In this document: positions 1 to 64,000 of the stretch, in pieces
Position numbering within the stretch: position 1 is the stretch's first letter
Layout: each line of letters opens with the position of its first letter
Assembly: GCA_010909165.1 (NCBI GenBank)
Contig: VJWM01000106.1
Span: 496,001 to 560,000 of the forward strand
DNA: 64,000 nucleotides
Direction: 5' to 3'
Origin: Anthoceros angustus
Taxonomy: Eukaryota; Plantae; Anthocerotophyta
Translations under genes and position numbers: made by a program
The notes under the pieces: generated by a model
Databases searched by the model: none
What the model was told of the DNA's origin: nothing
The model's input: only the letters and a program-made list of their open reading frames with translations

Positions 1-1872
1 TGAAATGATGCCATCCACACCTACGCCTTCCAGAAATACTGGAATTCTCAACGCCAGCAAGACGACTTGCAAAGCATTTTGCGGCATAGCTGACCCCTCC
101 CTCGCACCTGTCCCCACATGGCAACATGTAACCTGTAAATAAGCTCCGACTCGTAAACTGGGATCCTTTGCACCTAACTGGAGCAGCTTCAGTGCAGCTT
201 CCCTGACGCATCTTGGTGAGGAAGTTGTAACCACCCAATTCACCTGAGCAATTTCCAGACCAGATCATACTCGTTCTCCAAAGGTGTGCTCTCGGCACAT
301 AACATCAAATGACAAGCACCAGGGCATCTTCAAGGAAAGGTGGAGGGTCAAGTGCTGTTACAAGGCGGTTGACCACCCACGTGGGCCACTGCACACGAAA
401 AATGGTTCTACCCTCCGTGCCTGGCATCTTTCTTGTGCCAGCAGCTCTCAGCACTGCTGCTGCAAGGTTATGAAAAGCAGGCGTGAACCATGCCATAACA
501 CAAGGATATCCTTGACACATGGCTGAGAAAAAAATCTGGTTCTTCGGTCCGTGCACAGAATCAGCAAGGTTTGCCTCAAGCTGAGTAAGCAAATCAGCAA
601 CATGGCTAGTTTCTCCTGCACACCACCATCAGAGCCATGATTAGAAAGATGCAAGCCTTCGCAGCCATGGTAAAATGCTCTTGAAGAAAGCTGAACAGCT
701 TACCAACGCAGGCATCTGCATGGAGTCTCTGAACGAGCTTCTCGACAACGAGAAGCCTACAGTTCGACTCAAGCTTCTTGGTGGTCGGATTCACGGTGGC
801 TGGACCAAATTTCTCCCGTGCAGAAGCTACTTCTACTTTTAGTTCCTTCGCAAGTACGTGCCTTTCCTGCTCTGACTTGCACTCCTTGACAGCAGACATC
901 GAGAGGTAACATTCAGAACCGAAGCATTCGACACAGGGGAGAAATCTTCTCGAAGAAAAAACTTCTCTCAACATTTACGCTCGTTTTAAAAGCTTTCTAC
1001 CTCCAGTAGGAACTGAATCTTTTTGTCTCCCGGCACTAACGCCGCTGCTTTTTGAAGCCAATCACTTGATTCTTCAAACCTACTGAGCTTGGCTGCCGAC
1101 AGCCCTGCCCGGAAGAAAACCTTAGGATTCCTATGGTCTAACTCCAAAGCCTGCTTGCAAAAATAAAGCGCCCCGGTTGAAGCCTTGTTGCAAGGCGCAG
1201 TCACTGCTCAAAAAGATAAGGGCAGCTGCAGTAGCTGACCTGCTTGCAGTCCTCAAGGGCCTCTGCATACTGCTGGAGCTTGATAAGCGCACCTGCTCGA
1301 CATGCCAACAAAGCTGCCACCTCCCTCTCTATCCACCCTTGGATCCCGTCTAGTTTTTCTGCTCCTGCTCGCCCAGGCAGTGTCGTCGCACATTCAGTGG
1401 ACTCCAAATCTCGACTGCGGAAGTTGTCGGAACCATCCGCACTGGCTGCCCTTACAGGTCCAGAAGAAGGTGGGGTGTGGTGCGCCTGGATGTTCTGCCC
1501 TCGGACTGACGCATCAGGAGTACGACTGCCGTAACTGAGTTCCAAGGCTCTGGCCAATTCCTCATGCTGGAGAGAATGCATGGAACCTGCCATTGGCTCC
1601 AGAGAAGCCAGCTTGGTGCCGCTGTCCGGTGGCATCAGAGGCAAGGCTCCTGCCGGCTGAATGAGCTTCAGAGCATGGCAGGCATGGAGAACAGGTCTAG
1701 GGCCACGCAGATGGGGAGGAAAGTGCAGCGCAAAGAGCGCCCGAGTGAACAGGAGGACGGACTCATGGTAGTTGTGCAGGTGGAAGGCTAGATTGGCCCT
1801 GCGTCTAAGCTCCGCAGCCTGCGCCCAAGGAGCCGAGTCCACCACCGGCAGTGTCACAGCCCCGCAGACCAT
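1..1872 (-). CDS. TPR-repeat protein, multi-exon, 3' part unresolved and probably continuing past the window start
   Basis: Exon 1 has TPR helices (AAELRRRANLAFHLHNYHESVLLFTRAL ... LACRAGALIKLQQYAEALEDCKQ). A GT..AG intron joins in frame to ALELDHRNPKVFFRAGLSAAKLSRFEESSDWLQKAAALVPGDKKIQ. Further helical exons lie at about 700-890 and about 305-610. Splicing below about 450 is not resolved. Confidence 0.7.
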
Positions 1873-1979
1873 AGTGGGTGGCAGAGGGGATGGACTCGAC
1901 AGGACAGGAGGCGACGCAGGAAAGGTACAAGTCGGTTAATGCAGCAGACAGCAGTTGGATGGTGTCGAACCGACCGGTA

Positions 1980-2851
1980 TCAACCGCTGTGGTGACCAAC
2001 ATAGCAGCTCTGCCGCACTGCATCCATGAAGGCAGCCATGCGCTCTCTGTCCTTGAGCACCCCGTCGGGGCCGGTAATTCCACTCGACACATCCACCACC
2101 TCCGGCTTCACCACAGCCAGGGCTCGACTCACGTTCCCGGATGCAGCCCACCCGCCAGCATCCACCCGTTCCTGCTGCTCCCGGCCGGGGGTCCTCCAGG
2201 TTGCCCCACTCGTACGCTTCGCCGCTGCCAGGACGAAGCAAGCCGTAGCAGTCAGCAGCCCGTCCAGGCCCTGCCACATCATGGCAACAAGGCACGACAA
2301 GGAAAAGCAGCAGAACGGAGCAGCTCCGTGTCACCTCCCCCCTTGCAAGCCGTCCACCAGAAGCCAGTCCGCCACGCCCGACGGTCGGGCCGTCTGAACG
2401 CGCCCCTGCCGATCGGCGTTCAACACGTAGATCACCTTCAGCGAAGCTTCCAGGTGCGGAAACGCCGTCCGCGCGCCATCCCCATGGAGCTGCACTGAGC
2501 AGGCCTGTCATGTCAGCCGGGACTGGAAGACAACACTGCATGCAAGCAAGCAAACACGCAAGCAAGCGCACTTGCCTGAGCCACTTCCAGCCTTGCTGCC
2601 TTGCAAGCTTGGAGGATGGATTCGGCGTCTTCGTCCACAAACACTCCCACGGGAGTGGCTCCCTGCTCCCTGGCTGCCTGCGCAATTTCCTTGGCCACAG
2701 CTATGGAAACAGAGCGCTTCGACTTCGGCCACATGATCATTCCAACAAACTGCGCTCCTGCGGCAGCCGCGGCTGCAGCATCTTCCGGATTCGTGATTCC
2801 GCACATCTTCACTCCACACGGGCTCGTCGCCATCGCCGCCATGGCTGCCAT
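1980..2851 (-). CDS. PAI: Phosphoribosylanthranilate isomerase (PRAI/TrpF), 3 exons; two apparent 1-bp frameshifts in the last exon
   Basis: VKMCGIT, FVGMIMWPKSKRSV, VGVFVDE; intron; QLHGDG, DWLLVDGLQGGS|GEAYEW; RNGWMLAGGLHP, GNVSRAL, VDVSSG, KDRERMAAFMDAV. All are plant PRAI motifs. The last exon needs +1 nt at a G5 run (2187-2191) and at a C3 run (2136-2138). Confidence 0.93.
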
Positions 2852-2895
2852 CGCCGGCAGCTACAGCGAGCTCTCGCTCACTAAAACACCAAAAA

Positions 2896-2904
2896 TTAGG
2901 GTTT
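2896..2904 (-). promoter_or_regulatory. Telo-box (AAACCCTAA) in the roughly 140-bp divergent intergenic region between PRAI and the orphan ORF
   Basis: TTAGGGTTT at 2896-2904, about 45 bp upstream of the PRAI ATG. This is a known plant promoter/5'UTR element. Confidence 0.5.
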
Positions 2905-2991
2905 CTGCGCAAACACATCGACGACGTCGCTGCAGCTCAGTGTCAGCAGCTGCTGCTTGTGCCTGGCTTGCGGGCGTGGGGCGAGGACGAC

Positions 2992-3516
2992 ATGGGCCGG
3001 GTCTCGAAAGCGGAAGAGAGGCGCCGGGGAGGGGCAGCGGGAGCTGCTGCTGCGGCGGCGGCGGCGGCTGCTGCTGCTGCGGCTGCGGGGGGGCAACAGA
3101 GCACGGTAGAGGATCTCATCCGGGGGCTTGCGCACAGTCATCTCGACGACCGAGGTCCCGCGCAGAACCGGGGGATTCTGGATCTGTTGGAGGAGGACCA
3201 GTCGCGGGACCAGAGGCTGCGGGAGCATCGGTTGCGGCGGAACCGGAGCAGGGATCCCCGGGCTCTGCAGATCGCGCAGCAGCCGGCGCAGCAGGTGCGG
3301 AGCTCGCCCCAGAGCCAGGGCGCCATGGCAAGCTACTACCCGGACCCGGTGTCGCAGCAGCTGCAGGATCTCATCAACGACGAGCTCAACCGCCAAATTC
3401 AAGACCACATCAACCAGGAAATTCAGCGCCAGATTCAGGAGCAGCTGCAGCGGTATATTGACCAGGAGATGGAGCAGCAGATCATGCAGCAGATGTTGAC
3501 TGTGAGGGATCTTTGA
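2992..3516 (+). CDS. Intronless hypothetical protein with a poly-Ala tract and a Gln-rich helical C-terminus
   Basis: ATG at 2992 (MGRVSKAEERRRGG), about 174 aa, GC3-rich codon usage. C-terminal periodic pattern LQDLINDELNRQIQDHINQEIQRQIQEQLQRYIDQEMEQQIMQQM. No family recognised. Confidence 0.6.
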   Translation: MGRVSKAEERRRGGAAGAAAAAAAAAAAAAAAGGQQSTVEDLIRGLAHSHLDDRGPAQNRGILDLLEEDQSRDQRLREHRLRRNRSRDPRALQIAQQPAQQVRSSPQSQGAMASYYPDPVSQQLQDLINDELNRQIQDHINQEIQRQIQEQLQRYIDQEMEQQIMQQMLTVRDL

Positions 3517-4863
3517 GCGGGGTTGCTGTGTACCTTGTCACGGGTGTATGGTGTTTGAGGCACTAGCGATCGCGAACGGGACGGGGATTATCGCTCTTTG
3601 CACGGGCGGTGTGAATTCCCTCTGAGTGATCGCTGAAGTTGCTACAGTCGTGCAATTGGGGCAGATGGTTGATTCCTCTGCCTTGTTTGCCACCGATGCT
3701 TACCCCTGGTGCCAACTTGTGAGTTTGCACTGGGCATTGCATTGCTAGGCAGGTTTAGGGGTTGGAAGGTTAGGAGTGGGAGTCCGAGCTTTGAAAGCTC
3801 CTTATCGGTGTGGTACCGAAGTGTCCCTGTTTGCCATACGTTGGTCCTCTGCCGTGTCTTGTACCTTGTAAGCTGTTAATACGTACTAACTTTGGATTTC
3901 GCGTATATGTACACGAATTTTCCATCTTTTGCTTCAAATGGCAGAGTTCTCCATGTTCTTGGAATTGCTTCCAGGCCAAAGGCAATGATTAATTCTCCTT
4001 GCGAGGTTTCTCGATTCCTTGCAGAATCAAATCGAAGAGTCTTGATCCAATTGTGAGCCTTTTCGTTGTATGAATTCCATGCCCATTCGTTGCCATGTTG
4101 CTAACTAGCATTGGAATGTTCTTTGCTACATTGGCAAATGTATGACAGAAAGGGGCTTGCTCGAAGGCGTGCTATGTGCAATGGACTCCTGGTTCGCCTA
4201 CTGACGTGTCCAATGCTCACCCTGAATTTCCTAGGAGAGCCTTCCCGCGAGAAAACTTTCATATGCAACGGAAAAATAGCCTTAAGTTGGGTGCGAACTT
4301 TCCGTGCTCCCACATGCCTAGTAAAGGTGGGGAGTTTTAGTGGGTGAGGGAGTTCTTCCCAAGTCTATTGGTATCTAGGCACTTACTCATATGACCTCGG
4401 GAAGAGTAAAGTCTTTTCCTGTTGGGATGATACGATGGGTAACAATGGGCGTTGTTTTGATTTATTTTCAAAATACTAAATTAAAAAAAAGAAATCTGCA
4501 ACCAAAAGACCATCTTGTCCGTCACCGTTTGGGAGAACAGCATACGTCAATCCACATAAGTCCTGGGATTGAGTGTGGAAATCTTTTTAGTCATTGTACC
4601 TAGTTTAACAATATAGCTAACGTTACGCCGAGACTGATGGTATATGTAGTTGGTTCATACGTACGTATATGTACTCTACTTTTTTATTTTTTACGTGATA
4701 TTATCTTCTTCATTCCTTGATGATTTTTTCACCCTCCTACTTATAAAGGTCCCCACTTCAAACCTGGGTTCAGACGTCAATCACGATTGGGTAGTTTTTC
4801 TTTTCATCTGCCGATTCATCACCGACCCATGAGGGAAAGTTATATCACACAAAGACACAAAAT

Positions 4864-5085
4864 CAAGGAGGGAAATTTTGTAACCCCAGTACCAACGATT
4901 GAAAGGAAGGCTGTGGCTCTTTTGGATCATAGAAAAACTCAAAAGCAAGGAGGGAAATTCTGTCACCCAAGTACCAACGGTAAGAGGAAGGCTGTGGCTC
5001 TTTTGGATCACAGAAAAACACAAAAGCAAGGAGGGAAATTCTGTCACCCATGTATCAACGATGAAAGGAAGGCTGCGGCTCACTC
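4864..5085. repeat. Tandem repeat, 81-82 bp unit, about 2.7 copies
   Basis: Unit caaggagggaaatt(t/c)tgt...ggaaggctgtggctcttttggatca...aaaag starts at 4864, 4946 and 5027. Confidence 0.9.
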
Positions 5086-5337
5086 GGAGTGCTTAGCACA
5101 TATATTGCCAGGCTGTTGGCGCGTCGTGTCAGTTAGTTTGCGGTCATATGATCTGCGCGGCCACTTGGCCATTTCTTTGCGGTGCATTTTGATCTCCATT
5201 TGTCTACGATAGACACATGGCGATGCCTTCCCTTCCCGCCACCTGTGGAGTGTCGGGCAGGGTCCGATTCGAAGGCTATGTAGGCATCTCCTTCACCCTG
5301 CGTTCGTCAGTGCCTCAACTTCTGAAGACTGGGAACA

Positions 5338-7278
5338 ATGGCGGCCCTGGTGGCGGGTTTCAGATCTCTGGTGAGCTGCGAAATCCTTCTGAGTGCGCCT
5401 GCAAGAGAGCTGTCTCAGGAAGGTGCAGCAGCTCCCACCGTTACCGTAAAGCTGTCCTGCATTCCCTTCGCAAGCCCCCGGCTGTGGTCTCGCGGAGTGA
5501 GGGAACGAAGCTGGAGCTCGCGATGCGTATCTGCAGCAGCTGCTCCTCTGGAAGCAGTGCAGGAAGTCTCCGAGGACGCAGAGCAGCAGGCTCATGAGGC
5601 CGGGAACGGAGTCGCTAACGTTGCGGCGCAGGTGGAGGAAGTTGTGTTGAATGCCGTGGAGATCACTGGTAATCCGACTGGTGAGGCTAGCCCTGATGCT
5701 CCCGTGGAGGAGGCGGAGCAGCCGTCGTGCCGTGGTGGTAACATCAAGGCTGACTGGACAAAGATCATCATGTTTCAGGTCAGTATTAGGTGTCGCTGAG
5801 TGGTGCAGCCATGTCTGAGGGGGAAGGATTTTCGTTTCTGAAGCTTCTGGCTCTGCAGGGATTCAATTGGGAGTCGTGGAGGCATAAGGAGGGTTGGTAT
5901 AACGTGTTGAAGAAGAATGTGGATGATTTGGCGGAAGCTGGTGTGACGGACATCTGGTTCCCTCCGGCAACGCACTCTGTGGCACCTCAAGGTATGCGGA
6001 TTTGTCACAATCTTCCCCCGTTTGTAAGCCATCGGTTTTTGTTGTCAGTAGGGCTCGGATAAGCGTGTTTGTACAGCTCCTTGATTGATTCAATCTGTTG
6101 TGGCCTGTCAGGATACATGCCTAACAAGCTCCTCGATCTGGACAACACGCATTATGGCAACGAGGATGAGCTGAAGGCTGTGATTGATGCATTCCACAGC
6201 AAGGGAGTGCGCTGTATCGCCGATATCGTCATCAACCATCGCTGCGCGGACAGGCAAGATGAGAGAGGACAGTGGTGCCTCTTCGAAGGAGGTACCCCGG
6301 ATGATCGCCTCGACTGGGGCCCCTGGGCCATTGCCGGGAACGACTTCCCTTACAGCGATGGATCGGGGAACCCTGACACCGGTGAAGACTTCGGCGCCGC
6401 TCCGGACCTGGATCACACCAACCAGACAGTGCAGGACGATCTTTCCGACTGGATGAAGTGGCTCAAGACGGACATCGGGTTCGATGGCTGGAGGTTCGAC
6501 TTTGCCAAGGGTTTCGCGGGCCACTATGTCGGCATGTACATCGAACGGACGCAGCCGGAGTTCTCTGTTGGCGAGGTCTGGACAACGTGCAGGTATGGCG
6601 ACCAGGGGCTGGACTACAACCAGGACAGCCACCGTCAGGAGCTTGTAAATTGGGTGCATGCTACTGGAGACCGAGCCACGGCCTTCGACTTCACCACCAA
6701 GGGGATTCTCCAGCAGGCTGTCAACGGGGAACTGTGGCGGCTGAGGGATAACAACAACAAGCCTCCTGGTATGCTGGGGTATTGGCCTTCCAGGGCTGTG
6801 ACTTTCATAGACAACCACGACACGGGATCCACACAGGCCCACTGGCCCTTCCCCGCCGACAAAGTCATGCAGGGATACGCCTATATCATGACACACCCTG
6901 GCATTCCTTGCATCGTAAGCTCCTCGTCCTCATGTACACGCTCCATTTCTTCTTTTACTGTCGCACAATCCACTTGATTGACCCTTGGTCTTTGCACTCC
7001 TGCAGTTCTATGATCACTATTTTGACTGGGGATTCAAGAATGAGCTGAGGAATTTCATCAGCATCAGGAATCGGAATGGAATCAACTCCAAGAGTAACGT
7101 TGAAATTGTTGCAGCAGACAATGATGTGTACGTTGCCCGGATTGACGAAAGAGTGGTGATGAAGATTGGAGATAGAATTGAGATCGGTGATTTGGCACCA
7201 AGTTTAGATGAATACAGTGTGGCAGCTGTAGGAAATGGTTACTGCATTTGGGAGAAGAAGGCGCCTCTTCAACAATAA
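5338..7278 (+). CDS. AMY: Alpha-amylase (GH13, plant type) with a transit-peptide-like N-terminus; exons 5338-5778, 5859-5991, 6112-6914, 7006-7278
   Basis: IMFQ|GFNWES, DIWFPP, QG|[19 protein letters not shown] (nucleophile D), VGEVW (acid/base E), [18 protein letters not shown]|FYDH and the C-terminal beta domain. All three introns are GT..AG and keep the frame. Confidence 0.96.
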
Positions 7279-7375
7279 CACACCCCGATAATAGCTTGTT
7301 TGGCTACTACCGGTAAACCCAACGTAACTGCTGAATGCGTGGCACTTAGTGAAAGCCTAATTGCGTATCCAATAC

Positions 7376-7475
7376 TATTGGTGTTATCCAATATTATTGA
7401 TGTTATCCAACATTATTAGTGTTATCCAACATTATTAGTGTTATCCAACATTATTAGTGTCATCCAATATCATTG
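7376..7475. repeat. 19-bp minisatellite (tattagtgttatccaacat), about 5 copies
   Basis: Directly visible tandem units. Confidence 0.85.
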
Positions 7476-7597
7476 GTAACGCTTACAGAGGACATAACTT
7501 GCGAGTTGATTTTTTGTATTGTTTATATTGCAAGTTCAAAATACTTCATAATTCAATAGAGGACAGAACTTGTGAGTTGATTTATTGGGAAAAGAAG

Positions 7598-7830
7598 ACT
7601 TTATTATAAAAAAGAGATGGGAAAAACCCATCCACCCCAAAAACAAAGAGGGAAAAACCAAACAAAGGGCACCATGCCAGGCACGATCATGCATTTCAAA
7701 ACTACCAACTGCCCGAAGAACTTCGTGGTCAGGGATGTGAAAAGGCCTACTTACCACCGGTGTCGAAGCAACGGCATCCCCACGCTCGCTGTCGTTCTAT
7801 ACATTGCGTTGGCCAACGCCCTCCGTTGAT
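7598..7830 (-). mobile_element. 3' fragment of an RLE-type non-LTR retroelement (copy 1)
   Basis: The minus strand encodes ALANAMYRTTAS..STPVVSRPFHIPDHEVLRAVGSF and ends in ...catctcttttttataataaag. It is homologous to 34455-34710 and 59935-60290. Confidence 0.7.
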
Positions 7831-8126
7831 TTATTGCATTGTTTACATTGCAAGTTCAAGCTACTTCATAATTCAAAACATATATTACAGGAACTTGTCA
7901 TTTGCATTAGAAAGACAGTGAACCTGTCATTTGCATTAGAAAGACAGTGAACCTGTAGGTGCGAGTCCTCAGAACCATCATCCCTAAGAATATAATATTA
8001 GTAGAATATAATATTAGCAAGGAGCAAATATGGAGACATCTAGCATATACTACTTGAGATGACAAGTTACATCACCAAAGTGTATTTAAAATAATATGCT
8101 TAAGAGTAATAAAAATATTAAAAGAG

Positions 8127-8127
<1 letters not shown>

Positions 8128-8171
<44 letters not shown>
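8128..8171. repeat. (TAA)n microsatellite within an AT-rich low-complexity tract
   Basis: About 14 perfect TAA units. Confidence 0.95.
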
Positions 8172-8271
8172 TGAAAGAGATAATAAGAATATTATAAATA
8201 TCATAAAATATTAAAAGAGATAATAAAAATTTTTAAAAGATGTTATAAATATTCAATTGATGAACGTAGAG

Positions 8272-8345
8272 TATTAAAAAAAAAGATGCCAAATCCCACC
8301 TACCCCCAAGACCAAGGGGGAGAAGGCACCAAGCTAAAAGTAGCC
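8272..8345 (-). mobile_element. Very short 3'-terminal remnant of the same RLE-element family (copy 2)
   Basis: tattaaaaaaaaagatgccaaatcccacctaccccca matches the terminal ttattatgaaaaagagatggaaacaacccatctaccccga of the other copies. Confidence 0.45.
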
Positions 8346-10192
8346 CCAAAAATATTAGAAGAGATTATGAAAATTTAAAAAAAAGACTATGAGGATGCAT
8401 TTAGCATCCTAGCCTTCTCCATATTACAAACTTTCATCCATAAACTTTGGCCCACATAAGAAAAGGGCCTCTTTTCAACATATTTTGTAGCACTTTTTGG
8501 GGTACGTTATAAAACTTATGGAGGTTGTAAATCTTGGAGACATATGTCATGTCATGTGACTTGGTAGTTGATGTCATGTTAAGAAACTGCAAAATCAGGT
8601 TAATTAACTTAAAATTAATTATATATGTTGCACTTTTGGGGCAAGCATCTAGGGAACGAGTATCGCACGGTCTGGAACGGCGTGCGGTCAAGCACACATG
8701 AGGGCAAGGTGGTGGGTGTCGATATGCGACAAACGCCTGCGGTTTGGAGGTGGCTTCCCTCCTACCCGTACACGCAGTTTGTGAGCACCAGTGTTTCTGC
8801 TGGATCCTTGGTCGGATTTCGCCACCGGAAGCAACAAAGAAGGATAAATAATTAGAACAACGAACATGCCTAGTGTTTGTTTTCGCTTTGAGAGACTCCT
8901 CTCAAACTGCTTTGCATCCTTCCGTCACGCAACATTGGTCTATGCTTCAAACCGTCGCAGCCTTGTAGCGCCTAGCTACAATTAAATATTAAATTAAGCT
9001 TTCACTAAAGAGCGCGGCGTCGAACATCATTTCTTTCCTTCTGCGCATTTGCACAGCAGCAACATCACACCAACGAACGTTCACGTTAACGTTAACGTTG
9101 GTGAGCTGATCATCGCAGTAGAGAAATGAGAACGAAACACTTTTTTTTTCATGATAAAAGGCATTCACTCCATGCTCCTCAAATTCCAAACATCGATCGT
9201 CACACTGACCAGTTTGGAATCACGTGGTACCATGTCGCTTACCATGTCTTTCGAAACCAACTTGCAAATCATCATCTTTGTGCTTCGTGAAGACGTGGCC
9301 TTATAGGCTGTACCTTAATGGCAATCGAGTGGCGATGGGAGAGTGTTCATGTCTCACTGTCAACCGACATTGAATGTCGAGCTCCAGCGCTCTCATTGAA
9401 ATGTCATGCACTCTAACCTAGCCAAAGTAAATCTAACCTCCTTGTTGGTTAGTCTGCCCGATTAGGGCAAAGATTTATGCACCAAAAGTCTCAATCTGAT
9501 TTACTTTTTTGCAAAAAAATAAATAGGCCCATGATTATTGAAGGGTTCATGAATTGGAAATCAATCACAGGTTGTCATGGTGAGGAAAAGCCTTCCTCTA
9601 TCGATGCTAGCATGTACACCGTTCTCATCTTGCGCATTAAGCAACATTTGCAAATGGAACAAGTCAAGGCATGCATGTGAACAACTTCACTTCCTTTAGT
9701 ATAGTTTATGATCATAAACTTGCAATCGGGTTCAAAGAACTCACAAAAAGCTACTTAACTGTTACTTAGCGGACATCTTTTAGTATGCCTGTTGTCATAA
9801 TATAGCCGCCTTCTTGGCGTTTGCCACTAAGCACCTAGCTGCCTTACAATGAATGCGACATTTAAATAACTAAGAAATCACAATATTTAATGACTTCAAA
9901 GCAATTAAGACTACTTAGATTACCTACCATCTAGTTCTCATAATAGTGATCTCCGCCAGCACATCTTGCATTTGACTTTACGCCTTGATAGCTTCTTCAC
10001 CTCATGATCGTGTATGTCGTTAGTTGTATGGATCTGTAAAAAAAAGGGGCAGCTTATACGACGTGCGCAATCTCAAGACCTTGAATGTTCTCTTATAATT
10101 CAAAGAGAAACCCTTTCCACTTCGTGAGGGACTTGGCACATCTTAAACACTTTAGGTTGCGACGAGGTATGTTTGATTTAAGTATCTAGAAT

Positions 10193-11846
10193 AAAGAAAA
10201 GAGAAATCATGAAATCCATATTTGTGCAGTTCAGTTCCTTTCTCATTTGCAAATAACCAAACCTCATTCACACGATTTTGAAAGTTTTCATCGCAACCCC
10301 AACTCATGAGCACTTGCAACTTTACGACACTGCTTGTAAGACGTCTCAATCAATCTTTTGATGCAAATTAAAATTATCTTTTCAGGCATCTCCGTCATTT
10401 TGCAATGTAAATTGTAATACTCCATTTGAAACATCTCAATCAAATCATAATTGAAGGATAAGGTTTTGCAGGTGGGAATTTGGTGCACTCGTAATAATGG
10501 GATGCAATTTGTGTTGGCGGATCATCATTACAATACAAATTGTAATATGTTTACAACATAAATTACAATAAGATTTCTAAAACAATTTAATTATCTTGTA
10601 TTGCAGATTATATTTCTCTTTTTGAGACATCTCAATAATCTTACAGGGTTAAAAATAGGCTTTGAAATAGATATGTACAACTTAAACTGCCAATTTTATC
10701 TATATATTCCAGTTAAAGGGTCAATATATATGTGAATTGTTTTACTAATACATGAACTCATACAACACACAAAATGCATGCAATCACCGGAGGCCACGAA
10801 CCAATCCTTTGTGGGCTCTAACTTTGAAATGTAAATATGCTGCAAGCAAAAGACAATCTAGCTTGTGAAAGTGAGATCAACCTAAGACTGCCCAACCCAC
10901 CCATATTAAGTCTTTGATGGTCGGTTTTGCCTTGTATTTCTTCCCAATAATTCAATTGATGATGTTTTTACAATGTCTGTAAATGTAAATATGGTCCGAG
11001 AAGCTTTCCCAAAGCTCCAAAGAAAAAGAGAAATCATGAAATCCATATTTGTGCGTTCGGTTCCTTTCTCATTTTGCAAATAACCAAACCTCATTCACAC
11101 GATTTTGAAAGTTTTCATCGCAACCCCAACTCATGAGCACTTGCAACTTTACGACCTTTGCTTGTAAGACGTCTCAATCAATCTTTGATGCAAATTAAAA
11201 TTATCTTTTCGGGCATCTCCGTCATTTTGCAATGTAAATTGTAATACTCCATTTGAAACATCTCAATCAAATCATAATTGAAGGATAAGGTTTTGCAGGT
11301 GGGAATTTGGTGCACTCGTAATAATGGGATGCAATTTGTGTTGGCGGATCATCATTACAATACAAATTGTAATATGTTTACAACATAAATTACAATAAGA
11401 TTTCTAAAACAATTTAATTATCTTGTATTGCAGATTATATTTCTCTTTTTGAGACATCTCAATAATCTTACAGGGTTAAAAATAGGCTTTGAAATAGATA
11501 TGTACAACTTAAACTGCCAATTTTATCTATATATTCCAGTTAAAGGGTCAATATATATGTGAATTGTTTTACTAATACATGAACTCATACAACACACAAA
11601 ATGCATGCAATCACGGAGGCCACGAACCAATCCTTTGTGGGCTCTAACTTTGAAATGTAAATATGCTGCAAGCAAAAGACAATCTAGCTTGTGAAAGTGA
11701 GATCAACCTAAGACTGCCCAACCCACCCATATTAAGTCTTTGATGGTCGGTTTTGCCTTGTATTTCTTCCCAATAATTCAATTGATGATGTTTTTACAAT
11801 GTCTGTAAATGTAAATATGGTCCGAGAAGCTTTCCCCAAAGCTCCA
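10193..11846. repeat. Near-perfect tandem duplication of an AT-rich unit of about 826 bp
   Basis: Copy 1 is 10193-11018 and copy 2 is 11019-11846. They differ mainly by 1-bp indels. Confidence 0.92.
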
Positions 11847-12011
11847 GCAAAGGTGTTCAAACCCATACCAATCTCATTTACCGTAGAATGAATTTCAAAA
11901 CCCTATATAGTGTAACATACATGTTGTCTTAAATTTTAGTAGAAAAACGAGTTACAAGTACAAGGCGGTACCAATTTGATACCAATTTTGGTATGAATTT
12001 ATATTTTATAA

Positions 12012-12366
12012 TACCGTACCCCAAGGGGTGATTCGGCGTTAATTAATTAAAATTAGTAAAATTTGAAAATCCAGAAATTATTATATTTAAAATGTTGAAT
12101 AGGTAAAAAATTATGAATTTATAATACCGAAAACATGGAAATTAGGGTTTGTGTGGAAAATTAGGGCCTATTTAGGGGAGGTATATACATATCCATTAGT
12201 TATATATATATACCTATGTATTTTAAAAAATATTGAAATTTGATAAAATTATTTTTTATAAATATTGAAATTTTGAAAAATATAAATATTTATGTTGAAC
12301 CTTATTTTTTTCAAAAAAATAATTATTTCGACATTACCCTGTTGAACCACCCCTCGGGGTACGGTA
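12012..12366. mobile_element. MITE-like element, about 355 bp, with 23-bp terminal inverted repeats
   Basis: Left end taccgtaccccaaggggtgattc; right end reverse complement taccgtaccccgaggggtggttc (21/23). The interior is very AT-rich and non-coding. The outer TA dinucleotides could be a Tc1/mariner-type TSD. Confidence 0.75.
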
Positions 12367-13861
12367 CTTAAAAATAGTCAAAACTATACGTTCATTACAA
12401 GTTATTTCGAAAAGAGATTGACCATCACCCACAAATGAAGTCAATGTTGCCAATAATCTTATAATTCATAAAGTAATATCACCCTTCTTATCATATGAGA
12501 AATTTTGAGACGACTCAAATATACAAGTATGGAATTAAGCATTGTCACTGCACAACCATGGCTTGCTCATCCATTTGTTTGGGCTTAGCTTTCTTTGCAG
12601 GATTCATTATAATATCAAATATTTGTTCACTTACAATCTCTAAGTTTAAAAGATAAAATCAGAAAGGAAATTAAAAAGGAAGTCATTATGCAAATTCGCA
12701 GCTGTAGATGAGCTCAAGAATCAGCTACACACCATAAAGAGAATAGTAATGGCCTCAAAATAATGGCCCCAACGCACCCGAATTGAGTGTTTTGACCCAT
12801 GTTCTTGAAGATTGTGCATGATTTTTGTATGACACTAGTTCATGTTAAACTCCCCTTTGTGGAAAATTCCGACCTCTACATTATAAAAACTAATTGAAAA
12901 CGAAACGAAACGATTCCTAATAAACTTAAGATCCTAATAAACCACTAGAGAAATGGAAACTATTACTATGTGGATACTAATCTGATGGTCCAGATTTTAT
13001 CATGATTTTTTCTTGGACTATGTGCCTTAGTTTTCTCAAAAAAAATAAAAAATAGACCAATACCTTTTCTCAAAATATCATATTATTTTCTGAAAATAAT
13101 AGAGCTCATACTCCTAGAAACAGCTTTTATAACACAATAGAAATTAGAAGCATCGGATAAGTACGCAGGTAGTAATGGCTCCGTTTCTTTAGAGATTTAT
13201 GAATTTATTAAAAGATCCGTTCGTGTTTCGACATGATATATTGGGCTAAAGTTTTCAATTAGTTTTTTGCTAGAGGACAAAATTTACTATTGAGGACATC
13301 TTAGCATGAACTAATGTCATGTAAAAATTGTGCATAATGTTATGGGTCAGAAGGCTCGATTTGAGAAAGTTGGGCATTGAGCATTGTGGTTGGGTACTAG
13401 AAAGTACGAATGAGTCATCAAGGCCACGAATATATACTTGATTAATATAATATACATTAGCCGTCCGCAACATGTTTAAGGAGAGAAAAAAGAATCATTG
13501 ATCAAAGGGCTGAAGCGACAAAGAAGGTGTAATCGAGTTTAAGGCATTTTAAAGCATAATGAGGTCATGAAACTTACTTGCACCCTCCAACAAAGATATG
13601 ACACCTGGCACGGACGAAGAAAGGGAGACCTTGGCTCTCTAACTCAAGGAAAATCTCGTGCATACTCTCCTCATACTTTGGCACCTCATACTGTTCCATA
13701 GTTCGGCTCTCTAACTCAAGAAAAATCTCTTGCACACAGATCCCATACTTTTGCATGGCGGGGGGTTGTCCTTTTCTTATTTTACAGTTTACTACAGACA
13801 GCGAGTCTCCATTGCCCTTCAAAGGTCGACGATAATCCTTCACAAGACGGCAACGGCAGGT

Positions 13862-14057
13862 AATGCTTCTTCCTTTACCTCTGTAATGCTTCTTCCTTTA
13901 CCTCTGTAGTTTGCAGGCCATGTATTCTTCCTGCATATGATGTCCTAGGAGCAATAGGTAACTTTACCTCTGTAATGCTTCTTCCTTTACCTCTGTAGTT
14001 TGCAGGCCATGTATTCTTCCTGCATATGATGTCCTAGGAGCAATAGGTAACTTTAGG
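13862..14057. repeat. Local tandem duplication of about 90 bp, with a nested 22-bp repeat
   Basis: ctttacctctgtaatgcttcttcctttacctctgtagtttgcaggcc...gagcaataggtaa occurs twice. Confidence 0.85.
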
Positions 14058-15791
14058 TAAGAAGCTTAATCACTCCTTTTCACATTGATCCCTGGGTCCA
14101 CCTTAGTTGACCCATGCCGGATGGGTTTTTTTCCATAAGTTTTTTTTCCTCAATAAAATATATACTACCTTTGGTACCTCATATATATATGTATTCTCTA
14201 TACATAGGTCCCTAGTACCTAGATATTACAGGCTATAAAACGTGAGAGATCGAAGAAAGCTATCCGGTTCAATATGTATCCCGGCTGCCGCTACTAGAAG
14301 GAGACCCTAATAAAGTTGTCGGCCAAACGGTGCGTCCTTTGGGGGTCATTAGAGTTATAGGATGAGGAGCCCTAACCACCGTAACTGACTTTTACAAAGT
14401 CCGGGCTGCTGTGTGTGATGAGAAAGGATGTGCCGACTCGGCCCGACTGTGCACCCTCCGTTTCGGCAACTGTCTTATTTCGCCCATGGCCGCCATTTAA
14501 AAAATACGTGCGGCACAGTTTGAATGCCAGAAAGAACGGAGTAGCACTAGGACCCGCCCCGCAAACAACGGTGATGCCGGCACCGATGCCTGAACCCGGC
14601 GCCGCGGTTTCCACTGCTCTGCAGCTGCACTGCACGCTGTGCACCCCGGCCGTCTGTGAAGCTTGCCATTCGGAGCTTCCTCCGGCATCGGCATCGGCAG
14701 CGGCAGCCCGGCCTCATCGCATTTGCACTCGCTGCTGAAATCGCCGCCTTTTCTGCCTCCCCCTGCACCAGCATGTGTCTAGTGCCCCGGGCTGCAACCA
14801 ATGTGCACTGTAGGAGCAGCCAGTGAGGCGCTGCGCCGAGCCTCGCCGGCAGCCGCTCCAGCTGGCCCTGTTCTGGATGGAATACGGTTCCAGTGGCCCG
14901 GATCTCTGCTGCGCCGATCCTTTGGAGAGTTGCTTTGGAATTCCGGCTTTCGGAGCCGGTCTCCGGCGGGCCGGGCCAATTACGCCTCCTGCACCTTCGC
15001 AAGGTTGAGAATTCGTGTCAGGGATGCTCCACAGGGTTATGGAGGCTTGTAAGGCCTGGCAGTTGCTCGATCGGGTTCTTCACGTTGATCAGGAAAGCGG
15101 AGCAGGAAATGTGGTTGACGAGCTTAGGATAGGATATGGTGAGGTTTCGGTACGGCGCAGGGCCGAGGAGCGCTGATGTGCTTGGAGTTTTGTGTGACGG
15201 AGAAGTTACAGTGAGGTGACGGATCGGCGGGAAGAGCTGCAGGCGGGAATCAGGTTGTAGCCATGGAGCAAACTGCAGGTCGGCTTTGCGCAGATGTTTT
15301 GCGGCGGGCTCGCCTGAGTTGCTCGACTTTGAATGTGCCTTGGAGGATGCGAGATCGCGTTTCTTGTCCCGCCGTGATGCTTCTCAACCTGCCGAAAACT
15401 CATGTTAGGGGATTGTGTTCTGTGATGCTAGCGAGCTTGTAGTGGATCTTTTCCACTATCAACTGAAGTTGATGCAAACTCAAGTAGTTGGTGAGAGATG
15501 AGTAACTGTTGGTGTAAGTGTGAGGCTGGAATTGGTCAGTGCGGCCCAAAGGTGCCCCGACTGAAGTCCCTATTCAACGCACACAAGCATTCCGATGAGC
15601 TATCCCTACGACGTGGGGACCGGCAGGCTGAACTTCAAGTCATATGGGAGGTGAGTCGAAATTCTGGCTGTGCATGGAGTGTGAGGAGGTCATGCTTGGC
15701 TTTCTTCATCGTACAGTCGAGATCCTGGCCCACACCACCGGCTATCTCTCAATTGCAAATTTGGCAATTGCACGTTTGATGACTGGAGGAA

Positions 15792-18700
15792 ATGGTACAG
15801 GAAGTTGGTGAAGACAAGACCGTGAGACTTGAAGAATTGAGGCAAGTCATTGCTGTTGCAGTGGACAAGGCTTATGACAAGGTATAATTTCTAACGGACA
15901 TTCCTGCACCGGCAGAACATGTATCTGTTCTGCTAGTATTTTTGTCAATTTCAAGTAAACCGCTTAGAGCTAGTCTCATTGTCTGTGGACCAGGCCTTGG
16001 AAGAGGCTGTGCGACGGCGCACAGCAATGGAGGAAAGTGTTTCAAATTCTGAAGCAAGATTGAAGGAGTTACTAGGCCCCTATGATGTCAAGGTACAGAC
16101 TAGTTTTATGAGCTATTTGTTCTGGTGTGAGAACTTGCATATGTGGTGACGGCAAGTGTCAACAAGTGTTCCTATATTTCAAGACCATGCTAAAATATGT
16201 GGGAGGGGTGTTTAGGCTATTGCTCCAAGGGATCTGCCACTGCAGATCAGACTAAATAACAATATGGCACGTCTGCATGAGCTCGACAGTGCAAGGGTTG
16301 GTGGATATGGCTGGGTTGGAGGTCTTGTTGTAATGGTAGAGCTTCGCCGCAGATTGATTGTACTGAGGGAGACATTAAAGTTGCCACCATGTAACACCTC
16401 AGCTGACCTTGATGAGGTAACTATACACCTTTCCCAAAAGGGTTGAGTCATTCACACTTCGCAGAGGAATTCTGCTCTAAGAGCCCCAAATACCTCTGCA
16501 GGTTCTGATGAATACAATGGAGGCCCTTACTGCTCTTTATCCTGGCAAAGTTTCCCCAGTGTCTTCCTTCAAGCTGGCCAGTGGAGATCAGAGAGCTGGA
16601 GAACAGAAGCCCATCTTTCAAGTATGTCCGGGCTTGTGTTGTGAACTCTGCTAAGTTTGTTTGGCGCAGGAAGCTTTGCACGCAACAGGATTGATGTGTA
16701 GCTGCAGAAATTTTACAATGGTTGGATTCCAATTGATGTGCATCCTTTGCATGCAGCGGTTGAAGCGTTTCTATCAAACTCTTCGTGCTATGGAGAATAC
16801 ATGGATTGAGACGTTTGCACAAAAGGTAGCACCGTAAAACCTTGCCTTCACAGTGATTGTGCTGTGTATGCATTAATATCCATTTAAAGGAAGTTGCTGA
16901 AGACAGCAGTACGTGCCTGTTGTACAAGAAGCCTTATATTCGATTGTTTGATGCTCAGAGTAATCTTCATGGTTCCATGTACAGTGGCAGTGACGGCGAA
17001 TCCAGTGTATGATAACCTCAGCCCTAGTAATGTGATGCTTTAGTGGATGTCTGGAGATAGTGTTCTGCTTAGCTGTAGAAATGGTAATATTGGGCCTGCC
17101 CTGTGACTTCAGGATGAGGAAAAAGTTCCCAGTGGTGTGGAGAACACTGAGAAGGCTGCCAAGGTGCACCTTCAAGGTATCTAGCTAATCATCTGCTAAT
17201 ACATGATGAATGCACTTCCATTACGCAAGTCACATGAATCCACTTGTTCTGCCACAGTGGCCCGGAACTGGTCCAGAGGTTGGAATTCAATGTGCAAGTG
17301 GTTTGTTGACAATGCAGAGTTGCAGGGGAAGAGAAGCTTCTGGGACAGAAACCGGGACTCCCATCGTCAGATAAAGGAGAGCTCACCCTCAACTCCTACT
17401 CAACACTTTCACTACTTGCAAAGGAGTACACGGAGCAAGTTCAGGAACAGTAAAAACAAAATCACAAAGCTGAAGAGTCATACCCTGGATGAATCCTTTG
17501 CATTGGAACAGCTGAGTAAGTGGATTGATTCAGTTGTACGTGTTGATCATGGAGTTTATGTAGTCCTGAGTAACCATGTCCCAATTCGTTTGTGGCATTG
17601 TGAACACATAGGTCACAAGATATTTTTCATGCTTGAAGAAATAAACAAGCATGCTAAATCTGCCGTGCAAACATCTGAGGATCAGGGAAGTCCTGTTTCG
17701 GAGGTTCTCAACGATATCTTGCAACCTGGCCAGGCATCCGTGCAAATCCCAGCAGATGAAGCACCGGAGAAATCAGATCTTATTAGCCAACAGGATCAAG
17801 AATCTGATTCGTGCTATTCTACAAAAGGATCGTGTACTCCAACATCAGTTCTTCCCCCTACCCCAGATGCTCTGCAGTCTTATCATGTGCACGTTGGAGC
17901 TGTACCTTTGCTTTGGCCTCCATCAGCCTTATTATTTGAGAAACAAGCACAGCCAAAGCAGGTGCGCCTGGAGAAGGGTGATAACCCAGTGGACATTGAT
18001 GCAGTGCCCCAATGTCTGGGACAAGGTTTTTTGCCTGAGCCTTCCATGTTGATGGGTTTCAATCCCATGCCAGTCTCTCCCAGAAGCAGTAGTAAGCCTA
18101 GGAGTGAGTCTCCCCTATTTGTGAACTTTACTCCTAACATGTTCAGCCCAGTTTTTGACCTGAAACCCGTTGACCTTTTCGGTGCCCATGAGAGAAAGGA
18201 GCCAGGTCAGAATGTACAACCAGATCCTCCTTTACCAGTCTCTCACAAGCAGGATGTTTCAGACAACAGACATCCTTTGCAAGATGTTGAGCTGAAGAGT
18301 AGGGACACTCCGTCCATGTTTATTCCTCTTGTACCTCCCTCCCTCCCTCCTCCCTCCTCCTCATCCTTCAGGAATAGCTGGGTCCAGTCGTCCCCCACCT
18401 CCACCACCACCACCTCCAGGCAAAGGCTCACTAAGGGTAAAAAAGACGTCCAAGCTGCGCAGGTCGTCGAAGATGGGGGTTTTGTATAGAACTATGAAAG
18501 GTAAATTGGAGGGGCGATATACAAGCCAGAAGAACAGCTCTGGTACAAGTTCACCCCTGCCAAAACCTTCAGCTAGTGCAAATGCACAAGGGGGCATGGC
18601 TGATGCACTTGCCGAGATCACGAAAAAGTAGGTGACACAATGCTGAAAGATATGGTTTTTATTAGTCATCTTGCCATCATGTATGTACCTTTGATGTTCT

Positions 18701-19858
18701 GACGTCATTGCTTATGTGGTCTTGCTTCGTGTGCCTCATCTTAACTCAAGTGGCCGAATTCTTATCTCAATGGCGGTGATTGCAGATCAGCCTATTTCCA
18801 AAAAATTGAAGATGATGTTCAACGGCATGCTGAATGTATACTAGAAACTAAGGTGGCTGTGGAGTCGTTTCAAACCTCAAACATGGATCAGCTGTTACGC
18901 TTCCATGAAAGCGTTGAGATCCAACTTGAAGACTTGACAGATGAGACACAGGTGAGTGGGAAGCACGTGTATGTGGTTATGTACGATGGGTGGTTCTAGG
19001 ATTTCTTGCTTTCCCAATATGCTGTGGAGGTCCTGGGCTGTATATCACACTAAATTGAGCTGCAATCCCCAGGTGCTGGCACGGTTTGAGGGATTCCCTA
19101 GTAAGAAGCTTGAAACTATACGTCTGGCAGCAGCTTTGTACTCCAAACTACTTTCCATGGCACAGCATGTGGAGAAATGGAGAGTTGATCCTCCTGCTTC
19201 AGAGCAACTTGATAGAGTCAATCTGTATTTTGAAAAGGTAAGGCTACAGGAGCAGTATTTGCTTAACAAAGTACCTGGCACCAACATCCCTGCGGGTGCC
19301 ATGATTGATGAAGCTCTTCTCATCGCTGCTTCTCCCTCTTACAAATTTACATTCTGCGAATCAATGCAGGTGAAGAAAGAGGTTGAAGCTGTGGAGAGGA
19401 ACAAGGAGGATGACATGAAGCGTTTCTCAGGGCACAAAATTCAGTTCGATTTCAGCATTGTTGTCCGGATCAAAGAAGGCATGGTTGGACTTGCCTCCCG
19501 TTGTGTAATCATGGCACTGGAAGTAAGTAACATGTCACAGCAGTCACTCCTGCGGGCAAGGGTACTATACAACATCTTGCTTGTCAGAGTTTTCAGTTTT
19601 TCAGTGAGCTGAGACTTATGTTCCCTGGTGCAGGAGAGTAAAAGAGTGAAATCCCTGACAATACAAGGCAATGGGGGAAACCCATCTTACGAGCTGACCA
19701 GAATGAAGATCTGTCTGCAAATGCTGTGGGGAGCTTTTCAGCTATCTTATCGCGTGTACAATTTCGCAGGCGGATGTGATGACGAAACAGAGAAGCTCAC
19801 GTCGGAGTTGGCAAACGAGATGGAGACTTATCCGTCTGCTGTGTGGGTTGTAACATAA
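15792..19858 (+). CDS. At4g04980/At1g61080-like protein (Pro-rich segment plus CHUP1/IPGA1-like C-terminal domain), multi-exon; one apparent frameshift in the poly-Pro run
   Basis: N-terminal VMVELRRRLIVLRETLKLPPC..DLDE|VLMNTMEALTALYP. C-terminal KLRRSSKMGVLYRTMKGKLEG, GGMADALAEITKK|SAYFQKIEDDV, DETQ|VLARFEGFPSKKLETIR, LWGAFQLSYRVYNFAGG. The frame changes at about 18340-18360. The start codon at 15792 is tentative. Confidence 0.85.
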
Positions 19859-20057
19859 TTATCAGGTTCGTAATTGGAAGGAAGAGAGCTCTCGAAAAAA
19901 ACGGAGTTCGTGGAGACATTGCTCATGTGACTGCTTCGCTCGTCGCCAAACCAAAATTTAGATTGGCAAAGGGTATGAAGACAGCAAAATTCACAGCTAC
20001 AGTTTGGTCACGTGACTATGTATGTCGATTTACAAGGGTCAAAGAATTGAGAGAGCT

Positions 20058-23000
20058 TTACCACTGTTTCTTCTTACGATACCAAAGCGTTAGGAAAGCT
20101 AAAAATCTAAAGAGAACACATAGGGCGGCCAACGCTGCCATGTCGATGCCAAGACGACCGTGATTCAGCGACCGGTTGTACTTGAGTTGCGTCCACACGA
20201 AGATGTTGTTCGCATCCACAAGACGCGGACAGTCACACAGAGGACATTTGCTGACGTCGTTTAAGCAGGCCATATTCGCTCCACCGTCCAGACACTCGGG
20301 CTTGTACGTGTCGCAGAAGAAGGCAATGGATGTCAAGCTGTTGAGAGCGTACTGCAGTGGGTTTGTCCAAAACATCCACTCAAAAGCCTTCAGCAGTAGC
20401 CTGTGCGTGATAACGGCACCGCCAGTTGACACCCACATACTGATGACAATTGGCACCAAAACAGCAGCAATCTGCACAGCCGGATTTTGAGTTAGCACCG
20501 TAACTGAACTCTGTAGAATCATTACCTGGCAGAAAAGATAATGCTTACCTGTGGAATAGGAGAAACCACTGCCAAAAACATGCCACAAAATGTGATAGCG
20601 AGCGTGAATTCCAGAAGGATGAACCAGTACTGGAAGAAGTCTTTCACATCTCCGACTGCGATTTGAGACATGCCAAGGAAGATGCCACAAAATATCATCG
20701 TGGCCACCGTAAGGTAAACAATCTGCATCAACAGTACGGCTCGTCAGACAATCATACACGCTTTCAGACGAATGCACAAAGCAACAGAAGCAGCGAAGTG
20801 CCATCTCCTTCATTCTGGGTTGCAGAGAACAATACCTCCGCTAAACCCCAGGCAATATTGTAGAGCAGAGGACTGTAGTGGTTGGCCGCTGCCTCTCTTA
20901 GATATACCAATCTGTGTGACAGAAGCTGTGGTATCACGTTCTGAGCATTGGTGATGCCCATAAGCACACAAGATATGAAGATGCTGAAGGCCCTTTTATT
21001 CATCTTCGGCGTTGTATGGTACTTTGCATCAAAGTAGACGGACCCGAGTAATAAACCCATGACCGTCACAAACATCATCCGCGCCCAGCTGTAGTTCACG
21101 TTTCTCCAATACATTTTCTGCATTCTCACCACAACCTCCGCCAACATTTGTCCTTGCGATGCACGGTAACCCGTTTCCATAAGCTCAGGACCAATCTTAG
21201 CCCGTCGCAATCTCTGCAGGTTCACATGGTTGTTCAGAGCCAGGTCACTCACTCGGTACTCAAACGCGTAATCCTTCACGGCGACAAGGTTTGCCACACC
21301 ATCTCCTATCACATCGATAGCAAAGGTGGAAGCATTCTTGTTTGGAGGGCACAGAGGTGTGCCTGGGATAGCTTCAAAATACTCCTGCAACACAACGATC
21401 GAAGACCACGATGCCCGGCAATTTGTCACAAATACTTTACATGAAAGGAGAGCTCTTGAAAGGAATGCTCGCATTATGCTCAACGACATACCCGCAGATA
21501 GTTGCCATTCTTGCCAACTGCACCAAAATAAACAATTGATCCACCCTTTTTCAGAACCGTAACGTTCGTGAATGCTGAAAGCAATCTTTGACTTGGATGT
21601 TGCAAACTACTGATAATGGTCCTTCCTGTTGCTGCGATATGCTGCAGAACATCCACAATAAGGTCACAGCAGTGAACTACCAACAAACTTGCTTCAGCAC
21701 AGCTATTCTCAACACGTACCCGGAGAGAGTCGATCACATTTACCGCAGCCTGGGTATCCAGTCCCTTCGTGGGTTCGTCAAGGAACATAACACTTGGATT
21801 GGACGCCAGTTCTGACGCTATAGACATTCGCACTGCCCGGTCTTTCGCCAACACATTCTCCCCCAATGAAAGTACCAATGCGTCCTCAAAGTGCTTGATT
21901 TCCACGAGGCTTAATATCTAAAAACGCAACCAGTAGGTCGTCAGCATTCTACCAGCGAAGACAAGGGGATTGGCACTTGAAGCTTTACCGATGGGCTGAT
22001 ATGATTGGACTACCTCTTCAACAAACTCTCTTCTGCTCTGAGCTGTCGAGTGCCTGCCAAGGCTCATAGTTGCACTGAAAGCAACTGCTTCTTTTACAGT
22101 CATGTAAGGTGGGTAGGACTCGAAAGCATCAACATATCCAATGACGTTTGAGAAGGTTTTCTGATTTCTCGGGAACCCATTGACTAAAATTTGCCCTCCT
22201 ACCCTGGACAAGTCCACCTTGCGTCCTGCACAACCGGAGATACGGAAGTTGTTAAGTCCAGAGGCATGGGAGACACACAAACGACACACCCAAGCTACCA
22301 AAAAGGTGGAGAACCTGCAAGGCAGTTGAGCAGAGTTGTCTTCCCTGAACCTGTACAACCCAATATGCCGAGCATGTCACCGGGTTCTGCCCAACCAGAT
22401 ACATACTTTAAAAGGGATCGAGTCTCTTGAATTTGGGGAATGAAAATGTCGAAGCTGAGTTCATGCCAGGACAGGGTCACTGGTACAGCTGTATGGGTGA
22501 GCTTCTGCCTTGCAGCCTCTGCCCATTCCACATCTTCCGCTGCAACTTGCATGGAGCTGGTATGCTTGTGCTGAGGAGAACAAGGTGAAAACAAACCACA
22601 GTGAGACCAAAAACACTCCCCAGATTGGCGATTTCAAAATTTCCAGCGTTGACATCCACAAAACACTTGCCTGACGGCTGTCGGGTACCCGAGGTGGTTC
22701 AATATGCCTGACTTTAGCGAGTGCAAGATACGCCAGTGTATTGAAAAGGATTATCCAACCAAGGATGCAAGCCACTGCAATACCGATCCAATGGTACCCG
22801 GTGTAGAATTGACCTTTCGCCAAGTATGCATGACCAATTGTGTTCTCAGGTCGGCCGACACACTGTGGCAGATTTAAGATATTGGGTATGTCTTTACACA
22901 GCATGCTGAAGCTGCCAGAGTGGAATTCGTTTATGACCAAGGCTGTGGTGCCCCACTGGAGAGGGTCGAGATAGTACATCCAGATCCAGTAACGAGGAAC

Positions 23001-26000
23001 TAAAAATCGGGGGATCAGGAACCCTGCAAACAGGACAAACAGAGCGACAAAGACACCTGCAATTTGCACACGTTTAAACAGTTACTACGGTAGTGGAGGT
23101 CGGAAGGTTGAACAAGGCCCCTCCTCAAGACTTCCAATTAAAAAGTTAGGAAATCCATGTCTATCTTCTCCATGCACTGAAACGTCAGTCTTGCAGGAAC
23201 AACGATGAAAACGCAGCAGAATCGCTTACCCACAAATGAGTTGGCCTTTTCTCGATTAGGAGCCAGGTAACTCACAAATCTCACCATTGACGCCCCATTC
23301 AGCACGGTCAGAACAAGTATCAAGTAGTACACCCAGAAATGCCAGCCATTATCCGAAAGAGTTTGGCCCGTCATGAAATACACTATCAAGGTCCAAATGG
23401 TTGCCTGGAAGACGAAGGGAAGCAATTGGAATAAATAGAGGGACCACTGTACCCAAGTGACAACAACAATCAGAATAGGAGCTGTACCTCAGCCAACGAA
23501 AATGGCATGCTTCCAAAAATCTTTGCAAACAGGAAAGTTGAGGGACGATAGAAGTGTTGGCCCTGCTGCTTGTAGTAAATTGCCCTCTCCTCCATCAAGA
23601 CAGGGATTTGTCCCAGGTTGAACAACGTCATGTTCAGAAGTGAGACAAAATATGAACCCCGTAGAAGATTCATATTGGTTTGCTTGGGTTTATTTCGCAC
23701 GCGAAAGAAGATGAAACCTGTGAAGAAGCTCATCAAAAGTATCTGCACAACATTCACACGAGCTTAGAAATGCACAGTGGTTCTGCTAAGTAAAGCTGCG
23801 GCTATGAAAATCATGCGGGCATTACTTGGCGAACAGACCTGAAATAGGCGTAGACCAAGAGAAAACTTATTCCTCCAGGTCACTGTCATCTCCCGTTGAA
23901 ATAGTCTCCTGAATTCAGTACCAGGACTCAAAATGTAGTCCTTCGTGAATTGTCGGTTGATTGAGCCGCTATCTACCTGCTCGCCAGCTCATAATAGTGA
24001 GTAGAGAGTGACACCTCCACCATCAGTTAGGATCAGCAGCATTGCACCTGAACGATGCAGGTAAAGGACTACAGACAACACACAAAAGGATGAAACGTAG
24101 CACACACCTCCTTCACGGTTCTCTGAAGCTGCAGACGCACAGGGCCCTGAATCTGAGCGATGGTCCTGCTTACTTCAGCTGCTGACAGGTTTTCTGCCTT
24201 CAAATAGTGCAAAGTTTCTGAAGGCCCTCCAAACGCAACAACTTCGTCACCAGGCTGGACCTCTAAAGTTTGATCCATTGATGTATTCTGAAGACTGCTA
24301 GTATCAGAGAGCCCGGCAACCACTGTTGAAGGGGGCTCGGTGGCCCTGAGCTTGTCCAGACGATCAACAAGGTCTAACCCGATAGGCTGAGAACCCTGCC
24401 ATAAGGAGCCGGATGAGGTTCAGAAAACGCTTCCAGAGTTTTTGTTTATTTCTCTGCTGGCAGACTGAGCTGTGTTTTGAACTGCTGAATCCTGATATCA
24501 CAGCAAACCTGAAAAATCATACAACAAGCAGGAATTTACCTGCACCCAAACCTGCTGCTTCAGGACTGGACTGTCCACAACTTGGCAAACGTGTGCAAAG
24601 GCATCGGATGCAAGAAAGGCAGCCACGAAATCATCCAAGCTGAGTGGTGGAAAGCCATTCCGAAGATACTGTCTACCCTCCTCAGTGGTGACTTCACCCA
24701 AAAATTCACCAATTCCCAGATGAATCGGCTTGAAATATCTGCCAACACAGCAGTGCAGTCACCACTGTAAATGCAATAATCATGCAGACATCCCAGCAGA
24801 GTAGAAAGGCTGTATTCAGAAAGCAATCCTTCGCACGGAGTTTACCCAAGTTTTTCAAAATATGGCAACACATCTTCGCGAGGTCCTTGGAATACCACCC
24901 GACCTTTGTCCAGAACGATGACTCTGTCGAAAAGGTCGTACACTTCAGCCGATGGCTGAAACAGCGAAGCCATCACAGTAAAATGGCGGACACGGGTGAA
25001 GATCCGAAGACTGTTCACAAGGTCATATGTTACCGAATCATCCAGTCCAGCATTCAGCTGATCGAAGAGATAGACAGCATAGGCCCCTGCCACCACCTCC
25101 GCTGCTGTCAGGCGGTGTCTCTCATCTTCCGTCAGCTGTCCCCCCACTGGGCGGTCAGCAACCCTTTTCAAACCCAACATGCTGAGGGTAAGCTCCAGTT
25201 TCGGATCTTGTCCGGCTTCGAGAGCCTCGGATAACATTCGCAGCAATTCTGGCCCGTACATCTTAGGACTCCACTCCAGTGACACATCTCTAGCGAACTC
25301 CAACGTTTCCCGTACTGACAAGGTAGCAAGATGAACGTCCCTACTTTCTATAACACCAGCGAGCCGTTGGTACAGGAGACCACTGACTTCCTTATTGTTG
25401 TAGGTGACACTGCCCTCAACATGGGCACCCGGCAGAGGATGACGACCAGCAGCCAACTTCAGCAGAATACTCATACCACAACCAGGAGGGCCTGCAGCAG
25501 AGAGCGTACGGAGCAGTTTATGCCTTCATGGACGAATATGAGAACACAAAACGTACTACGAAGTCGGAGATGGACCATGACGACACATGAGTTCGCTCCA
25601 CCATTACCTACAATCAGAGTGAGCGTGCCCGGCATCAAGTAGCCTGTAACATCTTTGAGAAAGTGAACCGTCTCAGGGACAGGTTTTTTCTTCAAGGGCC
25701 CAGCAAGACACCCCATCACCTGCGAGCAAGCATAAGAATCAACTCCGTGAGATGTCACAACGTTGCGAGGATTCACTGCGGTGACACGTACCAGCCCTTC
25801 TGCTCACCTTGGTGTACATGGTCTCGTACGGAACATCCGGTCTCACCACTTCCCGACTGTAAGAGAGACCTTTGAACTTCACAATCTGAGAGCCACAACG
25901 TTTCCCTTCAGACGGTGACCCCATTTGCGAAATGAAGCCATGGCCCACGTGGCCACCATGGCAGCAGAGACGGTTACAACACCAACCTGGGTGGGAATAA

Positions 26001-26958
26001 CTGGCAAATGTGGGCTGACACGCTGCATATACTGCAACAGCCCATCTTTGAGCAGCAGATCCATGCCCCTCAGCTCGGTCTGAGATATCTGGTCTGGAAT
26101 GCGGAGTTCCGACAAGGTCCTCGCAATCTTGTCAGCTTCGGAGAGGAAACCTTTCTTCCAAAGTGCCTGGTGGTAGAGGATGACAAGATGTATCAAAGCA
26201 GCGTGCGGAGCAGCTGCCAGAATATCATAGAAGTCCTTGGGAAGGTCCAAAGAGTAGTCCATCTTCACAGTCTCCTCCACAGTCTCCTCCTGCCTCCTCT
26301 CCCCGGCACCTCGGCTCCCACTTCTCAGCAGCTCCTCAACATTCCTCCCCTTGAAGCTCTGCGCCTTCTTGATGTAGGCAAGATTAAAATTACGATTCTT
26401 CCATTCCCCGAGCCCCTCCTGCAGCAAGACAGACGGGTCAAAAGAAGTGGCGGCTGCCATAACAGAGCCGTCATTGGTGGAGGCTCCGCGCACGTAGTCC
26501 GCCCCCTGGTTGGAGGTCCCCGATCTGGCTCGGCTGAGAACGGGATTCCAAGCATCATCCCCCAGGGGCTGACTGTGGCGTGATCCGGCCCGAGACAGCA
26601 GCGGATTCCACCTTGCAGAGTCCTCTGCATGCGATCGCCTGCCCGAATTGGAGCCCCTGGAGCGGGCCCCGCTCCGACTGAGAAGCGGATTCCATGAAAG
26701 CTCATCCGCAGGAAGGGGCGCATTTGCAGCAAGCAGCTGAGTCCTACTGGCCATGGCCGGGTCGTCCGCAAACGGATTAGCAAACGGATTCGAGCTGGTA
26801 GACCTGGCGCGTCCCATCACAGGATCTACACCGGCGCGTGGAGGCAGCCCGGCTTCCCCCCTGCTCCCTCCTCTCTCCAGCCTGGGAACCTCGCCATCTT
26901 TTCTCCCCACGCTACGGCGGGGAGCTCCCGGCGGAGCCTCCTCCCACCTGTCCGCCAT
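20058..26958 (-). CDS. ABCG: Full-size ABCG (PDR-type) transporter, NBD1-TMD1-NBD2-TMD2, with a PDZ-like insertion and degenerate ATPase motifs; many exons
   Basis: NBD1: FLKDVTGYLMPGTLTLIV|GPPGCG, SLFQPSAEVYDLFDRVIVL, QGPREDVLPYFEKLG. TMD1: EERAIYYKQQGQHFY, WIWMYYLDPLQW, INEF. NBD2: GCTGSGKTTLLNCLAG, ELASNPSVMFLDEPTKGLD. TMD2: YWRNVNYSWARM, VYLREAAANHYSPLLY, NPLQYALNSL. Probable start is MADRWEE at 26958. Confidence 0.93.
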
Positions 26959-28149
26959 TTCCCTCTTTCCAGAATCCGCTGCCCGTCTCAAGTCACAAAG
27001 CACTGCGTGCAAGCAACGGATAAAATCTCAGCGCCGATCAAACCACGGGCCTCCGAGGCTGATGCAAACATTGCCTTGTGCAGACTGCGCACACCACGTT
27101 GCACAGATTTGCTGGGCACCACACGAAAATGAACTCAGCTTTTGCAGCTCCAGGAAGGAGAAGGAATGAATCCAAACCTCCATCCGAACAGGGAAATTCC
27201 GAGCAAGAAGTGGATCAATCAAGTCGAGCTGCAAGGCAGCAGGGTTGGCACACCAGAGACCAAATGGAAGCTTCGGTGAGCCCATTCATTGATTCGCGTC
27301 TCCAACTGTTGAGACGCGGGAGTCCGAACTTGGTACGTACAAACACTGCCATCTCCGCTTGGATGTGGAGGAAAGGAAGACTGCTGTATACATTGGTATG
27401 TTTTAGCTTCCAGTCTCTCTCTTCTATCTTTCTTCAAACGGCGGCGGTGTGCCCATATACTAAGAGCAGCACGCAGGCGCGTGCGGACCCCCAGTCAAAG
27501 GCGATAAGACCTCCCTCAGGGAAGGGGGCTGCCTTCCCGACAGCCAACCAGTGCGCCCATTATCGTAACACCATTGCGACCTGACAGGCGTGCGAAGCTT
27601 CGTCAGCAGCTTCCGAGAACTTTCACTTCCCATTTCCTCGTGTTTCTTTATCAGATTTGTATAGCTGGTGATGTGCGACAGCGGAACGCTACAAGCAAGA
27701 AAGGACAAAACTCCGGAGTCGTGGGACACAACCACAACCACAACCACCACAAAGATATTCTCCGGTCGTTGGGCAGAAGAACGGAAGAAATTTTTAGTGT
27801 CCACGAAATTTTCAGGTCGGGGGGAATTCCCGTGATTCCATTTACATATATATAGTCTATATTATATATATGGGAGTAGATGTAAACAAGTCCACTTATT
27901 TCGGAAGTTTATGTTGATCTTAAGGGCACTATGAAAGATTGCATGTGGAGACAACAAGAAAAGTGGATGACAATTTTTGGAATTCGTAAGTCAACTCGAA
28001 ATGTTTCCAATTATGAAACGAGCAGTTGTCATAGCCAAACTTCCCTAACATGCCACGAACATAAGAAAACCAGCACATATCTTGAATACAGCTTGAATGA
28101 CATTAATTTTTATCATATATAATTATCTACAATAAAAACTGTAGCCTGC

Positions 28150-28520
28150 CAATATGCCTCATATGCAGAAGCATCATCTTTGCTCGCAAGCATTCTAACC
28201 ACTACAAAATGTCACTTGTCTCGTACCTTTAATACTAGTGATCATCCAAGCCACAAAAATGAAAGGCATGAAGTGCTAGAACTTCCTTTTGTTGGTGCCA
28301 AGTGTGGCATCCGTACTATAAATCACCAACTCGTCAGCCTCCTCAGCTAGAAATCACTTTGAATGTATAACATAAAGTCCTTGGCATGCTGCTCTTTACC
28401 AAGTAATGGGAAAAACACTGAATGTTTTACATTGAGCTCATCCATAGCTTCACATTAAGCTCATGTGTCGCATGGAAATGCCAAATCCTAGCATCAAGCT
28501 CTAACTATAAATTCCTACTG
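28150..28520 (-). pseudogene. Highly decayed MULE transposase relic
   Basis: The minus strand reads RNL*LELDARIWHFHATHELNVKLWM, STDATLGTNKRKF, FVAWMITS and KDDASAYEA. These are collinear with motifs of the MULE transposase at 41560-41980 (LHVDDCTSVSMW, MDATFGMNKYKY, PVAWVIS, IVDDCQAEITA). Confidence 0.6.
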
Positions 28521-30562
28521 ACCCTTTGAAGTAAAAAGTTTATCGACCAAGGATTGCTTGCCGATCACAATGCTTCCTTAAAAAACTTTGGACTACCTAG
28601 TCTCATGATCAATTAGAATCTGGAAAGTTGTGGTCTTGCATAACAACTTTTATTTCACCCACTCCTTCTTAGCCAGAGTCAAGTACTTAGAGCAAGGGAG
28701 GAGTTCGGACCTGAATTAGTGACAAGCAGTCCATGACAGTAGCGTCTAGTGGAATCGATGTGATGCCTTCCATGAAGTTTTAGCTTTGTGTGAAGTATGT
28801 ATTTTAAACATCAATTGGCCTGGCTCTAACATGCAATAATGGATTAGAGTTGAGCGGACAATTCCATGGAACCAAAACCGGCTCGTGCACATTTTGCTCG
28901 AAGATGACAATAGACATTTTTGTAATTGGTATGAGGCTGAATATAAAGTCACCGGGTGGCATATGTATATGATTTAGAATTCAAAGTACTAAGAAAGACT
29001 AGTGAAAAGTGCCTTATAGGAGGCATGCATAGACATACTAGATAGTTATGTACGTTTTCCTGCCTACTTCAACATCTCATAACCTTGCTTATGTTAAAAG
29101 CCAGGACCATGACACTGTGTAATCTTATACTGTGAGTGGTGTTGGAACGCTAAGTCTTATTGCAAATGTAAGCAAGGCACGAAAGGCTTAAATATGTGCA
29201 AACAGCAGTCGAAGCTATTGGTGCTTATGAATAGAGTAGTCTCCACTCAAAAACTAGTTGTTGAATACTCTGCGGTTACACCAGCTAAAACTGAATGTCG
29301 GCACACTCCTTTGCCAAGTAATCAAGATGACACTGTACAAGTGCTAGGAGCATTAATATATTATTTGCCTCATGATACAACAATGGGTGAAATTAATCAG
29401 GGTGCGGCTACCTCCCACATTATTGAGAAGACAAGTATGCTTGTAACACGCAAATTGGATGTTCATGTCTCCCACCCCTTGAAAACTTTGTGGCAGCAAT
29501 TGACAACCATTGTAGATAAGTGGCTATTTCTTGAACCCTATGTTGCAGGCTTGTTCCGACAAATAATCAGGTGGCTAGAGGATATGGGAAATGGAAGCAG
29601 AATGGAACAACATGCTCTTGACAGTGCTTGCACTTGCTAATCCTATCAATTGTGATAATACCTTGAATAGGGAGCTCGCCCTTTGGGAATCTATAACTAG
29701 CAGAATTTGCAATTGGAAGCTTCCATTAAAAAAAAACAATTGACTTTTATGGACCCTGTAGCCAGAAGAATGCACACACCTATGTCATTATATAGCGTAT
29801 GAGGCAGAGATGTAGCATAGATGATAAAGGGATTTTCGTTGGTCTTATGCTAGAGCAGTAGTTTTGAAACTTTGTCCTCTATCGCGTTTTCACCCATCCT
29901 CGCACTCTCGCTGACATGTGAACTCTTGCCTTGCACTTTCGCATAGCATTTTCATTAGGCCTAAGGCCGCTGTGAAAGTCCACATGGTGCCCAAGGGGAG
30001 TATGCGCCTCGGGTTTCGTGTCCGCATTTAGTGTGTACTAGTGTAGTGACCACTAGCACCGGTGGAAGAAATATGTAATAATATTTATCCATATGGTTAT
30101 TCCTTGATGAACCTTACGAGGGAGCTTTTGAATAGATGGACATAGTGGGTGTGATTTACGAGGGGGCTTTTCAATAGATGGGTATGGTGGGGAGCTAGCA
30201 AAGTCGCTTAGGTGTCATACTAAGTACTAAGGGGCCTTTGAGATAGTCTCTTAGCATTGTAATGAGCAAGGAAATAAGTTTGCTGTTCCACATTTTACGC
30301 AATGTTGATTAATCTGAACTAATATATTACATGACTAAATAAATAATTATGCATTACTATTTTGTCTTTTGAAGTAGCACAAGCTTCGAAGTAACATACT
30401 TGCCCCCCTATTTCGCAGCCTGTATCCGACGACTGCTGGCTTCCCAGCGACCCAGGATCTCGCCTAGGGCTGTAAGCGCCAGTAGAAATTTTAGCGAGGC
30501 TTAGCGTTCAATCCAGGTACATTTATTTATCAAGAAACTGCACCAGGACACTGGTCCAAAGG

Positions 30563-33436
30563 CTAAGAGGGCAACTCAGGAATCAAGGTGAGCTGCAGTT
30601 TTCTTCGGCTTGGTTGGGGTTCCACAACTTCGATGTGGACGAATACTTTATCCAGTATTCTGTAAACGACCGAGCTCCCAGTGGACGACACAGTCTGGGT
30701 CTCCTCATTCACAACCCAGGCAAGGGAGGGCTCTTTGTTCTGAGGAGGAGGGTCTCGTACCTTGTTCTTGGCAGAGTTGAATTTGCTTGGGTTTTCTTCT
30801 TTGCCCTGGAAATGGACTGGGCCCTCAATGCCGTATTTAGGCACGAACACAATGAGGCCGTTGGACTGGATTTTCACAATCCTTGCCTCCGTGTCTATGG
30901 GCCTTTCTTTGAAGAAGATGAGAGTATGGAGCTCGACGGAAGCTCGACCTGCCACTTGAGCATTTCGGTGTCGGTAGTTGAGGTTGTCACAGATGTCTGT
31001 AAGGGATTTTTTTTCCTGCAAAGAATGAGGAAGGCTGCACAATCCCAAGGCAGCTGCAAGTAACCTGTGGACGATGACATCTGCATACCTCCTGATGGGG
31101 GAAGTGAAATGGGTGTAGAGAGGGGCAGCCAGCCCATAGTGGTGGAACTCAGGTTCAGAGAGATTCCCGCTACTGAAATACAAAGCCTGGGTCATGCAGC
31201 GGGTTGCCAGAATCCTGATCAGTTTGTTGAAGTATGGATCAGCTCCTACGGCTCTGTCCAGAGAATCAGCAAGAGACCTGGAAGAGGTGATGTCCAACTC
31301 CACACCCACGGCTGCTGCTGTTCGCACTAAAGGTTCCAACATCTTGGGAGTTGGGATCTGATGACGCCTCAGTAAAGAACATAAGGGAAAATGCCTCAGA
31401 ATCTTCTGTGCTACTGATACGTTTGCAGCAAGCATGAACTCTTCGACCATCTGGTTGGTTTCCCTCACTTGGTACATTGCTACATCCAATGGATTATGAG
31501 TCTCTGTATCAATATCGAACTTCACCTCTGGCGATGCCAATGTCAATGCTCCACGCTCTATTCTCCTGGCTCTCATAACCTTTGCAAGCCGATTCATGTT
31601 GCGAAGATCAGATGTCAATGGGTCTTCCATCTGGGTGTCATCTATACGTGCCTGAGCTTCAGCATATGTGAAGGCTGCGCAAGACTTGATTATGCTTTTG
31701 GTGAAACGGGTGGAAATCACATCTGCATCAGGAGTCATTTCCCACAACACAGAAAATGCCAACCGCTCCACATCTGCTCTAAGGGAGCAAGCATCTTCTG
31801 TCAGCTCCTTCGGAAGCATGTTTATACGCCGCTCCACCAAGTAAGTAGAAGTGCCGCGCTCTGCTGCCTCATCGTCCAGCGGGGTGCCAGGATAAACAAA
31901 TGTCGTCACATCTGCAATGTGGACACCAACCTCATAATTTCCAGATGGAAGAAGGGTGCAACTCAAGGCATCATCTATATCTGTACATCCAGGTGGGTCA
32001 ACACTGAAAACCCGGCGCTGGCGGAAATCCTCGCGATGTGCATTTCCAAGCTCCTCTTGTGGCATAACCCAGGGCGATTTTGGAACACAAGCCATCACCT
32101 GTGCTGAAAATGGCCTGGTGTTGATGTCATTTTCTATCAGCAATATGTCACTTTCAGTAGCACGGTCTCCGATGTCCCCTAACGTCTTGATGTAGTGACC
32201 CGAAGGATAATGGGATGTCGGCTCCCAAAAGTCCACAGACACCATCAACCGCTTAGATATCAGGTTAGAAAGTTGCCGTGTCTGTATTCGGATCTTGGGT
32301 ATCCTCCTATCCGTAGCAATGAACAATGCGCTTGTGGCTCCCCCACCCTCACCAACACGGGGTGCTTGCAATGATCCACAATAACTTCGCCAATTACGCT
32401 TGATGATACCTACAACACGACCACAGGGTTGGCGAGGGGTGGAACCATCCTTCGGCACAGGCTCAGCTAATATTTCAGCAGTCTCAGGTGCATCTTCTGC
32501 ACTGCCTGGGACCAAACTTACGGCATCTTCTGCCCCTTCCTCCTCCTCTTCCATGATCTTATTCGAGATGCCATCACTCCACTGACTCTCCGGCAGCAAC
32601 TCCACGGCCACTACGTCGCCATCGAATGCCCGATTCATGTCCACCCGCCCATTCACAAGAATATCAGCACCAACAGAGTCCACAGTCACTGAAGCCGAGT
32701 AGGAGTTATACCTATTAACTCTCAATTTACCCTGGTGGTAGAGACCAGTATGCAGACCTGCCGTGATCTCAGACATAGGCTTGTGGTCTGCATATATCCT
32801 CTTCCTCTTAGAAGCACGTGCATCTTCCACATCGTCAACATCCTCATTTTTCGCTTGTGCCACCAAATCCAGGAGCTCAGGCTGCCCAAGCGACTGCACA
32901 AACGACTGTACAGTCTCCGCACGCACTCCCTCCTCACTCGCTCTCCTCCGGTTCTCTGCATCGTTAGTGACTAGCAAAACCCTAACCCCCTCCAAGTGCC
33001 TTTGATACCACGCACTTGCAACGCGAATTGCCCTGTCATTCCGATCGTTCGGGCTCTCCCCATCCCTCCCCGTTACAAAGGTATCCCTATGATGCTCATT
33101 TGCAAACACGAAAAACCGCCGCTCAGGGTTACTGCAAATAGCCCTCAGTCGATTGTAAACACTGACATTCTTGTTCTTCACCTCCTCCAAAACCACCGAC
33201 AGGACCACCACGTTACCTATCCCTGGATTCTCCAGCAGGTCGATCTGATGGAGAGCAACGTTGGCATCGATCACAAGTATCTGCTCCGGCGACTTCCGCA
33301 AACAAGCAGAAGCCGTGTCGCAGTCCTCACAGAAAACAGCTCCGCACCATATGTCATCTCTCAGATAATGCTCCCGGACCACTTTCAGCACCTTGCCTCG
33401 CCGGGTCTTCCTCGTGAAAGACTTGTTCTGCAACAT
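30563..33436 (-). CDS. RRP44: Exosome exoribonuclease DIS3/RRP44 (CR3-PIN-CSD-RNB-S1), single exon, 957 aa
   Basis: MLQNKSFTRKTRRGKVLKVVREHYLRDDIWCG; PIN residues VIDANV, VLEEV, DRNDRAIR, LVTND; RNB motif SVDPPGCTDIDDAL; HYGLAAPLYTHFTSPIRRYADVIVHRLL. The ORF is uninterrupted. The upstream ATG at 33544 is probably not the start. Confidence 0.97.
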   Translation of the reverse strand: MLQNKSFTRKTRRGKVLKVVREHYLRDDIWCGAVFCEDCDTASACLRKSPEQILVIDANVALHQIDLLENPGIGNVVVLSVVLEEVKNKNVSVYNRLRAICSNPERRFFVFANEHHRDTFVTGRDGESPNDRNDRAIRVASAWYQRHLEGVRVLLVTNDAENRRRASEEGVRAETVQSFVQSLGQPELLDLVAQAKNEDVDDVEDARASKRKRIYADHKPMSEITAGLHTGLYHQGKLRVNRYNSYSASVTVDSVGADILVNGRVDMNRAFDGDVVAVELLPESQWSDGISNKIMEEEEEGAEDAVSLVPGSAEDAPETAEILAEPVPKDGSTPRQPCGRVVGIIKRNWRSYCGSLQAPRVGEGGGATSALFIATDRRIPKIRIQTRQLSNLISKRLMVSVDFWEPTSHYPSGHYIKTLGDIGDRATESDILLIENDINTRPFSAQVMACVPKSPWVMPQEELGNAHREDFRQRRVFSVDPPGCTDIDDALSCTLLPSGNYEVGVHIADVTTFVYPGTPLDDEAAERGTSTYLVERRINMLPKELTEDACSLRADVERLAFSVLWEMTPDADVISTRFTKSIIKSCAAFTYAEAQARIDDTQMEDPLTSDLRNMNRLAKVMRARRIERGALTLASPEVKFDIDTETHNPLDVAMYQVRETNQMVEEFMLAANVSVAQKILRHFPLCSLLRRHQIPTPKMLEPLVRTAAAVGVELDITSSRSLADSLDRAVGADPYFNKLIRILATRCMTQALYFSSGNLSEPEFHHYGLAAPLYTHFTSPIRRYADVIVHRLLAAALGLCSLPHSLQEKKSLTDICDNLNYRHRNAQVAGRASVELHTLIFFKERPIDTEARIVKIQSNGLIVFVPKYGIEGPVHFQGKEENPSKFNSAKNKVRDPPPQNKEPSLAWVVNEETQTVSSTGSSVVYRILDKVFVHIEVVEPQPSRRKLQLTLIPELPS

Positions 33437-33507
33437 GCTGCCAGAAATCGCGTGTACTGCGTCCCACAAAATGGAGACGCCAGAGAGCAAAGTTGTTTTC
33501 GTTGAGC

Positions 33508-33710
33508 GACTACAGATTAACGCCTTTATGGCGCGACAAAACATTTCTTAGGGTGACTTACGAGCAAAGCCCTTTCTAAGGCGACCAATAAGCAACATTG
33601 TTTTTTTCAGCGCGATCTAGATTACAGTAGGTATATTTATTGGGGCGACCAAAGAGCAAAGTTTTCCTTAGCACGACCTAATACGAGTGTTCTTTAGCAC
33701 GACCAAACAC
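33508..33710 (+). repeat. About 7 copies of a short (A/G)G(C/G)(A/G)CGACC-like motif at roughly 30-bp spacing; possibly a decayed CACTA-type terminus
   Basis: gactacagattaacgcctttatggcgcgac followed by ttagggtgac, ctaaggcgaccaa, tggggcgaccaaa, ttagcacgaccta and ttagcacgaccaaa. Confidence 0.35.
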
Positions 33711-34003
33711 CTTAGCTGTTATAACTATTCAATAGAAAATAATTCTTTTTTCATCTTTTCTCATAATAAAGATAGTATCTCTATACGAACTGAAATTCCA
33801 AAAATATATATACTTGAAATAATATAGATATAATTATATTATATATACATTATTATTCTTAAGTCAGTTTAATCTTTAAGTAGCTTGTAAGCTGACTCCA
33901 ATCTTTTAAGTATCCGGTAGATTGACCATAATCCTCTAAGTATCCTCTAAAACAAGAAGAAACAAAAATGTTTTTTGGTGCACTAAGGATAGATGATCGT
34001 TGT

Positions 34004-34125
34004 GGGACTAAGATGAAGTTGCACATGTTGGAGCAGAGATATGACTAAGATGAAGTTGCACATGTTGGAGCAGAGATATGACTGAAATGAAATCACATAT
34101 ATTGGAACAAAAATATAACTAGATT
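34004..34125. repeat. 37-bp tandem repeat, about 3 copies
   Basis: gactaagatgaagttgcacatgttggagcagagatat occurs twice, followed by one diverged copy. Confidence 0.9.
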
Positions 34126-34454
34126 AGTTTACGCTAGGTCCACCACAATCGTGCATGCGTAGCTGTTAATCTCCGGAATGTTTGCAATCCACTTATCTTT
34201 AAGCAGCTCTCCTATGTATGTAGGGCATGCTACTTTCTCTAGAGTGTGATCTGATGCGCGTAACGAATTCAATTTATTTCTCTATCTCCTAGACCCCCCA
34301 ACGTTTTAAGTATCCTATAAGCCGACCCTAATTGAACACGCGCAGTTGCTAAACTCGGAACCTCGGGAATGTTTGCATACTATTGATCTCTACGAGTTCC
34401 TCTTTAGGCAACTTCTCTCTAGAAGATTGTATGCAGCTTAATGTAGACTTGATG

Positions 34455-34712
34455 TAGTAAAAAGGGATGAGAAATCCCATCTACCCCGAAATGGAGGGGA
34501 ACAACCCTCAAGGGCGGACCAGGCCAAGGGGGACTAGCAACTGCGGTCGCCCATTTTGAAACTGCCTACTGCTCCGAGAATGTCGTGGTCTGGGATATGA
34601 AAAGGCCTACCTACCACTGGTGCCGAAGATGCCGCGTCCCCTGCGCTTGCTGCCGTCCTCTACACTTGGTTGGCCAATGACCTCTTTAGGGCGATCGACA
34701 CCCGTTGTCGGA
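34455..34712 (-). mobile_element. 3' fragment of the RLE-type non-LTR retroelement (copy 3)
   Basis: The minus strand reads RQRVSIALKRSLANQV*RTAASAGDAASSAPVVGRPFHIPDHDILGAVGSFKMGD and shares the 3' UTR of the other copies. Confidence 0.75.
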
Positions 34713-35845
34713 AGAATCCTCTCTAGGTAATCTCTCTCTAGAAGATTATATGCATGGGACAACAAATAGGTTTTCAACCGGGCAGTAACTAATTAGCTTT
34801 ATTTATCTCTTTTATTTTTTAATTTTAACCTTATTTCTCAAATATTTATCTCTTTTATTTTTCATTTGGATAACCCAAGAGTCCCAACCCTAAACCCTAA
34901 GAGGATAACGCCAAACCTATGATGAACTCAACAAGTTAGGTTTTATACTTATTTGGCTGATGATTTCCCCCCAACTGTAAGAGGTGAAGGAAAGCAAACT
35001 CTTTAGAAACCCTAAGAGGATAATCCAATAGATGGGATTCGGGGCTCAAACATTTGGTTCTGTGGTCAAATGAGAATCTTGTTTGACTGCTAAAATAGGC
35101 TCGCTAAGTCCATCCAGGATGCTCGAAACGGAACCCGTATCGGGTGCCCGGTGAAATATTTGCCGCAAACCGGAAAATGGTAAGAAGCCGTCTGTTAAAT
35201 GCCCTATTTTCCACTTGAATTAGGACTTGCAGCCTCGTACCAGAATGAGTGTCTTTCACTTTGAAATCCGTGGGGCTTGTCTTCGTCTAAACTCCGTCTA
35301 TACTATGTCTCATGTAAGTGTGCGCCATCAAGTATTTGAGGCAATGACTCAAGTGGTAGATTTGAGTCTCTTGATGGAAGAGGACAACCCTCACTTGAAA
35401 GGCTTTTTACTGAATTTGTATCGGTATTTATCATGGCTTTTTTACAGGCCTTTTCACAGCTCACAATCCTAAGGCAATAACAAAGAGGTCCCTCCCTACC
35501 TAACCTAACATCCTCCTTGAGCCCAAGTATGGGCCTCCATAGAAAAAGTGGGGGAAGGAGGGGCTCACTTGGAAGGTGCTAACGGTGTGAAACGAACACA
35601 TAGGCTTTCACTGGAAGGCTTGGACAACTAGGACTTGTTTTATGACGACTTGAAAGAGTACACTGTCTAAACTGCCCGCAATGTCGTGCGTATGGTATTT
35701 ATGGTGTAGATGGAACCCTGTTCCGGCATGTGAGTTGTTCGCATGAGCGGGCTCATATGCATCAGTTTCCATATTAACCCTCCTTATCCGTTCGTATTCT
35801 GCTAATATTCATCTTTTTATCTACCCTGTATTTATCACTCTGTAT

Positions 35846-37030
35846 CTACTTCGGAGGTGAAAAACTTCGTCCCAAAGTTGGTAGCGTGAGGCGGTGTAGA
35901 GCAAGGTAGCTCGCGAGGATGTGTGGGTAGTGGCGGAGATGCTGTAGAGGCTCCCAGGTGGCCTCAGACGGTGGATATCCCTTCTGAAAGCCACGGAAGC
36001 GGATTTGTTGACGAACGGACTTGCAAGCGAGCAAGAATGCCCTCGACTTTGTATTCAAGATGATCGTAGATGAGCTAGGGTGGCGAAGTGGCCAGAGATA
36101 TACCAATATAAGGTCGGAGGAGACCCGCATGAAAAACATCATGAATCTTCTAAGTGGGTGGCATATTACATTTTTTTTGCTTGGTTGTCTGTTGAGGAAG
36201 TGCTTATATGAATTCAAGTGCTTATTTCATGCGACGTACGCCATCTCGACAATTTGTTGTTGAATATGGAAGGGGCCAACCCAACGAAGCTGGAGTTTGC
36301 GGATACCAGGCAGATAAAGGTTTTGGACGGAAAGAAGTACAAGATTTTTTGGATGAAAGAAAGCATTCGATGGTGAGTATATCTGTAACCTATTTCTGCC
36401 AATTCTGGGCTTCTTGCAAGTTAGTTTGGGCTTCGTGGAGGATACGAAGGTGCGTATGAATGCCCTCTATGGTTGTTTGTTGGGGATGTTGGGAAGAGAG
36501 TTGGAAGCAAGCGTGCGAGGGTGGAGTGCATACAACATAAAAAAAGGGCTATGGCTAGTGGACAAATTGGTGGTGTTGTTACAGGCGAACTCAATGAGCT
36601 GGTGGAGGAAATTCTTCAAGTCTTCGGATAGTGAGCAACATAGGTACGAAGCGGTTTCCATGGTTTGATTCATTCTCTCCGTGAGGCCACGATTTGTGGA
36701 TGACAAGTTGAGGAAAAGGAAAGTTTTGTGCCTAGCCCGTGGTGAAGGTCAATAGTCCAAAACCTAAGGAGGAATTGGGGATCCCGGTCAAAGATGATGA
36801 TAAACATACGAGAGATAAAGATCCGCGGTTTCTATTGCAGAGCAAGTATGCATCCCTTGTGTGTGCTAGGTGGATCATCTGGATAAGTCTGTCGACAAAC
36901 AAGAGGATAGCATTGTGGCCATTGGGTAAGAGTGGAAGGCTCATAATGAAGTCTAGATGTATGGTTTCCAAGGGTTGGTCCAGTATGGGAAGTGGTTGTA
37001 AAAGGGCAGCTGATTTAGTTTTGGGCAATC
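35846..37030 (-). mobile_element. Decayed Ty3/Gypsy chromovirus integrase plus chromodomain
   Basis: LLQPLPILDQPLETIHLDFIMSLP..GHNAILLFVDRL; [11 protein letters not shown]; IEFACNN...STSHSPFFMLYALHPR; KGYPPSEATWEPLQHL (chromodomain). Multiple stops and frameshifts. Confidence 0.88.
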
Positions 37031-38591
37031 TGGTTTAATTCTCCAGTAGATGTCACATGCGCACACATAGTTCTCGATCTATTAAGCCATCCCTAGCCAG
37101 TATGCTAGCCTCTGCAGTTGGTGAAGTGTCTTGGCTCTTCGAAAGCCCCATGCCTTGCAGACGGTGGGTTATGACTTTCTTCCAACAAAAACAACGTTTG
37201 CGCAAATTTGGCGGATTCTGTTAAAACGGGCTACTCCACCAAAAAAAGTGAAATTTTACCTCACAATATCTGCAGAATCGGGTATCACAAGAAAACAGGT
37301 GTCAACTTGCAGGTATTTTACTCCCGCATTGTCCCCCATTTGACGACAGAGAACATGATCGAGGCAGAATTAGTCACGCCTTTGCGCTCATTAGCTCAAA
37401 ACCCTAGATAATATGTAGGGAACAACAAACCCATGTGAGGAATACAAGAGCCTAGTTGGGCCCTGTGACATTTGGTAATGGCCAGCAGTCAGCCATGCCT
37501 GGCACCTTTGTCGGATGGGCTTTTCCCAACAATTTTTCTCCCTCAATAAAAACTTCGTTGAAAATGCGTCATGGGCAGAGTCTCAAAACGCGCTCGTGAA
37601 ACAGGCTAAAACCTCCCCTGCCTCTATCGATTGCATTTTGCAGGATCCGGCTGTGGTTAGCCAGCTAGAGAAGGCCCCGCTTACAGCGCCCCGAGGATAT
37701 GTGGTGCTCACTTGTCGAGCCCGCGATTGCACGTAATTAGGCAACGGAGCCCACAGCTGATACGAAGGTGAGCATGGCTGCATTTGGAAGTGGAAGGTGC
37801 AATCGATAGCTCCTTCGGAAGCCTGCGTTGAGCTGCAGACTTTTTGTCAGATTTTATAGAGCATCAAATCCATATGATAGACTTTTTGTCAAATTTTTTA
37901 GAGCATTAATATACCCCAAATGAGTGGAACAACACTTCACCGACTAGGTCAGTTGGTTCCCGACCCAGGGCCTAAACCTCACCCGACGTTTATTACCTGG
38001 TTTTCGAGGGGCGCGCGGGATTCGTCGTTACACGCTCGGCCACTGGCTCCACTCCACCGGCTAGTTTTCAATCCCGCGTCGTTTGTTTGCCCGATTCGCA
38101 CCCAAACTGGTCCCTACATTCTTGTGTACATATGTATCTACAGATATGTAAGTATTTGTACGTATATTTTCGTATTCGTCCAAGCTGCACTTCCGCAACG
38201 AAGTGCATTCGCGGGCTATGGAGTTTGAACAGCCTTTTGCTCTTGGCGGGCTTTTGCTCTTGGCAGGCTTTTGGTTGATCGTGAACTCAAGCATGAACTT
38301 TCCTTCCATGCCAAGGCTTAGGGCATTTTGCAGCAGGTCTTCCTTATGAGCGTTATGGTTCTAAAAGCTCTTCAGCAACGCTGATCTCAAGCGCGCGACT
38401 TCTACTCACTGCAAGGCTTTTGGAATTCCATGTATGTGCACTAGCTCTCAATTTCATGGATCAACAGGGCCTCCTCAACGAAGGGTTGTTAAGCTTTATT
38501 GGTTGCTCCTCACTTCAATCATGTATCCTATACTCATTGGCGAGGCTTTTGGCATCTTGTAACATTGTATTTTCGTCTAATACACTTTCCG

Positions 38592-41426
38592 TATGTCCTG
38601 CCAGGCATTCTTGTACAGCGCGAGTGTCTATTCTTCACATCTACTTCAAACGGGCTTCTCACCAATGTGCACCCATCAACATGTCTCAGGGTTTGAAAAC
38701 TTGCAGCAAAAAATATATGTACTTGTGTAGATATGTATGTACACAAGAAGAATGTAGGGGCAGCTTTTGGGTGCCCTACACATCGATACCGATGGAAGTT
38801 AATGCACACCGCGGCGGTTGTGCAGCACGGCCGGTGCCAAAAGCCATTCTGTTTGTGACGGCCTTACCGGTTCTCATCCTCCGTCCGTGAGCTGAACAAA
38901 AGCCATTCCGTTTCGCCCAACGACGTGGCCTTACCAGTTCTCATCCTCCGTCCGTGAGCTGAACAAAAGCCATTCCGTTTCGCCCAACGACGCGGCCTTA
39001 CCAGTTCTCATCCTCTGTCCGTGAGCTGAACAAAAGCCATTCCGTTTCGCCCAACGACGCGGCCTTACCAGTTCTCATCCTCCGTCCGTGAGCTGAACCC
39101 GTTGTGTACACCAACAGGCTATTCCGCGCGGTGTGGCGGTGCGGGCATCACGCGATAGTAAACCATGCGCCAATTACGCTTACAATACCTAGCTTCGTGG
39201 CAACCACCATTAACCCTAATGTTCATTCAAGCGATTGCCCAAATTCACGTCTGCTATGTTCAAAGTTTCCGCTTACGCTGACCAAAGGGGTTCAGATTAG
39301 GCCGATGATCTTACTTGTCAAGGGCAGCTTTGATTGAGCTTAGTGTACATGGATCGTACCGAGTGCAAAAATTTTGAGGAGCGGCCTCGGGATACACCAT
39401 TCGTGGTGCAATTGCCTAAACCTGGACACTTCTCAGCTGCAGATTTGGAGTGGGTGTGCTCCTCTCAGAGCCATTCGAAATGGGCACATGGGCATCGGAT
39501 GATTCGTGTTGCTCACATCTTGATGGATGAGTGGTGGACTTTGTATGGTATGAGCGCAAACAAAGAGCATCCAACAAATTTCTATAAGAAGGATTCAAAG
39601 GGACCCAACAAGCTCTTGAAACCTATAACATCGTCATCCTCACCCTTTCCTACACGAGGTACCATCCGATTTTTTCCGTTGACTTTAATCGGTAGTCTTC
39701 ACTTCACCTTATCTTACATGTGGCACTCACTAAACAGATGTGACTTGTGGGATTTAGGGTAGCCTTACTTATCGCCATGTGAGGAACACATGCTCAACGC
39801 TCGGCATGTAATCGGTGTTCATATGGGCCCGAGGATTTTCGCAATCTAGTCCTCAAGGCCTCTTAAGTGTTCAAACAAATAAGTGCAAAATTGCGAGAGG
39901 AGAGAGTGTGAAGCATGGATGTCAAGCTAACTTTCGTAAAGCGCTTATTGTTGTGGCCCATGGTTGCCGAGATTGGCTTGTATGAAGACAATCATATCGA
40001 TTTGGGGTCATGTCCGCCGGCATTCTTGTACATGAGTGTCTATTCTTCACATCTACTTCAAACGGGCTTCTCACCAATGTGCACCCATCAACATGTCTCA
40101 GGGTTTGAAAACTTGCAGCAAAAAATATATGTACTTGTGTAGATATGTATGTACACAAGAAGAATGTAGGGGGCCAGTTTGGGTGCCCTACACATCGATA
40201 CCCGATGGAAGTTAATGCCATTACGCGGCAGATACAGTTGTGCCCACGGCTGGTGCCAAAAGCCATTCTGTTTCGCCCAACGACGCGGCCTTACCAGTTC
40301 TCATCCTCCGTCCGTGAGCTGAACAAAAGCCATTCCGTTTCGCCCAACGACGTGGCCTTACCAGTTCTCATCCTCCGTCCGTGAGTGAACAAAAAAGCCA
40401 TTCCGTTTCGCCCAACGACGCCTTACCGATTCTCATCCTCCGTCTGTGAACAAAAGCCATTCCGTTTCGCCAACGACGGCCTTACCGTTCTCATCCTCCG
40501 TCTGAGTGAACCCGTTGTGTACACCAACAGGCTATTCCAGCGGTGTGGCGGTGCGGGCATCACGCGATAGTAAACCATGCGCCAATTACGCTTACAATAC
40601 CTAGCTTCGTGGCAACCACCATTAACCCTAATGTTCATTCAAGCGATTGCCCAAATTCACGTCGCTATGTTCAAAGTTTCGCCATACCGACCAAAGGGGT
40701 TGATTAGGCCGATGATCTTACTTGTCAAGGGCGCTTTGATTGAGCTTAGTGTACATGGATCGTCAGTGCAAAAATTTTGAGGAGCGGCCTCGGGATACAC
40801 CATTCGTGGTGCAATTGCCTAAACCGGACACTTCTCACCGTAGATTTGGAGTGGGTGTGCTCCTCGAGCCATTCGAATGGGCACATGGGCATCGTGGATG
40901 ATTCGTGTTGCTCACATCTTGATGGACAGAGTGGTGGACTTTGTAGCTGGTATGAGCGCAAACAAAGAGCATCCAATAAATTTCTATAAGAAGGATTCAA
41001 CGGGACCCAACAAGCTCTTGAAACCTATAACATCGTCTGTCCTCACAGCCCTTTCCTACACGAGGTACCATCCTGATTTTTTTCCGTTGACTTTAACTGG
41101 TAGTCTTCACTTCACCTTATCTTACATGTGGCACTCACTAAACAGGACAGTGACTTGTGGGATTTAGGGTAGCCTTACTTATACTGCCATGTGAGGAACC
41201 GACGACGCTCAACGCTCGGCATGTAATCGGTGTTCATATGGGCCCGAGGATTTTCGGCAATCTAGTCCTCAAGGCCTCTTAAGTGTTCAAACAGCGAAGT
41301 GCAAAATTGCGAGAGGAGAGAGTGTGAAGCATGGATGTCAAGCTAACTTTCGTAAAGCGCTTATTGCCGTGGCCCATGGTTGCCGAGATTGGCTTGTATG
41401 AAGACAATCATCTTGATTTGGGGTCA
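38592..41426. repeat. Tandem duplication of about 1.42 kb inside the MULE, each copy containing arrays of a unit of about 64 bp
   Basis: Copy A is about 38592-40009 and copy B about 40010-41426. The unit gagctgaacaaaagccattccgtttcgcccaacgacgcggccttaccagttctcatcctccgtccgt is arrayed at 38840-39095 and 40255-40510, with an inverted copy at about 44085-44140. Confidence 0.9.
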
Positions 41427-43214
41427 TTCACTTGTTCGCAAGGTGTCCGCCGATGAAATTATGCGTCGACACAAGGATGCCGTGTTCATGAAGGTAAATA
41501 ATTCAGCAGAGCCATATGAACACGTTCGAGATGACTACATGTTACGGCAAGATGTTTTGAACATTGCTACTCAGTTGGATATAGGTGAATACAAGCTTCA
41601 TGTTGATGATTGCACCTCTGTTTCCATGTGGCTTGCGCAAAATGCGTCTATGGTATTTTACTTGGCACCTGATGACAAACCATTCTGCTTGGGAATTCAG
41701 ACCCCATTCATGTTGGAGGCTATGGTATAGTATGGAAATAATAGTGTTTTAGCTATGGATGCCACATTCGGCATGAACAAGTACAAGTACAATTTGTTCA
41801 CTGTGATGGTGTTTGACCCTCATTTTAACGGAGTACCTGTTGCTTGGGTGATTTCCAAGGAGGCAACAATTGCCTCGATGGTTCCATGGCTTTCTGTTGT
41901 CCGGCTGCAGGTATTCAAACGTGACCCTGCATGGATTCCGAGCTCCTTCATCGTGGATGATTGCCAAGCTGAGATAACAGCTATCCAACAGGTTTGGTCA
42001 CATAACATGCCGATCATATTGTGTTTGTGGCATGTTCGTAAAGCTTGGCGCCAATCGCTAAGCAAGGTACGTGACATGGATGACCGGAAAGCAATTTGGG
42101 CGTAACTAGGTGGAATTATGTATGTCCAAGGTGCAACCACAACAGCCATTTGTTTGAGCACTGCAAGGTCTATGCTATCTGCATTCTATGCCAAGTGGGT
42201 GGTCAAACAACCTACTTACGTCTCGTATTTCAAAGCTCAGTGGGATTCCATAATGGGTTAGTTCATTTTCTACGCACTTCATGTTTTTGCTCCTGTTACC
42301 TTCAGGTGAACCCCTGACAAGTGAATGATTGTTGTTGCAGATATGTGGATCTGTAATGCTCGGCTATTCCCTCATGCCGGGCAGAATACTACCTCGGCAG
42401 TGGAAGCATTTCACCGCTTCTTGAAAGAACGTGTATTTTTTTCCAAAGCTACCTTGCCTGCACGCAGATTGGATTGGTTACTATACCAGCTGGTTTTTGT
42501 GGTAGCACGACGTTACTGGTACCAGCACTTCACTAAAGAAGGAGGCTATGTTCGAAATAAGAAACAAGAGTTTCTGATGGGGCATGCGGTTCTACAAGCT
42601 CAGGAGATTCCACCGAACTGAATTCTACCATGCCCATGAGGAGGATTGCTTGGGCCGGCTCACTGCTTGTCTTCCTCCATTGAGTCTACTTGGTATGTTA
42701 TAGATCATGCAGATTCACCATGGGCAACGTGCACACTATGGGCCTGAAAGGGTTCATATGCAAGCATATTATTAAGGTTCAGCAATTACTTGTCATCTGC
42801 AAAGATGGAACTGCACCTGTGAAGGAGTGTGTGAAGGAGTGTACTCCCATTCCTGCTGCATATTGCCCTGATGGAGCAGCAACGTCTACTTTAGCAATGT
42901 CCTATTGGCTACAGGACCAGGAAAACCCGGAACTTGTCATCCCTAACAGTAGTTTGGTGGCAACAAGTACAAAGACCTCACGTTTCCAGCAAACTCAGCA
43001 GCGAAGGATGGACACAATTGAAGCAGGATGTAGGGAGATTTGTGAGGTTGCTTTCCATCACAAGGATCTGTGTTTTGATATTGCCGCTATCATGGAACAA
43101 ACCTTAACATCAAATTCAGATACTTACAGCTCAGCAGAGAGAGAGAGACCTTGGTCTCAAATGCCATTACAAGAGCTGCTGCGAATGAAGGTTCAAACAG
43201 TTTGCAACGGTTGA
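40740..43214 (+). pseudogene. MULE transposase (DDE plus SWIM), disrupted
   Basis: MDATFGMNKYKYNLFTVMVFD, IVDDCQAE, LCLWHVRKAW, TSAVEAFHRFLK and the SWIM remnant GFICKHI. In-frame stops EAMV*YG (about 41728) and IWA*LGG (about 42103), plus indels. Confidence 0.88.
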
Positions 43215-43329
43215 GAGGGTTTGATGAAGTGCCAAGGAAGAAGAAAAAAGTAGTGACTTGGAAACTGTGTCCATTGTTTCAAAGGCAGCTTTCCGTAGTA
43301 GCTCTGTTGTCCTTGATCGAAGCCAAATA

Positions 43330-43930
43330 GCCGCATACCGGCTTGTCCGTCTCGTTGTAAGCTTTTCATCGATGTATGATAGGGGAGCATTTGACTCTTC
43401 TGGAGATAGCGGGTAGACAAAATGTGAACTGCCTTTCAAAAGCTTCTTCAGTTCATATCTCCTTCATCTTTGATCGAAACCAGGCGTGCTGCACACCGAC
43501 GTGTCCGTCATGTTGTAAGCTTTCCATCAAAGACTGGTAAGAAAGCATTTGACTCATGTGGAGGAAGCGGGTAGACAAAAAGATGACATGCCTTTCAAAT
43601 GCGTCTTTCGCTCATATCTCCGTCTTCTTTCATCGGAACCTAGCGTGCTTCATACCGGCTTGTCCGTCTTGTTGTAAGCTTTCCATTGAAGTATGATAAG
43701 AAAGCATTTGACTCATCTGGACAAAGCGGGTAGAGAAATAGATGGCATGCCTTTCAAAGGCTTCCTTTGCTCATATCTCTGTCACCTTTCATTGAAACCG
43801 AGCGTTCTTCACACCGGCTTGTCCGTCTTGTTGTAAGCTTTCCATTGAGATATGATAGACAAGCAACCAACTCTTCTAGAGGAAACGGCGAGACAAAAGA
43901 TGAATGCGCTCTCAAAGTCAGCGTTCCATT
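43330..43930. repeat. Diverged tandem repeat of about 150-160 bp, about 4 copies, inside the MULE
   Basis: accggcttgtccgtcttgttgtaagctttccat..gcatttgactc..gcgggtagacaaaa..gcctttcaaa recurs at about 43337, 43495, 43654 and 43813. Confidence 0.85.
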
Positions 43931-45617
43931 AGCGTTCCTTCCGTTCTCAACACATTAAGTTCATCGTAACCGGGAAACTCTACAGGCTGATAAGCGCATG
44001 GTTTATTATCGCGTGATCCAAGTATGGTTCATGCACGCATGGTTTACCATCGCGTGATCGCACACTGCAAGACCACGTTCAACTCACGGGACGGAGGATG
44101 AGAACTGGTAAGGCCGCGTCGTTGGGCGAAAGGAAATGGCGCCGTAAAGCCTGGCACAGCCGTACCGCACGGGCTGTGGCAGACATTAACTTCCATCGGG
44201 TATCGATGTGTGGCGTTAGGGTGCAAACCGGGCAAACAACCGGCGAGGGATTGAAAACTAGCCGGTGGAGTGGAGCCGGTGGCCGGGCGCGTAACGACGA
44301 ATCCCGCACGCCCCTCGAGAACCAGGTAATAAACTTCGGGTGAGGTTTAGGCGCTGGGGGTTCCCGGTCTGATAGTTGGAAGGGAGAGTTCAAAAATCAA
44401 GCCCCTTTCTCGCCTGTCATTCAGCTGTCACACGATCTCCAACTCATCATCGTCTGGCCTGTAATTCTCGCCATCTACTTCAACCAACAGCTAGGACAGT
44501 TGCCCTTTGTTTTGCATCATCCTTGGCATCCCCTCCTTGTCGGATCCTTTGCCAGTGCTGGATTTGACAAACTCATCACCAGATGCGTGCAAACAGAGAA
44601 GGGAGCTCACATTCTCTTGTAATCGCCCTTGCAGGCAATGTGTTTCTAGTACCAGGCGGTCTTCTGGTGAGGATTCCCACTGGAGAACTGTGATCTTGCT
44701 TCGGTCCGAGTTCCTTGCGACTCACGTACCTGGGAGTCACTGTTAACAAGTTATTCCGCAGCATCTGGAGACACAATCTATGCAGCCCTCCACGAAAGAT
44801 GGCAACACATGTGTGGTACACATGTCCACCAGGCACTTCCCGAATACACAGATTCCAGTCGTCTGCGGAGAAGAGAGGCCGGTTCAGACTCCACAGCCTT
44901 TTTCATTACTACAGCGCTCAAAGCCTTGCTGTCTTTCAATGGACATCCAGGAGATTGTTTGTTCCGTGCCATCAAACCTTCCATGCTCATGTGATCACCA
45001 TCCATGTTTGAAGTCCATCTTGACAAGAGAAGCGCCAGAATACGTTAGGAACAAACAGATGTGCACAGCAAACCAGAAATAACAGAGGAGGAAGGTGAGT
45101 GTGGCAGAGATAGCCCCCTGTGTTGTTCGGGGGATGTGGCAGGCTACGGTGTTGCTAGATTCTCTTGCTCCTGCTTTATGGCTTCACCTCCCGACGCTGC
45201 CCTGGCCGTATTGCCATGGCGATACGCAGCCGCACCCTTTGCTGATCACGAAAAATCTGTGCCATCTGCCCACGGCACATCCAAGGTTGGAGAACCTTGG
45301 CGCCGAGCTGACTGAGGTATGGAAGTACAACACCATGATATCCGGCACCTCTACCCTTGCCTTTGCCAAGGCCATAGCTTACTCCCTACCCTACCCTTGC
45401 CTTTTCCATTGCCATAGCTTGATCCCTTCCTCTATGTTGTACGAGGATTGCTGCTAACAGCCCGCCGGCCCCAAGGTAGGAGTAACCAGCTCGTTTCCTT
45501 CCATCCCCGAGCACTAAACTAGCTTTTAGGGCTTTCCAAGAGACCTTGAAGTCGACGATCTGTATCACTCACCGTGAAGGCACAAAACCTCTGCAAAGCC
45601 CTACAGCAAGGAAAGCA

Positions 45618-46955
45618 ATGGCGTGCACAGTGGCACCATGCAGGAGGCCTGTGGCCAGTTGCAGCACAGTCCTGGCCTCGGCGTCATCGGCCTCGGCCTC
45701 TGCATCGTCCTGCGCTCCTCCTTGTCTTCTGAGAACTGGATTCAGCGGCACAAGGCTGAGGCTCGCGGCAGATATCCGACCCTGCTACACGCCCTTCAGT
45801 TTCGGTTAGAACAGAGATTTTTGCTCTCCGAGGTCCACAGGCTGAATGCTGATGTTTCACTGATGCACATTGATCGTCCCAAGGTTGAACAGTGGAGGGA
45901 TGGAATGGCGTTGTCACTTCTCATGTAAATGCAGCTTGATATGCAGAGATCTTTGCCATATCCAGCAACGATTTCAGGCCTGGGACTAACATTGAGTTGG
46001 ACAACGCTCCGTGGCGCGTGCAAGGTGAGGTTCTGTCAGCTGTTTGTCTGCTCTGCTTCACCTTCTGCTTTTTCTTGTTAGCGCGTTGAGATTGTGATAA
46101 TGTGGCAGAATTTCTTCATGTCAAGCCTGGAAAGGGTGCCGCTTTTGTCCGGACCAAACTGCGGAACTACATCACCGGAAACACGGTGGAGAAAACCTTT
46201 AGAGCTGGGGAATCGGTATGGTCTGGTCTGTTTTGCGCCCGCTTTGAAGATGCCTTGTTCTTTGCTGTCTCCAAATGTGGGCTGCAATTTGTCCATTTGT
46301 ACCCAGATCGACGAAGCCAACGTCGTCAAAGAGTTCAAGCAATTTACCTACGTGGATGGCGATCAGTATGTCTTCATGGACATGGTGAGCTGCCTGGCAC
46401 GGTCTTTGAATTCTTGATACAGTATCTTTAGCTGCACCGCTGGAAACAGGAATGTTCCCGTTGTCTGACTGTTGGATGGTGACTTCCGCAGACTTCCTAT
46501 GAAGAGGCCAGGCTCAGTCTCTCTGATCTTGCTGACAAAACCAAATTTTTGAAGGAGGGAATGGAATGTGCAGTGCTTTCTTGGAACGGCCGAGTATGAA
46601 AAGTGCTTCCTCGCTGTTGATTGCTTCGAGGAGCAATTTCCCCTTCATTAACTCCGTGTTGCCCGCTTCCAGGTAATAGACGTGGAGCTTCCTATCACAG
46701 TCAAACTGACTGTAATTCAAGCCGATCCAGGCCTGAAGGGAGACACAGCACAAGGTAACGTAATGGCATGCATTCTTGGCAGAATAGGCTTAATGTTCTG
46801 TAGAGCCAGTTGCTAATTGGGAGCCCATGTCGACAGGAGGATCAAAACCTGCTACTGTCGATACAGGGGCAGTTGTCACTGTCCCCCTGTTCGTAAACAC
46901 TGGCGACGTTATTATGGTGGATACACGGACAGGAAATTATATGAGCCGCGCTTAA
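45618..46955 (+). CDS. EFP: Elongation factor P, plastid-targeted, about 7 exons
   Basis: Ser/Ala-rich transit peptide, then [25 protein letters not shown]|[54 protein letters not shown]|[27 protein letters not shown]. Introns are GT..AG. Confidence 0.95.
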
Positions 46956-47965
46956 GTTCCTTTCTTCACGGTCTACACTCTTCAGAATTTTCCCTGGAAT
47001 TCCCTTCGATGCTCACGAGTAGGGAAACCAGCTCCTGGTGTTGCTATGTAGCTCGGAAACAACCTTGCCACTTAGGTTCACTGTGGCTACCCAATACCCA
47101 TTGCAGGAACTCATGCCCAATTTGTTTGCGCAATCCGTTTTGGAATGTGCCACCATGACACGTGTGCATAACAGGTTTCCGCGAAATACTTACAGTACGC
47201 ACGTTTCATGGGGAATCGTTTCTTGAGTTGCCTGTGTTCGTGTAATAGATTTCAGTCTAATGAAACGTTCCACGCACGTAGGAAACGGAAGTTGGGAGGT
47301 GCATCTTGGCACTACACACTACACTAGCTTATTCTGCCAAGAGGCTAGTACCAACTTGTACTACCTACTCCGGATTCCGAAACATTCCTATGCGACTGGG
47401 TGAAAGGGCAAGAGTGGCCAGTAAGTAGAAAGAACATAAACTGCTTCAGGGACAAGAACCTACATGCAGGCTAGCCAGGCCGCCGGCGAAACCTTTCTAC
47501 AGCAGGTCTGATGCCACTTCCAACTTCTGGCTTCGCCCTTGCTATACACGCATTGCCCCGTTTTCCACGCATCAACGGCCGTTGCCATCACCGCTTTTGT
47601 GCTGATAATAGGATTTGCTTCACATCACTTTCCCAGTTCCCGCTCCTGCAACCGTTACGCAGAAATTTTGAGTTTAGTCATGGGCACTAAACAGCAAACT
47701 TGAACACCGTACAGAAAGTGGACAAATACCAGTTATCGTCTGTAACATCTTACCTTTGGTGTTGTGACTTGAAAAAGGACAGTGCACCCAGCTGCCCTTT
47801 CAAAAACGCTGAGCTTGATCTACTGCTGCTTGTGAGTAACTCAGTCTCAACCCTTCATGAGTTTCAGGAGCCCACAGTAATCCACAGTCCTTCCTGGTGC
47901 AACATAGATGCACAGACTCGCCCACATGTCTATGTTACATCAAATATAGAAAATGAGGAAGGATG

Positions 47966-50040
47966 TCAGCTTGGGATTCTGTTGAGTTGGTTCAGGAGCA
48001 TGTCCAGAGTGGTCACCACATTGGATGGGTCTGCAAAGTTCCCTTGCACGACAATGGGTTCATACGGTAATCCCATCCATCCAGCAATATATGCATAATG
48101 AGGGCGTGCAAAGAGTGGACTGAAAAGCTCGAGAATAACAGTCCCGGGCCTAGCAAATATAATGTGTGTCATACCAGCCCCGTGGGCTCCGAGTATGATA
48201 TCAGCATTTTGCACCTTCTGCACTTGATCTCGTAAGCTCATGTGGGCAAAGAAACCATTTATAATGCTCACATTTTGAGCTAAAGCTTCTTCAACTTTCC
48301 TACTCTCTGTCCGCCCGATAGTGTGTCCAGCGGCCGTTCCTATCTGCACAAGTTCAGACCTCGCAGCAGCCCATTTCACCAGAGCATCATACACTTCTTC
48401 CTCATTGCTCACCCTGGACTCCGGTTTCCCACTGTGTCTGGGGTGGGCAAGGTAAGCTTCTCGCCTTATAAAAAGGACTTGAATAGTCTTCTTCCCCTCG
48501 CTAGCATTCCCTCGTGCAACATCAGCATTTTCAGACTTAGCATCCATTGCAGTGACAAAAAACTCCCCAAACTCCCGCAGTCTACTGGTGAAAGCCTCAG
48601 GTTCAGGTTTTGACTGGCACTCTTGGAGTGAGCATCCCCGGCAAGGAAGCCCAGTCTCCAAACCCTTGAAAAGAGCAGTCTCGTATCCTAACGGCACAAA
48701 AATGGCCTTGTCAAAGCAAAGCGTGCCACCGTGGTGCATGGCATATGAGACATCGCTGAACATTGCCTCCCATCCGTCATCAAAGGGTGACTGAAAATCA
48801 CGCACAAGCAGAACGGAATCAGAATCCTCTTCGGCTAGTAAGCTGCTCACAATACCTTGAGCGTTCCAAAAGTTCAAAAGGTAGTAGCCCTAACGCCTCA
48901 AAATCTGCAGAGCAACATGACCCTACCTTGCAATGCCCGTCGAGCAGTATCAACCTTGGACGCTGCTTGAGACGAGCTACCCTCGATGCCACATACGCAC
49001 TATACCAATCCGTCACAGTGTGAAAAAGATTAGCATATTCAAAACGCGTCACGAAAAGAGTTGGCTCTGTAATTCTCTGCATCCACGACAAGTCCACAAA
49101 AACCACAATCAGCTCCCGCAAGACAACATCTCCAGGTCCTTCACAGTACCGTCTGTCCTCACACACCAGCAACACCATCATGGCGGCCTGAGCAACGGCA
49201 CTACACCTTGGTACAGCGCACTCCGGCTGGATCAAGTGTTCGCATGGACTCGAACAGCGCCCTCATGGTGTGAAAATTTATCTGGCCTCGCGGCATGACT
49301 CCGTCAAGAACCTGACCACTCGTCACTCTGATGTCGGCAGCCGTGCAGTTAGTAACAACCGAAAAAGCGCCATCATAAAAAACGGGAAGCTCCTCCTCAT
49401 CAGACCTCCCCATGACAGCTTCCACAACCTCTCCACCTCTGGACATCTTCAACTTGTCCACATTCATGACAATGCCAGTCCCCTCACAAACAGACGTCCG
49501 CAAGGTCTCGCTGTAAGCGCAAGTCAGGGATCCATCCGGCAGCATCGGGTCACTCGGCCGTTCTAGCTCCCCGCTCCTCAACTCCTGCTTCAGCTTCCGC
49601 CACCGTGCCTTGACAGAACCTCCTTCAAACTCCTCCTGCCCTTTGGAATCCACGTCCACACTCACGCCGGCTGCAGCGTCCTGGGGCTCCTTCTGCAGCC
49701 GGCTCTCTTCCGCCGATTCCGACCCTGCCAAATCCAACCCGGAGGCGGCAGGGCCTGCAAGCTTCTGCTCACCTCCAAGGCGCCGGAGCAGGTTGTACGG
49801 CGTAGTGAAGCCATTCCCGAAATAATATTCGCAGGCCTCCCTTCCCAGGCCATGCGTGGGAAGCCAGGCGCTGTGAGAGGGAAGTTCGGGCCATGGTTTG
49901 GAAATGTCCGGAGGCTTGTTGACAGGCGCATGCTTCACCAGTTCTCCAGGCGCAGCCGGCGTCGACGCGAAGAAGATGAGATGGATAACATTGAGCAGGA
50001 GCACAACAAGCACAAGCTGTGCTACGCAATTCCGCCTCAT
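47966..50040 (-). CDS. XYLT: Beta-1,2-xylosyltransferase (GT61, Golgi type II membrane protein), 3 exons
   Basis: N-terminal TM helix; KPWPELPS, CEYYFGNGFT, SETLRTSVCEG, MGRSDEEELP; TLFVTRFEYANLFHTVTDWYSAY, DGHCK; FDKAIFVPLGYETALFKGL, RREAYLAHPRHSGKPESRVSNE, IILGAHGAGMTH. Confidence 0.93.
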
Positions 50041-51378
50041 ACGTTCCCTTCGACGCTAGTTTCAGCCTCACTTCCTCTCCAGTCTGCGACAGTGCCAAGC
50101 GCCTATTTCTGGAAGCAAAATAAATGCGACACTCGAAAACGCGCGGCCGAAAGCGAGAAGGAGGACGGAGCAAAGCAGGTGATGTTGAACTGCCGGAATG
50201 GATCTGACACACACAATGGATCTGACACACCCCGGAAGCCAGCGAATAAACGAATTTCAACTTCCTTCATGCATAGAGGTGTGTATGTATACGAATGGTC
50301 TGTCCTGCTACAACGAACATATGTATACCAACCCATTCTCACGCGATGATCAAGTTTTCTCTTGCAGCAACAATTAGCAACTTCACATTCTAGTGAGCAT
50401 ACCTGAAAACCGAATTTCCTTTCCCGTTCTTTCCTTCCGTCTTAGTGTTTCCTGCGCAGGGGATTCCCAAACTTCATGTGGAAAGAATGCGGAATTAGAT
50501 TAGTGTTACTCCTATGGAATCATTATTTTTGGCTCTTGTACACATAGATGCCCGGCATCTTCCATATTCCATGGTATTATACATACCACACCAGCAGAAA
50601 CGTTGTTATGACACAACTTGGCCCACAAGTGTTCGGATCCTGTCATCCACTTTTTTTGTCTGGCGTTCAGGGATTTTATTGGGTGCAAGGCACATACACT
50701 CACTTGTTTTATGCACATGCTAGCTATGGAAATGTATGGGCCCCGCTCAAAGGCCCTGTTCATCTTTGCTCCCGTCCATGTTCATTTTGTTTCCAAGACA
50801 TGGGGATTGTGGTGACTGTTGTTGCATGGTGCTGTAGGTGCCCATGAAGGGGGGCAGTTCAACAATCGACTTGGAGGCGGCTGAGGTTATGTTCATCACT
50901 TATTGGAGGTCTCAAGCCTGTTGTAGGACTATTGGCACCTAAGATTTGGCTTTTGTTGTGTTCTGTGTGGGTTGGACAAGGCAGAAGCAGCATTATAGAG
51001 CAAGCTTGATGCTCTAGCGAATGAGGCCCTAACCTGCACCAAACCCTAATCCCAACTCACAAAAACCAAAAAAATGTTGTATAAAAATCCGTGGTGTACC
51101 GATGACGAGAATAGTATTCCATACACTCCTTACCCATATATCCACATACATTAAACTCCAAACGAATTTCCATGGTAAAGTTTCCGTACCTAGTTTCCTA
51201 CTTTGGGAATGGTTATACAGTCAAACTTCACCAATTGGTCCGATGAGCACAGTTGTGACTTGCTGAGTTGTGGTCACGAGCTTTTTACCGACAGAACAGC
51301 TCAAATTGAAGGCCTACTTACATTGGCTTTGCCAACAGTTCCATCCAGTCCGTAGTTACCGAAAGAACCCAAAAAAGG

Positions 51379-51443
51379 GAAATGGAGCTCCGTCCGTGAT
51401 AAGTAGGCAACCCACCTACTTATGACGGATGAAGCTCTGTTTC
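51379..51443. other. Intergenic 29-bp hairpin with a 7-nt loop
   Basis: gaaatggagctccgtccgtgataagtagg-caaccca-cctacttatgacggatgaagctctgtttc pairs with 24 Watson-Crick pairs, 3 G:U pairs and 2 mismatches. Confidence 0.8.
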
Positions 51444-51829
51444 TATCAGCTCGTTTTTTACGTAAGGGCCTGACATGCAAGCCCATAGGTGCCTATTTGC
51501 GCACCCGGGATGAATCCTGGGTGCATGTGACCACTGGCCTACCTTGCTCCGCTTTTGCAATCCATCTTGTTGTGCAGCACAGTGCTCACACCCTACCCAA
51601 TCTTGAGACCGCGGTGCTCACCTATCCAATCTGTTTGAGATCCTGCCCAACAAGTTCAAGACGGATCTTTTTGCCCAAAATGAGCAACTTCCATTTATTT
51701 CAAGTGTTCCAACACAGCAAGATTTGACTCTATCTGGGATCCCGAGACTTCAAAATCCAAAGTGGGCTGCTTGGACAAAAGAGAGCACATTTGCGGACTT
51801 TTTGGTCAAAGGCCAAGGACAAAAAACTT

Positions 51830-52470
51830 ATAAATCTTAAGGTTCGGCTCCGTTCTTGTAGTCTTCGTCGATGGTTGGAGAATGCGGTTGCAGGACAAGG
51901 CGGCCACCATACGCTATATATGCACGCACAACGGTCTCATAGCTATTCATCTGGCCAGAGCCGTTTGTGCAGGCGCACAAACGGCGATCCATACCGTTGT
52001 TCCGTGGCCTCATACCAACTCATGCATGACATCCACCCCTCCCTCTGGTTGCTGCCTCCCACCGCTGCCTGCCTTAGCCGAAGCCGGTTCTAACACAGCT
52101 GTTAGCACCCCTGCAATCCACTTGTGCCATAGCCCTTTCTTAGGAGCATAAGATAGGCAGCAATCTTTCCTACAACCACATTTGGCAGATGTGGACATTT
52201 TCGTCAGGAGCATCATTGATTGAGAAGGGGAGGGGCACGTCCTCATCACCTAGGCTGCCCTTCTCCCCCCTTTGGTGAACACATCCAGGTTGCTTCACAA
52301 ACTTTTGCATCCTAGGAGACATGGCAGAAAATGAAGACACAATCTTACACTTCTGGACAACAGGCTTTTCCTCTTCAGGCTGGAGCGCGTCCTGTGTAGG
52401 ATCCTTAGGCACTTCTGTTTCAGCTTCATCCTCCGAGGATGAGGTCAGATCAATGATGGATGCAGGAGGT
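51830..52470 (-). pseudogene. Possible decayed N-terminal part of a transposase-like ORF
   Basis: Acidic IIDLTSSSEDE segment, then CGCRKDCCLSY and SWYEATE in shifting frames. It loosely resembles the N-terminus of the GHTHxxID family. Confidence 0.3.
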
Positions 52471-54309
52471 TTCTTTCGAAAGGCTGCAGGAAGGACGAGG
52501 TCTGTGGAGGCAGAGACTCTTCATCGGCAGCAGGAATATGACTATGGGCATCAGCAGGTAGGGGCGCCCTCCTATCCTTCTTGCTTGAGCGCCCAGCAAA
52601 GCGCCCGTGGGCGTCCCTCGCCTGCAAGGACGCCCGGACGGATTGGGCGCTGGGAGGGCGTGCACGGCCTACGGCGGCGCGGCCGCGCGGCGGAGAGGGG
52701 CCGCGGGGCTCTGGACAGGGGCGCGATGGTGCCCCCACGTGGGCGCCTCCTCCCGTGGGCAGGATTGGGCGCGCCTTGCTGCGGGTGGCCATCCCTCCTG
52801 CCATCGCCATCAGACCTGCACATGTACCAACCACCAAACTTGTCAGAATCACGAGTCGCGAAGTGGAGGAAGGAGGGGTATTACCTATTATCCTTTTGAT
52901 TTTCCTTTTCGGAAATTAGGCTATTTTCTGGAATTTTCCCTATATATAAATTCCCTTAAATATAATTTAATTAGTTTTAATTCAACCTAATTACTGAAGT
53001 TGGGTTATTAGTTTCTCACCTCAGTTCTCCTTAAGTGGGAGTTATTTTAATGGTGATTATTACTTTCAGTTTTACTTTAAGTTTTACTTTATGCTTTTAA
53101 GTAAAGTTTAGTTAGGGACTAGTTTTTGCTAGACTAGTTTTCCTTGACCTCTTTTTGGTCAGAAAATCACCCCTAGTTCATAGTGAGTGGGAGTGATAAA
53201 ATAGCTTACTATTAGGGCACTCTTCACTAGGGCACCTAGGACTTAATAATTAATTTAGTCCTTAGGGCTCTAGGTAGTTTCTTTTAGTAGTTATTTTAAT
53301 TGGTTAGTTGTTACAACCACTTATTGGTTACAACAACCTTGCCTACATAAAGGCATGTACTTTCTATTATGAATGTAATGCAACACATATTGCTTGAGCT
53401 TGTGTATGATTCTCATCATACCGCAACCGGGTTACGACCCATACCGCATCCGGGTCAAGTAGGCTTGCCTTCCGAACAGACGTGCGGGTCCTAACCCATA
53501 CCACAGTCGAGTTAAGTTAATCTACCTCTGGAACGGGCGTCACACCAGGCTGAATTAATAACGCATCCCGCAGCCATTACACGGAATGTGATTGTGGGCG
53601 TTACGAACCTACCCGCTTTGCCGTAGTGGGATAAGACTCTGCAATCTATCGAATGCTGGAAGGAAACTTTCGTGCTTTCATTTCCTCCACCATCCTCCAA
53701 CTTCCGAAGATGCCCAGCAAAGATGCTGCGCGCCACTCATAGCCTGGACGACGACGATGTGAGTCATGGGGTGCTTTACTTACGAGCGTCATTGTGATCG
53801 ATGCGTTATTAGGTCCGGACATGTCCTCATTCCTGCGTGGGATTGTGCAGGCCTACACTGCAGACGGTGAGGTTCATTCCCAATATCAGAGAGAACTTCA
53901 TGAAGAGTAACGGACGAGGAGAAGAGCTGACATGAGCGCCCCACCGAAGCCTCCGCATGTTCAACCACGGGACATTGAGAGCTCCTCAAGAAGAACTGCG
54001 GTCCACGAAGGTGTGCTTACTCGCCTGCATTCTCATGCAAGTTGGAGTTGTGAATTTCATGCTTGGTTGACTTTACAAGTCTATGTCATCTTAGAGGGGC
54101 CGACTAGTGGACCTGGCCAACGTCACCGGCTATCAGCCTCCCCGACCATTCCGAGGTGTCTACCACGGACACCAAGGAATCTTAACCGTTATGCTGCCCT
54201 CGAGGGAACCCCATCCAAACAACGGGGTGAGCAAGCAGTGACCGCAAGAAACCAAGCCACTCACAAAGCTGGGATGCTATGAGGCCGAACCCAAAATAGC
54301 AGTCTCACC

Positions 54310-54900
54310 ATGCCATAAGTGCCATAGCTTGGATGGACAATGCTTTCTTGAACATGGCTGAGAGACTTCCAAATATCGAGGTCTTCAACCTCTCCGACAC
54401 ATACACGAAACTAGAAATTTGGGGTGAATATAGGCGGCATTGTCAACAAACAGTCCAGTGGTATGTGACATATGCCTGGTTCTTGAAGCTATGGAAAGGG
54501 CACTTCGAAAGGGTAAAGATTCCAAAGTCCAACAGATTCTCTACTTGCTCGCTATGCGCTGGATTGAAAACGACTATACGTAATATAATCTCAAAGGTTG
54601 ATCAAGGTAAGTACCATTCTTTTCCCTATCCCATGTGTTCCTGCTGCATACTTCAACCTCCTGTCCCCTCCCCGTATTGGCCATACATATGTCCGGAAAT
54701 CTGGAACCTCCACCAGAACCTTCATCTCTAGCGAGGGAGTATATGCCTCCCATGGAATGTCCTGTCTGGTGGCGTAAAGCTTCTTTGTGTTTCAGGCTAT
54801 TGGAAAAGCAAGAAAATATCTGGTCTATTCGATCATGAGTGTGACCAACCAAGAGGAATCCCACCTTCACTTTTTCGAACGTGCCAATTGCCATTTTCGC
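54310..54900. pseudogene. Two opposed fragments of a GHTHxxID-type DDE transposase-like protein
   Basis: Plus strand 54310-54610: AIAWMDNAFLNMAERLPN...FLKLWKGHFERVKIPKSNRFSTCSLC. Minus strand 54900-54620: FEKVKVGFLLVGHTHDRIDQIFSCFS, then after a shift AYTPSLEMKVLVEVPDFRTYV. Confidence 0.65.
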
Positions 54901-55899
54901 GTGATTCTACAGCAGTCGCACATCAGCCATGGCCATCGACGAGAGGCCCGAGCGACGTCATCGTCTGAATGAGTTGCACGATGTCGGGGACGATACACTG
55001 GGGGATTGGGTCAATGAGGACGATGAGGATGCCAACGTCTTCCAATCTAATCCACCCCTTCATGCCGAGGACGTTCTCCTCCCATGAGAGGGATTGCGTC
55101 TGATAGTGCGCATGGTCACGTACACATGAAGTTGAAGATCACTGTTCTGCAGAATCGCCTATACGAGGCCATTCACCTGGGACCAATTGATGAGGGGGGG
55201 AGGCGGTATATCAGGCGGATTGGAGCAGCAGATTGCACGTCCCGGCTTCCATGCCCGTGGGAGCCAGGTATGATGGTTCAAAGTTTGAGCCTGGGACGGT
55301 GGCGTTCGCACTCACCGACTAGGTGGTAGTCCTCTTCCGCCTTTCTCGCAACAGTCTGGGCCCGAGTTGCTTCATCGAGCGGAGTAGGTCGTTGTGGTCT
55401 TCGGCATGCTACAGCAATGCATCGAGCTCCCCGTAGCACAGAGGATGCATTGGCTTCTTGGGGTCATAAGACCTGTAAAACAGCTCAATCCACATGTTAG
55501 GATCGGGTGAGCTTGGAGGAGAGCGTGGAACCATCCTCCACTGGTGGCCCACACATGTTGAGGTTGCAGTACGGGGCTGTGGGCATCGAGGAGGAGAGGG
55601 TGGGCGGTGGCGCCATCCGCCTACAACATGATATGCTGCACACTTCACAATAGCACCACGGCCGCATGGTTGTTAGCCATCGGCAAGAAAATAAGCATCA
55701 TGCCAACAATGCATTCATGGGTTGTCTGGCCTTACTTGTGGGTGATCGTTCCCGAGAGTCCCAGTGACAATGTCCCCAAACAAAACCTAAGACAACAAAC
55801 AATTCGTCATTTCAAGTTAGCCGGCATAACCATAGTCAGCAAGAAATGGGGATGAGGTTTGTAGGTGCTCGGTGCAGGGATGGTGAGGACTATCTGGTG

Positions 55900-56495
55900 G
55901 TGCCTCGTCCGCCCGCCTTTGTGCCTCGCCCGCCTCACCACCCGCTTAGGTACCTCTCGCCGCCTGTGGCCTGGTGCCCGCCCGCCCGCCCGCCTCACCC
56001 CACCCGCCTGCAGCGGCGTGGGGTTGGCCCTTCTAGCGGGATTGCATGCCTTGCCCATTGCGGGCTGCGTGCCTCGCCTGACTGGCTCGCATGCCTTGCC
56101 CCGACTACGGGCTGCGTTGCGAACTGCGTGCCTTGCCCATTGCGGGCTGCGTGCTGCCCATTGCGCTGCGTGCCTTGCCGTGCGGGCTGTGTGCCTCGCC
56201 CGACTACAGCTGCGTGCCTCGCCCTGTCGCCCACCTAGCTTCCGCTTCAGTTAGCTCGCCCGCCTTGCCCGCCTCCGTGCCGCGCCCTTGTTCGCCCGCC
56301 CGCCTTTGTGCCTCGCCCGCCACGCTTGGGTGCCTTGCCCTCCTCGCCCTTGAGCTTAGTGCCTAGGCTTGGCTCGCCCGCCTTTGTGCCTCGCCCGCCA
56401 CGCTTGGGTGCCTTGCCCGCCTCCGTGCCGCGCCCTTGTTCGCCCGCCCGCCTTTGTGCCTCGCCCGACTACGGGCTGCGTGCCTCGCCTGGCCG
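55900..56495. repeat. GC-rich complex minisatellite (tgcctcgcccg / tgccttgccc / ttgcgggctgcg units) with a higher-order duplication of about 90 bp
   Basis: Directly visible; for example, 56262-56345 recurs at about 56375-56465. Confidence 0.9.
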
Positions 56496-57107
56496 CCACT
56501 GTTTTCCTCACCCTAGACCTTGCTCCCACCCTGCTACAAGATGAACCCTAAAAACGGCCGCGGTGGCCTGCCTAAGCCACCTGGTGCACGCCTAAAGTGG
56601 AACATAACGTCTGCCAAAAAATTTCCTTATTGCGCGCGCACGAAGAAACCACACTGGGAACAAAAAGGAAGTTTTGTTTGTGTATACCAATGGTCACGAA
56701 GTGGCCGCTTTGGTGCGTCCGCTTTAGGCTACCTCATTTCGGTCGGGTTACCAAAGTGGACAGAAGAAAGCCGTGTGCTAAATGCTTACACTTTTTAGTT
56801 ATGTAGCGCAGTCTGGGAACGCATCTGTCCGCATCTGTTTTGGGTACGATGAACAGCTTGTGTTCTTGGGGAATTCACCTGTTTTCTTTTGTTGACCGCT
56901 CCATTTGGTATCAAGAAAAGTTTCACGGGCGAAAAAAAAGCCCCGTCCCCTCTGTCCTCTTTGGTATGCCATAACCGATGTTGAAATAAAATACCGGGAG
57001 TCCAAGTTACGGAGAATGCCAAGAAATTACAGATATAAAAAATTGCGGCATCAAGTTACGAAACTGTCGACACTACAGATCCATCCGTACTTTTTGGAAG
57101 TTATGCA

Positions 57108-57196
57108 GGTTTCACGGAGATGCTGAACATAAAAGGACACGGAGATGCTGAACAAAAAAGGGACACGGAGATGCTCAACAAAAAAGGACACGGAAC
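57108..57196. repeat. Tandem repeat of about 24 bp (ggacacggagatgctgaacaaaaaa), about 3.5 copies
   Basis: Directly visible. Confidence 0.85.
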
Positions 57197-57422
57197 GGGT
57201 CATTTTCTTCTCATGGAAAGTTACCTTAGCATCCGGAGCGGCCCCTACGGAAAGAGATACAGACAGGGTGGTGGGCCCACAACCAGCCATACATGACGCA
57301 ACGCATGCAGGACGAATGCAATGGTAAAACAAAACGGGCTCAGGCTCCTTAGAGGATAGGACGCCAAAACACCCCTGGGCTCCCCACCTTGAGAACCTGC
57401 CGACGCGGGCTTGGGCTAGGGC

Positions 57423-59795
57423 CTAGCCCGCTGGTTCTGTCTCGGCGCCAGTGATTGTATTCGGGGCGTCGGCGACGAGAAGGCCTGCAAACGAGCCGGG
57501 GAGGTCTGATCCGTAGACGTGTCCCATTTTGGACCGCTTGGTTTCGAGGTACCTCTGATTCTCTATGGTGATGGGGGAGATGACCGGCACGCGGCCTGTG
57601 ACGGCGAGGCCATATCCCTTCAGGCCAACGAACTTGGAGGGGTTGTTCGTCATGAGCTTCATGGTATGCACTCCCACGTCTCTCAGAATCTGCAGCGCAC
57701 ATTCCCAAAAGAGTGTTAGCAGCAGGCGTCGCGAAGGCCGAGAGGAACATTTCGGAGCAGGACGGCTTCAGCTAGATACCTGAGCTCCTATGCCGTATTC
57801 CCGGGAATCCACGGGGAGGCCCAGCTCCACATTGGCCTCGACCGTGTCACGGCCGGCGTCTTGGAGGTTGTAGGCACGCAGTTTGTGGCCGAGGCCTATG
57901 CCTCTGCCTTCATGCCCTCGCAGGTACACAAGAACACCCCTTCCCGCCTCTTCTATCTCTGCCATAGCAACAGCAAGTTGGTTTCCACAGTCGCATCGCG
58001 CAGAACCGAAGATATCTCCTGTCAGACATTCCGAGTGCACCCTGACCAAGACTTCCAGGCCATCACCGATGTCTCCCTGCAATGAGGTTTACACGTTCGC
58101 TGCAGTCAGAGCCACGAGTCTTTGAACAGTTGAAGAGAGCCCTGAGAGACACTGACCTTCACCATTGCCACATGCTCCATACCATCCAACTTTGATTCGT
58201 AGCTATACACTTTGAACACTCCCCATTTTGTTGGCAATCGAGCAACGGCTGTCTGAATCACCAGCTTTTCACGCTTTCTCTTGTACCTGCATAAGCCGCC
58301 AAACAGTCTTGTCAACAGAGCCTTGACCATTGCCAAGCTACAGAGAGGAGGAGGCCAGCAAGTTTCGCACAAGAGAGATGAGCCCGGGCCTAACTACCTT
58401 ACAAGGTCTGCAATCGATATGAGCAGTATATCGTGCTTCTGGGCAAACTCTCGAAGCTTGGGTAATCGCATCATGGAGCCGTCCTCTGGATCCACAAGCT
58501 CACACAAGACACCAGCTGGTGGCAGACCTGCCAGGGTAGCAAGGTCCACAGCTGCCTCAGTATGCCCTGCACGCTTCAGCACCCCACCCTCCCGATACTG
58601 CAACGGGAAAATATGGCCTGGACGGCGAAAGTCGTCAGGCTTGGAATCAGGGGAAGCCAGAGCCAGGATAGTTTGTGCTCTGTCAGAGGCCGATACCCCG
58701 GTTGTTGTTCCCGTCCTAGCATCCTACCAATGACGGAAAGTGCCACATTGCTCCACATCAGTCTACAAGGGAGAGGATGACGGTTAAAACTTCTGAGCAA
58801 CATCCCTTCAAAACATTAGCTTTCCGAAGTCAGTCTACGGCCTGGGAAAAAATTACTAACCACAGTGACTGTGAATGCTGTGCGAAGAGCCTCCTCGTTC
58901 TCCTTGTCTCTGACCATCAAAGGCAGATTCAGACGGTCCAGCTGCTCAGACTTCATTCCCACACATATTATTCCAGTGCAATGCTTCACCATAAAGGCAA
59001 CAGCCTCAGGTGTCACGAGGGATGCTGCCAGAATCAAATCTCCTTCATTTTCCCTGTCTTCGTCATCCACCGCTATGACACACTGTAAAAACCACGTGTT
59101 CAGATCAAACCAGCAATTCCAAGCATCCGCCAAAATTCAACTAGCAGGAAAATCGCTTGAAAAACGCAGGCAGCCTCCCTCACCTTTCCCTGCTGAATAG
59201 CCTCCACGGCCTCAGCAACCGAGGCGAATCCAGGTGACGGCTGATCGGGATCACCATCAGTCTCACTGGAAAAAAATTCGTCCCTGTCCTGCGTTATCTC
59301 CGCAGTCAAGGTCTGAAAACCAGCAACCGGGGAATCAATGTCTTCCACGGATGCAGAAGCCTCTGGAGTAATGGTATCCAAAGAACCGTTCACGTTGCCA
59401 ATTTCGTTGATTGCCCTGCACCTAACTGCACCGGGTGCAGCGCCTCCTCGGACAACAGCTCTCAATGTCCCCCCGGGCGACAAGCTCCGAGCTCCATAAC
59501 CTGCCTGTGGAGGCAATGCGGCAGAAGCAGAGAAGGCACATAATCCATCGATTTCGCTCCTGGGAAGTGAGGAGGAGGCGAGATCCACGTTCCTTGCCGC
59601 CAGCTGGAATCCGGCCTTCCTAAAACCCTTTCTCCACCGAGCCAGCTGCCGAGGGGACCGGGTTGGAAGAGACGCTGCACAAGACAGCGACGAGGAAGGC
59701 GAGGAAGGCGAGGACGACGACGAAGAAGAGCCCAGTTCAGTCCGAGGGAGAGTCCCTGCTGCCCCCGTTGCTGCCGCCATTGCTGCGGGCACCAT
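57423..59795 (-). CDS. RIBA: Bifunctional DHBP synthase / GTP cyclohydrolase II (riboflavin biosynthesis), plastid-targeted, 6 exons
   Basis: Transit peptide; [21 protein letters not shown]|[41 protein letters not shown]; [57 protein letters not shown]. Start at 59795 or 59780. Confidence 0.96.
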
Positions 59796-59934
59796 CTTCT
59801 CCGTCACACAGCCAAGGTCCGAGGGTCCACATATGTATGAAGATTGCCCGCAGTACCTCGAGTTCTAACTTTGCTAGTTACACTAACCCAGTGTCATCCT
59901 TGTTTTCCTTTTTCACGGATACGGGGAATGGAGA

Positions 59935-60585
59935 CTTTATTATGAAAAAGAGATGGAAACAACCCATCTACCCCGAGATAAGAGGGAACAACCCGCAGAA
60001 GGGCACCAGACCATGGGAGACTAATCTCGATGTCACCGATCTTGTAGCTACCTACTATGGCAAGAATGTTAAAATCGGGGATAGGAAAGGGCCTACCTAC
60101 CACTGGTGTCGAAGACGCCGCCTCCCCTGCACTTGCGGTCGTCCAATACATTAACCAATGCCCGCTGCAGGGCGATGGACACCCGTAGCCTGTAGCTTCG
60201 ACACCGCCTCCCCTGCACTTGCGGTCGTCCAATACGTTAACCAACGCCCGCTGCAGGGCGATGGACACTCGTTGCCTGTAGAAAGCCACGATACATGAAA
60301 GAGAGAGGTCAACCCCACTCCTGCAACTGTGGCACTCTCAGGCACATGCCATAAGGAACCTAGAGAAGGCCTTGCCCATGGCTTCATGGGTCTTGATGGC
60401 CACGGGATGAAGGCATGCCCTTGCTGCATAGGAGAGTACTCACGAGCCTTCACTATGGCCCATCCCTCCGCCGCCCATCCCGGAGGGTTGAGGATCACGT
60501 GCTCACTGACGGTATCCCGGGCAGGGTCAGTTACAACCATATTTGCGACCGAAACCTGGTCCCCCTGGACCAAACATAGGTCCGC
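59935..60585 (-). mobile_element. 5'-truncated non-LTR retrotransposon with a restriction-like endonuclease (RLE) C-terminus (copy 4, longest); internal duplication of about 90 bp
   Basis: DLCLVQGDQVSVANMVVTDP...GWAAEGWAIVKAREY...AFIP/VAIKTHEAMGKAFSRFL...AFYRQRVSIALQRAL matches the RLE pattern DL..D.xVxxP..AA..K..KY..F.P.A.E..G..QRxSIALQR. The 3' end is ...ctttttcataataaa. Confidence 0.75.
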
Positions 60586-61810
60586 TACGCCATTTTGTTG
60601 AGGAGTGTATACAACTGTAAGCTGTTGAGCTATACCTTCAGCTCGACAAAACTCCTCAAATTCAGTAGATGTAAACTCTCCACCATTGTCGGAATGTAAG
60701 GTCTTGAGTTTGTTATCTGTAAGTCTCTCAGCCCATTTCATGTAGCCCTTGAAGAAGTGAAAAGGAACACTCTTGTTTTTCAAGATGTAGGAAAAGGCAA
60801 AACGAGAGAAATCATCTGTGAATGTCAAAAAGTATCTACTACCACTAAAGGAGGGTGTAGACAAGGGTCCACAAATGTCTGTGTGTACTATCTCTAAAGG
60901 TAACTTGGCCCTTCGTAGAGATTTATTTTTGAAAGGCTCTTGATGTCGTTTAGTAAGGACACAAGATTCGCACCAAGGTAGGTGCTCAACCTTTGCAAGG
61001 CAAGGGGTTCTATATAAAGCTCGCTTAGACATTTGGATTAACTTTTGACTATTAGGATGACCAAGGCGATAATGCCAAAGCATGGTTTGGGTAGGTGTCG
61101 CTGAATTTGGAATGGCAACATTAGCAGAATGGGTAGCTCCCACTTGTACTGACAATCTATAGAGACCATCATCTAAAGTGCCTGTGCAAATCGTATAGTT
61201 TCTATCACTTATGTAAGAGAGAAGACAACTATCTGCATAAAGGATCACTGCAGTGTGTTCTTGACAAAGACTTGCGGTGATACTAGATTCTTGCACATTG
61301 AAGGAACATGGAGGACTTGATGAAGATGAAGAACACGAATCACACTTGAATACAATTGAACCGACACCCGCTATGGGTAGGTTGTGATCATCTCGGGAGG
61401 ACGGTGATGTCACATGTGGTGAGTAAGACTCAAAAGAGTTTCTGTAACAAATATGTGAAGTAGCTCCACTGTCTAGGTACCATGAGGTATTGGAGGGCTT
61501 GGAAGAAGCCAAGCAACAGTGAGCACTGCTGGAGTTGAGGAAGATTGTTTCTTCGCTGCAATGTTAGCTCCAGGTGGGGCCTCCTTCCGAGGTTCCATGT
61601 TCTTCTTCTTGCGACAATCCTTTTCCATGTGATTTGGGATTCTGCACCAATTATATATAATCCCACTCTTCTTGTTACCTCTTGCAGGTGTTGAAGAAGA
61701 TGCCTCTCCATCTTGGAAAGTATGTGCAGGATATGGGGGTTGTTGGAAAGCAGAACCTCGGCCTCTGCCTCGTCCTCTTCCTCTACCCCTTTGTGAATAC
61801 ATCACCTACT
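60586..61810 (-). mobile_element. Ty1/Copia fragment 1: gag zinc knuckle, protease, GAG-pre-integrase and truncated integrase
   Basis: CRIPNHMEKDC; WYLDSGATSHIC; LWHYRLGHPN..CESC; VHTDICGP, FTDDFSR, LHSDNGGEF, PQQNGVA. It is cut just before the catalytic E. Confidence 0.92.
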
Positions 61811-61860
61811 GCTTGCTGGCTCTAGAGTGATGGTGACCCTAACAATCCTGTGTTTGGCAG

Positions 61861-62660
61861 CAACTGAAGGATATTGAGATCCTGTCCAAACTTCCAGATG
61901 TCTTCCAACATTTCATTTTTGAAGTTAATAATTGGAAAGGAGGAGGCGTTTTCATGGACAAGGACCTTGAGGAAGGATTAGAGGTCTTCAATGTTCCATC
62001 CTCGGAAAAACAAGTACAATACCAAGTGGAAAGCGAGATGTGTTAGACATGCGAGGATTAGAGGACGGGCACACACTTCTTGTGATTGACGTTCCAAGGG
62101 GGTTTCAAATCGGGCCTATGGACAAACGAGTGGACAAGCAGATGATGGATACTGTTTTGCAGAGCTTTGCAGAGAAAACAACACGCGATGAGTTGAGAAT
62201 GATTGTGATGCATGGTGTGGAGGAGGCTCACACTGTGAGGGAGTCGATGCGGAAGTGGAGCAGGAAAGGGGGGTTGGTCTCATTTGTATGGGACAAGACG
62301 AACATGAACAATGACAGGGGTGGGTTTGAAACCATGGAATATGTCACGGTGGGTTGGGGACTGAAAGTTGCGTGCATAGGGGATAGGGTTCCAATGCTGC
62401 CAAATGCCATGCACGGTACTTTCAACAATGGGAACAATGTAATCGCTCATGATACGGTTGTGAAGAAACAGGTGTACATGTCACAAGACAAGCTGGTGGT
62501 ATGCCCATACCAGAGGCCTCTGGGGCTTATGATGAAACTTATCAAAACCTTCTCCAAAGAGGGAGATTGGGTTTTGGACGCTTGCTCTGGGAGTGGGACA
62601 ACGTTATTGGCGGCCCTACTGTGTGGACAAAATTGTATTGCTATTGAGGCTGACTTGAGG
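61861..62660 (+). CDS. Beta-class amino-DNA-methyltransferase (N4C/N6A, N6_N4_Mtase-like); probable fragment, C-terminus cut by Copia sequence
   Basis: Motif order IV...X-I: KRDVLDMRGLEDGHTLLVIDVPRG (compare GDxL..LPD.SVDLI.TDPPY), FVWDK, YQRPLGLMMKLIKTFSKEGDWVLDACSGSGTTLLAALLCGQNCIAIE (compare QKP..L..LI...S..GD.VLDPF.GSGTT..AA...GR..IGIE). The core ORF is 62040-62732. The upstream frame from about 61861 joins with +1 A at 62030-62032. Confidence 0.85.
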
Positions 62661-63993
62661 TGTGCACTATCTCTAAAGGTGACTTGGCCCTTTGTGGAGA
62701 TTTATTTTGAAAGGCTCTTGATGTCGCTTTAGTGAGGACACAAGATTCGCACCAAGGTAGGTGTTCAACCTTTGCAAGGCAAGGGGTTCTATATAAAGCT
62801 CCCTTAGACATTTGGATTAATTTTGACTATTAGGATGACCAAGGCGACAATGCCAAAGCATGGTTTGGGTAGGTGTGCTGGGTTTGGAATGGCAACATTA
62901 GCGTAATGGGTGGCTCCCACTTGTACCGACAATCTATAGAGACCATCATCTAAAGTGCCTGCATTGTATAGTTTCTATCACTTATGAAAGAGAGAAGACA
63001 ACTATTCCGCATAAAGGATCACCGCAGAGTGTGTTCTTGACAAAGACTTGCGATACTAGATTCTTGCACATTGAAGGAACATGGAGGACTTGATGAAGAT
63101 GAAGAACACGAATCACACTTGAATACAAGAACCGACACCCGCTATGGGTAGGTTGTGATCATCTCCCGTGAGGATGATCGATGTCCTGTGGTGAGTAAGA
63201 CTCAAAAGAGTTTCTGTAACAAATATGTGAAGTAGCTCCATTGCCTAAGTACCATGAGGTATTGGAGGGCTTGGAAGAAGCCAAGCACAAAGTGAGCACC
63301 TGGAGTTGAGGAAGATTGTTTCTTCGCCGCAATGTTAGCTCGGTGGGGCCTCCCGAGGTTCCCATTCTTCTTCTTACGACAATCCTTTTCCATGTGATTT
63401 GGGATTCTCGCACCAATTACATATAATCCCATCTTCTTGTTACCTCTTGCGGTGTTGAAGAAGATGCCTCCATCTTTGAGATAGGTACGCCAATTGCATA
63501 TTCCAAATGAGATCGTGCCAATCGAAAAGCATTAACATGATGTTCGATGGTGTCAGACTCCTTCATTGAGAGGTTGCGGAAGTTACGTGAAGCTGCAACA
63601 ATACTCATTACATCTCGAGATGAATATAATTGAGCAAGGTGAGTCCACATATCCTTGGAGGTCTTTGCGTGTGCGACATGTCTCACCATATGTTGAGAAA
63701 GTATAGTCCACTGACCAATAAATCTTGTGCCTTCTCGTCCCTGGCGTCCCTGGAAGGTTGAAGTTCACATTCAAATCGGGCGTGTGGTCTTGGAATTGAT
63801 CCATCGACGATACTCCAAAGGTCTCTTTGCCGCAAAGCTCCTCGCATTCTCAATCCCCAGATGTCATAATCCTTTCCATTGAATCTGTCTTTCTCTTTGA
63901 AGCTATCACTATAATGATAATGCAATGAAGTGTTAGCATTATCATTACCCAATGGGGAACAGCTTGTTCTTCATCATTGATCACTCCAGCCAT
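62661..63993 (-). mobile_element. Ty1/Copia fragment 2 (gag to GAG-pre-integrase); a related, more disrupted copy of fragment 1
   Basis: Gag RFNGKDYDIWGLRMRGALRQRDLW and HAKTSKDMWTHLAQLY; protease WYLGNGATSHIC (catalytic D lost). 62661-63470 is near-collinear with 60880-61715. Confidence 0.9.
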
Positions 63994-64000
63994 TGTAGGT

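What the first reader, a model, noticed from the sequence alone, without database searches (positions are those of the whole stretch)
24108..24395. PDZ-like domain inserted into a PDR/ABCG transporter on its own phase-0 exon
Seen: between NBD1 and TMD1 there is a 288-nt exon (96 codons, phase 0 at both ends) reading (VWVQ)|GSQPIGLDLVDRL...TVVAGLSDTSS...VQPGDEVVAFGG...ENLSAAEVSRTIAQIQGPVRLQLQR. This follows the PDZ pattern: carboxylate loop PIGL, betaC VVAGL, GD-x-V-V-A, alphaB and terminal VRLQLQR. The flanking exons are canonical PDR linker (GEFLGEVTT; DYILSPGTEFRRLFQRE). Established: plant PDRs have no such domain, and animal ABC transporters usually bind separate PDZ scaffold proteins. Inference: an exon-shuffled transporter-PDZ fusion, an architecture I do not recognise as described.
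Basis: partly seen in the sequence, partly recalled or inferred. Interest (0 to 1): 0.78.

Follow-up and report, generated by a model that had tools for sequence, protein, structure and literature searches.

The report
Built-in PDZ domain in plant ABCG pump
A plant membrane-pump gene of the ABCG/PDR type carries, between its first ATP-binding part and its first membrane part, a conserved extra exon whose predicted shape is a PDZ protein-docking domain. The feature is shared by an old, little-studied branch of these pumps from pond algae to flowering plants, and I found no paper describing it.

Summary
Window 24108-24395 (minus strand) is a 96-codon, phase-0/phase-0 exon with AG and GT splice sites, inside a full-size ABCG/PDR gene at about 20058-27012.

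The PDZ reading is supported by fold, not by sequence:
- Pfam finds nothing in the exon.
- AlphaFold2 with a 55-row alignment gives pLDDT 74.5 and the PDZ strand and helix order.
- The top 50 hits of both Foldseek and an unbiased search of 48,161 PDB chains are all PDZ domains (Z up to 8.2).
- The Mesotaenium ortholog's insert reaches Pfam PDZ_6 just under threshold (E 1.6e-5).
- The X-Phi-G-Phi loop, the GD turn and the last strand RLQL[EQ]R are conserved.

First, the insert is not private to this genome. It sits at the same place in Zygnematophyceae, bryophyte-like contigs, a fern and many angiosperms, in proteins named only "ABCG-like". Second, the exon does not hold the whole domain. Strand A appears to be the end of the upstream exon, and one lineage lacks that intron.

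The host clade also has degenerate ATPase motifs. The scan noted the same kind of insert before, in another ABCG on another piece of this genome (s1-285842). I found no published description. Function is untested; a tethered protein-docking or regulatory module is my best inference.

The parts
24108..24395 (-). PDZ-fold exon: 96 codons, phase 0/0, predicted strands B-F and helices A-B
   Evidence: sequence, splice sites; AF2; fold searches; homologs; dN/dS
24375..24386 (-). P-I-G-L, the X-Phi-G-Phi ('GLGF') carboxylate-binding loop position. Gly is 92% and the following Leu 90% conserved over 55 sequences. Mosses read GLGF after it and angiosperms read GLGL at it.
24225..24251 (-). GDEVVAFGG, the 'GD-x-V-x-A-x-x-G' turn plus strand D. 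G49, D50 and V52 are 93-98% conserved.
24120..24137 (-). RLQLQR, the last strand (F). It is almost invariant from Zygnematophyceae to angiosperms, including the alternate residues that would face outward (R87, Q89, E/Q91).
   Evidence: aligned with strand F of the PDLIM2 PDZ
24540..24737 (-). Upstream linker exon (66 codons). Its end ...QQVWVQ is the inferred strand A of the PDZ.
   Evidence: conserved [WFY]-V-[EQ] directly before the loop in P0034, P0038, P0005, P0046 and the tracheophyte proteins
24396..24539 (-). Intron (144 nt, GT..AG, contains an in-frame stop). It lies inside the domain, between strand A and the GLGF loop, and is absent in the L009/P0034 lineage.
23977..24107 (-). Intron (131 nt, GT..AG) after the PDZ exon
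23839..23976 (-). Downstream linker exon (46 codons) leading into TMD1
24845..25492 (-). NBD1 exon. Walker A is GPPGCGMS (Lys replaced by Met), the signature is degenerate (LTEDER), and Walker B is FDQ.
20058..27012 (-). Host gene: full-size (NBD-TMD)x2 ABCG/PDR-type gene, about 14 exons. Limits are approximate and the start codon is not fixed.

Best explanation
The exon encodes most of a divergent but genuine PDZ-fold domain, with canonical strand order. Strand A comes from the end of the exon before it. The domain is built into the cytosolic linker between NBD1 and TMD1 of a full-size ABCG transporter. It is a fixed, selected character of an old streptophyte ABCG clade, found from Zygnematophyceae to angiosperms. 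That clade also has a conserved N-terminal module and degenerate ABC signature motifs. Shown here: the exon is real, it is under constraint, it is widely distributed, and it has a predicted PDZ fold that keeps the X-Phi-G-Phi loop. Inferred: the domain sits at the membrane face of the transporter as a tethered protein-docking module. It would bind a short peptide, a C-terminal tail or an internal strand of a partner or of the transporter's own long N-terminal region, by strand addition in the groove between strand B and helix B. It would be anchored to the transporter through the invariant outer face of strand F. Through this it would regulate, localise or couple a pump whose own ATPase sites look impaired. 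Animal ABC transporters obtain the same service in trans from NHERF/PDZK1-type scaffolds.
For: Real coding exon: (dN/dS 0.16-0.40; exon 99% against introns 93-95% in a close pair; 69% against about 55% in a distant pair). Fold: AF2 with the 55-row alignment gives pLDDT 74.5, pTM 0.65 and the order E-E-(h)-E-E-H-E. Foldseek's top 50 are all PDZ, with probability up to 0.99 and TM 0.55-0.60. The VIA search of 48,161 chains also returns only PDZ in its top 50, with Z 8.2-6.8 and rmsd 2.1-3.0 A over 71-81 of 96 residues. Sequence level: Mesotaenium ortholog P0005 hits PDZ_6 at E 1.6e-5 (25.0 bits against cut-off 27) and PDZ at E 0.018, on the GD..ING stretch. Profile A2 hits the PDLIM2 PDZ at E 0.027-0.23, in register on helix B and strand F. 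Language-model neighbours carry PDZ families. Motifs: the loop Gly, the GD turn and strand F are conserved. Distribution. Cytosolic position: it lies between the NBD1 and ABC2_membrane hits. Impaired ATPase motifs.
Against: No Pfam PDZ model matches the window exon, nor any of the 31 bryophyte-like sequences, even at E 10. None matches six tracheophyte orthologs at E 1. The only sequence-level hit is sub-threshold and comes from one alga. Individual Foldseek E-values are weak (0.06-0.4), and a best Z of about 8 is, by the tool's own note, common for models with no true match. The case rests on the uniformity of the hit lists. pLDDT is moderate, and 59-70 in the first 40 residues. I could not fold strand A together with the exon. 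The groove residues (strand B, helix B) vary between lineages more than strand F does. The basic residue before the loop is missing in the window. The C-termini of the family are not a conserved PDZ ligand. No ligand, no transcript read and no structure were available for this gene.
Confidence: 0.68

Rival explanations
1. The domain has a PDZ fold but is not a ligand-binding module. It has been kept as an intramolecular brace or spacer that packs against NBD1, the N-terminal module or the elbow helix. It would shape the geometry of an atypical, possibly non-hydrolysing ABCG.
For: The best-conserved residues are the alternate, presumably exposed, residues of strand F (R87, Q89, E/Q91, R92), T43 and Y64, rather than helix B or strand B. 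The basic residue before the loop is not conserved. There is no conserved C-terminal ligand in cis.
Against: The X-Phi-G-Phi loop Gly and the following hydrophobic residue are 90-92% conserved. That is expected if the carboxylate or strand-binding groove is still used. PDZ domains often use both a groove and a back face.
Confidence: 0.25
2. The segment is not a PDZ. It would be a clade-specific beta-rich linker insert of another or no defined fold, which AF2 pushes into a common small sandwich.
For: There are no Pfam hits in land-plant members. pLDDT is moderate. Z of about 8 is within the tool's background range. The single-sequence model was poor.
Against: Two independent structure searches return only PDZ domains, over the whole length. 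The motif order (X-Phi-G-Phi, GD-x-V-x-A, helix, RLQL-R) is in PDZ register. There is a sub-threshold PDZ_6/PDZ hit in the algal ortholog. The profile hits to PDLIM2 are in register.
Confidence: 0.08
3. The exon is a cassette. Because it is symmetric (phase 0/0, 288 nt), skipping it keeps the frame, so plus-PDZ and minus-PDZ isoforms could be made as a regulatory switch. This does not exclude the best explanation.
For: Exon length and phases. Several grass gene models lack part of the domain (P0055, P0059, P0061).
Against: Without the exon, strand A and the linker would be left without the rest of the domain. The strong constraint argues that inclusion is the main form. The truncated grass models may be annotation errors. 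No transcript data were available.
Confidence: 0.12
4. The fusion arose recently by exon shuffling in this genome.
For: Symmetric phase-0 exon.
Against: The same insert sits at the same site in Mesotaenium, bryophyte-like loci, a fern and angiosperms. The intron cuts the domain and is missing in one lineage.
Confidence: 0.02

Closest known systems
Canonical PDZ domains (Pfam PF00595 / PF17820; e.g. MPDZ PDZ11 2qg1, PDLIM2 2pa1, Dishevelled 1l6o)
   Same: Predicted fold and element order; the X-Phi-G-Phi loop before strand B; the GD turn before strand D; a long helix B followed by a final strand ending in Arg. Z 8.2 and rmsd 2.5 A over 76 residues to 2qg1; Foldseek probability 0.99.
   Different: Sequence identity is only 8-23%. 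No Pfam model reaches threshold. The B-C loop is long and low-confidence. There is no conserved basic residue before the loop. The domain sits inside a polytopic transporter rather than in a soluble scaffold. The outer face of strand F is unusually conserved.
Plant and fungal full-size ABCG / PDR transporters (e.g. Arabidopsis ABCG29-43, yeast Pdr5; established knowledge)
   Same: (NBD-TMD)x2 reverse topology; ABC2_membrane and PDR_assoc signatures; PDR-type linker motifs on both sides of the insert.
   Different: An extra domain of about 100 residues in the NBD1-TMD1 linker. A clade-specific N-terminal module. Both ABC signatures degenerate and NBD1 Walker B reads D-Q. In the window protein, the NBD1 Walker A Lys is replaced by Met.
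Animal ABC transporters served by separate PDZ scaffolds (CFTR, ABCC2 and ABCC4 with NHERF1/PDZK1; ABCG2 with PDZK1; e.g. PMC5803867 for the ABCG2-PDZK1 link)
   Same: An ABC transporter paired with a PDZ domain at the cytosolic membrane face.
   Different: In animals the PDZ is on another protein and binds the transporter's tail. Here the PDZ is part of the transporter, and its ligand is unknown.
Membrane proteins with built-in PDZ domains (site-2 proteases of the RseP/EGY type, HtrA/Deg and Ctp proteases; established knowledge)
   Same: A PDZ in cis acts as gate or sensor for a membrane-associated machine. The CtpB and Vibrio Ctp PDZ domains appear in the hit list at Z 7.2.
   Different: Those are proteases, many with a circularly permuted PDZ. 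The domain here appears to have the canonical order and sits in a transporter.
Earlier scan finding s1-285842 (another ABCG on another piece of the same genome)
   Same: Same kind of insert at the same position, and the same reading by a follow-up agent.
   Different: A different locus, presumably a paralog. I could not read its sequence, so the relation to the two subtypes seen here (window/algal type and tracheophyte type) is open.

Membership tests
PDZ domain | Small beta-sandwich of 5-6 strands with two helices, in the order A-B-C-alphaA-D-E-alphaB-F | tested here: met
   The AF2 model has E7-13, E23-29, H34-36, E51-56, E62-64, H72-81 and E87-91. The top 50 hits of Foldseek and of VIA are all PDZ. 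Strand A is not in the exon; it is inferred from the upstream exon end.
PDZ domain | Carboxylate-binding loop X-Phi-G-Phi immediately before strand B | tested here: met
   P4-I5-G6-L7 in the window. Gly is 92% and Leu 90% conserved over 55 sequences. Angiosperms read GLGL, and mosses read PLGL followed by GF.
PDZ domain | Significant match to a curated PDZ sequence model | tested here: not met
   Window exon: 0 Pfam families at E 10. 31 relatives: none. Six tracheophyte orthologs: none. The algal ortholog P0005 scores 25.0 bits against the 27 cut-off for PDZ_6, E 1.6e-5.
PDZ domain | Binds a C-terminal or internal peptide in the strand B / helix B groove | not testable with these tools
   No coordinates or binding data were available. 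The groove residues vary between lineages.
PDZ domain | Canonical rather than circularly permuted topology | tested here: inconclusive
   The alignments are collinear with metazoan PDZs over model residues 1-96, and a conserved strand-A-like [WFY]-V-[EQ] lies upstream. I did not fold strand A with the exon, because joining exons was left out.
Full-size ABCG / PDR transporter (host gene) | Two NBD-TMD halves in reverse order, with ABC-2 type membrane domains | tested here: met
   ABC2_membrane hits in four exons and PDR_assoc at E 1.1e-7. The gene is collinear with the 1534-aa P0046.
Full-size ABCG / PDR transporter (host gene) | At least one catalytically complete composite ATP site (Walker A Lys, Walker B Glu, His loop, and an LSGGQ-type signature from the other NBD) | tested here: not met
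   NBD1: GPPGCGMS and FDQ. NBD2: GCTGSGKTT, LDEP and QHPS are intact, but the NBD1 signature that completes that site reads LTEDER. The NBD2 signature reads AKDRA. This was judged by motif only; activity is untested.
Exon-shuffled domain | Domain limits coincide with symmetric-phase introns | tested here: not met
   The phases are 0/0, but the 5' intron falls between strand A and the loop and is absent in L009.

The most novel reading that the evidence does not exclude
This is a streptophyte-wide, very old clade of PDR-like proteins that have given up normal ATP-driven pumping. Both signatures are degenerate, and Walker motifs have been lost in different NBDs in different lineages. On this reading the proteins act as membrane-anchored scaffolds, sensors or regulated channels. 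Their built-in PDZ would recruit a partner protein, a signalling-type use of an ABC transporter not described in plants.
Probability: 0.25. Interest if true: 0.85.

Novelty: new variant of a known kind. Interest (0 to 1): 0.66.

Why it matters
PDZ domains are the classic organisers of animal membrane transporters, but they act there from separate scaffold proteins. Plants have few PDZ proteins, and I know of none in a transporter. A PDZ fold fixed inside an ABCG has been kept since before plants moved onto land. It sits in a clade whose ATPase motifs look impaired and which has no characterised member that I could find. This points to an unstudied mode of transporter regulation or to a non-transport role. 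It gives concrete handles: delete or mutate the domain, fish for its ligand, and knock out the gene in Marchantia, Physcomitrium, Anthoceros or a grass. It also shows that family scans (Pfam) miss the domain in all land-plant members, so current ABC inventories do not list it.

Tried and rejected
- Pfam on the exon alone, on 6 and on 31 relatives, and on six full-length orthologs gave no PDZ.
- Single-sequence AF2 was too poor to use (pLDDT 48).
- phmmer of the exon against 1.84 billion representatives gave only 5 true clusters. P0002 and P0007 are repeat-protein false hits.
- The 6-sequence profile against PDB sequences gave HisF-type noise at the top and a PDZ only at E 0.37.
- I tested the idea that the PDZ binds the transporter's own C-terminus. 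The tails are short, share an 'LKHN' membrane-proximal motif in most members, but end variably (AHAH, PPQT, RPRL, KHNK, KKQW in the window). This gives no support.
- Exact look-up of the window ORF over the exon in public contigs found nothing on record, so I obtained no transcript or species evidence.
- ESM Atlas holds no model for either query, so no structure-based neighbours were available.
- Five paper searches for PDZ with plant ABCG/PDR found only animal ABCG2-PDZK1 work.
The window's own strand A plus exon, and the full-length protein, were therefore never folded or searched as one sequence.
Full report
**What is in the sequence**

On the minus strand, an AG acceptor (24397-24396) opens an exon at 24395 and a GT donor (24107-24106) closes it at 24108. 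The exon is 288 nt, 96 codons without a stop, and phase 0 at both ends.

The exon before it (24540-24737) ends ...SPVLKQQVWVQ, followed by gtaaat. The two introns are 144 and 131 nt.

The host is a full-size ABCG/PDR-type gene:
- Pfam ABC2_membrane hits four of the larger exon ORFs.
- PDR_assoc hits at E 1.1e-7.
- A 1534-aa Mesotaenium ABCG (P0046) aligns collinearly to the window from 26247 down to 20064 in 12 blocks.

**The exon is real and constrained**

A phmmer search of the 96 residues against 1.84 billion representative proteins found five true clusters. Four are exon-sized ORFs called on metagenome or SRA contigs. One is a Mesotaenium endlicherianum ABCG (P0005, ME000174S02104).

I fetched the contigs, L001-L009. 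Each shows the same layout: an ABC_tran ORF upstream and ABC2_membrane ORFs downstream.

In five different sequences the exon begins directly after a pyrimidine tract plus AG, with Gly as its first residue. It ends in phase 0 at a GT donor, or GC in L002.

| Comparison | Measure | Value |
|---|---|---|
| window vs L002 | dN/dS | 0.33 |
| L003 vs L001 | dN/dS | 0.25 |
| L003 vs L005 | dN/dS | 0.16 |
| close pair | exon vs flanking intron identity | 99% vs 93-95% |
| distant pair | exon vs flanking intron identity | 69% vs about 55% |

**The insert is an old clade character, not a private fusion**

- A profile search with six exon peptides found 29 more fragments.
- A search with the linker region of P0005 found its neighbour paralog P0046 and a grass protein.
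- A search with that grass protein's linker found 34 annotated land-plant ABCGs. They include Aristida, Urochloa, Panicum, Setaria, Oryza brachyantha, Asimina, Tasmannia, Hevea, Eucalyptus, Actinidia, Cornus, Castanea, Trema, Parasponia, Corchorus and the fern Adiantum.

Their names are generic ("ABC transporter G family member 31/36/37/39-like", "PDR TUR2-like", "hypothetical"). None carries a precomputed Pfam PDZ.

In a joint alignment (A3) all of these have the insert at the same place, with the same landmarks:
- [WFY]-V-[EQ], then x-x-x-Phi-G-Phi;
- a variable loop;
- a V-V-A-type strand;
- G-D-x-V;
- a Tyr;
- a helix;
- R-L-Q-[LV]-E-R.

The nearly invariant positions are G6, L7, G33, T43, G49, D50, V52, Y64 and R87-L88-Q89-x-E91-R92.

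**Is it a PDZ?**

Sequence models say no for land plants:
- zero Pfam families at E 10 for the window exon;
- none for 31 relatives;
- none for six full-length orthologs.

Other evidence points to PDZ at a weak sequence level:
- The algal ortholog P0005 matches PDZ_6 at E 1.6e-5 (25.0 bits, cut-off 27) and PDZ (PF00595) at E 0.018. Both fall exactly on the G-D-R-V-L-A-I-N-G stretch.
- A profile of 31 sequences puts three PDLIM2 PDZ chains among its four best PDB sequences (E 0.027, 0.042, 0.23). They align in register on helix B and the last strand.
- Language-model neighbours with a family name are all PDZ-type. I treat this as a lead only.

The structure prediction is the main test. Single-sequence AF2 failed (pLDDT 48). 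With the 55-row alignment the result was pLDDT 74.5 and pTM 0.65. The predicted elements are E7-13, E23-29, a short helix at 34-36, E51-56, E62-64, H72-81 and E87-91. This is the PDZ order from strand B to strand F.

| Search | Library | Top 50 hits | Scores |
|---|---|---|---|
| Foldseek | PDB | all PDZ domains | probability up to 0.99, TM 0.55-0.60, individual E 0.06-0.4 |
| VIA | 48,161 representative chains, independent of Foldseek | all PDZ domains | Z 8.2-6.8, rmsd 2.1-3.0 A over 71-81 of 96 residues |

The VIA tool warns that a best Z near 8 alone is not decisive. The weight lies in three things: the hit lists are uniform, the matches cover the full length, and they agree with the sequence landmarks. 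I put the PDZ fold at about 0.9.

**Anatomy**

- The loop P4-I5-G6-L7 (24375-24386) occupies the X-Phi-G-Phi position. Its Gly is the conserved one. The second Gly of the moss 'PLGLGF' is not conserved.
- GDEVVAFGG (24225-24251) is the GD turn plus strand D.
- RLQLQR (24120-24137) is strand F.
- The model begins with strand B, so strand A must come from ...VWVQ at the end of the upstream exon. The intron 24396-24539 therefore lies inside the domain.
- In one lineage that intron is missing. The ORF P0034 on the genomic contig L009 reads straight through ...LLEELWVE-GNQPLGLGF... and then runs into the next intron.
- Several grass gene models lose the second half of the domain after G-D-V. This suggests a different exon structure there, or annotation errors.

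"On its own exon" is thus only approximately true, and exon shuffling is not shown.

**Host clade**

I aligned window exons singly to full-length relatives, with no joining. The family is atypical:
- Both ABC signatures are degenerate in all members. NBD1 reads S/T-x-x-[DE]-R. NBD2 reads G-K-T-[FY]-E-I-A-K in tracheophytes and AKDRA in the window.
- NBD1 Walker B is D-Q in land plants.
- The NBD2 Walker A is degenerate in angiosperms but canonical in the window (GCTGSGKTT).
- The window's NBD1 Walker A reads GPPGCGMS, with Met in place of Lys.

This agrees with the scan's separate note s1-300284.

A family-specific N-terminal module (...LLKDG[LF]..Y[LM]...P.IP.Q) is conserved from the alga to angiosperms.

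**How it most likely works**

Shown: the domain is part of a constrained coding sequence. It lies on the cytosolic side, directly before the first membrane domain. It is predicted to be a PDZ that keeps the loop used for strand or carboxylate binding.

Inferred: it is a tethered docking or regulatory module. It would bind a peptide of a partner, or of the transporter's own long N-terminal region, and be held on the transporter by the invariant outer face of strand F.

The main rival is a purely structural brace. That reading is favoured by the fact that strand F and a few turn residues are better conserved than the groove. I tested one concrete cis hypothesis, binding of the protein's own C-terminus, and found no conserved ligand. 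Alternative splicing of this symmetric exon cannot be excluded.

**Comparison and novelty**

The closest known things are:
- canonical PDZ domains (fold);
- PDR transporters (host);
- animal ABC transporters that use PDZ scaffolds in trans;
- membrane proteases with cis PDZ domains.

Five full-text searches found no paper that links a PDZ to a plant ABCG. A recent inventory of 159,077 plant ABC genes does not mention PDZ.

The scan itself found the same kind of insert earlier, in another ABCG on another piece of this genome. The follow-up agent there reached the same reading (s1-285842). Earlier notes call the genome a probable hornwort. I did not test that.

**Limits**

No transcript data, coordinates or binding data were available. 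Whether Arabidopsis or rice lack the clade was not tested. The word-indexed searches cannot show absence.

Noticed in passing
window 24845-25492 and 21507-22483 (minus strand): The ATPase motifs of the host ABCG are atypical. NBD1 Walker A is GPPGCGMS (Lys to Met), NBD1 Walker B is FDQ, the NBD1 signature is LTEDER and the NBD2 signature is AKDRA. NBD2 Walker A, Walker B and the His loop are canonical. Across the clade both signatures are always degenerate, and which Walker A is lost differs between lineages: NBD2 in angiosperms, NBD1 here.
   Followed up: partly
window about 26530-26694 (minus strand): There are three copies of W-N-P-[LV]-L-S-R-[SA] spaced 20-28 residues apart in the Ser/Arg-rich N-terminal extension of the ABCG. 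They are not found in the 11 orthologs checked. They might be phospho-regulated or docking motifs.
   Followed up: partly
window about 25984-26247 (minus strand): A clade-specific N-terminal helical module (...LIHLVILYHQAL...GMDLLLKDGLLQYMQRV..P.IPTQV) is conserved from Mesotaenium to angiosperms. It has no Pfam family.
   Followed up: partly
L009:5001-5420 (P0034; also P0038, P0042): In this lineage the intron between the linker exon and the PDZ exon is absent. One ORF covers strand A and the rest of the domain. It is a natural contiguous template for folding the full domain.
   Followed up: partly
P0005 (Mesotaenium ME000174S02104), residues about 403-540 and 545-680: The gene model repeats the PDZ-plus-linker segment exactly. 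This is either a tandem exon duplication or an assembly or annotation artefact. The adjacent gene ME000174S02102 (P0046) is a paralog with one copy.
   Followed up: no
P0055, P0059, P0061 (Eragrostis, Oryza brachyantha): These annotated proteins lack the second half of the PDZ, after G-D-V. This suggests either a skipped exon in the gene models or real isoforms.
   Followed up: no
family C-termini; window 20058-20090: Most clade members end with a conserved L-K-H-N motif right after the last membrane helix, followed by 1-6 variable residues. The window protein instead ends ...WYRKKKQW.
   Followed up: partly
window 17203-18489 (plus strand): A 428-aa open frame, Pro/Ser-rich with a poly-Pro run, lies just downstream of the ABCG on the other strand. 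I did not examine it.
   Followed up: no
window 8001-14000: An AT-rich stretch (GC 0.34-0.38) lies in a window that otherwise runs at 0.45-0.60. This is the same kind of AT-rich island that another scan note describes for this genome.
   Followed up: no
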